A DNA stretch of 64,000 nt from positions 390 through 64,389 of the forward strand of contig CAZRPT010000073.1 in the NCBI GenBank assembly GCA_964601985.1, written 5' to 3'. The translations under genes and the position numbers were made by a program. Shown one piece after another: positions 1 through 64,000 of the stretch. The notes under the pieces are model-generated. The model searched no databases, was not told where the DNA came from, and was given only the letters and a program-made list of their open reading frames with translations. Source of the stretch: an uncultured Verrucomicrobiota bacterium. Lineage in GTDB: Bacteria > Verrucomicrobiota > Verrucomicrobiia > Limisphaerales > J093. Positions within the stretch are counted from its first letter, which is position 1; each line of letters opens with the position of its first letter.

Positions 1-3000
1 GCGTCTCCAAGGGAACCCACGTTTGCAGGTCCGCGGAGGCTTCCAAGGTGTAGGTGGCTTGCACCTCGCCGTAGAGTTCGAGCTGAAATTGCCCCAGCCC
101 GTTGAATCCCACCGGCGACAAGGTCAGCGGCGCGGAGACGCGGGTGAGGTAGGCGTTGACGTTGTCCAACCCCCACTCGGCGGGCACGGTGACGCCCCGC
201 GGGAGGGCGTCGGCCAGCCGCACGTTCACCGCGCCCGGGGCGGGCGTGAAGAGGCCCTCGCCGCTGAAGTTCACCACCAGGGAATCCGCCGTGTGGGAGA
301 ACACGAACAACAGGTGGTAGATCGCGTCGCCGCCGGGAAAGCCGAGGGTGTCGTTGGCCGCGGCGTCGGCACGCGGCGGGTGGTGTCCTCCGGGATAGCC
401 GCCCGGATAGGCCTGGCCGGGCCCGGGATCATCCGGCGAGCCGTTGTGAAAGGTGGTCCGCAGCAGCGTCAATCCGCCGGCCAGGTCCATTTGAAAAAGG
501 CTGGGCGCGTCGGGATCGTTGCCCACCCAGGGACCGGCCACGACGAGGTCGCATTCGATCGCCGCCAGTGTGTGCGGCGGAAGGTCGTCCAGCCGGAACG
601 TGACCTGCTGATTGCCGAACGTGCCCAGGAGGGGATCGTTGCCCGCGGGGGTGCGGGTGATTTGGTCCGCCGACCACGCGGAGCCCGCGCCGTCGCTGAA
701 GTCGTTCTGGTAGATGCGGTCGCCCAGGTTGACGTCGCTGCCCGGAATCACGGTCAAGTCCTCCAGCACCGGCGTGATGCCGGGCTGGAAGCTTTGCAAC
801 TGGACCTCGATTTCGAGGTAGCGGCCGGGGGGCGTGGAACGCAGCGGCAGGTCGTTGAAGGCCACCTCCCAAGCGGACCAGCTCTCCTGGTCGTTCGAGC
901 TGCGCACGCGGACCTTGAGGGCCGTGTCCTCGGGTTCCCGTCCGGTCCAGCGGATCCGTTCCCACGGCACGTTCCGGAAGCCGGAGTCGTGGCGCATCGT
1001 CCAGATGCCCAGGCGGGTGGTGGCATTGCGGACAATTCGTCCGGTCATGTCGCTGTAACCGTAATGGGTGGTACCTGTCAGTCGCTTGCTGAGGTCAATC
1101 GTGTCGGTCAGGGGATTGATGCGGTGGATGTATTCGTCACCATTATTGACCACCCACACCTTGCCGGCCTGGTCCACCGCCACGCCGGTGGGCACTTTGC
1201 CCACCGCGATGGTGTCCTTGACGGTTCCGTCCGGCGCGAAGCGGGTCACCGTGCCGGGGCCGGAATCCGCCGTCCAGATGTCGCCGTCATCGGTGACGGC
1301 CACGCCCCGGGACTGATATTTGCCCGGGACGGTCCACTCGACGGTTTCCGTGGCGAGATCCAGCCGGCTGAGCTTGCTGTCCTGCCAGCCCGAGACGTAA
1401 AGCTTGCCGCGATCGCTGAGGTCCAGCCCCAGGCCGTAAACGAAATGAGGAAACCCAACGACCCGGAAGGAATCGTCCGCCGGGTCCAGCCGCAGCACGT
1501 GCCGCTTGTTCTGTCCGGAGGACCACACGATGCCGGAGCGGTCAATGACCGCCCCGTAGGAGGTGTGGTTGACGGAGGAAACGTCAATCACCTTCATGAT
1601 CTGGCCGGAGCCGCCGTCAATGTAATAGAAGGTCTTGGTGCCGTAGGTGCCCAGCCAGAGGTTGTTGAGCACGTCCACCGCCAATCCCCGCGGGCCGGGG
1701 CTCCAGTAGTCGTTGGCGTAGGGGGTGTTGGGATCGCCGGGGATGTGGGTGCCGGCCATCAGGCCCCGCCGGACGGGATCCTGAAGGTTGACCTTGTAGG
1801 TGACATCGCCACCGTAGGGGGTGTGGGGATCGCCCGGCGTGTGCAACCCCTCGTGTCCCGGCAGCACCGAGATTTCGTACAAGACGCATTCGTCCTCGCC
1901 CCAGGGAAGCAATTCCGTGCCGGTGATGTCGCCGTCGCCGTTGAGGTCCATCGAGGTTTCAATGATGCCGTTGCCGTTGCGGTCAATGAACTGGCCGTTG
2001 AAGCGCAGGCCGATCTTGATCACCGTGGCGGTGACGCGGTTGGCCACCCAGCAGTTGCCCAGCAGGTCCACGGTGGTGCGGGAGGGATTGCCCTTCCCCT
2101 GGGGGCCGGTGCGGTAGCGGCCCAGCTCGCGCCCGGTGCGGGTGTCCACGAGGGAGACGGTGCCCTCGTTCGAGTTGGGGACCCAGAGGAACGGGAGGGC
2201 ATTGGGCTGGGGCTCGAGTTGCAGTTGATCCAGCGCGCTCCGCGCCTCGACCCCCACCATGCGGCCCAGCTCGAAATCGCCGGTGGTGGTGAAGGTGCGC
2301 GCCGCGGGCGCCGCGGGCGGAAGGTTCGCGGTCAAGACGGCCTTGACGGCGTCCGCTTCCCGGGTGTCGGCGCTCCGGGCGGTCAGCAACGCCTCCACCC
2401 GCGCTCCCGGGCCGATGCCGGGATCCAACGTCACCTCAATGCGCAGGGGAAACAAACCGCCCGGCGCGAGAAACGGCGAAACCCAGCCGTCCTGCGTGGC
2501 GGCGTCGGTGATGTCGAGGCTTTCCGCCGCGTCCAACCGATACCGCCAAGTCACGCCGCCTTGCAGGCTGCCGTCGCGACCGTTGCCGCTCCGGTCCTCC
2601 ACGAGCGAGCCGCTGCCCTCGTTCAACGGCCAGTAGCCGAGCAGTCCCTCCGCGTCTCCGGGCGGCGGCGCGTGCATCAAATCCCGCACTTCCACCGCGC
2701 TCAACGGGCGGTTCCAGACGCGGACCTCGCGGATCAGGCCGGGGAAATTGTTGCCGTTGCAGCAGGCCTCGCCGCCGATGCGCACCTGCTCATAGCCCAC
2801 GTAGTCCGTCTGCACCGGCGCGCTCAACACCGCCTCGCCGTCCACGTACAGCGTGGCGGTTTCGCCGTCGCAGGCGACCGCCAGGTGGTACCACCGCCCG
2901 ATCTCGGCGGACGCCTCGACCCTGGGGCTGCGCGCACACCCGCCGGGCGGCTTCAAATTGATGCCCCACCTGCCGTCGTGGAGCACCACCCCCCAGTCCC

Positions 3001-4552
3001 GGCAATCGCCCATGCCGCCGATCACGGTGTGCCGTCCTCCCGGCAACGCCGAGGGATTCGCCCACGCCTCGACCGTCCACCGGCTGCCCGGCGGGCATTC
3101 CCCCACGTTGACCATCCCGCTGACACCGTCGAACCGCAACTGCCCCACGGGCGCCAGATAACGAACCGCGGCATTCGGCGGCGCGGGCGTTCCCGTGAGG
3201 ACAAACTTGCCGGCGGCGTTGCCGACATTTTCCAAAAACACCTCATACACCGCCACGCCCCCCGGCGGCAGCGACTGGAAACGGGTCTGCGCCACGGCGT
3301 CCAGATTGAAGACGCGTTCGCCGGCATAGTTCCAATCGCCCTCGTTGGCGATCATCAGATCGGAACGCATCTTCAACGCCACATGCGTCACGGCCCGCAC
3401 CACATCCTCGGTGGCAAGAAGCCCCCCTGAGGTGACCCGCACCTCGGTGGAAACGGAGGAGCCCCCGGGCGCGGAAGGCAGCGCCGTGACAAACACGGTG
3501 ATGATTTCGCCCTCACCGGCCGGCAGCACTCCGGTCCGGTAACCCTCCACGCCGCGCACGGCCTCGGTGATGTCCGTGGCCGCTTCACCGGCCCCGACTT
3601 GATAACGGATGCGCCAGCCGCTTTCCCCGCTCTCGGCGGCCCGCACCGTCAACGACTGGGAAGACTCGGACGCGTCATTCTCCACCTTGACCTGAAAGAC
3701 GGCGGTTTCCGTGTTGGCCACCGTCTGCTCGACCACCTGATTCCCCTCCGGCGTGTCCTGATACTCGTTGTCCCCCTGGAAGGGACGAACCTCCTCCGTG
3801 CCCGCCCGGATCAAGGCATCCGCGGGCAGGGACTTCACCTCGCTCATCGGCACCAACGTAAACCAGTCGAAATCGCCGTTGAACTTGGTGAACCGCAGCG
3901 TCACCGGGCCGCCGGGCAGCTCGAACACCTGCAAACTGCCGTCCGCGTTGCGCGCCGGTTGCAGCCCGTTGTTGCCCCAGCCGCCCGGCGCCGGCCCGCG
4001 CGCGCTGGCCAGGGGCACGACCGTCTGCTCCTCGCTGCCCGCGCCTTCGGTGACCCGGGCCAGATCACCGCCCACGACGGCCCCTTTGCTCCCGTGGGAA
4101 CAAGCCGACACCAGGGTGTATTCACCCGCCGGGATTTCACGGGTGTAATTGTACCACTCCCCTCCGCCGGTCCAGCCGACCTTGTAATTCACCGTCACCA
4201 CGAAACCGGGCCGCTCCTTCCCCAGCGCGCCATTGAGGTTGTCGTTCATCGGCACGTTCGGCTCCTCCCCTTCCCGGTAGAGATCCGATGCGCTGTCTCC
4301 GTCGTGATAATCCACCTCGGCCACCGCGCCCAATCCCTGATACTCGTCGCCGGTATAGGGCATGGTGTTGACCTCGGACACCGATTTGCCCCCGTCATAG
4401 TCGAAGTGTTCCGCTTCAATGGTGAAACTGGTCGCCGGCAGATCACCCAGCTCCACGGCCGAAAGCGGCGAGGCAAACCACCCCAGCGCCATCCCCGCGA
4501 TCAGAACCGAAAAACCCACCGGGATTCCCTGCTGTTGTTTGGATGTTTTCAT
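1..4552 (-). CDS. Large secreted multidomain lectin-like protein (signal peptide, CBM6/35-like module, LamG/concanavalin-like domain, Ca-binding loop, beta-propeller repeats); 3' end runs off the window
   Basis: Absent from the ORF track because no stop lies inside the window. The minus-strand frame is stop-free from ATG 4552-4550 down to nt 2 (about 1517 codons, hand translation). N-terminus MKTSKQQQGIPVGFSVLIAGMALGWFASPLSAVELGD (signal peptide). FTIEAEHFDYDGG...GEYTLVSAC...GDFDWFTLVP (CBM6/35-like). LRFDGVSGMVNVG...WYHLAVACDGETATLYVDGE...FPGLIREVRVWNRPLSAVEV (LamG_3-like, about nt 2678-3145). DRNGNGIIETSMDLNGDGDITG (Ca-binding loop). Repeated blades SRGVAVTDDGDIWTAD / VPTGVAVDQAGKVWVVN (about nt 1100-1700). 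Last residues ...YTLEASADLQTWVPLET at the window edge. Confidence 0.8.
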   Translation of the reverse strand, partial: MKTSKQQQGIPVGFSVLIAGMALGWFASPLSAVELGDLPATSFTIEAEHFDYDGGKSVSEVNTMPYTGDEYQGLGAVAEVDYHDGDSASDLYREGEEPNVPMNDNLNGALGKERPGFVVTVNYKVGWTGGGEWYNYTREIPAGEYTLVSACSHGSKGAVVGGDLARVTEGAGSEEQTVVPLASARGPAPGGWGNNGLQPARNADGSLQVFELPGGPVTLRFTKFNGDFDWFTLVPMSEVKSLPADALIRAGTEEVRPFQGDNEYQDTPEGNQVVEQTVANTETAVFQVKVENDASESSQSLTVRAAESGESGWRIRYQVGAGEAATDITEAVRGVEGYRTGVLPAGEGEIITVFVTALPSAPGGSSVSTEVRVTSGGLLATEDVVRAVTHVALKMRSDLMIANEGDWNYAGERVFNLDAVAQTRFQSLPPGGVAVYEVFLENVGNAAGKFVLTGTPAPPNAAVRYLAPVGQLRFDGVSGMVNVGECPPGSRWTVEAWANPSALPGGRHTVIGGMGDCRDWGVVLHDGRWGINLKPPGGCARSPRVEASAEIGRWYHLAVACDGETATLYVDGEAVLSAPVQTDYVGYEQVRIGGEACCNGNNFPGLIREVRVWNRPLSAVEVRDLMHAPPPGDAEGLLGYWPLNEGSGSLVEDRSGNGRDGSLQGGVTWRYRLDAAESLDITDAATQDGWVSPFLAPGGLFPLRIEVTLDPGIGPGARVEALLTARSADTREADAVKAVLTANLPPAAPAARTFTTTGDFELGRMVGVEARSALDQLQLEPQPNALPFLWVPNSNEGTVSLVDTRTGRELGRYRTGPQGKGNPSRTTVDLLGNCWVANRVTATVIKIGLRFNGQFIDRNGNGIIETSMDLNGDGDITGTELLPWGEDECVLYEISVLPGHEGLHTPGDPHTPYGGDVTYKVNLQDPVRRGLMAGTHIPGDPNTPYANDYWSPGPRGLAVDVLNNLWLGTYGTKTFYYIDGGSGQIMKVIDVSSVNHTSYGAVIDRSGIVWSSGQNKRHVLRLDPADDSFRVVGFPHFVYGLGLDLSDRGKLYVSGWQDSKLSRLDLATETVEWTVPGKYQSRGVAVTDDGDIWTADSGPGTVTRFAPDGTVKDTIAVGKVPTGVAVDQAGKVWVVNNGDEYIHRINPLTDTIDLSKRLTGTTHYGYSDMTGRIVRNATTRLGIWTMRHDSGFRNVPWERIRWTGREPEDTALKVRVRSSNDQESWSAWEVAFNDLPLRSTPPGRYLEIEVQLQSFQPGITPVLEDLTVIPGSDVNLGDRIYQNDFSDGAGSAWSADQITRTPAGNDPLLGTFGNQQVTFRLDDLPPHTLAAIECDLVVAGPWVGNDPDAPSLFQMDLAGGLTLLRTTFHNGSPDDPGPGQAYPGGYPGGHHPPRADAAANDTLGFPGGDAIYHLLFVFSHTADSLVVNFSGEGLFTPAPGAVNVRLADALPRGVTVPAEWGLDNVNAYLTRVSAPLTLSPVGFNGLGQFQLELYGEVQATYTLEASADLQTWVPLET

Positions 4553-4752
4553 GACACAAACTTTCTCGTCTCCGGCGACTCCCCTTTCCCTCCGCGCGCC
4601 AACCGCCCTCCGCGCCGCGTTTCCTTCATCACCGCCGCCGCCGGCGCTTCAGGGGGAAAAGATGGACTTGCTATGACCGGCACCAGACAGCACCCCACCC
4701 TCCCCGTCAAGAAGAAAGCGCCCCGACGCCGCGCTCCACACCGCGAAAAAAC

Positions 4753-4768
4753 GAATCCCGAATTCCGA
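4753..4768 (-). repeat. Copy of the short T-rich 'TTCGGA/CGGGATTC' repeat (plus strand GAATCCCGAATTCCGA)
   Basis: 15/16 identical to GAATCCCGAAATCCGA at 56841-56856. Lies in the spacer downstream of the minus-strand GlcF-like gene, inside an A/T-rich patch (4743-4780). Confidence 0.5.
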
Positions 4769-4983
4769 AAAAATCGCGCTCCCTCCCGGAGCCACCGGGA
4801 TGACAAGGCAGAGTCCCCTCCCCTCGCGACGCGGGCTGGCAGCGTGACGTTTCGCGGCGTGGCACATCGCGAAACAACCCATTCTCCCCGCAACCGCCGA
4901 GGTCCGGAGGCGGCGGACCTCGCCGGCCGGGGGCGGCCGGCTCGCCGGCGAAAACGGCCGGCGGCAACCGCCGCGACCGTCGG

Positions 4984-6297
4984 TCATGGGGTTCCGTCCC
5001 CCGTTTCCTGGCGGTAGGCCTCGGCGAGGAGGGTCATGGGGTGGACCACCCGCACGGAGCTGCCGACGGCCTTCAGGCCGTTGACCAGTTGCAACTGACA
5101 GCCGGTGTTGCCGGTGGCCACGATGGGGGCGCCGGTTTTCTGGATGTTTTCGATTTTGCGGTCCAGGAGCCGGTTGGCCATCTCGGGCTGGATGAGGTTG
5201 TAAATGCCCGCGCTGCCGCAGCACCAGTTGCTCTCGGGCAGCTCGACGAGGCGCAGGTGGGGGATGGCCCGCAACAGCTCGCGCGGCTCGTTCACGATGC
5301 CCTGGCCGTGACTGAGGTGGCAGGATTCGTGATAGGTCACCACCAGTTCCGGCGCGCCGTTGGTCCTCGGGGGACGCAGGCCGATCTCCGCCAGCCACTC
5401 GTGCACGTCCTTCACCTTGCGATCCCACAACTCCGCCCGCTCCCGCCATTCCGGGTCGTCCTCCAGCAGCCGCCCGTAATGCTTGAGATGCGAGCCGCAA
5501 CCGCCGGCGTTGGTGATGATGGCGTCGAACTGGTCGGGCGGAAATTGGGCGAGATTCTTCCGGGCCAGATCGCGGGCCAGCTCCAGCTCGCCGTTGTGGG
5601 CGTGCAGCGAGCCGCAACATTGCTGCTGGGCGGGGGTGAACACCTCGCAGCCGTTGGCCGCCAGCACCTCGACGGTGTCGCGGTTGACTTCGCTGAAGAT
5701 GAGGTCCTGCGCGCAACCGGTGAGCATGGCCACCCGGAACCGCCGCCCGCCCTTGGCGGGGGTGACTTCCGGGATGAGCTGGGCGGAGAATTTTTTGGGG
5801 ATGTCGGGCGTGAGCGATTCGAGCTCGCCGAGCCGTTTGGGAAACAGCTTCAAAATCCTGCTGGCCCGCAGCAGCCGTTGCAACCCGAGAGCCTGATACC
5901 AGCGCATCAAGCGCCCCAGGAACAGCAGTCGGCGCAAATCCATGAAGAGCCACTTCACGGTGAACCAGCGGATGAGACGCCGCTTGGGGGTGTTCAGCAC
6001 CCCCGTCCGCTCCACCTCCGCCCGGGCGCGCTCGAACAGCTCGGCGTAATTCACCCCCGCCGGACAGGCGCTGGTGCAGGCCAGACAGCCCAGGCAGAAA
6101 TACATCTCCTCGGCGAACACGCGGGTCGGTTCCAACCGTTGATCGGCGATGGCCCGCATGAGCGAGATGCGTCCCCGGGGGCTGTGACGCTCCAGTTTGG
6201 TGAAGTCGTAGGTCGGGCAGGTCGGCAGACACAGACCGCAGTGCATGCACTGCTGGACCACCGAATAATCAAGGTTGGCGAGATAGCTGGCGTTCAT
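4984..6297 (-). CDS. GlcF-type Fe-S oxidoreductase subunit (two 4Fe-4S ferredoxin motifs plus two CCG cysteine-rich domains)
   Basis: ORF 4984..6306. CMHCGLCLPTCPTY and CLGCLACTSACPAG cluster motifs. QQCCGS and NWCCGSAG CCG motifs. The track start at 6306 is TTG; the first ATG is at 6297 (MNASYLANLDY...). No glcD/glcE neighbour. Confidence 0.8.
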   Translation of the reverse strand: MNASYLANLDYSVVQQCMHCGLCLPTCPTYDFTKLERHSPRGRISLMRAIADQRLEPTRVFAEEMYFCLGCLACTSACPAGVNYAELFERARAEVERTGVLNTPKRRLIRWFTVKWLFMDLRRLLFLGRLMRWYQALGLQRLLRASRILKLFPKRLGELESLTPDIPKKFSAQLIPEVTPAKGGRRFRVAMLTGCAQDLIFSEVNRDTVEVLAANGCEVFTPAQQQCCGSLHAHNGELELARDLARKNLAQFPPDQFDAIITNAGGCGSHLKHYGRLLEDDPEWRERAELWDRKVKDVHEWLAEIGLRPPRTNGAPELVVTYHESCHLSHGQGIVNEPRELLRAIPHLRLVELPESNWCCGSAGIYNLIQPEMANRLLDRKIENIQKTGAPIVATGNTGCQLQLVNGLKAVGSSVRVVHPMTLLAEAYRQETGDGTP

Positions 6298-6348
6298 GGA
6301 CCCCAAAACCGTCCGGGCGCGGCAACAACCGCCCTTCGTCGCGTCCGG

Positions 6349-8037
6349 TCAGTCTCCAGTTGGCCCCAAACCGGGGCCGTCTGTCAACCGCGCGCCCCGG
6401 CGGCTTCCGCTTCTCCGGTCCGCCCGCGGACGCGGATGGGGGAGACGCTGCTCTGCTTCCGGCCTGGACCCGGAAGAAGACGCCGGGAGGCGCCAGATCA
6501 AGTCGCCCACGGTGTCCGGTTGCCGGGCCTGGCGCGGCGTGCCGTCGTCGTCCCGCAAATTGGAGCCGACCGAGTAAAGGAGACAGGCATCGGGGGCGGA
6601 GCGACGATAGCGCAGGGGGTGGTCGTCGAAGGGATCATGCATCCAGCGGGGCAGGTCGCCGGAGGTCAGCGCCTCGAGGCTTTCCGGATAAGCGCCGGTT
6701 TTCTGGAAGCGCTGTTCGAGGGCGCGGGCGGTGAGCGCCAGATGCGATCCCGCCTGGGTGGCAACGGCTCGTCGGAATACGGTTTTCAAGGCGGGCGCCA
6801 TCAGTTTGGCGAAAAAATTGTACGGCGTGATTCGCCCTTCCCGGGCGTGTTGGTTGATGGCTTCCAGGGCCGCCCAATCCACCTGAAACCGGTTGGTATC
6901 TCCCACCTCGCCCAACTCGCGGTAAAACCGGCTGAGCCGGACCATGTTTTGCCGAATCCAGCCATCCGGTATGAAACCGTAAAGGCTCTCAGGAGTCGTT
7001 GCCGTGAGGGAAAAGAATGCCGCCACGGAAAGACGGCCCTCGCACATTTGTTCCAGCGTGTTGACCGCGCCGATCCGTTCGCCCCGGATGCCCCAGACGA
7101 AATCGCTCAGGAAATTGTCGGACGCCAGCGCGGCGCGAATTCGCTCCAAATCCCGCGGGGACCAGCGATGCTCCGTCATGCCTTCCCAGACCAGTTGCAG
7201 CAGTCCCTGATGCAGGGCAGCCCGCACCAACTGGCTGATCAGCAACGGCTCGTCGTGGAGGGCGGTCCGCAGTTTGAAGAGCACCTCCAGATCGGCCAGC
7301 GCGGCGGCGGTGTTGCCCCGGCGCAATTCCGCCACGCCGTGGAGCGTGAACAACCGACCGTAATCGTGCAACACCTCCAAGTGCGGCAACAGCGCGGTAA
7401 AGTTTTCCTCGTAATGCACGGGAAACCGGGCGCAGGGGCGCCGGCAGGCCCGGCGGATGGCCGCCATCCGGGGCGCGTAAAGTTGCAGCGCGGCCAGCAC
7501 CTGTTCCGCCGGCGCGGCGCCCTTCGGAGCGGCGGGGAACCGCACCTTGACCTGCTTGGGCAGCTTGGGCTGATGAAAATGCCGGGCCCAGGCCGACAGG
7601 TCCACCCGCTGTCCCCGAAACCAGACCACCAGCTCCGGGAGTTTTCCGTATCCCGGCGGCGCCAGCTCGACTTTCGCTTTCTTCAATGCCTCTTCCCATG
7701 AACCTTCGGCATGGGCGGGGGGGGCAAACCTGGAAGGCAAAGGAGGCAACCGGTAATCCAGCAACCCTTTGAACGGTGGGGCGAAGGCCAGGTTTTCCGC
7801 TTCGGGCGGCATCGGCGGCACGATTTCCGCCCACGTCAGGGGTTCGCCGTTTTGTTTGAGCCGGGCCACTTCCTGCCGCCAGGCGCGCCAGCCCCGAAAA
7901 TCCTCGATCGCGTAAAACAGCGCGGTGGCGGTGACCAGAAAGGCCAGGGTCCACAAGAAGTGACGCAGCCAGCGCCGACGGCGCGAAGAAGCGCCTGCGG
8001 GAGACGGAGAAGCGGGTGTTTCAGGAACGGAGTTCAT
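6349..8037 (-). CDS. Membrane-anchored hypothetical protein (one N-terminal TM helix, large helical extracytoplasmic domain)
   Basis: ORF 562 aa. RRRRWLRHFLWTLAFLVTATALFYAI TM segment. No family recognised. C-terminal ...LLYSVGSNLRDDDGTP motif followed by a low-complexity tail. Lies 19 nt downstream of the putative anti-sigma gene. Confidence 0.6.
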   Translation of the reverse strand: MNSVPETPASPSPAGASSRRRRWLRHFLWTLAFLVTATALFYAIEDFRGWRAWRQEVARLKQNGEPLTWAEIVPPMPPEAENLAFAPPFKGLLDYRLPPLPSRFAPPAHAEGSWEEALKKAKVELAPPGYGKLPELVVWFRGQRVDLSAWARHFHQPKLPKQVKVRFPAAPKGAAPAEQVLAALQLYAPRMAAIRRACRRPCARFPVHYEENFTALLPHLEVLHDYGRLFTLHGVAELRRGNTAAALADLEVLFKLRTALHDEPLLISQLVRAALHQGLLQLVWEGMTEHRWSPRDLERIRAALASDNFLSDFVWGIRGERIGAVNTLEQMCEGRLSVAAFFSLTATTPESLYGFIPDGWIRQNMVRLSRFYRELGEVGDTNRFQVDWAALEAINQHAREGRITPYNFFAKLMAPALKTVFRRAVATQAGSHLALTARALEQRFQKTGAYPESLEALTSGDLPRWMHDPFDDHPLRYRRSAPDACLLYSVGSNLRDDDGTPRQARQPDTVGDLIWRLPASSSGSRPEAEQRLPHPRPRADRRSGSRRGARLTDGPGLGPTGD

Positions 8038-8056
8038 GGCATTCAGGGAGTTGAGT

Positions 8057-8521
8057 TCAGGCCAAAAAGGCGCGGGGAGTCACTCGAAGTTCGGAACGAT
8101 CCCGCGGTCGGTCGGCTTCGGAAGCGGGCCGGTCGGACGGAGCGGACGCCGCCGGGCGCAGGCCCAGCAAATCCGCGCGCAGCCGTTGCCGGGCGGCCAG
8201 CTCCGCGCGCCAGACGGGCGACAGGGCCCGGACCGGCGGCGCAACCGTCGGCGTCGCAAACACGGGCGCGGGCGCCAGATAGAGCGGCAGGCGCAACGCC
8301 AAAACAAGCAGCCAGGCCACCCCCAGCCCGACCCACGCCGGGCGGACGGGGCTCATTCGCTCGCGGAGCGCCGTGCGCCACCGCGCGAGCCCGGAGGCGG
8401 CCTTCGTCCGCCGGGACGCCGCGTCACGCCGCAACGCGGCCACCTGCCGGTGGCGGATCGCGTCCAACCGGGGCAGCGCCGCGCGATGCCGCGCCAAAAT
8501 CAATTCACGGGGCGTTTTCAT
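8057..8521 (-). CDS. Putative anti-sigma factor (small single-pass membrane protein)
   Basis: 154 aa. ATG 8521 overlaps the sigma-factor stop by 17 nt. Cytoplasmic helical N-terminus, then TM PAWVGLGVAWLLVLALRLPLYL. The call rests on position only; there is no zinc-finger anti-sigma motif. Confidence 0.45.
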   Translation of the reverse strand: MKTPRELILARHRAALPRLDAIRHRQVAALRRDAASRRTKAASGLARWRTALRERMSPVRPAWVGLGVAWLLVLALRLPLYLAPAPVFATPTVAPPVRALSPVWRAELAARQRLRADLLGLRPAASAPSDRPASEADRPRDRSELRVTPRAFLA

Positions 8522-9086
8522 GACAGGGAGCTTGCAGCAATGTCTTCAATGCCTTGCGCGCGTAATGCAACCGGCTCTTGACCGTGCCCACCGGCGCGCC
8601 GGTGACGCGGCCGATTTCCTCCAGCGAAAACCCTTCGAGAAAATGCAGCAGCACCACGGCGCGATGCTCCGGCGTCAGCTCCGCGAGGGCGCGGTAAAAC
8701 TGCTCCCGCGCCTCCTTGCGGATCAGCCATTCGTCCGGGGCGGGATCGGTTTCGTCCGCGCACGACGCTTCGCGGTCCTCCGCGTCGAGCGATTCCCACG
8801 CCCTCGCGGGACGCTGTTTGCGCCAGTGCTGACGGCACTTTTGGTGGGCAATGCCAAAGAGCCACGCGCCGAACCGTTCCGGGTCCCGCAACGAGCCGAT
8901 GTGCCGCGTCGCCTGGGCGAAGGTCTCCTGCACGAGGTCCAGGCTGGTCTGTTCGTCGTGCAACAGCTCTTGCAGCCAGGCGAACAGCGGAAGCTGGTAC
9001 CGCCGGAAAAGCGCGTCCCACGCTTCGGGATCACCCGCCCGGGCTCGCTCCACGGGCAGCAGTTCATGGCCGGTCGCTTCGCGCAT
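8505..9086 (-). CDS. ECF-type RNA polymerase sigma-70 family factor
   Basis: Region 2 (DLVQETFAQATRHIGSLRDPERFGAWLFGIAHQKCRQHWRK) and region 4 (LTPEHRAVVLLHFLEGFSLEEIGRVTGAPVGTVKSRLHYARKAL). Likely start is ATG 9086 (MREATGHELL...) rather than the track start at 9191. Confidence 0.85.
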   Translation of the reverse strand: MREATGHELLPVERARAGDPEAWDALFRRYQLPLFAWLQELLHDEQTSLDLVQETFAQATRHIGSLRDPERFGAWLFGIAHQKCRQHWRKQRPARAWESLDAEDREASCADETDPAPDEWLIRKEAREQFYRALAELTPEHRAVVLLHFLEGFSLEEIGRVTGAPVGTVKSRLHYARKALKTLLQAPCHENAP

Positions 9087-9139
9087 CGTCACCCAGAGGA
9101 ATGCACGAGCCGGCGAAAGGTTCAATGCCGCCGGCAAAA

Positions 9140-9165
9140 AACGCTCCCCCCCGCCCGATGACTTC
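9140..9165 (-). promoter_or_regulatory. Candidate ECF-type autoregulatory promoter (GAAGTC-N16-CGTT on the minus strand)
   Basis: Minus strand reads ...gggtGAAGTCatcgggcgggggggagCGTTtttt, about 55 nt upstream of the sigma ATG. Resembles the GAAC-N16/17-CGT class only loosely. Confidence 0.2.
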
Positions 9166-9264
9166 ACCCGGAAAACGCGGGAAGCGCGCACCCGGATGCG
9201 CCTCCCAAGCCACGGGGTTGTTCCGGCGGACGAAAAACCGGGAAAAGCGGTTGACAGGCGGAGC

Positions 9265-9290
9265 GGAACGGGACAGCTTGTTCAAACGTT
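9265..9290 (+). promoter_or_regulatory. Candidate ECF-type promoter facing the TetR/efflux operon (GGAAC-N17-CGTT)
   Basis: GGAAC at 9265-9269, a 17-nt spacer, CGTT at 9287-9290. Lies 36 nt upstream of the TetR GTG. Confidence 0.25.
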
Positions 9291-9305
9291 CGTTTGAAAC
9301 AAACG
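9283..9305. promoter_or_regulatory. Candidate TetR operator: CAAACG-TT-CGTTTG palindrome plus a third CAAACG half-site
   Basis: caaacgttcgtttg at 9283-9296 (6-bp perfect arms, 2-nt spacer), followed by aaaCAAACG (9300-9305). Immediately upstream of the TetR start. Confidence 0.4.
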
Positions 9306-9325
9306 TCCGACTGACGCGCTCGTCC

Positions 9326-9985
9326 GTGACCGCCACGCCGAAAGACACGAAGGAAGCCCTGCTCGACGCCGCCGAGACGGTGTTCGCCGAGGCGGGCTTT
9401 CAGCGGGCCTCGATCCGGCAGATCGTGGCCCGGGCGGGAGTGAACCTGGCGGCGGTGCATTATCACTTCGGCTCGAAGGAGGCCCTCCTGGAAGCGGTGT
9501 TCGAGCGGGGGCTGGGGCCGGTGAACCAGGAGCGGCTGGCCCGCCTGACCGCCGTGGAAACGGCGGCGGGGGACGGGCCGCCGGCGCTGGAGGCGGTGCT
9601 GGAGGCGTTTCTGGCGCCGATGCTGCGGCCGGACATGGGCCATGCGCGGCGAAGCGCCCGGTTGCGGCAGCTTTACGGCCGCCTGATGGCGGAATCCGGC
9701 GACAAGCTCCGGCAGGTGATGCACCGCCAGTTCGCCGTCATCCTGCGGCGCTTCGGCGCGGCGTTTCAGCGGGCCAACCCGCATTTGTCCGAGACGGATT
9801 GCGCCTGGCGGATGTTTTTCACCATCGGCGCCGCCGTGCACACCATCATGGATCCCCCCGGACTGCGGCAGTTGACCCGCGGCTTGTGCGATCCCACCGA
9901 CACGAACGCCACGCTGGAGCAACTGGTGCAGTTCGTCGCCGCCGGATTCCGCTCCCCCGGGGTGACCAAAGGAGGTGAGGCATGA
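9326..9985 (+). CDS. TetR/AcrR family transcriptional regulator
   Basis: HTH KEALLDAAETVFAEAGFQRASIRQIVARAGVNLAAVHYHFGSKEALL. The in-frame GTG at 9326 gives a normal length; the track start at 9101 adds 75 implausible residues. The stop overlaps the next ATG (ATGA). Confidence 0.85.
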   Translation: MTATPKDTKEALLDAAETVFAEAGFQRASIRQIVARAGVNLAAVHYHFGSKEALLEAVFERGLGPVNQERLARLTAVETAAGDGPPALEAVLEAFLAPMLRPDMGHARRSARLRQLYGRLMAESGDKLRQVMHRQFAVILRRFGAAFQRANPHLSETDCAWRMFFTIGAAVHTIMDPPGLRQLTRGLCDPTDTNATLEQLVQFVAAGFRSPGVTKGGEA

Positions 9986-11439
9986 AGCGCTTCCGTTCCG
10001 GGCTGCCATTGGCACTGCTGCTGCTGCTGCTGACCTCCTGCGCCACCGCGCCGGAGAAGACGAAGGTGGCGAACCTGCCCACGCCCGCGGCGTGGACGGC
10101 GGCGACGAACCAGGTCGCCGGCGGGCTGGATCATTGGTGGACGACCTTCGGCAGCACGAATTTGAACGCGGTGGTCGCGGAGGCCCTGGCCCGGAATCAC
10201 GATCTGAAACAGGCCCTGGCCCGGGTGGACGCGGCGCTGGCGCAGGCGCGAATCGCGGGCGCGGAGGGGTTGCCGGAAGTGGCCCTCAGCGCGGATGCCA
10301 GCAAGCGGCAGCAGGTGTTCGTGGGACTGCCCATCCCCGGCAGGAGCGGTCCGTTGAAGTCGAAATCCACCGCCTACACCGCCCTGCTCAATGTCAGTTG
10401 GGAACTGGACGTGTGGGGACGCATCCGGGCCGGCCAGAGCGCCGCGATGGCGGACGTGCAGGCCTCGGAGGAGGATTACCGGGGCGCGATGCAGTCCCTG
10501 GCCGCGCAAACCGTGCAGGCGTGGCTGGCGGTGGTGGCGGCGCAACGCCAGTTGCAACTGGCCGAGGCCACCGTCGCGAGCTTCACCCTCACCGCCGACC
10601 AGGTGGGCGAACGGTATCGGCGGGGCCTGCGCACGGCCCTGGATTACCGGCTGGCCCTGAACAGCGCGGCTTCGGCGCGGGCGCTGCGGGCCCAGCGCCA
10701 ACGCGAGCTGCAGACCGCCCGGCGGCAGTTGGAAACCCTGTTGGGCCGTTACCCGGCCAACGCGTTGAAGGTGGCGGACGCGCTGCCGGAGCTGAGCGCC
10801 CCCGTCCCCGCCGGCCTGCCCAGCGAGCTGCTCGAACGCCGGCCCGACCTGGCGGCCGGAGAGCGCCGGCTGGCCGCGACGCTGGCCCGGGTGAAGGAGG
10901 CGAAGCGGGCGCTGCTGCCGCGCATCAGCCTGACCGCCAGCGGCGGGCGCTCCAGCTCCGAACTGTCCGACCTGCTCGACAGCGATTTCAACATGTGGAC
11001 CCTGGGCGCGAACCTGCTCCAGCCGCTCTTCCAGGGAGGCCGGTTGCGGGCCAACATCAAGCTCACCGAAGCCCGGGCGCGCCAGGCGCTCGAGGCCTAT
11101 CACGGCCTCGTGCTGCGGGCGTTTCGCGAGGTGGAGACCGCGCTGGCCTCGGAAGCCCACCTGGCGGCCCGCGAAGCCGCCGTGACCGAGGCGGTCCACC
11201 AGTCCCGGGAAGCCCTCCGGCTGGCGCGGGAGCGCTATTTCGCCGGGTTGATTGATTTCGTGACGGTGACCGAATCACAGCGCAACGCCTACAACGCCGA
11301 GACGGAGCTCATCCTCGTGCGCCAGCAACGGCTGGCCAACCGGGTGGATCTCTACCTGGCGCTGGGCGGCGGATTCAGTCCCCCGCAAGCGACGGAGGTC
11401 GCGGCGGCCGGCAAGCCGGAGCCGCTTCCCCAGCAATGA
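9982..11439 (+). CDS. RND efflux outer-membrane factor lipoprotein (NodT family)
   Basis: Lipobox LLLLTSC. Full-length OMF-like sequence (two repeats, ...DLYLALGGGF near the C-terminus). SD aaaggagg upstream. Confidence 0.85.
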   Translation: MKRFRSGLPLALLLLLLTSCATAPEKTKVANLPTPAAWTAATNQVAGGLDHWWTTFGSTNLNAVVAEALARNHDLKQALARVDAALAQARIAGAEGLPEVALSADASKRQQVFVGLPIPGRSGPLKSKSTAYTALLNVSWELDVWGRIRAGQSAAMADVQASEEDYRGAMQSLAAQTVQAWLAVVAAQRQLQLAEATVASFTLTADQVGERYRRGLRTALDYRLALNSAASARALRAQRQRELQTARRQLETLLGRYPANALKVADALPELSAPVPAGLPSELLERRPDLAAGERRLAATLARVKEAKRALLPRISLTASGGRSSSELSDLLDSDFNMWTLGANLLQPLFQGGRLRANIKLTEARARQALEAYHGLVLRAFREVETALASEAHLAAREAAVTEAVHQSREALRLARERYFAGLIDFVTVTESQRNAYNAETELILVRQQRLANRVDLYLALGGGFSPPQATEVAAAGKPEPLPQQ

Positions 11440-11440
11440 G

Positions 11441-12655
11441 ATGAACCGTTTCCTGAAAATCCTTCCGCCGGTCGGGGTGCTGCTGCTGGGCGGCCTCGTC
11501 CTGGCGCTGATGCTGCACCACCGCCGGCAGGCCGTGCCCACGCCCCCCGTCCCGCAACGCCCGCTGGTGCGGGTGAGCGGGTTGAGCCCCACGAACCACC
11601 AGTTCCACGTGCGCACCCAGGGGATTGTGTCCCCGCGCACCGAGATCGAGCTGGTGGCCGAGGTCGCCGGGCGGATCATCAAGATCGCGCCCACGTTCAA
11701 CCCCGGCGGCTTCTTCGCCGAGGGCGACGAGCTGGTGCTGATTGATCCCCGCGACTACGAGCTGGCGGTGACCCAGGCCGAGGCCACCCTCGCCCAGGCC
11801 CAAACCGCCCTGGATCGCGAGGAGGCCGAGGCCGCCGTGGCCCGGGCCGAGTGGAAACGGCTGGGCACGGGCGAGCCGAGTCCGCTGCTGCTGCGCAAGC
11901 CGCAACTGGCCCAGGCCCGGGCGGCGGTGGCCTCCGCGCGGGCCCGGCTGCAAATCGCCAAACGGGATCTGGAACGCTGCCGGGTGAAGGCCCCCTTCGC
12001 CGGACGCGTGCGCACCAAGCAGGCGGATGTCGGCCAGTTCGTGAACCGCGGGAGCCGGCTGGCCCGGATTTACGCCGTGGACTACGTCGAAATCCGGCTG
12101 CCGCTGCCGCTGGACGACCTGGCCTACGTGGATTTGCCGGTGGACTACCGGGGCGAAACCGCCGCCCACCCGGGCCCGAAAGCGCGCCTCTCCGCCCGCA
12201 TCGGCGGCCGGCTGTTCACCTGGGAGGGACGGATCGTGCGCACCGAGGGCGAGGTGGATCCCCGCACCCGCATGGTCACGGCGGTGGCCCGGGTGGACGA
12301 TCCCTACGCCCGCAGCGCCGAATGGGACAAGCCGCCGCTGGCGGTGGGACTGTTCGTCGAGGCGGACATCCTCGGCAAGACCGTCACGGATGTGTACCGG
12401 GCGCCGCGCGCCGCGTTTCACAATGACCGCACGCTGCGGGTGGTGGACCGCGACGACCGGCTGCGGTTCCGGGCGGTGAAGATTCTGCGGCGCGAGGCGG
12501 ACGAGGTGGTCTTTCGCGACGGCGTGCAACCGGGCGACCGGATTTGCGTCTCGCCGCTCGAAGTGGCGACCGACGGAATGCACGTGCGGGTGCTGAACGA
12601 GACGCCCCGCCCGCCGGCGCCGGCCGCGAAGGCCGCGCCCAAGGAGGACGCATGA
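11441..12655 (+). CDS. RND efflux periplasmic adaptor (MFP/HlyD family)
   Basis: N-terminal TM, coiled-coil hairpin (AQAQTALDREEAEAAVARAEW...ARARLQIAKRDLERCRVKAPFAGRV). Lies between the OMF and RND genes. Confidence 0.85.
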   Translation: MNRFLKILPPVGVLLLGGLVLALMLHHRRQAVPTPPVPQRPLVRVSGLSPTNHQFHVRTQGIVSPRTEIELVAEVAGRIIKIAPTFNPGGFFAEGDELVLIDPRDYELAVTQAEATLAQAQTALDREEAEAAVARAEWKRLGTGEPSPLLLRKPQLAQARAAVASARARLQIAKRDLERCRVKAPFAGRVRTKQADVGQFVNRGSRLARIYAVDYVEIRLPLPLDDLAYVDLPVDYRGETAAHPGPKARLSARIGGRLFTWEGRIVRTEGEVDPRTRMVTAVARVDDPYARSAEWDKPPLAVGLFVEADILGKTVTDVYRAPRAAFHNDRTLRVVDRDDRLRFRAVKILRREADEVVFRDGVQPGDRICVSPLEVATDGMHVRVLNETPRPPAPAAKAAPKEDA

Positions 12656-15600
12656 AAGGCGGCCTGATTGCCTGGTTCACCCGCAACGGGGTGGCGGCCA
12701 ACCTGCTGTTGATCGTCATCGCCGCGGGAGGCCTGCTGGCCCTCCCCCACATCCGGAAGGAGATCTTCCCCGAGTTCTCCTCCGACATGATCTCCGTCAC
12801 CATGCGCTACCGGGGCGCCTCGCCGGAGGAGGTGGAGGAGGCGGTGTGCGTGCGCATCGAGGAGGCCATTCAGGGCATCGAGGGCATCAAGCGCATCCGC
12901 TCGACCGCCAATGAGGGCAACGCCGTCGTCACCGCCGAACTGTTTCCCAACGCCGACAACCGCCGGGTGCTCGACGACATCAAGGCCCGCGTGGACGCCA
13001 TTGACACCTTTCCCGAGGAAACCGACAAGCCCATCATCCAGGAGGTCATCATGCGCACCCAGGTCATCAACGTGGCCGTGGCGGGCAACGCGGATGAACT
13101 CACCCTCAAGCGGCTCGGCGAACGGGTGCGGGACGACCTCGCCAGCGAGCCGGGCATCTCGCAGGTGGACCTCGTGGTGGCCCGCCCCTACGAAATCTCG
13201 ATCGAGGTCTCCGAGGAGGCGCTGCGCCGGTACGGGCTCACCTTCGACGAAGTGACCCGGGCGGTGCGCCGCTCCTCGCTGGACCTGCCGGGCGGCTCGA
13301 TCAAGACCGCGGGCGGGGAGTTCCTGCTGCGGGTCAAGGGCCAGGCCTACCGGGCGCCGGATTTCGAAAAGCTCCCCCTGCGCACCCTGCCGGACGGCGC
13401 GCGCCTGCTGCTGGGCGACGTGGCCCACGTGGTGGACGGCTTCGAGGAGGACGTGCGCCGGGCGTGGTTCAACGGCAAGCCCGGCGTGGTGGTGATGGTG
13501 TTTCGCGTCGGCGACGAAAGCGCGTTGCAAATCAGCAAGATCGTCCATCGCTACGTGGAACAGGCCCAGGCGCGCATGCCCGAGGGCGTCACGCTGACCA
13601 CCTACGCCGACTACGCCCAGTACCTGCGCAGCCGCATCAACCTCCTCCTGCGCAACGCCCGCATGGGATTCGTGCTGGTCTTCTTCATCCTGGCCCTCTT
13701 CCTCCGCCTCCGGCTGGCCATCTGGGTGAGCCTCGGCATTCCGGTCTCCTTCCTGGGCACCCTCTGGCTGATGCCCTCGTTGGATGTCTCGATCAACATG
13801 ATCTCGCTCTTCGCCTTCCTGCTGGTGCTGGGCATCGTGGTGGACGACGCGATCGTGGTGGGGGAAAACGTGTACACCCACTATCAGCGGGGCAAGAGCG
13901 CCCGGCAGGCGGCCATTGACGGCGCCCGGCAGATGGCGGTGCCGGTGGTTTTCGCGGTGCTCACCACCGTGGCGGCCTTTCTCCCCCTGCTCGCCGTCGA
14001 GGGCAACACCGGCAAGATCATGCGGGCCATCCCGTTGATCGTGATTCCCACGCTGCTGTTTTCGCTCACTGAATCCATGCTCTGCGTGCCCAATCACCTG
14101 AGCCACTTCAAACCCAAACCCGACCACGACGACGGCCGGTGGCGCCCGTTTCACTGGCTGCAGGAACATTTCGCCCGGAAACTGGCCTGGTTCATTGACC
14201 GGGTGTACCGCCCCTTCCTGGACCTCTGCCTGCGCCACCGCTACCTGACCTTGTCGGCGGCCTGCGCCAGCCTGCTGGTCGGCGTCGGCCTGTTCGCGGG
14301 CGGATTCGTGAAGTTTCAGTTCTTCCCGCCGGTGGAGGGGGACGACATCGGCGCCTTCGTGACCATGCCCGAAGGCTGCGCGCCCGAAGTGATCCGGGAC
14401 GCCGTCTTTCAGATTCAGGCGGCCACCGAGCAGCTCCAGAAGGAATACGCCGACCAGAAGACCCTCACCGGCCGCGGCATCTTTTACAACATCCTCACCT
14501 CGGTGGGGGACCAGCCCTACCGGGCCGCCCTCACCCGGCACGCCGGCGGCGCGGGCGACTCCTACGCCAAACCGAACGTGGGCGAGGTGCACATCCAGCT
14601 TGCCCCCTCCGAGGAGCGAACCGTCTCCGCGAACGACATCGTCAACCGCTGGCGGGAGCTGACCGGCGAAATCCCCGGCGCCGTCGAGCTGGTGTTCACC
14701 TCCTCCCTCTTCAGCACCGGCGACGCCATCAACATCCAGCTCACCGGCCCCGACGTGGCCCAGCTCCGCATGGCCGCCAACGAACTCAAGACCGCCCTCG
14801 CGGGCTACCGGGGCGTGATTGACATCGCGGACTCCTACCGCTCCGGCAAACAGGAAATCAAACTCGCCATCAAGCCCTCCGCCGAGGCCACCGGCCTCAC
14901 CCTCCAGGACCTCGCCCGCCAGGTGCGCCAGGCCTTTTACGGCGAGGAAGCCCAGCGCATCCAGCGCGGGCGGGACGACGTCCGCGTGATGGTGCGATAC
15001 CCCAAGGACGAACGACGCTCGCTCAGCAACCTCGAACAAATGCGCATCCGCCTGCCCGACGGCATCGAGGTGCCCTTCTCCGCCGTGGCCGTGGCGCGGA
15101 TCGGCCAGGGCTACGCCTCGATCGAGCGGGTGGACCGCCGCCGCGCCCTCAACGTCACCGCCGACGTGGACCTCACCAAGACCACCAGCAAGGAAGTGCT
15201 GGACGCGCTGAAAAAGAAGGAGCTGCCCGCCCTCGTCGCCAAGTATCCCGGCCTGCGCTACAGCTTCGAAGGCGAGCAACGCGAACAACGCGACACCATG
15301 AAGAGCCTCCAGCGCGGATTCATCATGGCCCTGTTCCTCATCTTCGCCCTCATCGCGATACCGCTCAAATCCTACATCCACCCGCTGGTGGTCATGTCCG
15401 CCATCCCCTTCGGCTTCTTCGGCGCGATCGTCGGACACCTTGTCATGGGCATGAACCTGACCGTCCTTTCCATGTTCGGCTTCGTGGCGCTGGCGGGAGT
15501 GGCGGTGAACGACACCCTCGTGCTGGTGGACGCCATCAACGCCGCCCGCCGGGCCGGCACGCCGCTGCTCACCGCCGTGCGCAACGCCGGCCGCAGCCGC

Positions 15601-15861
15601 TTCCGCCCCATCCTGCTCACCTCCCTCACCACCTTCGCCGGCCTGAGCCCGTTGATCCTCGAAAAAAGCGTGCAGGCCCAGTTCCTCATCCCGATGGCCA
15701 TCTCCCTCGGCTTCGGCGTGCTCTACTGCACCTTCACCACCCTGCTGCTGGTGCCCTCGCTCTACCTCATCATCGAGGACCTCAACCGGCTGGTGAAACG
15801 CTTCTTCGGCGTGGAAATCCCCCTCGAAGCCGAGGAACTCGAACCATCCGCCCTCGAATAA
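12652..15861 (+). CDS. RND efflux inner-membrane permease (AcrB/HAE family)
   Basis: About 1070 aa with a 12-TM AcrB-like pattern. ATG 12652 overlaps the MFP stop (ATGA), and MKGGLIAWFTRNGVAANLLLIVI is a typical N-terminus. The track start at 12544 is upstream junk. Confidence 0.9.
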   Translation: MKGGLIAWFTRNGVAANLLLIVIAAGGLLALPHIRKEIFPEFSSDMISVTMRYRGASPEEVEEAVCVRIEEAIQGIEGIKRIRSTANEGNAVVTAELFPNADNRRVLDDIKARVDAIDTFPEETDKPIIQEVIMRTQVINVAVAGNADELTLKRLGERVRDDLASEPGISQVDLVVARPYEISIEVSEEALRRYGLTFDEVTRAVRRSSLDLPGGSIKTAGGEFLLRVKGQAYRAPDFEKLPLRTLPDGARLLLGDVAHVVDGFEEDVRRAWFNGKPGVVVMVFRVGDESALQISKIVHRYVEQAQARMPEGVTLTTYADYAQYLRSRINLLLRNARMGFVLVFFILALFLRLRLAIWVSLGIPVSFLGTLWLMPSLDVSINMISLFAFLLVLGIVVDDAIVVGENVYTHYQRGKSARQAAIDGARQMAVPVVFAVLTTVAAFLPLLAVEGNTGKIMRAIPLIVIPTLLFSLTESMLCVPNHLSHFKPKPDHDDGRWRPFHWLQEHFARKLAWFIDRVYRPFLDLCLRHRYLTLSAACASLLVGVGLFAGGFVKFQFFPPVEGDDIGAFVTMPEGCAPEVIRDAVFQIQAATEQLQKEYADQKTLTGRGIFYNILTSVGDQPYRAALTRHAGGAGDSYAKPNVGEVHIQLAPSEERTVSANDIVNRWRELTGEIPGAVELVFTSSLFSTGDAINIQLTGPDVAQLRMAANELKTALAGYRGVIDIADSYRSGKQEIKLAIKPSAEATGLTLQDLARQVRQAFYGEEAQRIQRGRDDVRVMVRYPKDERRSLSNLEQMRIRLPDGIEVPFSAVAVARIGQGYASIERVDRRRALNVTADVDLTKTTSKEVLDALKKKELPALVAKYPGLRYSFEGEQREQRDTMKSLQRGFIMALFLIFALIAIPLKSYIHPLVVMSAIPFGFFGAIVGHLVMGMNLTVLSMFGFVALAGVAVNDTLVLVDAINAARRAGTPLLTAVRNAGRSRFRPILLTSLTTFAGLSPLILEKSVQAQFLIPMAISLGFGVLYCTFTTLLLVPSLYLIIEDLNRLVKRFFGVEIPLEAEELEPSALE

Positions 15862-15885
15862 CCTCCACTTCGGGGAAAGACGGCC

Positions 15886-15904
15886 GGGGGCGGAAAACGC
15901 CCCC
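15886..15904 (+). terminator. GC hairpin after the RND gene (GGGGGCG-gaaaa-CGCCCCC), no U-tract
   Basis: Perfect 7-bp stem 25 nt after the TAA at 15859-15861. Not followed by T residues. Confidence 0.3.
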
Positions 15905-16048
15905 CTCCCGCGGGCCCGTCGTTTCCCCGGCGGGTCGCGCCGGGCGCCCCGTCCGGCTTTCGGGCGCGCGGGGATCCGTTGAAGCGGCCGCGAGCAGGGA
16001 CGGGGGAAGGCTTCGGCGGGACGTCGAATCAACCCGCGGGAACCCCTC

Positions 16049-16099
16049 TGAAAACGCCGGGTGGGAACATCCGGCCCACCGCCAAGGGGCGTTTGCGCC
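16049..16099 (+). repeat. Dispersed hairpin repeat family R1, copy C (diverged)
   Basis: tGAAAACGCCGGGTGGGAACATCCGGCCCaccgccaaGGGGCGTTTGCGCC aligns with copy B (60538-60589) block by block: GAAAACGCCGGGT / GGGAAC / CCGGCCC / GGGG / TTTGCGCC. Confidence 0.5.
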
Positions 16100-16366
16100 A
16101 TCGCCGCGGGTCACGCCCCCCCCACGCGGCGGGATGCCCCATCAGACAGGCTCCGAGAGGCGGGCGCCCCCCAACAAGCAAACTCCCCTTCAGACAGAAA
16201 ACGCAAAAACAACCGTAACGGGCATGAGCAGAGCGGACGTCCGCGCCGCTCGGAGGACCGCCGGATGAATTCCGGATGACGCCATTTCGGAAAGATGGAT
16301 CCCCGCGCCAAAACCTCCCGGGCGGAAGCGGGATTTTCGTGCGTTCCGGGGGGGGATAAGAACGAA

Positions 16367-16388
16367 GCAGCCCCCGGAGGGGGGCTGC
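16367..16388 (-). terminator. Probable intrinsic terminator of the alpha operon (after rplQ)
   Basis: GCAGCCCCC-ggag-GGGGGCTGC, a perfect 9-bp stem 34 nt after the rplQ stop. On the minus strand it is followed by TTCGTTCTTAT. Confidence 0.5.
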
Positions 16389-16421
16389 CTGGGTCGAAAG
16401 GAGGAGAAAACAAGGACGCGG

Positions 16422-17018
16422 TCAGGCGTCCTTCTTTTCGTCGTCCTTCTTTTCCGCGGTCGCCGGTTCTTCGTCCGCCTTTTCGGCCTTCGCGGCTTCT
16501 TCGGCGGCGGCTTTGGCGGCGGTCTCGGAGGGGTCCTCCGCCTTTTCGGCCGCTTCCGCCGGGGCTTCTTCCTTCGCTTCGGCGGCGGCTTCCGCTTCGC
16601 CGGGCGCGGGGGCGGGGGCGGTTTCCTCCGCCTCCGTCTTCGCCGGGGCCGCCGGGATCACGGCCTCCTCGACCCATTCGAGGATGGCCATGGGCGCGGC
16701 GTCGCCGACGCGCTGGTGCAGCCGGACAATGCGGGTGTAGCCGCCGTTGCGGTTTTCGAACAGGGGGGCGATTTCATGGAAGAGCACGCGGGCGGCATCC
16801 TCCTGGCGGAGCCGCGAGGCGGCCAGGCGGCGGTGGTGCAGGGTGCCCTTCTTGGCCAGGGTCACCATCTTCTCCGCCACGGGGCGCGCGGCCTTGGCTT
16901 TCGCCAGGGTCGTGGTGATCCGCCGGTGGAGGATGAGGCTGCAGACCAAATTCGCCAGCATGGCGTTCCGATGTTCGCCCTTGCGGCCCAGTTTCGCGTT
17001 GCGTTTGCGATGGCGCAT
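16422..17018 (-). CDS. rplQ: 50S ribosomal protein L17 with an acidic Ala/Glu/Lys/Pro-rich C-terminal tail of about 80 aa
   Basis: MRHRKRNAKLGRKGEHRNAMLANLVCSLILHRRITTTLAKAKA... L17 core to about aa 118, then ...PAAPAKTEAEETAPAPAPGEAEAAAEAKEEAPAEAAEKAED...KKDDEKKDA. Confidence 0.95.
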   Translation of the reverse strand: MRHRKRNAKLGRKGEHRNAMLANLVCSLILHRRITTTLAKAKAARPVAEKMVTLAKKGTLHHRRLAASRLRQEDAARVLFHEIAPLFENRNGGYTRIVRLHQRVGDAAPMAILEWVEEAVIPAAPAKTEAEETAPAPAPGEAEAAAEAKEEAPAEAAEKAEDPSETAAKAAAEEAAKAEKADEEPATAEKKDDEKKDA

Positions 17019-17022
17019 AGTG

Positions 17023-18045
17023 TCAAATGGTTTTCTTGGCCGATCCCTTGGCCGCTTCGAGCAGGCTGGGATCCAGGTTCATCCCCAGCGTGAGGCCGAG
17101 GGACTGGAGTTTTTCCTTGATCTCGTTCAGCGATTTCTTGCCGAAGTTCCGGTATTTGAGCATCTCCTGCTCGGTCTTGGTGGCCAGCTCGCCCACGGTG
17201 GTGATGTTGGCGTTGTTGAGGCAGTTGGCGGCGCGAACGCTCAGCTCGATCTCGTTCACGCTCATGGCCAGCAGTTTGCGCATGCGGTTGCGCTCCTCGT
17301 CCTGGGCGCTGGCGTCTTCCTCGAATTCGATGGCGTTCTTGTCGTAGCCGACGAAGACGTCCAAGTGCTTCTGCAAAATGGCCGACGCCTGCGTGAGGGC
17401 GTCCTCGGGACTGATGCGGCCGTCGGTCCAGATTTCGAGGATCAGGCGGTCGTAGTCGGTCTTCTGGCCCACGCGGGCGTCCTCGACCGTGTAGCGGACG
17501 CGCACCACCGGCGAGAAGAGGGAGTCAATGGCGATGACGCCGATGGGCTGGTCGGGTTTTTTGTTTTCGTCGCCCGGGCAGAAGCCGCGTCCCACGCGGA
17601 CCTCGAATTCCATCTCGAGCTTGCGCTTCTTGCTCAGGGTGCAGATGAGCTGATCCGGGTTCGCCAGTTCGAGCCCCTGACAGAGCTCGATGTCCTTGGC
17701 CAGCACGGGGCCTTCCTTGTTCACCGAGAGCATCAGCCGGGGAAACTCCCGGGCGTCGGAGGTGGCCTTGAATTTCACCTGCTTGAGGTTGAGGACGATT
17801 TCGGTCACGTCCTCGACCACGTCCGGCACGGTGGTGAACTCGTGCATGGCGCCCTCGATCTTCACCGAGGTGATGGCGGCCCCCTCCAAGGAGGAGAGCA
17901 GCACGCGCCGGAGCGAGTTGCCGATGGTGTACCCGTAGCCGGTTTCAAACGGCTCGGCGGTGAACTTCGCGTAGGTGGGGGTGCTGGTTTCCTCGTCCCG
18001 CTTGAGGTGACGAGGCATTTCGAATTTTCCTAAACGGACTGGCAT
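17023..18045 (-). CDS. rpoA: DNA-directed RNA polymerase alpha subunit
   Basis: 340 aa. GYGYTIGNSLRRVLLSSLEGAAITSVKIEG... and C-terminal domain ELSVRAANCLNNANITTVGEL. Confidence 0.97.
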   Translation of the reverse strand: MPVRLGKFEMPRHLKRDEETSTPTYAKFTAEPFETGYGYTIGNSLRRVLLSSLEGAAITSVKIEGAMHEFTTVPDVVEDVTEIVLNLKQVKFKATSDAREFPRLMLSVNKEGPVLAKDIELCQGLELANPDQLICTLSKKRKLEMEFEVRVGRGFCPGDENKKPDQPIGVIAIDSLFSPVVRVRYTVEDARVGQKTDYDRLILEIWTDGRISPEDALTQASAILQKHLDVFVGYDKNAIEFEEDASAQDEERNRMRKLLAMSVNEIELSVRAANCLNNANITTVGELATKTEQEMLKYRNFGKKSLNEIKEKLQSLGLTLGMNLDPSLLEAAKGSAKKTI

Positions 18046-18059
18046 CTTTCTTTCGGGTT

Positions 18060-18143
18060 CGACAATTGCAACCTGATCCCCGGGCGATTCCCGCGCGCCC
18101 GGAGACCCATATAATTGTCGCCTCCGCGACCGGCGGAGGAGGG
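18060..18143 (-). other. Structured rpsD-rpoA spacer (three nested or adjacent hairpins)
   Basis: CCTCCGC-gaccg-GCGGAGG (18121-18139) directly after the rpsD stop. Outer A/T-rich arms CGACAATT (18060-18067) / AATTGTCG (18113-18120) enclose CCGGGCG...CGCCCGG. Confidence 0.3.
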
Positions 18144-18147
18144 TTGT

Positions 18148-18756
18148 CTAGCGGGAATAAAATTCAACGACGGCCTGCTCGTTGCCGATCGGCTGGATTT
18201 CGTCGCGGGTCGGCACGCGCATCACCACGCCCTTGAACATCTCCTTGTCCAGGGACAGCCACTCCGGCACCACCCGGCTGGTGGAGACTTCGAGGCTGCG
18301 GGTGGCCATCTGCCGGGACACGCTCGCGTTGCGCACTTCCACCACGTCGTTCACGCGCAGGGTGTAGGAGGGGATGGTGACCCGGCGGCCGTTCACGTGG
18401 ATGTGGCCGTGCACCACCATCTGCCGCGCGGCGGCCCGGCTCGGCGCGAAGCCCAGGTGATAGACCACGTTGTCCAGCCGGCTTTCCAAGGCCTGGAGCA
18501 TCAGCTCGCCGGTCACGCCGCGCTTGCGGCTGGCCTGCTCATAGATCCGGCGGAACTGTTTCTCCTGAAGCCCGTAGTAGTAACGGATCTTCTGCTTCTC
18601 CATCAGCCCCAGGGCGTACTCGCTGATCTTGCGCCGCCGCCGCGGGCCATGCACGCCGGGGGGGTAATTGCGCCGCTCCAAGTACTTGGAACTGCCAAAC
18701 ACGGGCACACCAAACCGACGGCTGATGCGCACTTTGGGACCTGTATAACGCGCCAT
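18148..18756 (-). CDS. rpsD: 30S ribosomal protein S4
   Basis: MARYTGPKVRISRRFGVPVFGSSKYLERRNYPPGVHG... Confidence 0.97.
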   Translation of the reverse strand: MARYTGPKVRISRRFGVPVFGSSKYLERRNYPPGVHGPRRRRKISEYALGLMEKQKIRYYYGLQEKQFRRIYEQASRKRGVTGELMLQALESRLDNVVYHLGFAPSRAAARQMVVHGHIHVNGRRVTIPSYTLRVNDVVEVRNASVSRQMATRSLEVSTSRVVPEWLSLDKEMFKGVVMRVPTRDEIQPIGNEQAVVEFYSR

Positions 18757-18793
18757 GTTCTACGAAAAATTGTTCGTGGTGAAAAAAACTCCC

Positions 18794-19552
18794 TTACACC
18801 CGGCGCTTCTTGCGCGGGCGACAACCGTTGTGCGGCACCGGGGTCACATCCTTGATCACGGTGATGGTCAGACCGATGGCCTGCAGGGCGCGGATGGCGG
18901 ATTCGCGGCCGGATCCCGGCCCCTTGACCCGCACCTCGACCTCGCGCATGCCGTGGGACATCGCCTCGCGGGCGGCCTCCTGGGCCACCTGCTGCGCGGC
19001 GAAGGCGGTGCTCTTGCGCGAGCCGCGGAAGCCGCGCTTGCCGCCGGTGGACCACGCGATCACGTTGCCCTGCATGTCCGTGATGCTGACGATGGTGTTG
19101 TTGAAGGTGGCGGCGATGTGCGCCACGCCGACGGTGACGTTCTTGGACCGCTTGGCCTTGATGATCTTTTTGCCCTGCAGATCATCCGCCATCAGCTCGG
19201 CCGCGGTGGGGGCGGAGGCCGCTTCCGGCGCGGCCGCTCCCTCGGCCTTGTCCTTCCCCGCCTTGGCGCCACCCTTGGCGGTCTTGGCCTTTTTGGCCTT
19301 CGCGGGCTCGGCCTTGGCCTTGGGCCCGCCTTTGGGCTTCTCGTCGGCCCCGGCCTTCTCCGGTTTGGCCTCCGGGGCCTTGGCCGCCGCCTTGGCCTTG
19401 GCCGCCGGCTTCTTCTCCGCCGGAGCCTTGGTTTCGGCCGCCTGAGGCGCGGTCTCCGGGGCCGCCGGGGTTTCCGGCGCGGATTGCGGGTTTGCTTCCG
19501 GCGTCACTTCAGGGGTGGCCGGTTGGGGATCTTTGTTTGCTGCTTCAGCCAT
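18794..19552 (-). CDS. rpsK: 30S ribosomal protein S11 with an Ala/Lys/Pro/Glu-rich N-terminal extension of about 120 aa
   Basis: Core [35 protein letters not shown]...[16 protein letters not shown] 19552 lies 12 nt after the rpsM stop. An internal ATG at 19192 ([15 protein letters not shown]...) would give a canonical protein of about 132 aa. Confidence 0.9.
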
Positions 19553-19564
19553 GGTCGGAAAATT

Positions 19565-19960
19565 CTAGTGGATACCGGACTTGGCGTTGGGATTGCGCAC
19601 CACGCCCACCGTCTTGCGGGGCCCCTTGCGGGTGCGGGCGTTGGTCTGCGTCCGCTGGCCGCGCACCGGCAGGCCGCGGGAATGGCGGATGCCCCGGTAA
19701 CAGCGGATGCTCTGCAGCCGCTTCAGGTTCATGCCGATCTCGCGCCGCAGGTCGCCCTCGACCAGGTAATCGTCCTCCTGGAGGATGTGAACGATCTTCG
19801 AGAGTTCCTCCTCGCTCAGATTCTTCGTGCGCGTGGACGGATCAATGCCCGCCTTCTCCACGATCCGGTTCGCGGAGGCGGGGCCGATGCCGTAAATGTA
19901 GCGCAGCGAAATATCAATCCGCTTGTTGCTCGGAATATCTACACCCAGAATGCGTGCCAT
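19565..19960 (-). CDS. rpsM: 30S ribosomal protein S13
   Basis: [33 protein letters not shown]... Confidence 0.97.
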
Positions 19961-19975
19961 AGCTGTACGTGTGGT

Positions 19976-20089
19976 CTAGCCCTGCCGTTGTTTGTGCCGG
20001 GGGTTGGTGCAGATCACGCGGACCACACCCTTCCGCCGAATAATGCGGCAGTGCTCACAAAGTCGTTTGACTGACGTTTTAACTTTCAT
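19976..20089 (-). CDS. rpmJ: 50S ribosomal protein L36
   Basis: [37 protein letters not shown] (37 aa), within track ORF 19976..20194. Confidence 0.95.
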
Positions 20090-20285
20090 TTTTTCCGACT
20101 GGTTCCCGCAGCCACCCGTGCGAGGGGTCCGCCACGGGCACTTCCACCCGCACCCGGTCGCCCTCGGCCCAGGTCGCCGCCACTGTTTTCCCACGCGCCG
20201 TGACGCGCGCGTACAATTGATGTCCGTTGTCCAGCTCGACCAACAGCGTCCGTCCGCTCCGTCGCTTGACGGTCGCCCCGGTCAC
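20079..20285 (-). CDS. Highly divergent IF-1-like S1-fold protein at the canonical infA position
   Basis: [55 protein letters not shown], compared with E. coli IF-1 (from memory) ...[47 protein letters not shown]. GTG 20285 overlaps the map stop (GTGA). The 3' end overlaps the rpmJ start by 11 nt. The track start at 20306 is also GTG. Confidence 0.6.
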
Positions 20286-21043
20286 GATGCGGCCGGCGGC
20301 AGGCACGTTAGTATCTCCGGCTCGTCCTCGGTAATCAATACCGAGTGTTCAAAATGTGCCGAGGGTTCGCCGTCCCGGCTCACCACCGTCCATCCATCGG
20401 GCAGTATCCGGATCGCTCCGGTGCCGGCGTTGACCATCGGCTCGATGGCGATCGCCATGCCCACCCGCAACTTGGGCGACGTCTTGCCGTCCACGTAGTT
20501 CGGCACCTGCGGTTCCTCGTGCATGGTGTGGCCCACGCCGTGGCCCACGAACTCCCGCACGACCTGGTAGCCGGCGGCTTCCACGTGCCGCTGCACGGCC
20601 CGCGAGATGTCGGCCACCCGGTTGCCCGCCCGCGCCGCCGCGATGCCCCGGTAAAGGGCCTGCTCGGTCACGTCCATCAGGCGCTGCTTGTCCGGGCTGC
20701 ACCCGCCCACGCTCACCGTGCGGGCGTTGTCGCCGATGTAGCCCTCGAAGAGGACGCCGACATCAATGCTCACGATGTCGCCGAACTCGACCCGCCGCTC
20801 CTCGGAGCCCATCCCGTGCACCACTTCCTCGTTCACCGAGAGGCACAGGTGGCACGGAAACTTCCGGTATCCGAGGAAGGCGCTCCGCCCGCCGTAATGG
20901 GCGATGCGCTCCGCCCCGAACCGGTCAATCTCCGCCGTGGTCAGCCCCGGCCGGACAAACGCGGCCACGTCGTCCAGCACTTGGGCCGCCACCCGCCCGG
21001 CCCGGCGCATGCCTTCGACATCTTTCGGGTTCCGGGCAATCAT
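20282..21043 (-). CDS. map: Type I methionine aminopeptidase
   Basis: 253 aa. ...FLGYRKFPCHLCLSVNEEVVHGMG...DIVSIDVG...GHGVGHTMHEEPQVPNY...EHSVLITE. Confidence 0.95.
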   Translation of the reverse strand: MIARNPKDVEGMRRAGRVAAQVLDDVAAFVRPGLTTAEIDRFGAERIAHYGGRSAFLGYRKFPCHLCLSVNEEVVHGMGSEERRVEFGDIVSIDVGVLFEGYIGDNARTVSVGGCSPDKQRLMDVTEQALYRGIAAARAGNRVADISRAVQRHVEAAGYQVVREFVGHGVGHTMHEEPQVPNYVDGKTSPKLRVGMAIAIEPMVNAGTGAIRILPDGWTVVSRDGEPSAHFEHSVLITEDEPEILTCLPPAAS

Positions 21044-21131
21044 GGGGCCGTCGCTTCGGACCGCATCGTTCGCGCGCTGGAAAAGATCAACATGGAGGCC
21101 CCGAACGCATTCGGACGCCGCCCCGGTCCGT

Positions 21132-22529
21132 TCAGAAACGTCCCCGGACCCGCCCCTTCTTCAGGAAGCCGTCGTAATGCCGCATCATCAAGTGCGACTC
21201 CATCTGCCGCGTGGTGTCCAGCAGGACGCCCACGGTGATCAACATGCTGGTGCCGCCAAAAAACTGGCCCACTTGGAAGTTGATGTCCGCGACGTGGTAC
21301 ATCAGCCCCGGAATGATCGCAATAATCACCAGGAAGATGCCGCCCGCCAGGGTGATCCGGCTCATGGCCCGGTGCAGGAAATCGCAGGTGGCCTGCCCCG
21401 GTCGCACCCCGGGGATGTAACCGCCGTATTTCTTCAGGTCGTCGGCGATCTGGACCTCATTGAACTGCGTGGCCACCCAGAAGTAGGTGAAGAACAGGAT
21501 CATCACCCCTTCGACGGTCAGATAGGTGAAACTGCCGTATTGCAGCGCCGCGGTCATGCTGTCCAGCAAACCGGAAAACCCGGGCATGCTGTCGCGCGTG
21601 GCGGCCGCCAGCATCTGGAAAATCTTGCCGGGAAACATCAGAATGGCCTGGGCGAAGATGATCGGCATGACGCCGGCGTAGTTGACCCGCAGCGGCATGA
21701 AGGAGGTGCCGCCGGTCATGAGCTTCCGCCCCACGGCCCGTTGGGCGTACTGGACGGGAATCTTCCGCTGCGCCTGGGTCACCGCGATGATCGCGGCCAC
21801 CACCGCCAGCAGCAGCAACACCATGGCGATGAAATGGAAGAGGTTGTACTTGGACTCCATCCCCTTGCCGGGGAAGAACATCAACCACGCCGCCATCAGG
21901 CTTTGGGGCATGCGGGAAATGATGCCGATGGTGATCACCAGCGAAACGCCGTTGCCGATGCCCCGGTCGGTGATCTGCTCGCCCAGCCACATCAGGAGCA
22001 TGGTGCCGGTGGTCAGCAGGAGCACGGTCTGGATGCGGTACCACCAGACGTTTTGGATCAACACCAGGCTGCCTTCGAAATTGCTGCCAAAGACCTTCTG
22101 GGGATTCTCCCAGCCCAGCGCCATCGCGGCCCCCTGCCCCAGGCAGAGCAGCACCGTGAGGTAGCGGCCGTACTGGATGATCTTCACCCGGCCGCCTTCC
22201 TCGCGCATGAGCTTGCTGAGCTGCGGCACCACCGCGCCCAGCAGCTGGAGGATGATGGTGGCGCTGATGTAGGGCATGATGCCCAGCGAACCGATGCCGC
22301 AGCGCTGAAGCGACCCCCCGGTGAACATGCTGTACATGCCCAGCAGCCCGCCGGAACGATTGGCATTCTGGGCGAAGAACTCCGCCAGCTTGGCGCCGTC
22401 CAGTCCGGGCGTGGGGATCAGGGCCACCACGCGGCAGACCGCCAGCAGGCCGACGGTAAAGAGGATCCTCGACCGGAGCTCCGGGATCTTGAAGCAGTTG
22501 GCGAACGTGTTGAGGATCGATTTCAGCAT
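21132..22529 (-). CDS. secY: Preprotein translocase subunit SecY
   Basis: 465 aa. ...SLGIMPYISATIILQLL...GGYIPGVRPGQATCDFL... Confidence 0.97.
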   Translation of the reverse strand: MLKSILNTFANCFKIPELRSRILFTVGLLAVCRVVALIPTPGLDGAKLAEFFAQNANRSGGLLGMYSMFTGGSLQRCGIGSLGIMPYISATIILQLLGAVVPQLSKLMREEGGRVKIIQYGRYLTVLLCLGQGAAMALGWENPQKVFGSNFEGSLVLIQNVWWYRIQTVLLLTTGTMLLMWLGEQITDRGIGNGVSLVITIGIISRMPQSLMAAWLMFFPGKGMESKYNLFHFIAMVLLLLAVVAAIIAVTQAQRKIPVQYAQRAVGRKLMTGGTSFMPLRVNYAGVMPIIFAQAILMFPGKIFQMLAAATRDSMPGFSGLLDSMTAALQYGSFTYLTVEGVMILFFTYFWVATQFNEVQIADDLKKYGGYIPGVRPGQATCDFLHRAMSRITLAGGIFLVIIAIIPGLMYHVADINFQVGQFFGGTSMLITVGVLLDTTRQMESHLMMRHYDGFLKKGRVRGRF

Positions 22530-22548
22530 ATAGGGGCCCTTTTCGGCG

Positions 22549-23010
22549 CTACTTGGCCTTCCCGCGCGTCACCACTTCGCACACGCCGCCAGCCTGCTCG
22601 ATCTTTTCGCGCGCCGAGGCGCTGAAGGCGTGCACTTTGACGGTCAATTTACGGTCCAAATCGCCCCTGCCCAACAGCTTCACGCCGTCGGCGCGGCCGT
22701 TGGCCAGGCCTTTCTGGCGGAGGAGTTCCTCCGTCACCTCGGTGCCTTCCGCGAACTGCTGGAGCGCGCCCACGTTCACCGGAATGTACACCGTGGCGTG
22801 GCGGGCGTTGTTGAAGCCGCGCTTGGGCAGGCGCCGGATGAGCGGCATCTGGCCGCCCTCGAAGCCGGGCCGCAACGAGCCGCCGGAGCGGGAGCGCTGA
22901 CCGTTCTGGCCGCGGGTGGCGGTCTTGCCCCGACCGCTGCCGGGGCCCTGTCCCACGCGCTTGCGCCGATGTTTCGCCCCGGGACGGGGTTTCAGAGTGT
23001 GGAGTCGCAT
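22549..23010 (-). CDS. rplO: 50S ribosomal protein L15
   Basis: MRLHTLKPRPGAKHRRKRVGQGPGSGRGKTATRGQNGQRSRSGG... Confidence 0.95.
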   Translation of the reverse strand: MRLHTLKPRPGAKHRRKRVGQGPGSGRGKTATRGQNGQRSRSGGSLRPGFEGGQMPLIRRLPKRGFNNARHATVYIPVNVGALQQFAEGTEVTEELLRQKGLANGRADGVKLLGRGDLDRKLTVKVHAFSASAREKIEQAGGVCEVVTRGKAK

Positions 23011-23018
23011 AAGCTCGA

Positions 23019-23804
23019 TTAGGTCGTGGTCGGAGCCGGGGTTTCGCTCTCGTTCTTCGAACGGTCCAGCGGCAACCCGCGCAGTTGGTAAATCTCATCC
23101 CGCAGCCGGAGCTGCCGCAGGGCGCACATGGTGGCCTTGGCCACGTTGGCCGCGTTGTTGGAGCCCAGCGACTTGCTCAGCACGTCGCGCAAACCGGCCA
23201 GTTCGAGCACCGCCCGGACGGTCTTGCCGGCGATGACGCCGGTGCCGGGCGAGGCCGGGCGGAGGAGCACTTTCGCGCCATCGTAATCCACCAGCACTTC
23301 GTGGGGGATGGTGTTGTCGAGGAGGGCCACTTTTTCGAGGTTGGCGCGGGCGTTTTCGTTGCCCTTGCGGATGGCTTCCACCACCTCGCGGGCCTTGCCC
23401 ATGCCCAGGCCCACCTTGCCCTTGCGGTCGCCCACGGCCACCAGCGCGCTGAAGTTGAAGCGCCGACCGCCCTTGACCACCTTGGACGAACGGTTGATGA
23501 AGATCACCCGCTCCTCCATGTCGTCCTGGGGGCCGTCGTCGGGCCGCCGCCGATCCCGGCCGCCGCGCCCGCCGCGCCCGCCGAAGCCGCCGCCGCGGCC
23601 GCCCCGGCCGCCGCCGAAGCCGCGCTGGCCGCCCCGGGGGGCGGAGGCGGGCTGGGATTCCGCCGGCGGACCGGCCGGTTTCGCGGCGGACGGCGCCGCG
23701 GGCGTCCCGCTTGCGGCGCCGCCGGACCCGGCCGGGGCCGCCGGAGCGGGCGCGTTGCTTTCCGGTTTGCTTTCCACGCTGGGTTTTTGATCTTGCTCAG
23801 CCAC
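23019..23804 (-). CDS. rpsE: 30S ribosomal protein S5 with an N-terminal extension of about 95 aa containing an RGG/GAR-like box
   Basis: Core ERVIFINRSSKVVKGGRRFNFSALVAVGD.... Extension ...PRGGQRGFGGGRGGRGGGFGGRGGRGGRDRRR. ATG 23804 lies 18 nt after the rplR stop. An internal ATG at 23519 would give a canonical size. Confidence 0.9.
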   Translation of the reverse strand: MAEQDQKPSVESKPESNAPAPAAPAGSGGAASGTPAAPSAAKPAGPPAESQPASAPRGGQRGFGGGRGGRGGGFGGRGGRGGRDRRRPDDGPQDDMEERVIFINRSSKVVKGGRRFNFSALVAVGDRKGKVGLGMGKAREVVEAIRKGNENARANLEKVALLDNTIPHEVLVDYDGAKVLLRPASPGTGVIAGKTVRAVLELAGLRDVLSKSLGSNNAANVAKATMCALRQLRLRDEIYQLRGLPLDRSKNESETPAPTTT

Positions 23805-23824
23805 TTTGAAACTCCTGGAATCCG

Positions 23825-24193
23825 CTAAAATTTCAGTCCCGCCTCGCGGGCCGCCTCGGCCAGCGCCGCCACCTTGCCGTGATACCGCGCGCCGCTGCGG
23901 TCGAACACCACGGCGGTGATGCCCTGATTCTTCGCGGCCTCGGCGGCCGCCTTGCCGACCACCTGGGCGCTCTCGACGTTGGCCGCCAGCTTTTTGCCTT
24001 CGGCGGCGAGCTGCTTCGAGCGGGTCGAGGCCTGGGCGAGGGTCCGCCCCAGATCGTCGTCAATAAACTGCACGTAGATGTGCTGGCCGGTGAAGCGAAC
24101 GCTCATGCGCGGGCGTTCCGCCGTGCCGCGCACCTTTTTGCGGATGCCGCGCCGCCGCCGTTGCAACAGTTTGCGTTTCTTGTCAGTTCTCAT
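23825..24193 (-). CDS. rplR: 50S ribosomal protein L18
   Basis: 122 aa. ...RMSVRFTGQHIYVQFIDD...AVVFDRSGARYHGKVAALAEAAREAGLKF. Confidence 0.95.
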   Translation of the reverse strand: MRTDKKRKLLQRRRRGIRKKVRGTAERPRMSVRFTGQHIYVQFIDDDLGRTLAQASTRSKQLAAEGKKLAANVESAQVVGKAAAEAAKNQGITAVVFDRSGARYHGKVAALAEAAREAGLKF

Positions 24194-24213
24194 GGTTCCT
24201 TGCCCCGCGGTCG

Positions 24214-24750
24214 TTACTGGACCTTCTTGCCCTCCTTGCGCACCACGCGCTCGTCGGCGTAGCGGACGCCCTTGCCCTTGTAGGGCTCCGGCGGGTAGTA
24301 GCTGCGGAGTTCGGCCGCCACCTGCCCCACCGCCTGTTTGTCCGCGCCTTCCACGATGATTTTGGTGTTGTCCTCGACCTTCACCGAGACGCCGGCGGGA
24401 ATGGAGTATTCGATGGGATGGGCATAGCCCAGATGCATCGTCACCTTGCCCCCGCTCACGGCGGCCTTGAAGCCGACGCCGTGGATTTCGAGCCGTTTCA
24501 CGTAGCCGTCCGAGACGCCCTTGACCATGTTGTTGATCAGGGCGCGGCTCAGGCCGTGGAGGGCCCGGGTCTGGGGCTGGTCGTCCGCGCGGGTCACCAG
24601 CACCCGGCCGTCGTCAATGCGCACCTCGATGCGCCCGGGCACTTCGAAATCCAGTTTGCCCTTGGGGCCTTCGACGTGGATCGTCCGGCCCTTGAGCGCG
24701 GCCTTGACCTTGTCGGGGATGGGGACGGGAAGTTTGCCGATTCGTGACAT
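24214..24750 (-). CDS. rplF: 50S ribosomal protein L6
   Basis: MSRIGKLPVPIPDKVKAALKGRTIHVEGPKGKL... Confidence 0.96.
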   Translation of the reverse strand: MSRIGKLPVPIPDKVKAALKGRTIHVEGPKGKLDFEVPGRIEVRIDDGRVLVTRADDQPQTRALHGLSRALINNMVKGVSDGYVKRLEIHGVGFKAAVSGGKVTMHLGYAHPIEYSIPAGVSVKVEDNTKIIVEGADKQAVGQVAAELRSYYPPEPYKGKGVRYADERVVRKEGKKVQ

Positions 24751-24766
24751 AGCTCGATTAACCCTT

Positions 24767-25156
24767 CTACCAGACGTAGCACACGACTTCGCCGCCGACG
24801 TGGGCCCGGCGGGCTTCGCGTCCGCTCATGACGCCCTGGGAGGTGGAGAGGATGGGCACGCCCAAGCCGCCCAGCACCCGGGGCACTTCGTCCGCGCCCA
24901 CGTAGTGGCGCAGGCCCGGTTTGCTGACGCGGCGCAGGCCGGTGACCGCCGGCTTGCGGCCCGCGTAGCGCAGGGTGAGGCGCAGCACTTTTTTCTTGTC
25001 TCCGCTCACCGCGCAGTCGGCCAGGTAGCCCTCCTTGACCAGCACGCGGGCGATGCTCTCCTTCACCTTCGAGTGCGGGAGGTCCACGGTTTGGTGCCGG
25101 GCGCGGTAGGCGTTGCGGATGCGCGTCAGCAAATCGGCGATGGGATCGGTTAACAT
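24767..25156 (-). CDS. rpsH: 30S ribosomal protein S8
   Basis: MLTDPIADLLTRIRNAYRARHQTVDLPHSKVKESIARVLVKEGYL... Confidence 0.96.
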   Translation of the reverse strand: MLTDPIADLLTRIRNAYRARHQTVDLPHSKVKESIARVLVKEGYLADCAVSGDKKKVLRLTLRYAGRKPAVTGLRRVSKPGLRHYVGADEVPRVLGGLGVPILSTSQGVMSGREARRAHVGGEVVCYVW

Positions 25157-25163
25157 GGGCGGA

Positions 25164-25433
25164 TTACCAACTGGCTTTCGTGACGCCGGGGATCATGCCC
25201 GCCAGGGCCATCTCGCGGAAGGTGAGGCGGGACATCTGGAATTTGCGGATATAAGCGCGCTTGCGCCCGGTGACCTGGCAGCGGTTCACCAGCCGGACGG
25301 GGCTGGCGTCGCGGGGCAGTTTGGCCAGCCCCGCGTAGTCGCGGTTCGCTTTCAGTTCCGCGCGGCGGGCGGCGTATTTCTCCACCGTCCGGCGCCGGCG
25401 CCGGTCTCGTTGAATCCAAGCCTTCTTCGACAT
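25164..25433 (-). CDS. rpsN: 30S ribosomal protein S14 (long, non-zinc form)
   Basis: 89 aa. ...[40 protein letters not shown]. No CxxC pairs. Confidence 0.93.
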
Positions 25434-25436
25434 AGC

Positions 25437-25982
25437 TTACTTTTTCTCGGCAAAGGGCATGCCCATGAGTTTCAACAAATCGTACGCCTCCTCGTTGGTG
25501 CGGGCGGTGGTGACGATGGTCACGTCCATGCCCTGGTGGCGCTTGATCTTGTCCAGGTCAATCTCGGGAAAGATGCTCTGATCCTCCAGCCCCAGGGAGT
25601 AGTTGCCGCGGCCGTCGAAGGCGCGGCTGCTGAGGCCGCGGAAGTCGCGGATGCGCGGCAGGGTGGCCGAGATCAGGCGATCCATAAATTCATACATCAT
25701 CGCGCGGCGCAGCGTGACGTGACAGCCGATGGACTGGCCGGCGCGAATCTTGAAGTTCGACACACTTTTGCGGGCCTTGTCAATCACGGGGCGCTGGCCG
25801 GTGATGGTGGCCAGGTCGCGCATGGCCTCTTCGAGGGCCGATTTTTCCTGGCTCGAGGGCACGCCCATGTGAATCACGATCTTCTCCAGGGCGGGAATCT
25901 CGTGGATGTTCCGGTAGCCCCGTTTTTTCTGCAGCGCGGGGCGAATCTCTTCGGCGTACTTCTGTTGCAACCTCGGTTTCAT
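25437..25982 (-). CDS. rplE: 50S ribosomal protein L5
   Basis: MKPRLQQKYAEEIRPALQKKRGYRNIHEIPALEKIVIHMGV... Confidence 0.96.
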   Translation of the reverse strand: MKPRLQQKYAEEIRPALQKKRGYRNIHEIPALEKIVIHMGVPSSQEKSALEEAMRDLATITGQRPVIDKARKSVSNFKIRAGQSIGCHVTLRRAMMYEFMDRLISATLPRIRDFRGLSSRAFDGRGNYSLGLEDQSIFPEIDLDKIKRHQGMDVTIVTTARTNEEAYDLLKLMGMPFAEKK

Positions 25983-25990
25983 GATCGGTC

Positions 25991-26269
25991 TCAGGCGGTC
26001 TCGGCCGACGGGGCGGAACGGCGGGCGGCGCGGGCGTCGTAGCGATCGGCGCGCATCACGTTGGAGACGTGGATGCTGCCTTCGATGTCAATGATGGCGC
26101 CCTCGGGGTGTTCCTGGCTTTTGCGGACGTGCTTCTTCATCATCTTGACCCCTTCAATGACCACCCGGTCCTTCTTGGTCAGGACGCGGATGATCCGGCC
26201 GCGCTTGCCTTTTTCGGTGCCGGTCAGCACCACCACTTCGTCGCCGCGTTTTACGTGAAAGCGTTTCAT
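25991..26269 (-). CDS. rplX: 50S ribosomal protein L24
   Basis: MKRFHVKRGDEVVVLTGTEKGKRGRIIRVLTKKDRVVIEGVKMMKKH... Confidence 0.94.
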   Translation of the reverse strand: MKRFHVKRGDEVVVLTGTEKGKRGRIIRVLTKKDRVVIEGVKMMKKHVRKSQEHPEGAIIDIEGSIHVSNVMRADRYDARAARRSAPSAETA

Positions 26270-26273
26270 GGCA

Positions 26274-26639
26274 TCAGATGACTTCCGGAGCCAGGGAAAT
26301 GATCTTCATGAATTTTTTCTCCCGCAGTTCGCGCGCCACGGGGCCGAAGATGCGGGTGCCCTTGGGGTTGCCGTCCTTGTCCACGATCACCACCGCGTTG
26401 CTGTCGAAACGCAGCGAGGAGCCGTCCGAACGGAAGATCGGCTGGCGGGTGCGGACCACCACGGCGTCCACCACGTCGCCCTTTTTGACGGCGCCGTCGG
26501 GGGCGGCTTCCTTGATGTGGGCCTTGATGATGTCGCCCACCCGGGCGTAGCGCTGGTTGGGGCCGAGCACCCGGATGGCGGCGGCGCGTTTGGCGCCGGA
26601 ATTGTCCGCCACGGTCAGAATGGATCGCAGTTGCAGCAT
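26274..26639 (-). CDS. rplN: 50S ribosomal protein L14
   Basis: [26 protein letters not shown]... (121 aa), from the internal ATG of track ORF 26274..26735. Confidence 0.96.
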
Positions 26640-26641
26640 GG

Positions 26642-26941
26642 TTATTCCTTCCCTTCGGGGGTCTTCGTCGCGCCGCGTTTGGGGCCGAGCACCTCGACCA
26701 GCCGCCAGCACTTGTGGCGGGAGAGGGGGCGGCACTCGCGGATGCGCACCCAGTCGCCCAACCGGGCCTGTTCCTGCTCGTCGTGGGCGTGCAGTTTGTT
26801 GAAGCGCCGGACGATCTTGTGGTAGCGCGGGTGCCGGATGCGCCGTTCCACGCGCACCACGATGGTCTTGGCCATCTTGTCGGACACCACCTGGCCGGTG
26901 CGCTCCTTGCGGCGTGAGGTTTTTGCCTGTGTTTCAGCCAT
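26642..26941 (-). CDS. rpsQ: 30S ribosomal protein S17
   Basis: ...[72 protein letters not shown]. Confidence 0.95.
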
Positions 26942-26957
26942 GACTCAAAAAAAATCC

Positions 26958-27176
26958 CTAGGCGTTGGTTTCCTGCCGGATCGCCTTGGCGCGCCGGAGT
27001 TCGGTCAACCGGGTCTCCACCCGGGCAATGTCGTGACGCAGGTTGCGCAGCCGGGAGGTCTTTTCCAGCTGGCTGCTGGCCTTCTGCAACCGGAGCATGA
27101 AGAGTTCCTGGCGCAGGTCGCGGCTCAGCGCCGCCAGCTCCACCGCCGTTTTTTCCTTGATTTCCGCGTACTTCAT
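26958..27176 (-). CDS. rpmC: 50S ribosomal protein L29
   Basis: MKYAEIKEKTAVELAALSRDLRQELFMLRLQKASSQLEKTSRLRNLRHDIARVETRL. Confidence 0.93.
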   Translation of the reverse strand: MKYAEIKEKTAVELAALSRDLRQELFMLRLQKASSQLEKTSRLRNLRHDIARVETRLTELRRAKAIRQETNA

Positions 27177-27196
27177 TAGCCTGCTTCCGTGTTCGC

Positions 27197-27616
27197 TCAG
27201 CCGTGCCGGTGCCGGGCCACAAACTGGGTCCGGATGGGCAGCTTGTGCGCCGCCAGGCGCAACGACTGCCGGGCCACTTCCTCCGAGACCCCGTCCACTT
27301 CAAACAGCATCGTGGCCGGGCGCACGACGGCCACCCAGCAGTCCACCGCGCCCTTGCCGCTGCCCATGCGCACTTCGAGGGGCTTCTTGGTGATGGGCTT
27401 GTCCGGGAAGACCCGGATCCACAGCTTGCCCCGGCGTTTCATCTGGCGGGTGATGGCCACGCGGGCGGCTTCGATCTGCTTGCTCTCCAGCCAGCAGCGT
27501 TCGAGGGCCTGCAACCCGTATTCGCCGAAGGCGACGGTGTTGCCCTTCTGCGCCATGCCGGCGCGGTTGCCGCGCTGTTGTTTGCGATATTTGACCCGGG
27601 AGGGAATTAATGGCAT
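27197..27616 (-). CDS. rplP: 50S ribosomal protein L16
   Basis: [39 protein letters not shown]... Confidence 0.96.
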
Positions 27617-27628
27617 CGGACGGTCTCC

Positions 27629-28309
27629 TTAGATCGTGGGCGTGGGCGCGGCCGGGGTTTGGATCACCGGCCGCTGTTTCTCGACCTGGGTCTCGCCGGT
27701 GCAAATCCAGCACTTGACGCCCAGGACTCCGTAAAGCGTTCGGGCTTCCGCGAAGCCGTAGTCAATGTTGGCCCGCAGGGTGTGCAGCGGCACCCGGCCC
27801 ATGTGGTAATTCTCCGTGCGGGCCAGCTCGGCGCCGCCGAGGCGGCCGGAGCAGCGGATGCGGACGCCCTCGGCGCCGGCGTCCATGGTCAACTGGACGG
27901 CGCGCTTCATGGCGCGGCGGAAGGCGATGCGGCGCTCCAGCTGCAGGGCCACGTTCTCGGCCACGAGGTAGGCGTCCAGCTCGGGACGCTTGATCTCGAT
28001 GATGTCCACGTAAACGTCCTTGCCCGTGAGCCTGCCGAGGTCTTCCTTGAGCTTGTCAATCTCCGCGCCCTTGCGCCCGATCACCACGCCCGGCCGGGCG
28101 GTGTGAATGGTGATGCGGCAGCGGTTGGCCGCCCGCTCGATCTGAACCCGCGGCACGGCGGCCCCCTCCAGGCGCTGGCGCAGGAAGGACCGGATCCGGT
28201 GATCCTCGATCAGCAACGGACCAAACTCTTTCTTGGGGGCGTACCAGCGGGAACGCCAGTCCCGATTGACGGCAAGCCGGAGCCCGATTGGATGTGTCTT
28301 TTGACCCAT
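27629..28309 (-). CDS. rpsC: 30S ribosomal protein S3
   Basis: [30 protein letters not shown]..., from the internal ATG (28309) of track ORF 27629..28510. Confidence 0.96.
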
Positions 28310-28316
28310 AGGGAGA

Positions 28317-28649
28317 TTACTGGTCGGACAGGACGATTCGAATGTGACAACTGCGTTTGCGGATGGGCCCGGCGGAACCGCGGGCCTTGGGCACGAAGCG
28401 TTTGAGCGTCTGGCCGGGGCCCACGGTGGCCTCCTTGACGCGGAGGGTTTCGGTGGGCAGATGCAGGTTGTGATCGGCGTTGGCCAGGGCCGACCGGAGC
28501 GTCTTGGCAACCAGGCGGGCCGACTTGCGCGGCACGTACGCGAGGGTGGCCAGCGCTTCCTCCGCCTTCAACCCCTGAATCTGGCGGGTGATCTCCCGCA
28601 CTTTCTGCGGGGACATCCGGGCGTTGCGAGTGATGGCTTTGACTTCCAT
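28317..28649 (-). CDS. rplV: 50S ribosomal protein L22
   Basis: [51 protein letters not shown]... Confidence 0.95.
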
Positions 28650-28655
28650 GCGGTC

Positions 28656-28937
28656 TTACTTCCTTTCGGCCTTGGCGGTGTGGGAGCCGTGCTGGCGGAA
28701 GGTGCGGGTGAGGGAGAACTCGCCCAGCCGGTGGCCCACCATGTTTTCCGTGATGAACACCGAGTTGAAAACCTTCCCGTTGTGCACGTTGATGGTCAGG
28801 CCGACAAAGTCCGGCGTGATCGTCGAGCGCCGCGACCAGGTCTTGATGGGCACCTTGGAGTTGGTCTCCTTGGCCTTCAACACCTTGTCCAGCAAATGCT
28901 GGTCCACGAACGGGCCTTTTTTGATCGAGCGTCCCAT
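28656..28937 (-). CDS. rpsS: 30S ribosomal protein S19
   Basis: [55 protein letters not shown]..., from the internal ATG 28937. Confidence 0.96.
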
Positions 28938-28945
28938 AAGCCAAA

Positions 28946-29800
28946 TTATTTCTGTTTCATCGGGCGACCGTCCCGGCGGACCACGATGAAGCGGTTCGAG
29001 GCCTTGCGCCGGGGGCGGGTGCGATAGCCCTTGGCCAGCAGCCCCCACGGGGAGGTCAATTGCTGCCAGCCGCCGCCGCCCTTCGACTTGCCCTGACCGC
29101 CGCCGTTGGGATGGTCCACGGGGTTCTGGGCCACGCCGCGGGTGATCGGCCGCCGGCCCAGGTGCCGCCGCCGTCCCGCCTTGCCCAGGGAAATGTTTTC
29201 GTGATCCAGGTTGCCCACCTGGCCGATGGTGGCGTAGCAGCTTTCGTGCACCCGCCGAATCTCGCCCGAGGGCAGTTTCACCAGCGCGTAACCGCCGTCC
29301 CGCGACATCAGGGTGGCGGAGCTGCCGGCGGCGCGCACCATCTGGGCCCCCTTGCCGGGGAACATCTCGACGTTGTGGATCTCCATGCCGGCGGGGATGG
29401 CCTTCAGGGGGAGGCAGTTGCCCACGTTGGGCGGGGCCTTCGGCCCGCTCATCACCTCGGCGCCCACTTCGAGGCCCTTGGGGGCCACGATGTAGCGCTT
29501 CACGCCGTCCTGGTACTCGAGCAGGGCGAGCCGGGCGCTGCGGATGGGATCGTATTCGATCGCCGTCACCTTCGCCGGCACGCCGTGCTTCTTGCGCTTG
29601 AAGTCCACGTTGCGGATGCGCTGCTTGTGCCCGCCGCCGATGCCCCGGGCGGTGATGCGGCCATAGCAGTTGCGCCCGCCGCGCTTCTTGCGGGTGGTGA
29701 GCAGGCGCTTCTCGGGCTTGCGCTTGGTGATCTCCTCGAAGCTCGAGACGGTCTTGTACCGGTTCGAGGGGGTGGTGGGTCGGAAAGTCTTGACGGCCAT
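28946..29800 (-). CDS. rplB: 50S ribosomal protein L2
   Basis: [34 protein letters not shown]..., from the internal ATG 29800. Confidence 0.96.
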
Positions 29801-29814
29801 GGTGCTGGATTCGC

Positions 29815-30096
29815 TCAGGTCAACACGATCGCGTCGCCTTCCTTGAGGGTGACGATCGCTTTTTTCCAATCAGGAGATTTGCCCGCTTGATGGGTGCGCT
29901 GGCGGCGTTTCTTGCCCCGCACGTTCATGGTGCGGACCTCGGTCACGGTGACCTTGAACAGCTCCTCCACCGCCTGGCGGATCTGAATCTTGTTGGCCCG
30001 GCGGTCCGCCACCACGATGTAGCGGTTGAACTGCTCGGCCTGGATGCTGCCCTTCTCGGTCAGGCGGGCGGTTTTGATGATGTCAAACGGGCTCAT
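29815..30096 (-). CDS. rplW: 50S ribosomal protein L23
   Basis: 93 aa. ...[46 protein letters not shown]... Confidence 0.94.
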
Positions 30097-30097
30097 C

Positions 30098-30718
30098 TTA
30101 CTTCAAGCGTTGTTCGATCTGCTCCCAGGCGGACCGCGTCACGACCAGTTTGTCGTAGCGCAGGACGTCGTAGGTGTTCACGGCGTCGCCGGTGGTCACG
30201 TCCACGCCGGGCACGTTCCGGGCGGAAAGCAGCAGGGGCTCGTTGTCCCCGGCGTGCACCACCAGGATCACGCCCTCCACCTCCAGCGCATCCAGCACGG
30301 CAAGGAAGCTCCTGGTCTTGGGGGCTTCGAATTTCAGGTCGTCCACCAGCACCACGTCGCCGTTTTGCAACCGCTCGGTGAGCGCCTTGCGGAGGGCGAG
30401 CTTGCGGGTGGCCTTGTTGACCTTCTTCGAGAAATCGCGGGGTTTGGGGCCGAACACCACGCCGCCGCCCACCCAGATGGGGGACTTGCGGGTGCCGTGG
30501 CGCGCGCGCCCGGTGCCCTTCTGCCGCCAGGGTTTCTTGTTGACGCCCGCCACCTCGGAGCGCGTCTTGGTGCAGGCGGTCCCCATGCGCTGGGCGGCCT
30601 GGTAGGCCACCACCACGTCATGCACCGCCTGGTCGCCCTTGCCGGCCTCCACCAGCGGGAAACCCACTTCCAGTTCGCCCGCCGGGCCGCCTTTCTGGTC
30701 TCGAATCGAAAGCTTCAT
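30098..30718 (-). CDS. rplD: 50S ribosomal protein L4
   Basis: [18 protein letters not shown]...[37 protein letters not shown] 30718 is preceded by GGGAGA 9 nt upstream. An alternative ATG is at 30727. Confidence 0.94.
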
Positions 30719-30736
30719 GCTTGGCATTCTCCCGGT

Positions 30737-31465
30737 TTACCGACGTCCGCGTCCCTTGGCCTTCGCCTTGGCCCGGGCCTCCTCGGCCGCCTTCTTGGCC
30801 GCGGCAATGGCCTGCCGCCGGGCTTCGGCCTTGGCCTTGTCCCTCTTCTTGGCCTCCCGGATGATCAGGTAATCTCCGTTGGCCCCCGGCACCGCTCCCT
30901 TGATCAGGAGCAGGCCCTCCTCCGCGTCCACGCGGATGACTTCCAAATTCTGCACCGTGCGCCGGCGCTGGCCCATGTGCCCGGGCATCTGGGTGCCCTT
31001 GCGCACGTGGCCCGGCCAGGTGCCCTGCGCGATGGCGCCGGGCCGCCGGTGCCAGCCCGCCGCGCCGTGCGAGGCGCCGCCGCCGCCGAAGTTGTAGCGC
31101 TTCACCACGCCCTGGAAGCCGCGGCCCTTGGTCAGGCCGATGGCGTCCACGAAGTCGCCCGGCACGAACAAGTCCGGCCCCAGCTCCTGGCCCGGCTGGA
31201 CTTCCTCGGAGAAGTTCCGGAACTCGCGAATCTGCCGCACGAAGTGGCCGCCGTGCTTTTCGAGGTGGCCGCGCAACGGTTTGGTGAGCCGCTGGGGCTT
31301 CTGGGCGTCGAACCCGAGCTGCACGGCGGAATAGCCGTCCTTCTCGGGGGTCTTGCATTGCAGGACGTAGTTGGGGCCGGCCTGCACCACGGTCACGCAG
31401 ACGAGATTGCCCTCCTCGTCGAAGACGCGGGTCTGTCCCAGTTTTTTTCCGATCAAACCAACCAT
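30737..31465 (-). CDS. rplC: 50S ribosomal protein L3 with a Lys/Ala-rich C-terminal tail of about 35 aa
   Basis: MVGLIGKKLGQTRVFDEEGNLVCVTVVQAGPNYVLQ...; tail ...KKRDKAKAEARRQAIAAAKKAAEEARAKAKAKGRGRR. Confidence 0.95.
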   Translation of the reverse strand: MVGLIGKKLGQTRVFDEEGNLVCVTVVQAGPNYVLQCKTPEKDGYSAVQLGFDAQKPQRLTKPLRGHLEKHGGHFVRQIREFRNFSEEVQPGQELGPDLFVPGDFVDAIGLTKGRGFQGVVKRYNFGGGGASHGAAGWHRRPGAIAQGTWPGHVRKGTQMPGHMGQRRRTVQNLEVIRVDAEEGLLLIKGAVPGANGDYLIIREAKKRDKAKAEARRQAIAAAKKAAEEARAKAKAKGRGRR

Positions 31466-31475
31466 GGTGCTTGTG

Positions 31476-31784
<309 letters not shown>

Positions 31785-31803
31785 ACCCAGCTTGTAAAAA
31801 GTT

Positions 31804-33981
31804 TCAGCTTCGCGCCGCGACCGGTTTCGCGGTGTCCAAAATACTGGCCATGATGCCCGCGGGCACCGGCTCGAACGAATACGGTTCCATCGAGTAGGCC
31901 GCGCGCCCCCGCGAGAGGGAGCGAATGGCCGTGGCGTAGCCGAACATCTCCGCCAACGGCACGTGGGCGTGGATGCTGGTCGCCGTGTTCTTGGCCTCGA
32001 TGCTGACGATCTTGCCGCGCCGGCGGTTCAGGTCGCCCAAGATGTCCCCCTGGTATTCCTCGGGGGTCGTGCACTCGACCTTCATCACCGGCTCCAAAAG
32101 GATCGGGTTCGCCTTCCGGACCGCCTCTTTCAGGGCGAAAATGCCCGCCATCTTGAAGGCCAGCTCGCTGGAGTCCACCTCGTGGTAGGTGCCGTCCACG
32201 ATGGCGATCTTCAGATCCACGAGGGGATAGCCCGCCAGCACGCCGCCGGAGATGGTCTCGTTGAGGCCCGCGATGACCGCCGGGATATATTCCTTCGGAA
32301 TGACGCCGCCGACAATCTTGTTTTCGATCTCGATGCCCTTGCCGCGCTCGTTCGGCTCCAAGGTGATGACGGCGTGACCGTACTGGCCGCGACCGCCGCT
32401 CTGCCGGACGAACTTGCCGACGCCCTCGGCGGCCGTGGTGACCGTCTCGCGGTAGGCGATCTGCGGCGCGCCGGCGCTGGCCTCGACCTTGAACTCGCGG
32501 ACCAGGCGGTCGCGGATGATTTCAAGGTGCAGCTCGCCCATGCCGGCGATGATCAACTGGCCGGTTTCCTCGTCGGTGAAGCAACGGAAGGTGGGATCCT
32601 CCTCCGCCAGCCGCTGCAAGCCTTCGGTCAGCCGGTCGCGGTCCGCCTTGGTCTTCGGCTCGATGGCCATCGAGATGACCGGTTCGGGGAAGGTGGGCGG
32701 CTCGAGCATCACCTGGTGCTCGCGATGACAGAGGGTGTCGCCGGTGGTGATGTTGCGCACCCCCACCAGGGCGGCGATGTCGCCGGCATAGACGGTGTCC
32801 ACGTCGGTCCGCTTGTCCGCCTGGATCATCAGCACCCGGCTGACCCGTTCGCGTTTGCCGGTGCGGGTGTTGTAAATCGTGTCGCCCTTCTTGAGCTGGC
32901 CGCTGTACACCCGGAAGAAGACCAGCTTGCCCACGAAGGGGTCGGTCCACAGTTTGAAGGCCAGCGAGCAGAACGGGGCGTGGTCGTCGGGGCGGATTTC
33001 CACCGTGCGGTCGGGATCCCGGACGTCCTGGGCCTCCGCCGGCTCGATGTCCAGCGGCGAGGGCAGGTAGTCCACCACCGCGTCAATGAGGGGCTGCACG
33101 CCGCGGTTTTTGAAGGCGGAGCCGCCCAGCACGGGGACCATTTCGAGGCGGCAGGTCAGGCGCCGGATGGCCCGCTTGAGCGTGGCGCCGTCCACCGGCT
33201 TGTCCTCGATGACCAGCTCGGCCACCTCGTCGTCCTTGTTGGAGACCATGTCCACCAGCTCGGCCCGGGCCATCTCGGCCTGCTCGCGGAGTTCCCCGGG
33301 CAGGTCCACGATCTCCCAGTCCATGCCGGTTTCATCGCCCCGGGCGTAAAGGATGGCCTTCTGGTTGACGACGTCAATCACGCCCCGGAGGTGGTCCTCC
33401 TTGCCGATGGGAATCATCACCGGGCAGGCGTAGGCGCCGAGCTTCTGGCGGAGTTCCTCCACCACGTGCTCGAAGTTCGCCCCCACGCGGTCCATCTTGT
33501 TGACGAACGCGATGCGCGGGACGCGGTACTTGGTGGCCTGCCGCCAGACGGTCTCGGACTGGGGCTGCACGCCGGCCACGGCGCAGAAGACGGCGACGGC
33601 GCCGTCCAGCACCCGCATGGCGCGCTCGACTTCGGCCGTGAAATCCACGTGCCCCGGGGTGTCAATGATGTTGATCCGGTGGGCGACGCCCTCGTAGAGC
33701 TTCTCGAGGCCGTCCACCGCCTGGGTCCAGTAACAGGTGGTGGCCGCCGAGGTGATGGTGATGCCGCGTTCCCGCTCCTGCTCCATCCAGTCGGTCACCG
33801 TGTTGCCGTCGTGCACCTCGCCCATCCGATGGATGAGGCCGGTGTAAAACAGCATCCGCTCGGTCACCGTGGTCTTGCCCGCGTCGATATGGGCAGCGAT
33901 GCCGATGTTGCGGGTATGCTCCATCGGATACTGCCGGTTCGGCGAGTTCGCGGACTTCACTTGATCCATTGCGGACAACAT
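31804..33981 (-). CDS. fusA: Translation elongation factor G
   Basis: ...[27 protein letters not shown].... The ATG at 33981 (MLSAMDQVK...) is preceded by the purine-rich stretch gagaaaagagaaaaga. An alternative ATG is at 33969. The track start at 34170 overlaps rpsG. Confidence 0.95.
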
Positions 33982-34011
33982 TCTTTTCTCTTTTCTCGCT
34001 TGCGCTCGGGG

Positions 34012-34046
34012 AACAAAAGCGCCCGGGCCCGGGGGGCTCGGGGCGC
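34012..34046 (-). terminator. Terminator/attenuator-like hairpin in the rpsG-fusA spacer
   Basis: Minus strand GCGCCC-(16 nt GC-rich loop)-GGGCGC followed by TTTTGTT. Stem arms at 34041-34046 and 34019-34024. Confidence 0.35.
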
Positions 34047-34063
34047 GCGTTACGGTCATCGTT

Positions 34064-34537
34064 CTACCAGCGGAAATGGGCAAAAGCCTTGTTGGATTGG
34101 GCCATGCGGTGGACTTCGTCCCGGCGGCGGATGGCGCTGCCCTGCCCCTGGTAGGCATCCATGATCTCATGGGCCAGCGCCTTGCGCATGGGCACGCCCT
34201 TGCGGCCGTTGGCGAAATTCACCAGCCAGCGCAGCGCCAGGGAGGTCTGCCGTTCCGGGGAGACTTCCAACGGCACCTGATAGGTGGCGCCGCCGACCCG
34301 GCGGGGTTTCACCTCCAAACGCGGCTTCGCATTGTCCACCGCCCGTTGGAGAATGTCCAGCGGATTCGCGCCGGGATTTTTCTCCGCCAGCTCGTCCAAG
34401 GCGCCGTACACCAGTTTCTGGGCGATGCTCTTCTGGCCCCAGCGCATCAGCATGTTGACCAGCCGGGCCACCATGGGGGAGCCGTATTTCGGGTCCGGGG
34501 TCACCGGACGTTTGACTGCTCTGCGACGTCTCGACAT
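34064..34537 (-). CDS. rpsG: 30S ribosomal protein S7
   Basis: [47 protein letters not shown]... Confidence 0.96.
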
Positions 34538-34546
34538 ACCTGCGAC

Positions 34547-34936
<390 letters not shown>

Positions 34937-35038
34937 GTGAATCTGCTCGGTGTTTCCCGCTCAGCCCGCCCTCAGGCGAAACGAGACGCGGATCATACGC
35001 TTGCTTGAAAGGCAGTGCGAGCGATTTTTTTCACTTTT

Positions 35039-39190
<4,152 letters not shown>

Positions 39191-39242
39191 GGTATCGGAA
39201 ACTTAAAGGGGTTGAGGTCGTTTCGAGTTCCGCGGCCGGCCG

Positions 39243-43139
<3,897 letters not shown>

Positions 43140-43313
43140 GGTCGGTAAAATCAGGCGGGCCGACGCCCGGTCGGCCGGGTAAAGGGCGAAAGACAAAACC
43201 ACGCCGGCGCCCCCCTCTCGGGACGGGGTTCCACCGGCTCTCTTGACTGTTGTGCCGTCCCGGCGCGCCGGGCGCCGCGGACGGTGGGGTATTGAATACT
43301 CAGCATCGGAAAG

Positions 43314-43344
43314 GCGGCGGGAACGGAACGACCGATCCCGCCGC
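43314..43344 (-). terminator. Attenuator-like hairpin in the rplL-rpoB spacer
   Basis: GCGGCGGGA (minus strand) pairs with TCCCGCCGC, a perfect 9-bp stem with a 13-nt loop, about 20 nt after the rplL stop. Analogous in position to the partial terminator known from the E. coli rplJL-rpoBC operon. Confidence 0.4.
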
Positions 43345-43361
43345 TTCCTGACGGAAGTCGA

Positions 43362-43748
43362 TTACTTGAGCTCGACCTTGGCTCCGGCGCCCTCCAGCTT
43401 CTTCTTGGCCTCTTCCGCGTCTTCCTTGTTGGCTTCTTCCAAGACGGCCTTGGGAGCGCTCTCCACCAGCTTCTTGGCGTCGGCCAGGCCGAGACCGGGT
43501 TTGACCTCGCGGACCGCCTTGATGACGGCGATCTTCTTGTCCGGGGGCACGGAAGTCAGGACGACGTCGAAGGCCGTCTTGGCCTCCTCGGCCGGCGCGC
43601 CACCGCCGGCGGGCGCGCCCGCCGCGGCCACCGCCACCGGCGCCGCCGCCGAGACGCCCCAATCTTCTTCCAGTTTCTTCACGAGCTCGGCCATTTCCAC
43701 CACGGTCAATTTGCCAAGCTGCTCCGCCAATGTATTGATGTCTGCCAT
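43362..43748 (-). CDS. rplL: 50S ribosomal protein L7/L12
   Basis: [32 protein letters not shown]...KVELK, from ATG 43748. The track start at 43784 is GTG and adds 12 aa. Confidence 0.93.
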
Positions 43749-43841
43749 TAGTTTTTTGTTCAGTTTCGTCGTCTTCGTGGCCACGAAGGTTTCAGTCCAC
43801 GGCCCGCGGACCGACGAGTTACTTTCGATGTTTCGGATGCC

Positions 43842-43868
43842 CGCCGCCGGAAACCGGTCCCGGCGGCG
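43842..43868 (-). other. Perfect 9-bp GC hairpin in the rplJ-rplL spacer
   Basis: CGCCGCCGG-aaaccggtc-CCGGCGGCG. Confidence 0.3.
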
Positions 43869-43883
43869 AAAGGGTAAACGGCC

Positions 43884-44402
43884 TCACGCCGCCTCCGCCT
43901 GGTCGGCCTTGGCCTGCAACACCCGCGCCAGCCGCGCGGCCGGCTCGTTGAGCAGACGCGCCAACTGGCTGGCGGGCGCCATCAGGGTGCCCAGCAGCAT
44001 GCCGCGCAGGGTGTCCATGGGCGGCAGGTCGGCCAGCTGGTTCAGCGTGGCCTCGTCCAGCAAATCCCGGCCCAGACAGCCGAACAGGAACTTCGACTTC
44101 TTGGCCTCCTTGCCGAATTCCTTGATGGCCTTGGCGGCGGCGGAGATGTCCTGTTCGCCGGTGGTCACCGCCACCTGGCCGCGCAGGGCGTCGCCGAAGT
44201 CCGGCAGGCCCGCCTCCCTGGCGGCCACCCGGAACAGGCTGTTCTTCACCACGTGGACCTCGCCGCCGCTCTCGGCCAGCCGCCGCCGCAGGTCGGTAAA
44301 TTCCGCGACGCTCAGTCCTTCGTAATTGATGGCGATCAGGAACGGCGAGGCGTTGAGCCGCTCGAAGTATTCCCGGGCCAGTGCTTCTTTTTCAGGGCGC
44401 AT
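43884..44402 (-). CDS. rplJ: 50S ribosomal protein L10
   Basis: MRPEKEALAREYFERLNASPFLIAINYEGLSVAEFTDLRRRL... Confidence 0.95.
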   Translation of the reverse strand: MRPEKEALAREYFERLNASPFLIAINYEGLSVAEFTDLRRRLAESGGEVHVVKNSLFRVAAREAGLPDFGDALRGQVAVTTGEQDISAAAKAIKEFGKEAKKSKFLFGCLGRDLLDEATLNQLADLPPMDTLRGMLLGTLMAPASQLARLLNEPAARLARVLQAKADQAEAA

Positions 44403-44416
44403 GTCAGGAAAAGGGG

Positions 44417-45121
44417 TCAGGCTTTCTGGTATTCGTTCGGATCCAGCCGCACCGAGGGGCTCATGGTGGCGGCCATCACGCAGTTTTTGATGAAGGTGCC
44501 CCGCACGCTCTGCGGCCGCGCCTTCACCACGGTGTCAATCACGGCCCGCGCGTTTTCCACCAGGTGCTCCGGGCTGAAGCTCCGCCGCCCCACCGGGACG
44601 TGCAGGTTGGCCGTCTTGTCCACCTTGTATTCGACCCGGCCCGCCTTGACTTCCTTCACCGCCTTGGCGGTGTCGTCGGTCACGGTGCCGGTCTTGGGAT
44701 TGGGCATCAGGCCGCGGGGCCCCAGGATGCGGCCCAGCTTGCGCACCTCGCTCATCGCCTCCGGCGTGGCCACCGCCACGTCGAAATCCGTCCAGCCGCC
44801 CTGGACCTTCTGGATCAGCTCCTCGAAGCCGACGTGCTCCGCGCCGGCCTCCTTGGCGGCGTCCGCCGCCGCGCCGGGCTTGGCGAAGACGACCACCTTG
44901 ACCGCCTTGCCGCTGCCGTGCGGCAGGGCCACGGTGCCGCGGACCATCTGGTCCGACTGCCGGGGATCCACCGCCAGGCGGAAGGAGAGTTCCACTGATT
45001 CGTCAAACTGGGTCTTGGGAAACTTGGCGAGCGTCTCCGCGGCTTCCTCGAGGGAATAAGCCCGCTTCGGGTCCACCTGCTCCAAGGCCTTCCGGTATCG
45101 TTTGCTGCGTTTTTTTGCCAT
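44417..45121 (-). CDS. rplA: 50S ribosomal protein L1
   Basis: MAKKRSKRYRKALEQVDPKRAYSLEEAAETLAKFPKTQFDESVELSFRLAVDPRQSDQMVRG... Confidence 0.96.
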   Translation of the reverse strand: MAKKRSKRYRKALEQVDPKRAYSLEEAAETLAKFPKTQFDESVELSFRLAVDPRQSDQMVRGTVALPHGSGKAVKVVVFAKPGAAADAAKEAGAEHVGFEELIQKVQGGWTDFDVAVATPEAMSEVRKLGRILGPRGLMPNPKTGTVTDDTAKAVKEVKAGRVEYKVDKTANLHVPVGRRSFSPEHLVENARAVIDTVVKARPQSVRGTFIKNCVMAATMSPSVRLDPNEYQKA

Positions 45122-45171
45122 GTTTCGCTGCGGTGCCGACGGGCGCGCGCCCTCCCGCGTTGAGAAAAATC

Positions 45172-45597
45172 CTAGCCCACCACCTCGATGCCCATGCTGC
45201 GGGCCGTGCCGGCGATCACCCGGATGGCCGCCTCGTCGGTGGTGGCGTTCAAATCCTTCGCCTTGATCTTCGCGATCTCCAGCAACTGCTTGCGCGTCAC
45301 CTTGCCCACCTTGTCCTTGTTCGGCTCCTTCGAGCCGGAGGCGATGCCGGCGGCCTTCTTCAACAGCACGGCGGCCGGGGGGGACTTGGTGATGAAACTG
45401 AACGAGCGGTCCTGATAGACGGTGATGACCACCGGGATGATCATGCCCGCCTGGTCCTTGGTCGCGGCGTTGAACTCCTTGCAGAAGCCCATGATGTTGA
45501 CGCCGTGCTGACCCAGGGCCGGGCCGACCGGCGGCGCCGGGTTCGCCTGGCCGGCGGGAATCTGCAGTTTGATCTGTCCGGTAACCTTCTTTGCCAT
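45172..45597 (-). CDS. rplK: 50S ribosomal protein L11
   Basis: [44 protein letters not shown]..., from the internal ATG 45597. Confidence 0.96.
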
Positions 45598-45607
45598 ACT
45601 GTTTTCG

Positions 45608-46198
45608 TTAAGCTTTCTCCACCTGCCAGTACTCCAGCTCCACCGGAGTGCTGCGGCCAAAAATGTTCACCACCACTTTCAGGCGGCCCCGCTCGGTGTC
45701 CACCTCCTCGATCACGCCGTTGTTCCCCATGAACACGCCGTCGTTGATCTTCACGGTCTCGCCCGCCTCGAAATCCACCTTCGGACGCTCCGTCTCCTCC
45801 GACTCGCTGATCCGCTCCTTGATCTCGTCAATGTCCGACTGCGGCGTGGGGGTGGGATGGTCGCCCCCCACGAAACCGATCACCCCCTGGGTGTCGCGAA
45901 TGAAGTACCACGGCCGGTCAATGATGCGGTTGTCGTCGTCCAGCAACCGCATGTTGATGAAGACGTAGCCGGGAAACAGCTTGCGCGTGGTGACGCTCTT
46001 CTTGCCGCGCCGCACCTCGGCCACCCGCTCCATGGGCACCAGCACCTCGTGGATGTAGTCCTCGAGTTCCTCGGACTTCATCCGTTTTTCGATGCTTTCC
46101 TTCACCTTGAGTTCCTGACCGGACAAGGTGTGAAGGACGAACCACTGAGTCTGCATGTTGCTGGGCATCGGCGTCGCGCGGGGCGCGGGCTTGGACAT
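45608..46198 (-). CDS. nusG: Transcription termination/antitermination factor NusG
   Basis: ...[23 protein letters not shown]...PGYVFINM...[28 protein letters not shown] (KOW). ATG 46198 abuts the secE stop. An alternative ATG is at 46156. Confidence 0.93.
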
Positions 46199-46200
46199 CG

Positions 46201-46467
46201 TCAAATGGACTGCAAAATGGCGTCCACCCCCCATTTTACCAGGAGGTCCACCCCGGCGGTGAAGAACCCCAGGAGAAAGATGGTGATCAAGATCACCACC
46301 GTGGCTCCCTTGAGCTCCTCCCACGTGGGCCAGTTGCACTTGCGCAGCTCCTCGCGCGTCTCGGCCACGTAACGCGAAATCCGCAAGAGCAGGCCCTTGC
46401 GCCACAGGTAGATGAAGGTGCCGCCGATCAGCACCACCCAAATGATCAATGTGCCCAGTCCGTTCAT
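46201..46467 (-). CDS. secE: Preprotein translocase subunit SecE
   Basis: 88 aa. ...YVAETREELRKCNWPTWEELKGATVVILITIFLLGFFTAGVDLLV. Confidence 0.9.
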   Translation of the reverse strand: MNGLGTLIIWVVLIGGTFIYLWRKGLLLRISRYVAETREELRKCNWPTWEELKGATVVILITIFLLGFFTAGVDLLVKWGVDAILQSI

Positions 46468-46486
46468 CGCGTTGCGTTGTTTTGCC

Positions 46487-46574
46487 TGGCGGAGGGGGAG
46501 GGATTCGAACCCCCGAGGGCTTGCGCCCTAACGGTTTTCAAGACCGCCGCATTCGACCACTCTGCCACCCCTCC
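46487..46574 (-). tRNA. tRNA-Ser (anticodon UGA), class II with a long variable arm, encoded CCA
   Basis: Hand fold of GGAGGGGTGGCAGAGTGGTCGAATGCGGCGGTCTTGAAAACCGTTAGGGCGCAAGCCCTCGGGGGTTCGAATCCCTCCCCCTCCGCCA. Acceptor GGAGGGG/CCCCTCC. Anticodon loop CT-TGA-AA. T-loop TTCGAAT. Confidence 0.85.
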
Positions 46575-46600
46575 GGCCGGATCGAGTCGCGCGGGGCTTT

Positions 46601-46676
46601 TGGCAGGGCGGGAGGGACTCGAACCCCCAACCGACGGTTTTGGAGACCGCTACTCTACCAATTGAGCTACCGCCCT
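46601..46676 (-). tRNA. tRNA-Trp (anticodon CCA), encoded CCA
   Basis: AGGGCGGTAGCTCAATTGGTAGAGTAGCGGTCTCCAAAACCGTCGGTTGGGGGTTCGAGTCCCTCCCGCCCTGCCA. Acceptor AGGGCGG/CCGCCCT. Anticodon loop CT-CCA-AA. Canonical position between tuf and secE. Confidence 0.9.
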
Positions 46677-46762
46677 GTCCCGCGCGTGCGGTCCTGACCC
46701 CGGCCCCGGGGGGCGGCGGTCCTGACCCGTTTCTGCGCCATAAAATTCATCCGGCTTTCCGG

Positions 46763-46788
46763 GGAGGGCGGCCGCCCGGCCGCCCTCC
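46763..46788 (-). terminator. Strong GC hairpin just downstream of tuf (terminator or processing site)
   Basis: GGAGGGCGGCC-gggc-GGCCGCCCTCC, a perfect 11-bp stem 22 nt after the tuf stop. T residues appear only about 20 nt further on (ATGAATTTTAT). Confidence 0.4.
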
Positions 46789-46810
46789 TTCAGGAAAGTC
46801 CGTTCCTTCA

Positions 46811-48004
<1,194 letters not shown>

Positions 48005-48046
48005 TGCGCTACCTGATAACTTGTCTGTTGCTTCGTTCTAAGGTTC

Positions 48047-48122
<76 letters not shown>

Positions 48123-48237
48123 ACACCCCGTTCGGAGCGGTTTCGCGCCCCGAAGAGTAAAAGAAACCATCGCTCCTCGCCACCGCGAAGACCGACGGTC
48201 ACTAAAAAGGTCGTCCGTCCAGACCCGGAAGGCGGAC

Positions 48238-48265
48238 ACTATGCCAGCGCGCGCTTCCGTGTCAA
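48238..48265 (-). promoter_or_regulatory. Sigma-70-type promoter for tRNA-Thr/tuf (TTGACA-N16-CATAGT) with an upstream A/T tract
   Basis: Minus strand reads caattttttttgcaagaaatccgTTGACAcggaagcgcgcgctggCATAGTgtcc. Perfect -35 (48265-48260), 16-nt spacer, 4/6 -10 (48243-48238), and a T-run (UP-like) at 48275-48290. Lies about 115 nt upstream of tRNA-Thr. Confidence 0.5.
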
Positions 48266-48353
48266 CGGATTTCTTGCAAAAAAAATTGCGTCCGCCCCGC
48301 CCCTCCGGGCGGGCCGCTTGCCAGCAATGCCCGGCCACACTAAACTGGTCTCA

Positions 48354-49031
48354 ATGGAATTGCCATCCAACGTGCCGGTGATGGTCCTGCGAAACGCCAT
48401 TCTGTTCCCGCAGGCGCTGGTGCCCTTGCACATCTTTGAACCGCGCTACCGGCGGATGCTGGCCGACGTGCTCGCCGGCGGACGCATGTTCGCGGTGGCC
48501 CGGCGGAAGCCGGGCGCGTCGCAGGAACGCGCGGAAAAGGTGGCCGGCCTCGGTCTGGTGCGGGCCTGCGTCACCCACCCCGATGGCACGTCGCACCTCG
48601 TGCTGCAGGGACTCTCCCGGGTGGAGCTGGTGCGCACCGTCCGCTACAAGCCGTACCGCGTCTGCCGCATCCAGCCCTGGCGGCCGGAGACGGAAGAAAC
48701 CCCCGCCGTGCTGGCGCTGGCCGTGGAGCTGCTGGAAGTGGTCCGGGACCGGTTGAAGGATTTGTCGGACGCCTCCGTGGCGGCGTTGTCGCAGCAGGGG
48801 CTGGCGATCTCCCCCGCCAACAGCGAAACGGCGGTCGAGCTGTTCAAAAGCCTGCTGGACCACCTCAACGACCTCAAGGATCCCGAGCAGGTGGTGGACC
48901 TGGTCTCGGCGGCCCTGCTGGCGGATCCCGCCCAACGCCAGATCATCCTCCAAACCCGGCCCTTGGAACGGCGCATGCGCTATTTGCTCCGGTTCTTGAT
49001 CACGCCGGAGGAAATGGACAACCTTGATTGA
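48354..49031 (+). CDS. LON N-terminal (substrate-binding) domain-only protein
   Basis: MELPSNVPVMVLRNAILFPQALVPLHIFEPRYRRMLADVLAGGRMFAV.... An alternative ATG is at 48327. The track start at 48117 overlaps tRNA-Thr. Confidence 0.8.
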   Translation: MELPSNVPVMVLRNAILFPQALVPLHIFEPRYRRMLADVLAGGRMFAVARRKPGASQERAEKVAGLGLVRACVTHPDGTSHLVLQGLSRVELVRTVRYKPYRVCRIQPWRPETEETPAVLALAVELLEVVRDRLKDLSDASVAALSQQGLAISPANSETAVELFKSLLDHLNDLKDPEQVVDLVSAALLADPAQRQIILQTRPLERRMRYLLRFLITPEEMDNLD

Positions 49032-49042
49032 TCACCCGAACC

Positions 49043-49480
49043 ATGAGCGAGCAACCTTCCCCTTCTTCTGATCCCCGGCCGGCAGACCGGCATTCCGCCC
49101 TGTTTGCCAGTCTCGTGCTGCAACAGAGCAACATGGCCCTGATGTTTCTGGGCAAAACCCCCAATCCGGAAAGCGGCCGGACCACCCGGGATCTGCCCGC
49201 CGCGCGGATGTTCATTGACACGCTCGAAATGCTCGAGGCCCGCACGCGGGGCAATCTCACCAGCGAGGAGGCGCACCTGCTGCAGGAAACCCTCACGAAC
49301 CTGCGGCTGGCCTTCGTGGAAGCCGCCAACGAACCGGAGGCCCCCGCCCCCGCGGCAACGGGCTCTCCGTCTCCGACGGCGAAGGACAAGAAACCCGCGC
49401 CCCCGGACGAAGCCCCCCCGCCCGCGAGCGAGCCCCCGCCCGCGGAGGAAAGCCGGAAGAAGTTCGTGAAGAAGTACTGA
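49043..49480 (+). CDS. DUF1844-like small protein with a Pro/Ala-rich tail
   Basis: ...ALFASLVLQQSNMALMFLGKTPNPESGRTTRDLPAARMFIDTLEMLEARTRGNLTSEEAHLLQETLTNLRLAFVEA. The family assignment is from memory. Confidence 0.65.
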   Translation: MSEQPSPSSDPRPADRHSALFASLVLQQSNMALMFLGKTPNPESGRTTRDLPAARMFIDTLEMLEARTRGNLTSEEAHLLQETLTNLRLAFVEAANEPEAPAPAATGSPSPTAKDKKPAPPDEAPPPASEPPPAEESRKKFVKKY

Positions 49481-49581
49481 CCGGCCGCCGGCGGGGCCGC
49501 CCCCCGGGGATGCCGGCTTTTTCCCCCGCGAAACGCCGCGTTTCCGGCCGGACGACGCCGGTTTGCCTCCCCTCCTTCCCC

Positions 49582-50256
49582 ATGCCCGCCTCCGCTCCCG
49601 CCCCCCCGGACCGGCTCCGCTTCGAGCGCGAGCTGCTGGCGGAGGGGCGCCGGTGGGTGGCCGGAGTGGACGAAGCAGGCCGGGGACCGCTGGCCGGACC
49701 GGTGGTGGCGGCGGCGGTGATGCTGCCGGCGGCGATGATTCGCGCGGGCCTGCCGCCGGAACTGGCCGGCTTGAACGACTCGAAACAGCTCACCGCCCGG
49801 CAGCGCGACCGGTTGTTCGACGCGCTGCGGAACCGGGCGGACATCCGGCACGGAGTGGCCCGAATCGAGCCCGCCGAGATTGACCGGCTCAACATCCTCC
49901 GGGCCACCCACCGCGCGATGGCGGCGGCGCTGGCGGCCCTCCGCCCCCCGCCGGAACACGTGCTGGTGGACGGCCTCCCCGTCCGGTCACTGCCGTTTCC
50001 CCAGACGGCGCTGGTCAAGGGCGACGCGCGCAGTTTTTCGATCGCCGCCGCCAGCGTGCTGGCCAAGGTCACCCGGGACCGGCTGATGATCGCCTACGAC
50101 GCCACCTATCCGGGCTACGGCTTCGCCCGGCACAAGGGGTATCCCACCGCGGCCCATCGGGCCGCGCTCCAGCGGCTGGGCCCCTGCCCCATCCACCGGC
50201 GCAGCTTCGCCCCCGTGCGGGCGCGACAACCGGACTTGTTCGACTCCCGCCCGTGA
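49582..50256 (+). CDS. rnhB: Ribonuclease HII
   Basis: ...VAGVDEAGRGPLAGPVVAAAV...LNDSKQLTARQRDRLF...VDGLP...KGDARSFSIAAASVLAKVTRD.... Likely ATG 49582. Confidence 0.92.
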   Translation: MPASAPAPPDRLRFERELLAEGRRWVAGVDEAGRGPLAGPVVAAAVMLPAAMIRAGLPPELAGLNDSKQLTARQRDRLFDALRNRADIRHGVARIEPAEIDRLNILRATHRAMAAALAALRPPPEHVLVDGLPVRSLPFPQTALVKGDARSFSIAAASVLAKVTRDRLMIAYDATYPGYGFARHKGYPTAAHRAALQRLGPCPIHRRSFAPVRARQPDLFDSRP

Positions 50257-50675
50257 ACTGGCTGCGCCAACTGCTGGGACGCCGCCCGGCCGAGGCCGAG
50301 CATCTGCGCCGGGGACGACTCGGCGAGCGGGCGGCGGGGCGGCATTTGCGCCGTCTGGGACTCAAGCCGCTCACCCGCAACTTCCGCTCCCCCGCCGGGG
50401 AAATTGACCTCATTTGCCGGGACGGTGATTGCCTGGTGTTCGTGGAGGTGAAGACCCGCGCCTCCGGCCAGTGGACCCGCCCCGCCGCCGCCGTCAACGC
50501 CCGCAAGCGCCGCCGGCTGACCCGCGCGGCGTTCGATTATCTGGACCGGCTGCGCCGCCCGCCCGTCAAGCTCCGGTTCGACATCGTGGAAGTCCTGCTG
50601 GAGGACGGACGCGTCGCCGAGGTGCGCCACCTGCCCAACGCCTTCCCCCTCACGGCCCCGCATCGTTACGGTTGA
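50253..50675 (+). CDS. yraN: YraN-family (UPF0102) endonuclease-like protein
   Basis: ...GERAAGRHLRRLGLKPLTRNFRSPAGEIDLICRDGDCLVFVEVKTR...RFDIVEV. The GTG start overlaps the rnhB stop (GTGA). Confidence 0.88.
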   Translation: MNWLRQLLGRRPAEAEHLRRGRLGERAAGRHLRRLGLKPLTRNFRSPAGEIDLICRDGDCLVFVEVKTRASGQWTRPAAAVNARKRRRLTRAAFDYLDRLRRPPVKLRFDIVEVLLEDGRVAEVRHLPNAFPLTAPHRYG

Positions 50676-50714
50676 CCGTCCCTTCCCCGCGCCGAACCGC
50701 TTTGATTGAGGGGG

Positions 50715-51980
<1,266 letters not shown>

Positions 51981-52213
51981 GACCGGATGATTAAGACCGA
52001 AACACCCCGTTCGCCAAGCGCAAAAGCCGTCCGCCAACGCAATCCCGCGGACCCTTTCCCCTGCTTTCCCGGCGGAAACCTCCCCGGTACGGCAGGCTTG
52101 AGATAGCCCGAACTGGCCGCTCCAAGCAATTCCCGCGTCTTCGCGGATCCGGTTTCGGCGGCCAGCCGAAACCCAAAGCCACCGGTGGCGGAAGCTCCCC
52201 CGAGGAGAAAAAA

Positions 52214-52231
52214 GCGGCAGGGGACTGCCGC
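52214..52231. repeat. REP-like perfect hairpin GCGGCAG-gggga-CTGCCGC
   Basis: Part of aaaaaaGCGGCAGGGGACTGCCGCCGTCCAAAACGCTGGCGCG. Its spurious translation, ..[12 protein letters not shown].., resembles a repeat-derived peptide I recall from PVC-type genomes (memory only). Confidence 0.45.
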
Positions 52232-52322
52232 CGTCCAAAACGCTGGCGCGCGGGCGAAAGCTCCTTTTCGGTTTTCGGAACTCGGGATGCCCGCCGCGCG
52301 GGCGCCGTCAAAACATCGGCAA

Positions 52323-52390
52323 CGCTTCAAGGGACATTTTGTCACCGACCCCGCCTCTGATTCATCTCGCTTCAAGAGACTAAATGTCAC
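52323..52390 (+). promoter_or_regulatory. Two 23-nt direct repeats, CGCTTCAAGRGAC-N4-TGTCAC, 45 nt apart
   Basis: 52323-52345 cgcttcaagggacattttgtcac and 52368-52390 cgcttcaagagactaaatgtcac. 18/23 identical. Each contains a GAC-N5-GTC inverted core. Confidence 0.4.
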
Positions 52391-52478
52391 TTTTTAATGT
52401 TGAATCCCAACTCAAAAAAATCTCGTAAACCATTGAAAACAAAGGTTTAACAAACAGAAAATCAGCGGAATCCCGAAC

Positions 52479-52493
52479 TGGCATGCGGCCAGC
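52479..52493 (+). promoter_or_regulatory. Sigma-54-like element TGGCAT-N5-CAGCT (GG-N10-GC) upstream of hsp20
   Basis: tggcatgcggccagc. GG at 52480-52481 and GC at 52492-52493, 42 nt before the hsp20 ATG. The -12 box is weak (CAGCT versus TTGCW). Confidence 0.25.
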
Positions 52494-52534
52494 TTTGAAA
52501 AATCACGGAACGAAAAAGCAAAAGGAACGAAACG

Positions 52535-53005
52535 ATGAAATTGATGCGTGTGAATCAACCTGATTTTTTGGGGCTGACCTCGTTGGACGCCCTGAACAAC
52601 CTGCGGCAGGAGGTCAACCGCCTCTTCGAAAGCACTTACGGCGAAAACGTGCCCGGCAGCGATCTGTTTGCCGGGTGGGCGCCGCCGCTCGACTTGAGCG
52701 AGGACCAGAACAACCTGATCGTGGAGGTCGAGCTGCCCGGAGTGAAGAAGGACGACTTGGAGGTCTCCGTGCACAACGGCGTGCTGAGCATCTCCGGAGA
52801 GCGTCCCGTCGTGGAGAGCGAGCAGAAGGACGCCACCTACTACCGTCAGGAGCGGTTTCACGGGCGGTTCCACCGCTCGATCACCCTGCCCAAACCGGTC
52901 GAGCTGGACGCGGTGAAGGCGGATTATCGCAACGGCATTCTCACGGTCACGCTCCCGAAGACCGAGGAAGCGCGGCCGCGGCAGATCGAAGTGAGTCATG
53001 ACTGA
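52535..53005 (+). CDS. Hsp20/alpha-crystallin family small heat-shock protein
   Basis: ...WAPPLDLSEDQNNLIVEVELPGVKKDDLEVSVHNGVLSISGER...RSITLPKPVELDAVKADYRNGILTVTLPK. Confidence 0.92.
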   Translation: MKLMRVNQPDFLGLTSLDALNNLRQEVNRLFESTYGENVPGSDLFAGWAPPLDLSEDQNNLIVEVELPGVKKDDLEVSVHNGVLSISGERPVVESEQKDATYYRQERFHGRFHRSITLPKPVELDAVKADYRNGILTVTLPKTEEARPRQIEVSHD

Positions 53006-53039
53006 ACCGGTGGAAACCCTGCAACGGAAAGGAGTCTTT

Positions 53040-53420
53040 ATGAGTCAAACCCCGCAACAAACCGGACGGAAAAACCCGCGGCAAACGGAAGAACGCTTTG
53101 CCATCCCGCCCGTGGACATCCGGGAAGAGGCCGATGAGTTCGTGCTGATCGCCGACATGCCCGGCGTGACCAAGGAAGGGCTTGAGGTGACGTTGGATGC
53201 CAACGAGTTGACCCTGGTGGGGCATCGGTCCCCGGCGACGGAAAACCGCGAGTATCTGCATCGCGAATCCCGGCGCCCGTCGTACCGGCGGGTGTTCGAG
53301 ATCGCGCCGGAAATTGACGCCGGCCGCATCACCGCCCACATCGCCGACGGCGTGCTGACGGTGCGCCTGCCGAAAGCCGAGGCGCTCAAACCGCGGAAGA
53401 TCGCCATCACGACGGACTGA
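53040..53420 (+). CDS. Hsp20/alpha-crystallin family small heat-shock protein (second copy)
   Basis: ...PPVDIREEADEFVLIADMPGVTKEGLEVTLDANELTLVGHR...ITAHIADGVLTVRLPK. ATG 53040 is preceded by AAAGGAG 5 nt upstream. The alternative ATG at 52998 overlaps the first gene. Confidence 0.9.
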   Translation: MSQTPQQTGRKNPRQTEERFAIPPVDIREEADEFVLIADMPGVTKEGLEVTLDANELTLVGHRSPATENREYLHRESRRPSYRRVFEIAPEIDAGRITAHIADGVLTVRLPKAEALKPRKIAITTD

Positions 53421-53474
53421 GCGGAACGGTTTTCCCGGGCGCCCGCGCCCCGCGGGAAAAGAAACTCGTGCGTT

Positions 53475-53508
53475 CCCCCGCCGAAGCGTTTCGGCGGGGG
53501 ATTTTTTT
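53475..53508 (+). terminator. Rho-independent terminator of the hsp20 pair
   Basis: CCCCCGCCGAA-gcgt-TTCGGCGGGGG, a perfect 11-bp stem, followed by ATTTTTTT. Confidence 0.85.
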
Positions 53509-53521
53509 CCTCCACGCTCCG

Positions 53522-54046
53522 TCACCCGACCCGCCGGGGACGGGCGATCGCGGGCGGCAGGGCGGCCAGAAGTTCGCGAACGCCGGCGAGGCGGCCGGGC
53601 AGACACAGGCCGGGGGCAATCTCGGCCAGGGGCGCCAGGACGAAGGCGCGTTGGTGGGCGCGCGGATGCGGCAGGGTCAAAAACGGCGTGGCGCGGATTT
53701 CCCGCCGAAAGGCGATCAAGTCCAGATCGAGCGGGCGGGGGGCATTGGGGATTGACCGCGGGCGGCGCCCAAAAACCCGCTCGATGGCCCGCAATCCGGC
53801 CAGCAGACTCTCCGGCGTGGCGCCCGGTCGGGGTTCAAAGGCCATGACGGCATTGATGAAAGGCGGCGAGCCGGGCGGGCAGTCCACCGGCTCGCTCCGC
53901 CACAAGCCGGAGACGACCGGCGGCGTGGCGGCCAGCCCGGCGACCGCCCGGAACGCCGCCCGCACCTGCTCCGCGGGACGCCCCTCGTTCGCCCCCAGCG
54001 CCACAATGGCATGGGTGTCGAGTGAAACCGCGGCCGTCGGATTCAT
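53522..54046 (-). CDS. folK: 2-amino-4-hydroxy-6-hydroxymethyldihydropteridine diphosphokinase (HPPK)
   Basis: MNPTAAVSLDTHAIVALGANEG...GLWRSEPV...PRPLDLDLIAF...LTLPHPRAHQRAFVLAPLAEI, from the internal ATG 54046. Confidence 0.88.
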   Translation of the reverse strand: MNPTAAVSLDTHAIVALGANEGRPAEQVRAAFRAVAGLAATPPVVSGLWRSEPVDCPPGSPPFINAVMAFEPRPGATPESLLAGLRAIERVFGRRPRSIPNAPRPLDLDLIAFRREIRATPFLTLPHPRAHQRAFVLAPLAEIAPGLCLPGRLAGVRELLAALPPAIARPRRVG

Positions 54047-54283
54047 GACGCAAAAAACACAAGCCCTCCCGCTTTCAGCCCCCCGGCTCGGGGCCTCCCG
54101 CGGGCACGCCGCCGATATGCCGCACCCGGGACGGCCGGGCAAGCAGTTTCCCCAACGCATTGCTTCCCCCCGCCGCCCGTCTTCGCAATCGTCGCGGTGA
54201 CGAGGCGGAGCCCCGCGCTTCTTCCCGGAGCGCGGGATGGCGGAACCGCCGGGCCGCTTTCGGAGGGCGCCGTTTTCACGAAG

Positions 54284-54303
54284 ATTGGTATTGGCGCACC
54301 AAT
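54284..54303. promoter_or_regulatory. A/T-richer ATTGG-ATTGG-gcgc-ACCAAT island (candidate regulator site)
   Basis: attggtattggcgcaccaat. Arms ATTGGT/ACCAAT are inverted, with an extra direct ATTGG. It stands out in an otherwise very GC-rich 467-nt divergent spacer. Confidence 0.25.
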
Positions 54304-54513
54304 GATCCGTTGGCGGGAGGACGAAACTTCCGCCGCGCGGGAACGCCGGTTTGCTCCCGCCCGCCCGGACCGCGCGAAACGGAGGCGTTCGGGAGCGGAC
54401 AATCGCATTGCTTCGGGGGGCGGTTTTCGTCATGCTGGGGGTTCCGGTCGGGCGGGGCGGTTTGCCGCCCGGGCGGAGCCGGATTGAGAACGCGCAACGG
54501 AAGAACTGACACC

Positions 54514-55740
<1,227 letters not shown>

Positions 55741-55819
55741 GCCGGCGCGCGAGTTCCGAATGTTCCGGGACCGGTCGCCGCCTCCGCCGACCGGTCCCGC
55801 CCGCCTCCGCTTCCGCGCC

Positions 55820-56584
55820 ATGAACACCGTCACGAAAGCCGTCATCCTCGCCGCCGGCAAGGGCACCCGGATGGGCGACCTGACCCGCGCCAAGCCCAAG
55901 CCGCTGCTGCCCGTCCAAGGCAAACCCATCCTCGAACACATTCTCGAAGGCCTGCGAAGCGTGGGCCTGCGGGAGTTCTTCGTCGTCACCCGCTACTGCG
56001 CCGAACAGGTGGAGGCGGCCCTCGGCGACGGTTCCCGTTGGGGCGTCTCGATCCACTACGGCCGCCAGGGCGACCTGCCCGGCACCGGCAAGGCGGTCGA
56101 GCCCGCGCGCGAGTTCGTCGGCGACGAGCCCTTCCTGCTCACCTACGGCGACATCCTGGTGAAACCCGAGACCTACCGGCAGGTGCTGGACCGCTTCGCC
56201 GGAGGCGACTTCGCCGGCGTGCTGACCGTGACCCGCGGCGAGGACGTGACGAAGGGCGGACTGAACTTTTTCGACGACGACTTCTGCCTCACCCGGCTGG
56301 TGGAGAAGCCCACGCCGGAGCAGGTCGAGGAATTGCGCGCCACCGGCTGGCTGAAACCCGGCGCGCCCGCCTGGTACAACGCCGGCGTGTATCTGTTCCG
56401 GCCCTCGCTGTTTCCCCACCTCGATCGCCTCCGCCCCTCGCCCCGGGGCGAATACGAACTGACCGACGCCCTCATCGCGCTGGTGGAAGCCGGCGAGCGC
56501 CTGGCCGGATTGGAAATCGCCGGCCGCTGGGTGGACGTCCGCGATCCCGAAACCCTCGCCCGCCTCGAAGCCGGCGATCTCTGA
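55820..56584 (+). CDS. Sugar-phosphate nucleotidyltransferase (NTP_transferase family)
   Basis: MNTVTKAVILAAGKGTRMGDLTRAKPKPLLPVQGKPILEHILEGL...LLTYGDILV. Specificity not determinable. Confidence 0.85.
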   Translation: MNTVTKAVILAAGKGTRMGDLTRAKPKPLLPVQGKPILEHILEGLRSVGLREFFVVTRYCAEQVEAALGDGSRWGVSIHYGRQGDLPGTGKAVEPAREFVGDEPFLLTYGDILVKPETYRQVLDRFAGGDFAGVLTVTRGEDVTKGGLNFFDDDFCLTRLVEKPTPEQVEELRATGWLKPGAPAWYNAGVYLFRPSLFPHLDRLRPSPRGEYELTDALIALVEAGERLAGLEIAGRWVDVRDPETLARLEAGDL

Positions 56585-56728
56585 GCGCGCGTTTCCCGAG
56601 CCGTCGCCCGGGGACCGGCCCCTCACGGAAAGAAATCGCCCCCGGGTGTTCCGGTCCTTCCCCCGCCACACCGGAATTTCCGCCATCCGCGGCCCGGTCC
56701 GTTGCGCCCGCCGCCGCGCCGTCCAACT

Positions 56729-56781
56729 GCGCCAACGCCCCGGCTTGGGCGCGGGCCGGGTTCCCCAATCCGGCGTTCTCC
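56729..56781 (+). repeat. Dispersed hairpin repeat family R1, copy A
   Basis: Core gcgggccgggttccccaatccggcgttctcc (56751-56781) matches the reverse complement of 60538-60568 at 29/31 positions. Contains hairpin GCCGGGTT-cccc-AATCCGGC. Confidence 0.7.
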
Positions 56782-56834
56782 AACAGGCGCTCAGCGGATC
56801 TTGGTCCGCGACGTGGCGGAGACGCCGGGGGGGG

Positions 56835-56866
56835 GAATCCGAATCCCGAAATCCGAGATCCGAAAG
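56835..56866 (-). repeat. T-rich 'TTTCGGA' short tandem repeat (minus strand ctttcggatctcggatttcgggattcggattc)
   Basis: Shares the 13-mer CCGAAATCCGAGA (56846-56858) exactly with 62022-62034. Lies downstream of the mpl stop, after the twin hairpins. Confidence 0.6.
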
Positions 56867-56885
56867 CAAAGCGCGCGCGCTTCGG

Positions 56886-56929
56886 CAGCGCGGACTTTCA
56901 GTCTGCTGTTTCGCCGGCTTCCAGCCGGC
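56886..56929. repeat. Twin REP-like hairpins
   Basis: cagcgcGGACTttcAGTCtgctg (56886-56908) and GCCGGCT-tcc-AGCCGGC (56913-56929). The first resembles the GCAGACTGGAAGTCTGC-type hairpin repeats I recall from PVC-group genomes (memory only). Confidence 0.45.
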
Positions 56930-56973
56930 CCGCGGGCGGGCGCGCGGCGGGAGGTTATCTTTCAGCCAGGGGC

Positions 56974-58392
56974 TCAGGCGGGAACCGCCCGGGCGGCCAG
57001 GCCGGCGAGCAGCTTTTCGTGGATGCCGCCGAAGCCGCCGTTGCTGAAGACGCAGATCACCGCGCCGGGTTGGACCTCCGCCAGGAGGTGCGTCACGATG
57101 GCGTCCACGTCGCCCGGTGCCTCCGCCGCCCGCCCGGCCGCCCGCAATGCCGCCACCAGCGCCGCGAGATCGAGCCGCTGGCCGGCGGGGATTTGCCCGG
57201 CCCGGGCCACCGGCGCGAGGGCCACGCCGTCCGCCGCCGCCAGCGCGTCGGCCAGCGCGTCCTGAAACACCCGGCGCCGGGTGGTGTTGCTGCGCGGCTC
57301 GAACACCGCCCACAGGGTCCGCCCCGGATACCGCAGACGCAGCGCCTCCAGCGTGGCCTTGATGGCGGTGGGATGATGGCCGAAATCGTCAATGACCCGC
57401 ACCCCGTCGGCTTCCCCGCGCGTTTCCATCCGGCGGCGCACCCCCCGAAAGGTGGCGAACCCGGCCTGGATTTCCGCGTCGCTCAACCCGCAATGCCGCG
57501 CGCACGCCGCCACGGCGAGGGCGTTGCGGACGTTGAATTCGCCCACCAGCGGCAGGTGGAACCGGGTTTCCCCCAGGGTGAATTCGCCGCCCTCGCCGCC
57601 CAGCGCCACGTCGCGCGCCCGGAGGTCGTTGTCCGGTCCCAGGCCGAACCGCCGGATCGGCGCGAAATCCACCGTGTCCAGCGGGTCGCGCAGGAGTGGA
57701 TCGTCGCCGTTGGCCAGAATCAGGCCGTCCGGCGGCACGAGCCGGAGGAAGCGGGCAAAAGAGCGCTGGATGTCGGCCCGGCTGTTGAAGATGTCGGCGT
57801 GGTCGAATTCGAGGTTGTTCAGGATGGCCACCTCCGGGAGGTAGTGGAGGAACTTGCCGCGTTTGTCGAAGAAGGCCGTGTCGTATTCGTCGCCCTCGAT
57901 GATGAACCACTCGCCGTCGGTGAAGCGGGCGCCCCGGCCCAGATTCGCGGGCAGCCCGCCGATCAGAAAGCCCGGATTGCGGCCCGCGTGCTCGAACACC
58001 CACGCCAGCAGGGCGCTGGTGGTGGTCTTGCCGTGGGTGCCCGCCACCACCAGCGGACGCCGCTCCCGCAGGACGAACTCCTTGAGCAGCTCGGGCAGCG
58101 AGCAAAAGCGCAGCCGGCGGCGCAGCAGCTCCTCGACCTCGACGTTGCCCCGCGACAGGGCGTTGCCCACCACCACCAGGTCCGGCGCGGCGGCGAGGTG
58201 GGCGGCGGCGTAGGGGGCGCGGATCTCGATTCCGTGCTCGCGCAGGAAGTCCGACATCGGCGGGTAGGCGTCCTGGTCGGAGCCGGTCACGCGGAAACCG
58301 CGTTCCTGGAGGGCCACGGCCACCGACGCCATGGCCGTGCCGCAAATGCCGATGAAATGGATCGTTCGAATGTCGCCGCGCATTCCGTCCAT
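56974..58392 (-). CDS. mpl: UDP-N-acetylmuramate:L-alanyl-gamma-D-glutamyl-meso-diaminopimelate ligase (murein peptide ligase)
   Basis: MDGMRGDIRTIHFIGICGTAMASVAVALQERGFRVTGSDQDAYPPMSDFL...VAGTHGKTTTSALLAWV...IIEGDEYDTAFFDKRGKFLHY.... ATG 58392 (alternative at 58383). The track start at 58701 adds junk. Confidence 0.9.
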   Translation of the reverse strand: MDGMRGDIRTIHFIGICGTAMASVAVALQERGFRVTGSDQDAYPPMSDFLREHGIEIRAPYAAAHLAAAPDLVVVGNALSRGNVEVEELLRRRLRFCSLPELLKEFVLRERRPLVVAGTHGKTTTSALLAWVFEHAGRNPGFLIGGLPANLGRGARFTDGEWFIIEGDEYDTAFFDKRGKFLHYLPEVAILNNLEFDHADIFNSRADIQRSFARFLRLVPPDGLILANGDDPLLRDPLDTVDFAPIRRFGLGPDNDLRARDVALGGEGGEFTLGETRFHLPLVGEFNVRNALAVAACARHCGLSDAEIQAGFATFRGVRRRMETRGEADGVRVIDDFGHHPTAIKATLEALRLRYPGRTLWAVFEPRSNTTRRRVFQDALADALAAADGVALAPVARAGQIPAGQRLDLAALVAALRAAGRAAEAPGDVDAIVTHLLAEVQPGAVICVFSNGGFGGIHEKLLAGLAARAVPA

Positions 58393-58517
58393 GATGCCGG
58401 CTCGCCGGAAAGGGAAAAGCCGGAAGTGCGCCGGCAGGAAAACGAACCACGAAGGGAAACGAAGGAGCGGAAAGTCCGAAGCCCCCCCCAACGCCCGCGG
58501 CCTCGCGGGATTCGGCC

Positions 58518-58814
58518 TCACTCGATGACGCCGCACCACTCGATCTCCGCGGCGAAAAAATCCACCGTCCCCAGCCGGAGATGAAGCGGGCGATGCCGGT
58601 CCATCGTGAGCGGATGCCGGACCAACTGAAGCCGGCCCTCGAATTCCTCGTCCATGTGCCGCAGGCGAAGCCGCACCCGCCGCCCCACCGGCACGCCCCA
58701 TTCCCGCCGGACGGCCTCCAAACAGGCTTCCCGCTCCCGCCGCCAGTTTGCCAGGCCGTCGGAGTTTCCGGACTCGAAATCAAACACGCCCTGAATGGGT
58801 TCGCCCGTTTCCAT
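58518..58814 (-). CDS. Small hypothetical protein (98 aa), no recognised family
   Basis: METGEPIQGVFDFESGNSDGLANWRREREACLEAVRREWGVPVGRRVRLRLRHMDEEFEGRLQLVRHPLTMDRHRPLHLRLGTVDFFAAEIEWCGVIE. This is the last 98 codons of track ORF 58518..59696. G/C-ending codons and non-repetitive composition look like coding sequence. Confidence 0.5.
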   Translation of the reverse strand: METGEPIQGVFDFESGNSDGLANWRREREACLEAVRREWGVPVGRRVRLRLRHMDEEFEGRLQLVRHPLTMDRHRPLHLRLGTVDFFAAEIEWCGVIE

Positions 58815-58964
58815 GGGAAAACCTTCCCCCCGGGCCGCCCGCTCCGCAAGCCGCGGGATGCCCCCCGGCGGACGGCGCCGCCGCGGGGTGGTGACGAGGC
58901 CGCCCGGCGGCGAAACGCGGGTTCCGGCTTGCGCCGGGGAAGCGGGGTTTCTACTTTCGGGGTC

Positions 58965-59603
58965 ATGAAAGCGATGTGGAGCGGATGGCGGTCCGGCGTC
59001 AAGGGGTGGTTGATCCTCGGCGGGTGCGCCGCCGTGGTGGCGACCGCGCAGTCGCCGGCGCCCGCCGCCGACCGGTCCCTGACCCGGGCGGAGGCGCAGG
59101 CGTTGCAGCAGGAGTTTCAACAACGCTACCAGCGGCTCGAAGGCATGGTGCAGGATTTGGTGGAGGGGCAGGCGGCCTTGAGCCAGCGGCTGGACACACT
59201 GGCCGCCTCGCTCGCCGAGCTGGAGCGCCGGGTCGCCGAGCCCGCGCCGGAAGTGGTCACCCAGGAGCAGTTGAAGCAGGCGGTCGAGGCCCTGCGCCGT
59301 GCCGTGGAGAAACAGCAGGCGGAGCAGAACGACAAGATCATGGCGGAATTGAAACGCCTGCAGCAGCTGCTCGCGAAGAGCGCCGCCCGGCCTCCCCGCC
59401 ACGCCACCGGGCCCAGGGTGCCCACGGAGGGGTACGACTACACCATCCAGTCCGGCGACACGCTCAGCGCCATCGTGGACGCCTACCGCAAGGCCGGCGT
59501 GAAAGGATTGACGGTGGATCTCGTGCTCCGGGCCAACAAGGGACTCAAGCCGGAGCGCCTGATTCCGGGCCAGAAAATCTTCATCCCCGACCCCGGCAAG
59601 TAA
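58965..59603 (+). CDS. Secreted coiled-coil protein with a C-terminal LysM domain
   Basis: MKAMWSGWRSGVKGWLILGGCAAVVATAQS (signal peptide). Gln/Glu/Leu-rich coiled coil. YTIQSGDTLSAIVDAYRKAGVKGLTVDLVLRANKGLKPERLIPGQKIFIP (LysM). The ATG at 58965 is in frame within track ORF 58581..59603. Confidence 0.8.
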   Translation: MKAMWSGWRSGVKGWLILGGCAAVVATAQSPAPAADRSLTRAEAQALQQEFQQRYQRLEGMVQDLVEGQAALSQRLDTLAASLAELERRVAEPAPEVVTQEQLKQAVEALRRAVEKQQAEQNDKIMAELKRLQQLLAKSAARPPRHATGPRVPTEGYDYTIQSGDTLSAIVDAYRKAGVKGLTVDLVLRANKGLKPERLIPGQKIFIPDPGK

Positions 59604-59661
59604 GCCGCCGGGCGCGCGCCGTTCCACCGCGATTTCGGATCCGCCTTTTCGCCCGCCGCGC

Positions 59662-60516
59662 ATGGCTTCCGCCGATCCCAGTCTGCTGCTGATCATTCCC
59701 GCCTACAACGAGGCCGACCGCATCGGCCCGGTGCTGCGGGATTACGCGGAGGTGTTGCGGGCCCGGTTTCCGGGCCGCTTCCGCATCCTGGTGGTCCTGA
59801 ACGGCTGCACCGACAACACCCTCGAGGTGGTGCGCGCGGTGGCGGCGGATCATCCCGAGATCACGTGCATTGATTTTCCCGGTCGCATCGGCAAGGGCGG
59901 CGCCTTGATCGAAGGGCTCAAGCGCGGGGAGGACATGGAATGGATCGGCTACGTGGACGCCGACGGCGCGACCTCGCCGGAGGCCTTCCTCGAGCTGCTC
60001 CGGCATCTCGACGAGGCGGATTGCGTGATCGGCTCGCGCTGGCTGCCCGGGTCGGTGCTGCACGTGCCGCAATCCAGCCGCCGCCGTTTCTTCAGCCGGG
60101 CCTTTCACGCGCTGGTCGAACTGCTGTTTCGCATGCACATCAAGGACACCCAGTGCGGGGCCAAGGTGATGCGCCGGAAGGCGGTGGAAAAAATCCATCC
60201 GGCGCTGACCATCGCCGACATGGCGTTCGACATCAACCTGCTCTACTCCCTCAAGCGCGCCGGCTATCGCGTGCTCGAAGTGCCCACCGAATGGACCGAC
60301 AAGCTGGGCTCGAAGGTCAACCTCAGCAAGGCCTCGCTGGCGTGGTTTCTCTCGGTGGTGCGGTTGCGGCTGGTGTACTCCCCCTTCTACCGCTGGCTGG
60401 GGCCGCTGCGGCCGCTGGAGGTCTGGCTCTACCGGAAACTGGGCGCGCCGCCGCCGCTCTCCGCCGACCGCTCCCGCCAGGTGTCGGAACCAGGAGCGGA
60501 AAAGACGGCGCCGTGA
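59662..60516 (+). CDS. Family 2 glycosyltransferase (polyprenol-phosphate glycosyltransferase-like)
   Basis: LLLIIPAYNEADRIGPVL...VVLNGCTDNT...YVDADGATSPEAF...DTQCGAKVMRRKAVE... Confidence 0.88.
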   Translation: MASADPSLLLIIPAYNEADRIGPVLRDYAEVLRARFPGRFRILVVLNGCTDNTLEVVRAVAADHPEITCIDFPGRIGKGGALIEGLKRGEDMEWIGYVDADGATSPEAFLELLRHLDEADCVIGSRWLPGSVLHVPQSSRRRFFSRAFHALVELLFRMHIKDTQCGAKVMRRKAVEKIHPALTIADMAFDINLLYSLKRAGYRVLEVPTEWTDKLGSKVNLSKASLAWFLSVVRLRLVYSPFYRWLGPLRPLEVWLYRKLGAPPPLSADRSRQVSEPGAEKTAP

Positions 60517-60537
60517 CCGCCCCCCTCAGAGCCGCCC

Positions 60538-60589
60538 GGAAAACGCCGGGTTGGGGAACCCGGCCCGCAATCCGGGGATGTTTTGCGCC
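60538..60589 (-). repeat. Dispersed hairpin repeat family R1, copy B (inverted relative to copy A)
   Basis: ggaaaacgccgggttggggaacccggcccgcaatccggggatgttttgcgcc. Perfect hairpin CCGGGTT-gggg-AACCCGG. Confidence 0.7.
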
Positions 60590-60646
60590 TTTTCGGCAGA
60601 CCGCGCGCGCCCCCGCGGCGGAACGCCCCCCTTTCCCGACCGGCTC

Positions 60647-61996
60647 TCAGCCGCCCAGGGAGGCGGGGTCGGCGGGATCGCCCTTGTTGAACTCGACGTA
60701 GGCCTCGGTGAGGTCGGCGGCATAGACCACCGCCTCGCCCCGCCCGAGGTTCAGATCAATGAGCAGCTCGAACTCGGCCCCCGCCACGGCGGCGCACAAG
60801 CGGGCGTAGGAGGTGCGCGTCGGACGTCCGCCTTTCAGTGAGTAAACCGGCCGGGCGCCGGGCCGGGCGCGATAGCCGATGTCCACCTTCTCCTCCACCA
60901 CGGTGGCGGGGCTGTAACCGAGCGCGTCCACGATCCGGCCCCAGTTGGGGTCGCCGCCGTGCCAACTGGTCTTGACGAGGGCGCTGTTGGCCACCGCGCG
61001 CGCGGCGGCGTCCGCCTCGGCGGCGTTGCGGGCGCCGCTCACCCGCACGGTCACCAGCCGGGTCGTGCCCTCGCCGTCCCGCACCATTTGCTTCGCCAGT
61101 TCGAGGCAGACGTGATGCAACGCCGCCGCCAGGGTGGCGCGATCGCGCCGTTGGGCGGCCGTCCGGGCGCGCCGGCGCAGGACGGGGTTTTCCGCCAGGC
61201 CGTTGGCCAGCAGCAGGACGGTGTCGTTGGTGCTCATGTCGCCGTCCACGGTGATGCGGTTGAAGCTGGCGGCCACGGCGTCGGCGAGAAGGTCCTGGAG
61301 CAGCTCCGGCTCAAGGGCGGCGTCGCAGGTGAGAAACGCCAGCATGGTGGCGTGCAGGCCCTCCCGACCGGCGGGCGGGCGGGCGCCGGTGACGCTCATG
61401 CCGGGATGAATCATCCCCGCGCCCTTGGCCATGCCGCCCAGGCGGACGGCGCGTCCGCCCAGGGTGAACTCGACCGCGAGCTGTTTCGTGACGGTGTCGG
61501 TGGTGAGGATGGCCTCGGCGGCGGCGTTCGCGGCGGCGGGGGTGTTCGCCAGCCCGCGCGCGGCGGCCCGGATGCCCCGGCGCACCCGGGGCATGGGCAG
61601 CGGCACGCCGATCCGGCCGGTCGAGGCCACCAGCGTCAGCTCGGGCGACACGCCGCAGGCGCGGGCGGCGGCGAGGGCCATGGCGCGCGTGTCGCGTTCT
61701 CCGCGGGGACCGGTGCAGGCGTTGGCGTTGCCGGAATTGATCACCACGGCCTGCGCCCGGCCGGCGCGGACCCGGTCGCGGTCCCATTTCACCGGCGCGG
61801 CGCAAATCTGGTTGGTGGTGAACAGGCCGGCCACCGCCGCCGGGATGTCGGAGACCAGCAGGGCGAGGTCGGGCTGGGCGCCCTTGTCGGATCCCTTGCC
61901 GGTGCCCAGCCGTTTGATGTCGCAAAAGACGCCGGCGGCCCGGAAGCCCCGCGGGGCCACCACCGCGCCGGAAACGGGTTTCAGTGCGTCGTTCAT
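60647..61996 (-). CDS. argJ: Bifunctional glutamate N-acetyltransferase / amino-acid acetyltransferase
   Basis: MNDALKPVSGAVVAPRGFRAAGVFCDIKRLG...GMAKGAGMIHPGM...HATMLAFLTCDA..., from the internal ATG 61996. Confidence 0.93.
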   Translation of the reverse strand: MNDALKPVSGAVVAPRGFRAAGVFCDIKRLGTGKGSDKGAQPDLALLVSDIPAAVAGLFTTNQICAAPVKWDRDRVRAGRAQAVVINSGNANACTGPRGERDTRAMALAAARACGVSPELTLVASTGRIGVPLPMPRVRRGIRAAARGLANTPAAANAAAEAILTTDTVTKQLAVEFTLGGRAVRLGGMAKGAGMIHPGMSVTGARPPAGREGLHATMLAFLTCDAALEPELLQDLLADAVAASFNRITVDGDMSTNDTVLLLANGLAENPVLRRRARTAAQRRDRATLAAALHHVCLELAKQMVRDGEGTTRLVTVRVSGARNAAEADAAARAVANSALVKTSWHGGDPNWGRIVDALGYSPATVVEEKVDIGYRARPGARPVYSLKGGRPTRTSYARLCAAVAGAEFELLIDLNLGRGEAVVYAADLTEAYVEFNKGDPADPASLGG

Positions 61997-62016
61997 GGAA
62001 GAAAAGAAAGACGTTT

Positions 62017-62059
62017 CAAATCCGAAATCCGAGACTCGAAATCCGGGGAGGCCCCCCGG
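62017..62059 (-). terminator. sppA terminator candidate: GC hairpin followed by the 'CGGATTT' tandem repeat
   Basis: Minus strand, 8 nt after the sppA stop: CCGGGGggcctCCCCGG, then ATTTCGAGTCTCGGATTTCGGATTTG. This also forms the 5' region of argJ. Confidence 0.45.
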
Positions 62060-62066
62060 CATTCAC

Positions 62067-63203
62067 TCACAGTCCGGGCGCGTAGAGGAAGTAGGCGCGG
62101 CCCGGTTCGAGCGGCGGAGCTTGAACGCCGAGGTCCAGGTGGATCTTGGGGGCGCGGGCTTCGCTCAAAAGCGAAAGCAGCCCGCCCCACCGGAACGGCG
62201 CCTGGTAGCGCACGAGGTTTGCCTGTCCCACGCCGGCCAGGTCGCGCGCCCGGCTCACGGCGGCCCGGAAGTCGCCCAGCTCGTCCACGAATCCCAGCTC
62301 GTAGGCCTCGGTGCCGAGCAGCACCCGTCCGTCGGCGTACTTCTGCCAGTCGCCGGCCAGCGCCCGGCCCCGGCCCTGATTGCGCTTTTGCGCCTTCCGC
62401 CGGCCCCGGGCCACCACTTCCTTGAACCGGGCGAAGGTGGTCTGGATCATGTCCTGCACCATCTTCCGCTCCTCGGGCGGAATTTCCGTCTCGGCGCGCT
62501 CGCCGCTGAGCATGTCCTTGAAGCGGCCGCTCTTGAACACCATCGGCTTCACGCCCACCTTGTCCATCAGCCCCCGGTAATTGTAGCCGTGCATGATGAC
62601 GCCGATGGAGCCGGTGATGGTGAGCGGACTGGCCACCAGCCAGCGGCAGGACGCCGCCACGTAATAGCCGCCGCTGGCCGCCACCCCGCCCAGCGAGCCG
62701 ACCACCGGTTTGCCGGTGCGGGTCTGAAAGTCCTCGATCAACCGGCTGAGATTGTCCGAGGCCAGCACCTCGCCGCCGGGCGAATCAACGCGCAGGACCA
62801 CCGCCTTGATTTGATCGTCCTTTTCCGCCCGTTCGAGCTGCCAGCGGACGAACTCCACCGGATCGGATTCGCCCCCGCCCACGTAGCCGCCGTAGATGAG
62901 GCCGCGGAGATTGATCAGCAGGATTTTCTCGGGCACGCCCTGATCCTCCATCACCACCTCTTCCAACTGATCGGCGGGCGTGCGGGACGCGGCGCTCACC
63001 CCCAGGGCGCCGCCCAGGAAGTGCTCGAGACTGCCCAGATTGTTCAACACCAGCAGCACCAGCAGAATCAACGCCAGGTACTTCCAGCCGCGCCCCTTGC
63101 GGATGACGGGAGGCGGCGGAGGGGGGTAGAGAACGGGGGGCGGCGGCGGCGAAGGCGGCGCGGCGCCGGGGCTGTTGGCTTCATTCGCACCTGGCGTTTC
63201 CAT
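62067..63203 (-). CDS. sppA: Signal peptide peptidase SppA (36K type)
   Basis: ...VVLRVDSPGGEVLASD...GGVAASGGYYVAASCRWLVASPLTITGSIGVIM...FKSGRFKDMLS.... Pro-rich N-terminus plus TM. Confidence 0.9.
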   Translation of the reverse strand: METPGANEANSPGAAPPSPPPPPVLYPPPPPPVIRKGRGWKYLALILLVLLVLNNLGSLEHFLGGALGVSAASRTPADQLEEVVMEDQGVPEKILLINLRGLIYGGYVGGGESDPVEFVRWQLERAEKDDQIKAVVLRVDSPGGEVLASDNLSRLIEDFQTRTGKPVVGSLGGVAASGGYYVAASCRWLVASPLTITGSIGVIMHGYNYRGLMDKVGVKPMVFKSGRFKDMLSGERAETEIPPEERKMVQDMIQTTFARFKEVVARGRRKAQKRNQGRGRALAGDWQKYADGRVLLGTEAYELGFVDELGDFRAAVSRARDLAGVGQANLVRYQAPFRWGGLLSLLSEARAPKIHLDLGVQAPPLEPGRAYFLYAPGL

Positions 63204-63458
63204 GGGAGCGCAGGCTAGCCTCTCCGCCCGCCCCCGGCAAGCGGCCAGAATCGCGCCGCCCGCCGCGCCGCGTCGTTCGGGGTTCCGCCTTGCGAAAAAA
63301 CGCGAACGACGATGACGGGGGCCGGCGAAAAAGAAGGCGGAATTTCGCGCCCGGCCGCCATCCCCCCGCCCGGCCGGAAGGAACGCGCGGAACGGCTCCC
63401 GCCGCGCCGCGCGCCCCCGCCCGGAGGCGTTTTTTCTCCGCGGAAGAGGCGGGGGAAA

Positions 63459-64000
63459 CTACTTCGCCAGCCGGCGGACGAACTGCTCCATCCGGTCGAG
63501 CCCCTTCTCGATGTTGGCCATGCTGGTGGCGTAGCTGAGGCGGATGCCGTAATCGGCGCCGAACGCCACGCCCGGCACGGCGGCCACCTTTTCCTCGTCC
63601 AGCAGGCGGGCGCAGAAATCGGTCGAGGAAAGGCCCAGCTTGCTGATGTTTGGGAAGAGGTAGAAGGCGCCTTGCGGCCGGACGCAGGTGATGCCCGGCA
63701 TGGCGGTCAGCCGTTGCAGGGCGTAGGTGCGGCGCTTGTCAAACTCGACCAGCCACTTGGCGAGGTGATCCTGCGGACCGCGCAACGCCTCCACGCCGCC
63801 CTTCTGGGCGAAGGAGGTCGGGTTGCTGGTGCTGTGGCTCTGGATGGCGCCGATGGCCTTGGCGATGGGCTCCGGCGCGGCCAGGAAACCGAGCCGCCAG
63901 CCGGTCATCGAGTAGGCCTTGGCCAGGCCGTGCACGATGATGGTGTGCGCCTTGTGCGCCTCCGAGAAGCCGGCCACGCTCACGTGTTGCGCGCCGTCGT
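63459..64000 (-). CDS. Class I/II (aspartate-type) aminotransferase, C-terminal part only; 5' end beyond the window
   Basis: ...HGLAKAYSMTGWRLGFLAAP...SNPTSFAQKGGVEAL...AFYLFPNI...PGVAFG.... The frame stays open upstream of the track start (..DGAQHVSVAGF) to nt 63998. Confidence 0.88.
   Translation of the reverse strand, partial: DGAQHVSVAGFSEAHKAHTIIVHGLAKAYSMTGWRLGFLAAPEPIAKAIGAIQSHSTSNPTSFAQKGGVEALRGPQDHLAKWLVEFDKRRTYALQRLTAMPGITCVRPQGAFYLFPNISKLGLSSTDFCARLLDEEKVAAVPGVAFGADYGIRLSYATSMANIEKGLDRMEQFVRRLAK

Follow-up and report, generated by a model that had tools for sequence, protein, structure and literature searches.

The surface-layer fragment 1L0Q from Methanosarcina mazei, with its tandem YVTN propeller and PKD domain, is an extracellular seven-bladed β-propeller followed by a small β-sandwich. 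The PknD sensor from M. tuberculosis (1RWI), the "Pizza" designs derived from it, and the TRIM-NHL propellers are built from six near-symmetric blades. The streptogramin B lyase Vgb (2Z2N, 2QC5; PF24684) is a propeller of the NHL clan and a small cytoplasmic enzyme of ~300 residues. Among lectin-type proteins, the solved structure 4DQA from Bacteroides ovatus (BACOVA_03559) is a putative carbohydrate-binding protein with a LamG domain. The "choice-of-anchor" domains of NCBIfam are associated with the PEP-CTERM/exosortase system and lie beside C-terminal sorting signals.

We analysed a 64,000-nucleotide stretch of DNA (the window) from an uncultured Verrucomicrobium, at the left edge of which a large secreted protein had been predicted beneath two plus-strand open reading frames (ORFs). 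The encoded protein consists of a signal peptide, a divergent CBM6-like module, an Ig-like domain, a second Ig-like domain with a nested LamG_3 domain, a propeller, a β-sandwich, an unnamed domain that we call WGLDNV, and a C-terminal sandwich (Table 1). According to the original prediction, this combination was not a family that could be named. There is indeed no named family for it, but full-length orthologs of the 1546-residue protein exist in public data, where the gene itself has already been called. The protein is an ordinary member of widespread families that is publicly available without annotation.

Table 1. Features at the left end of the window, with nucleotide positions, residue numbers of the minus-strand protein and the basis of each assignment
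Feature	Residues	Position	Strand	Basis or remark
Protein-coding gene	1517 of 1546 codons in window	1..4552	(-)	ATG 4552-4550; stop-free frame; GC3 0.86; public protein identical at all but one residue
Sec-type signal peptide	1-32	4457..4552	(-)	MKTSKQQQ, hydrophobic core 10-27, SPLSA/VE; no lipobox Cys
Divergent CBM6-like β-sandwich, ~200 aa	38-236	3845..4441	(-)	FTIEAEHFD ... GEWYNYTR ... GDFDWFTLVP
Ig-like β-sandwich 1	243-392	3377..3826	(-)	Eight predicted strands; pLDDT ~90-95
Ig-like 2, N-terminal half	395-470	3143..3370	(-)	Strand pattern parallels Ig-like 1; contiguity in homologs
LamG_3 (concanavalin-A-like) domain	471-672	2537..3142	(-)	Pfam PF13385; Foldseek; 4DQA alignment
Ig-like 2, C-terminal half	673-745	2318..2536	(-)	Contiguity in homologs; model
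Core part 1: short N-terminal lead and seven-bladed NHL/YVTN-type propeller	751-1171	1040..2302	(-)	Pfam; PDB profile; Foldseek; P0065
Two consecutive EF-hand-like loops, DRNGNGIIETSM-DLNGDGDITGTE	857-880	1913..1984	(-)	Insert in blade 2; presumed Ca2+ site
Lineage-specific insert, ~30 aa	902-931	1760..1849	(-)	Gap relative to P0065; pLDDT <50
Core part 2: post-propeller β-sandwich	1172-1270	743..1039	(-)	Six strands; conserved with propeller
WGLDNV β-sandwich domain, unnamed	1279-1470	143..718	(-)	Representative-cluster search; alignments
C-terminal β-sandwich, 74 aa	1473-1546	2..136	(-)	First 45 residues in window; ends ...TPFRFYRAVLVP outside window
Shadow ORF, 1135 aa		23..3430	(+)	GC at position 1 0.87; Ala/Gly/Val/Arg-rich; no Pfam match; not a gene
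Shadow ORF, 472 aa		3599..5017	(+)	GC at position 1 0.78; Arg 14.8%; no Pfam match; not a gene
Intergenic region, 430 bp		4553..4983	(-)	Terminator-like hairpin 4792-4778, GCTCCGGGAGGGAGC + GCGATTTTTT

A minus-strand gene beneath antisense ORFs

Machine translation of positions 1-4552 on the minus strand bore out the prediction: starting at ATG 4552, the frame stays open to the window edge, giving 1517 codons with zero stops. Over the same 4552 nt, the two other minus frames contain 39 and 22 stops and the three plus frames 54, 1, and 48. The GC content at the three codon positions of the open frame (0.66/0.49/0.86) shows the pattern of a confident gene of the window at 4984..6306 (0.64/0.45/0.87). 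The start at 4552 is the sole candidate, with an in-frame TGA at 4651, 33 codons upstream, and no ATG, GTG, or TTG in between. A 1546-residue hypothetical protein (P0001) has been called on a public ENA contig; it differs from the window protein by V384A alone and supplies the 29 residues that, together with the stop codon, lie beyond the left edge; the window holds 98% of the gene. Every motif quoted in the original prediction (FTIEAEHFD, GYWPLNEGSGSLVEDRSGNGRDGSLQGGVTW, DxNGDGxI, and YTLEASADLQTWVPL) was found in the minus-frame translation.

The only long ORFs listed for this region are the two on the plus strand, and their mere length could suggest that they are the true genes, with the minus frame open by chance. 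The probability of this is close to nil. The GC maximum of both falls at codon position 1 instead of position 3, which is an antisense signature; their products have an Arg/Ala/Gly-rich low-complexity composition and match no Pfam family at E ≤ 1, and the hundreds of homologs, the domain matches, and the confident structure models all belong to the minus frame. The two ORFs had rightly been called spurious, and we rejected them as genes. The shorter one runs through the intergenic region as well and into the end of the adjacent minus-strand gene. The real gene is absent from the ORF list because the list omits frames that run off the source sequence. The "blind spot" comes from the ORF lister and high-GC antisense ORFs acting together, not from biology. 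It is a systematic one, in which long antisense shadow ORFs take the place of a real gene that crosses the window edge in high-GC DNA; the remedy is to admit open-ended ORFs and to add a GC3 test.

The gene had correctly been placed downstream of, and in the same orientation as, the ECF module; an ECF sigma gene (8505..9191), a 154-residue ORF, and a 562-residue membrane-type ORF lie upstream of it on the same strand. Such an arrangement might suggest that this sigma/anti-sigma module controls the gene, whose product would then serve as an effector of cell-surface signalling or envelope stress. We regard this as improbable: a gene for a GlcF-like Fe-S/CCG protein and then the 430-bp gap with its terminator-like hairpin intervene, and no ECF sigma gene was found near the P0004, P0005, and P0006 loci (0 of the 3 other ortholog loci examined), leaving the linkage to this genome alone. 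The link to the ECF sigma module is positional only. The upstream region contains 2 terminator-like sites compared with 1.0 ± 1.2 in shuffled sequences, so that the hairpin is not above chance, and no sigma-70-type promoter was found within its 430 bp. The gene would presumably be transcribed on its own, independently of the ECF module.

Modular architecture of the encoded protein

As predicted, the protein begins with what looks like a signal peptide: Lys2 and Lys5 are followed by a hydrophobic stretch (Kyte-Doolittle maximum ~2.0-2.3 over residues 10-27) and an A-x-A-like LSA sequence. Residues 1-26 have pLDDT values <50, as expected of a leader, and the leaders of the orthologs P0002 and P0006 resemble that of the window protein. 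Because relatives carry PEP-CTERM, T9SS-type, dockerin/cohesin, CARDB, and PKD partner domains, the family is presumably extracellular.

The model of the following module is all-β with pLDDT >90, and the module shares 40-64% identity with ~45 Verrucomicrobial proteins, mostly in two tandem copies. Its earlier assignment to CBM6/35 finds indirect support and no direct Pfam match: CBM_6 (PF03422, cut-off 28.9 bits) did not match residues 1-236 even at E ≤ 10, nor the whole protein at E ≤ 1. The module profile weakly matches the CBM6 chains 2Y8K (E 0.0047) and 1W9S (E 0.014) over ~150 positions, and residues 681-902 of P0050, 33% identical to the module, hold a CBM_6 domain above threshold (residues 782-864, 36.3 bits). 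The window module resembles CBM6 in its "IEAE.F" first strand and its "G.W..Y....aG.Y" pattern, but comprises ~200 residues compared with ~125-140, with an insertion of ~60 residues past the first strand. CBM6 modules bind carbohydrate in cleft A/B through conserved aromatic residues and an Asn; the position that probably corresponds to this ligand-binding Asn reads Asp in the window module (GDFDWF).

Segments homologous to Ig-like domain 1 were found in relatives of ~900 residues. The suggested CARDB identity of this stretch was not confirmed, as the stretch gave no Pfam match when the whole protein was searched at E ≤ 1. The counterparts of residues 395-479 and 673-760 are contiguous in P0099, P0102, P0084, P0093, P0098, P0127, P0128, and P0163; judged from these sequences, the LamG_3 domain is nested inside the second Ig-like domain. 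That a complete LamG_3-like domain is present, as predicted, is evident from Pfam PF13385 (82.3 bits against a cut-off of 27.6, E 5.4e-23), with residues 489-622 covering profile positions 16-150 of 151. Its model (pLDDT >90) has a jelly-roll fold, and Foldseek matched the LamG domain of PAPP-A, pentraxins (TMt ~0.7), domain 4 of AbnA, and 4DQA, which for the N-terminal half tops both the fold search (Foldseek E 1e-14) and the sequence search (profile E 1e-13). The window LamG and 4DQA both end in trailing "GL..Y.KLD..G...D..G..nG" strands. Accordingly, we rejected the proposed second LamG entry motif without a domain after it: the GYWPLNEGSG...GGVTW strands (residues 636-672, nt 2537-2647) belong to LamG_3 itself, are modelled with confidence (pLDDT 88-96 over residues 630-672), and correspond to the motif that ends both domain and chain in 4DQA. 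A difference from 4DQA and other LamG_3 lectin-type domains is that the LamG of the window protein is inserted within an Ig-like domain instead of coming after it.

The propeller and the adjoining sandwich form a core of ~520 residues. The multi-blade propeller of the original prediction was recovered by Pfam SGL (PF08450; 35.6 bits for the whole protein against a cut-off of 26.3, the best stretch covering profile positions 188-230 only) and by NHL (PF01436; 30.7 bits against 20, in two stretches). The alignment to SGL, an SMP-30/gluconolactonase-like family with a central divalent-metal site (Glu/Asn/Asn/Asp) and lactonase activity, is partial and confined to repeats. The YVTN repeat TIGR02276 remained under its cut-off (19.2 against 27.85 bits), yet 1L0Q is the best fold match. 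The stand-alone homolog P0065 (601 residues, 57% identity to the core) reaches 59.6 bits with SGL (E 4.6e-16). Profile matches in the PDB include Pizza/PknD, TRIM-NHL, 1L0Q, and Vgb, with E values for NHL propellers from 2e-14 (single sequence) to 3e-35 (profile). The core model has a pLDDT of 83 overall, mostly >90 in the propeller, and Foldseek returned YVTN, NHL, and Vgb propellers, among them 1L0Q (E 2e-17), Vgb lyase (TMt 0.74), and a seven-bladed designed protein (TMt 0.84). The blade count of 7 and the 1+3 closure were read from the predicted strand list, and the invariant HYGYSDMTG (residues 1163-1171, nt 1040-1066) is read as the closing inner strand.

The EF-hand/dockerin-like DxNGDGxI loop was correctly predicted and is in fact a pair. 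DLNGDGDITGTE (residues 869-880) fits all positions of DxNxDGxIxxxE and DRNGNGIIETSM (residues 857-868) fits partially. Among 61 family members, conservation is at least 90% at D857, R858, N859, G862, T866, S867, D869, D873, G874, I876, and E880. The segment is a confident non-regular loop in the model, and Pfam matched no dockerin or EF-hand in the whole protein at E ≤ 1. By its agreement with the consensus, the double loop is presumed to bind Ca2+. The insert at residues 902-931 is also present in P0002 and missing from P0006. The post-propeller sandwich, with invariant W1184, W1202, R1217, S1219, W1225, and W1228, is kept alongside the propeller in all core homologs. More than 830 such homologs, from bacterial phyla as well as archaea (among them Verrucomicrobiota, Planctomycetota, and Methanobacterium), share 50-59% identity over ~520 residues, and 252 core loci were found in species-representative genomes.

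β-Sandwiches do follow the propeller, as predicted, but as three separate modules and not as one tail. The WGLDNV domain was found in 1887 representative clusters (E ≤ 0.001; 1137 remain at E ≤ 1e-10). It carries no Pfam or NCBIfam name in the 8 members checked, and aligns with small proteins made up of a signal peptide, this domain, and PEP-CTERM. The 74-residue C-terminal sandwich has six strands in the model. W, F, and R are invariant in an alignment of 17 RFYR-type C-termini, whose last residues read RFYR(A/V)xxx; this type of ending occurs in 19 of the 151 proteins carrying the tail domain and also closes unrelated giant proteins and a separate PA14/CBM6-like family. P0001 ends in ...RFYRAVLVP without a hydrophobic tail, and its last 143 residues match no Pfam or NCBIfam family at E ≤ 10 save a weak DUF3999. 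Neither a sorting signal (PEP-CTERM, T9SS CTD, LPXTG, or similar) nor a transmembrane tail was found at the C-terminus.

Possible binding or catalysis by the propeller core

The most likely role is that of a surface protein outside the cell that binds, and possibly processes, glycans or other polymers. In the more specific form that we hold to be reasonably probable, the Sec signal peptide would export the product, which would act outside the cytoplasm, and the CBM6-like and LamG modules would tether it to a carbohydrate or another polymer. The activity that is conserved would reside in the propeller, in one asymmetric pocket at the central channel, stabilised by Ca2+ and lined by the invariant R825, R955, H996/Y999, H1036/Y1039, R1082, and H1163/Y1164/Y1166 at the entries of the inner strands, a picture derived from sequence positions relative to predicted strands and not from coordinates. 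A pocket lined with Arg, His, and Tyr would be apt for an anionic ligand. At the C-terminus, the cassette would retain the protein at the cell surface or target it there.

The LamG_3 match (E 5e-23), the lectin-type LamG and 4DQA matches by Foldseek, and the links to CBM6 count for a binding role. The wide conservation of the core, its invariant polar residues, and its confident propeller model also count for this reading as a whole. The neighbourhoods of some orthologs are sugar-related and count for a carbohydrate role: P0006 lies near GH172, GH38, GH36, and a sugar ABC transporter, and P0004 and P0005 lie near GFO/IDH/MocA oxidoreductases and an FGE-sulfatase. The lack of a direct CBM_6 match in Pfam counts against this view, as do the core-only homologs of methanogens and anammox bacteria, which are not polysaccharide degraders and in which the genes around the core have nothing to do with carbohydrates.

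The fold by itself does not tell whether the core binds or catalyses, because the best matches mix structural or binding proteins (1L0Q, PknD, TRIM-NHL) with an enzyme (Vgb). The core might instead be an enzyme, a lyase or hydrolase whose substrate would be an anionic polymer or small molecule, like the propeller-fold β-eliminases, with the CBM6-like and LamG modules targeting the substrate as such appendages do in multimodular carbohydrate-active enzymes. An identity of 50-59% across domains of life is very strong for an extracellular protein, and the core has many invariant charged or aromatic residues, which sit at inner-strand entries and are not the same in every blade; ulvan lyases (PL24/PL25) likewise have His/Tyr/Arg sites on seven-bladed propellers. 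The SGL match above cut-off in the window protein and in P0065, the closeness of the Vgb fold, and the glycoside-hydrolase and sugar-transport neighbourhoods of some orthologs point the same way. However, the top 50 fold matches include neither a polysaccharide lyase of the propeller type nor a lactonase, none of the known catalytic motifs aligned, and the Vgb models miss their cut-offs by a wide margin. No metabolic neighbourhood is conserved, and the methanogen homologs, with their CARDB and DUF11 domains, look like surface proteins of the adhesin type. We consider an enzymatic core unlikely, if worth keeping in mind; the core, conserved across the domains of life, might then be a new enzyme family.

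A streptogramin B lyase of the Vgb type, or a related antibiotic-resistance enzyme, is very improbable. Several homologs bear the label "streptogramin lyase" at JGI, weak matches to Pfam Vgb_lyase and NCBIfam VgbA/VgbB exist, and the core structurally resembles 2Z2N and 2QC5, but the scores fall below the curated cut-offs (PF24684, 31.0 against 50 bits; NF000022, 18.9 against 600; NF000096, 13 against 600), which effectively refutes this identity. The similarity is one of repeats at the blade level and covers ~3 blades. Moreover, a secreted modular protein of 1546 residues that has seven blades, an additional sandwich, and an insert with Ca loops is quite unlike the small cytoplasmic Vgb, whose catalytic residues could not be aligned. 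The labels on the relatives are over-annotations.

The gene encodes a typical large secreted modular protein, and its value lies in a catalogue entry for three widespread unnamed modules: the ~520-residue core, >50% identical all the way from Verrucomicrobiota through to Methanobacterium, the WGLDNV domain (~1900 clusters), and the RFYR-ending domain.

Comparison with described anchors and propellers

Like choice-of-anchor domains, WGLDNV directly precedes PEP-CTERM in the small proteins P0231, P0246, P0262, and P0268, and elsewhere it directly precedes the RFYR-ending sandwich. It matches none of the curated choice-of-anchor models, and the window protein lacks PEP-CTERM, a transmembrane tail, and a T9SS-type domain. 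Since some proteins carry PEP-CTERM after WGLDNV and others this sandwich, one may speculate, by position, that the RFYR-ending sandwich is an undescribed sorting or anchoring domain of Verrucomicrobiota, forming with WGLDNV a mobile C-terminal cassette; we hold this to be rather doubtful.

As for the core, 1L0Q is the best structural match, with 474 aligned columns that take in the propeller and the PKD domain of 1L0Q, a TMt of 0.67, and a sequence profile match of E 8e-18. The two share the extracellular seven-bladed propeller with a small β-sandwich after it. Their identity is only 13%, and the window core departs from 1L0Q in its inserted pair of EF-hand-like loops, its invariant closing strand HYGYSDMTG, and the kind of sandwich that follows. 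The strongest matches to the PDB at the sequence level are PknD, the Pizza designs, and TRIM-NHL; in contrast to their near-symmetric blades, the window core has seven differentiated blades with blade-specific invariant residues.

A large gene at the edge of the window

The original prediction placed a large gene on the minus strand at 1-4552, a region over which the ORF list gives as long ORFs only two on the plus strand (23..3430 and 3599..5017). Machine translation confirmed that the minus frame beginning at ATG 4552 runs to the window edge as 1517 codons with zero stops, against 39 and 22 in the other minus frames and 54 and 48 in two of the plus frames. The GC content by codon position in the minus frame (0.66/0.49/0.86) resembles that of the window's confident genes, and the plus-strand ORFs have their GC maximum at codon position 1 (0.87 and 0.78). 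The codon-position GC settles the minus strand as the coding strand. The plus-strand products are spurious, as had been proposed, with an Ala/Gly/Val/Arg-rich composition, the position-1 GC maximum, and no family matched by either ORF in a Pfam scan. The blind spot arises from the listing rule, because the ORF lister leaves out reading frames extending past the source edge, together with the long antisense ORFs that DNA of 66-70% GC typically contains. ATG 4552 is the sole available start codon, since no ATG, GTG or TTG intervenes between it and the in-frame TGA 33 codons upstream.

The same gene is found on a public ENA metagenome contig, where 4 of the 4552 nt differ and a single residue is changed (V384A). 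This copy supplies the contig extension that had been sought: it continues past the window edge and is already gene-called as a protein of 1546 residues (P0001, the numbering of which is used here), leaving only 29 C-terminal residues (...RKLTANPLLLTDPGSSTTPFRFYRAVLVP) outside the window. In Verrucomicrobiota it is routine to find large secreted proteins built from CBM, LamG and propeller modules. The gene is already present in public assemblies as a 'hypothetical protein', and full-length orthologs occur in many Verrucomicrobiota MAGs. The remark that the domain combination is not a nameable family holds literally, as no named family exists. Three modules are widespread yet unnamed, namely the propeller-plus-sandwich core, the WGLDNV domain and the RFYR sandwich, and one of them may mark a previously undescribed sorting domain at the C-terminus.

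Features of the large gene (residues of P0001) and of its upstream region
Feature	Residues	Window position	Strand	Description or basis
ECF sigma gene		8505..9191	minus	upstream of large gene
154-aa ORF and 562-aa ORF		between ECF sigma and GlcF-like gene; block 6349-9191	minus	ORF list
GlcF-like Fe-S/CCG protein gene		4984..6306	minus	upstream of large gene
430-bp gap		between GlcF-like gene and large gene	minus	contains terminator-like hairpin
Terminator-like GC-rich hairpin and T-run (GCTCCGGGAGGGAGC GCGATTTTTT)		4792-4778	minus	count not above shuffled expectation
Sec-type signal peptide (predicted)	1-32		minus	Lys2, Lys5, hydrophobic core aa 10-27, LSA/VE, no lipobox
All-beta module, divergent CBM6-like	38-236		minus	homologs, model A, weak CBM6 profile matches
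Ig-like sandwich 1	243-392		minus	eight strands
Ig-like sandwich 2, split	395-470 and 673-745		minus	halves adjoining in relatives
LamG_3 domain	471-672		minus	PF13385, E 5e-23
Conserved core, ~520 aa	751-1270	743-2302	minus	homolog search
Two consecutive EF-hand-like loops, DRNGNGIIETSM-DLNGDGDITGTE	857-880		minus	insert in blade 2
Lineage-specific insert, ~30 aa	902-931	1760-1849	minus	low model confidence
Six-stranded sandwich finishing the core	1172-1270		minus	model B
WGLDNV beta-sandwich domain	1279-1470	143-718	minus	separate domain, ~190 aa, ends WGLDNV
RFYR sandwich, ~74 aa	1473-1546	2-136 and 29 residues beyond	minus	ends ...RFYR(A/V)xxx

Genomic context

The gene had been placed downstream of an ECF module, in the same orientation. 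An ECF sigma gene indeed lies upstream on the same strand, but the link is positional only, because no ECF sigma gene was found near the orthologs P0004, P0005 and P0006, and core-only homologs from other phyla have no common neighbourhood. A sigma-70 promoter scan of the upstream 430-bp gap found none. P0004 and P0005 adjoin GFO/IDH/MocA oxidoreductases and an FGE-sulfatase, and P0006 is flanked by GH172, GH38 and GH36 genes and a sugar ABC transporter; across eight loci (P0001, P0004, P0005, P0006, P0140, P0150, P0096 and P0132) no neighbour is conserved. The gene context gives loose carbohydrate associations for three orthologs and no further functional lead. The two ORFs following the ECF sigma gene, of which the 562-aa one has a predicted N-terminal membrane segment, had no match in Pfam, and may form a so far uncharacterised anti-sigma or sensor pair.

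Judged solely by ORF size and C-terminal sequence, the remainder of the window appears to be housekeeping, including an RND efflux operon and ribosomal-protein operons, in line with the earlier remark that the large gene is its one accessory surface gene. The stretch ~16400-48100 appears to hold the ribosomal-protein operons, a secY-sized ORF, EF-G, L7/L12 and EF-Tu, with an rpoC/rpoB-sized gene pair at 35039..39202 and 39243..43361. No second gene with a WGLDNV domain or a credible FYR ending was found in the rest of the window.

Domain architecture of the large protein

The structure of the N-terminal half was predicted for residues 1-760 (model A, pLDDT 90.2). As proposed, the leader resembles a Sec signal peptide. 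The CBM6/35-like claim for the following module is supported indirectly. Pfam did not recognise the module even at E<=10, but its profile weakly and specifically matches the CBM6 structures 2Y8K (E 0.0047) and 1W9S (E 0.014) over ~150 positions, and a homologous copy in another protein (P0050 aa 681-902, 33% identity) contains a Pfam CBM_6 match above threshold at aa 782-864. Because of these matches, the module is best read as a candidate divergent CBM6-like one, its first strand being followed by ~60 additional residues. It is common to ~45 Verrucomicrobial proteins of 1200-1400 aa (40-64% identity), where it mostly occurs twice in tandem close to the C-terminus; some of these proteins also contain PA14/GLEYA. 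The fetched relatives P0007-P0049, Verrucomicrobial proteins of ~1200-1400 aa, have an N-terminal lectin-like region and are all annotated as hypothetical.

What had been described as an Ig/CARDB-like stretch is an Ig-like sandwich in the model, but CARDB was not confirmed, Pfam giving no match. The LamG_3-like domain was recovered by Pfam and is an insertion nested in the second Ig-like sandwich, because the segments matching the two halves of that sandwich are contiguous in eight relatives (P0099, P0102, P0084, P0093, P0098, P0127, P0128 and P0163). BLAST of the first sandwich against the spliced halves of the second was not significant (E 0.31). The stretch GYWPLNEGSG...GGVTW (aa 636-672), taken for an orphan entry motif of a second LamG, belongs to the LamG domain itself. 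It forms confident strands (pLDDT 88-96). Its counterpart in the solved structure 4DQA, GLALYYKLD...DATGRINGT, comes immediately after the LamG body and closes the chain; the motif thus consists of the final LamG strands and is not left over from a second domain.

With aa 745-1517 as query, at least 830 proteins were found, most matching just the core at 50-59% identity; stand-alone core homologs measure 525-605 aa. Two invariant core motifs, scanned against 185,579 species-representative genomes, identified 252 relatives, mainly in Verrucomicrobiota and Planctomycetota MAGs (Pirellulales, Phycisphaerae, Sedimentisphaerales, Brocadia), with further carriers among Methanobacterium, Calditrichaceae, Aegiribacteria and Blastocatellales and in a single cultured Anaerohalosphaeraceae bacterium, U12dextr (locus L070). 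Several MAGs encode multiple paralogs. The relatives, including those at loci L011-L086, carry automatic names only, and a literature search on the family found nothing. Their partner domains vary (LamG_3, CARDB, DUF11, PKD, dockerin/cohesin and T9SS-type tails), which implies that the family is probably located outside the cell.

The fold of the core is an NHL/YVTN-type propeller. The predicted beta-propeller is recognised by Pfam SGL and NHL above their cut-offs, by Foldseek, and by sequence matches in the PDB (Pizza/PknD, TRIM-NHL, 1L0Q and Vgb). From the strand list of model B (aa 746-1546, pLDDT 83, pTM 0.73) compared with the NHL blade pattern, we infer seven blades closed in a 1+3 manner; the invariant HYGYSDMTG (aa 1163-1171) would then supply the last blade's inner strand. 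The EF-hand/dockerin-like loop noted earlier is found as a pair of loops, the key positions of which are at least 90% conserved. The ~30-residue insert, shared by the ortholog P0002 and absent from the ortholog P0006 and the stand-alone homologs, lies in blade 2 and resembles a local duplication (HTPGDPHTPYGGD ... HIPGDPNTPYAND). Invariant polar residues at the inner-strand entries of successive blades (R825, R955, H996/Y999, H1036/Y1039, R1082 and H1163/Y1164/Y1166) point to a putative single asymmetric basic/aromatic pocket at the central channel.

Sandwiches do follow the propeller, as stated in the original prediction, but they are several separate domains rather than one tail: the sandwich finishing the core, the WGLDNV domain and the RFYR sandwich. 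The WGLDNV domain alone matches 1887 representative clusters (E<=0.001) in a library of 1.84 billion proteins, where it occurs singly, repeated, within giant proteins, and in small proteins composed of a signal peptide, the domain and PEP-CTERM. Pfam and NCBIfam scans of this family found no model for the domain, only flanking PEP-CTERM signals. In 19 of 151 carriers it is followed by the RFYR sandwich; among them are the large protein, its orthologs and some unrelated proteins 2000-3200 aa long. The last dozen residues of the RFYR sandwich include an invariant W...F.R, in most cases RFYR. A separate CBM6-like/PA14 family has a similar ending, and [FYW][FY]R occurs within the last 14 residues of 67 of the 321 fetched proteins. 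A profile search with 17 C-terminal domains gave just 51 matches, mostly short fragments with one named, and has little bearing on breadth. A literature search on an FYR-type C-terminal domain found nothing. An IPTL-CTERM signal read by eye in P0186 was dropped, as NCBIfam did not confirm it.

Likely function and comparison with known proteins

The large protein would leave the cytoplasm by Sec export. Its CBM6-like and LamG modules, held out on Ig-like spacers, may bind carbohydrate or another polymer, and the propeller core would provide a conserved single-site activity on an anionic ligand, either binding or possibly catalysis. That the core is in fact an enzyme seems to us rather improbable; a large secreted binder or processor is the picture we favour, with some reserve. 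In such a secreted binder or processor, the WGLDNV domain and RFYR sandwich might together mediate retention or targeting. No PEP-CTERM, T9SS-type or other known sorting signal was found on the large protein, and the RFYR sandwich stands where other proteins have PEP-CTERM, a position that hints at a role in sorting or anchoring.

Curated cut-offs lend no support to the automatic JGI names for core homologs ('streptogramin lyase', 'YncE', 'YvrE'); a propeller match at COG level has probably led to over-annotation. The 'streptogramin lyase' label is unsupported, with scores of 31 against a cut-off of 50 for Pfam Vgb_lyase, and of 19 and 13 against 600 for the NCBIfam Vgb models. Whole-model Foldseek lists are dominated by the largest or commonest fold, LamG for model A and propellers for model B, and they therefore yielded no fold assignment for the CBM6-like module, the WGLDNV domain or the RFYR sandwich. 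For the N-terminal half, the best fold match is 4DQA, a putative carbohydrate-binding protein from B. ovatus, followed by the PAPP-A LamG, the trans-sialidase lectin domain, AbnA domain 4 and pentraxins. The best match of the core is the archaeal S-layer YVTN propeller with PKD, 1L0Q (E 2e-17); the Vgb lyase aligns with a TMt of ~0.74, and a 7-bladed designed protein with a TMt of 0.84.
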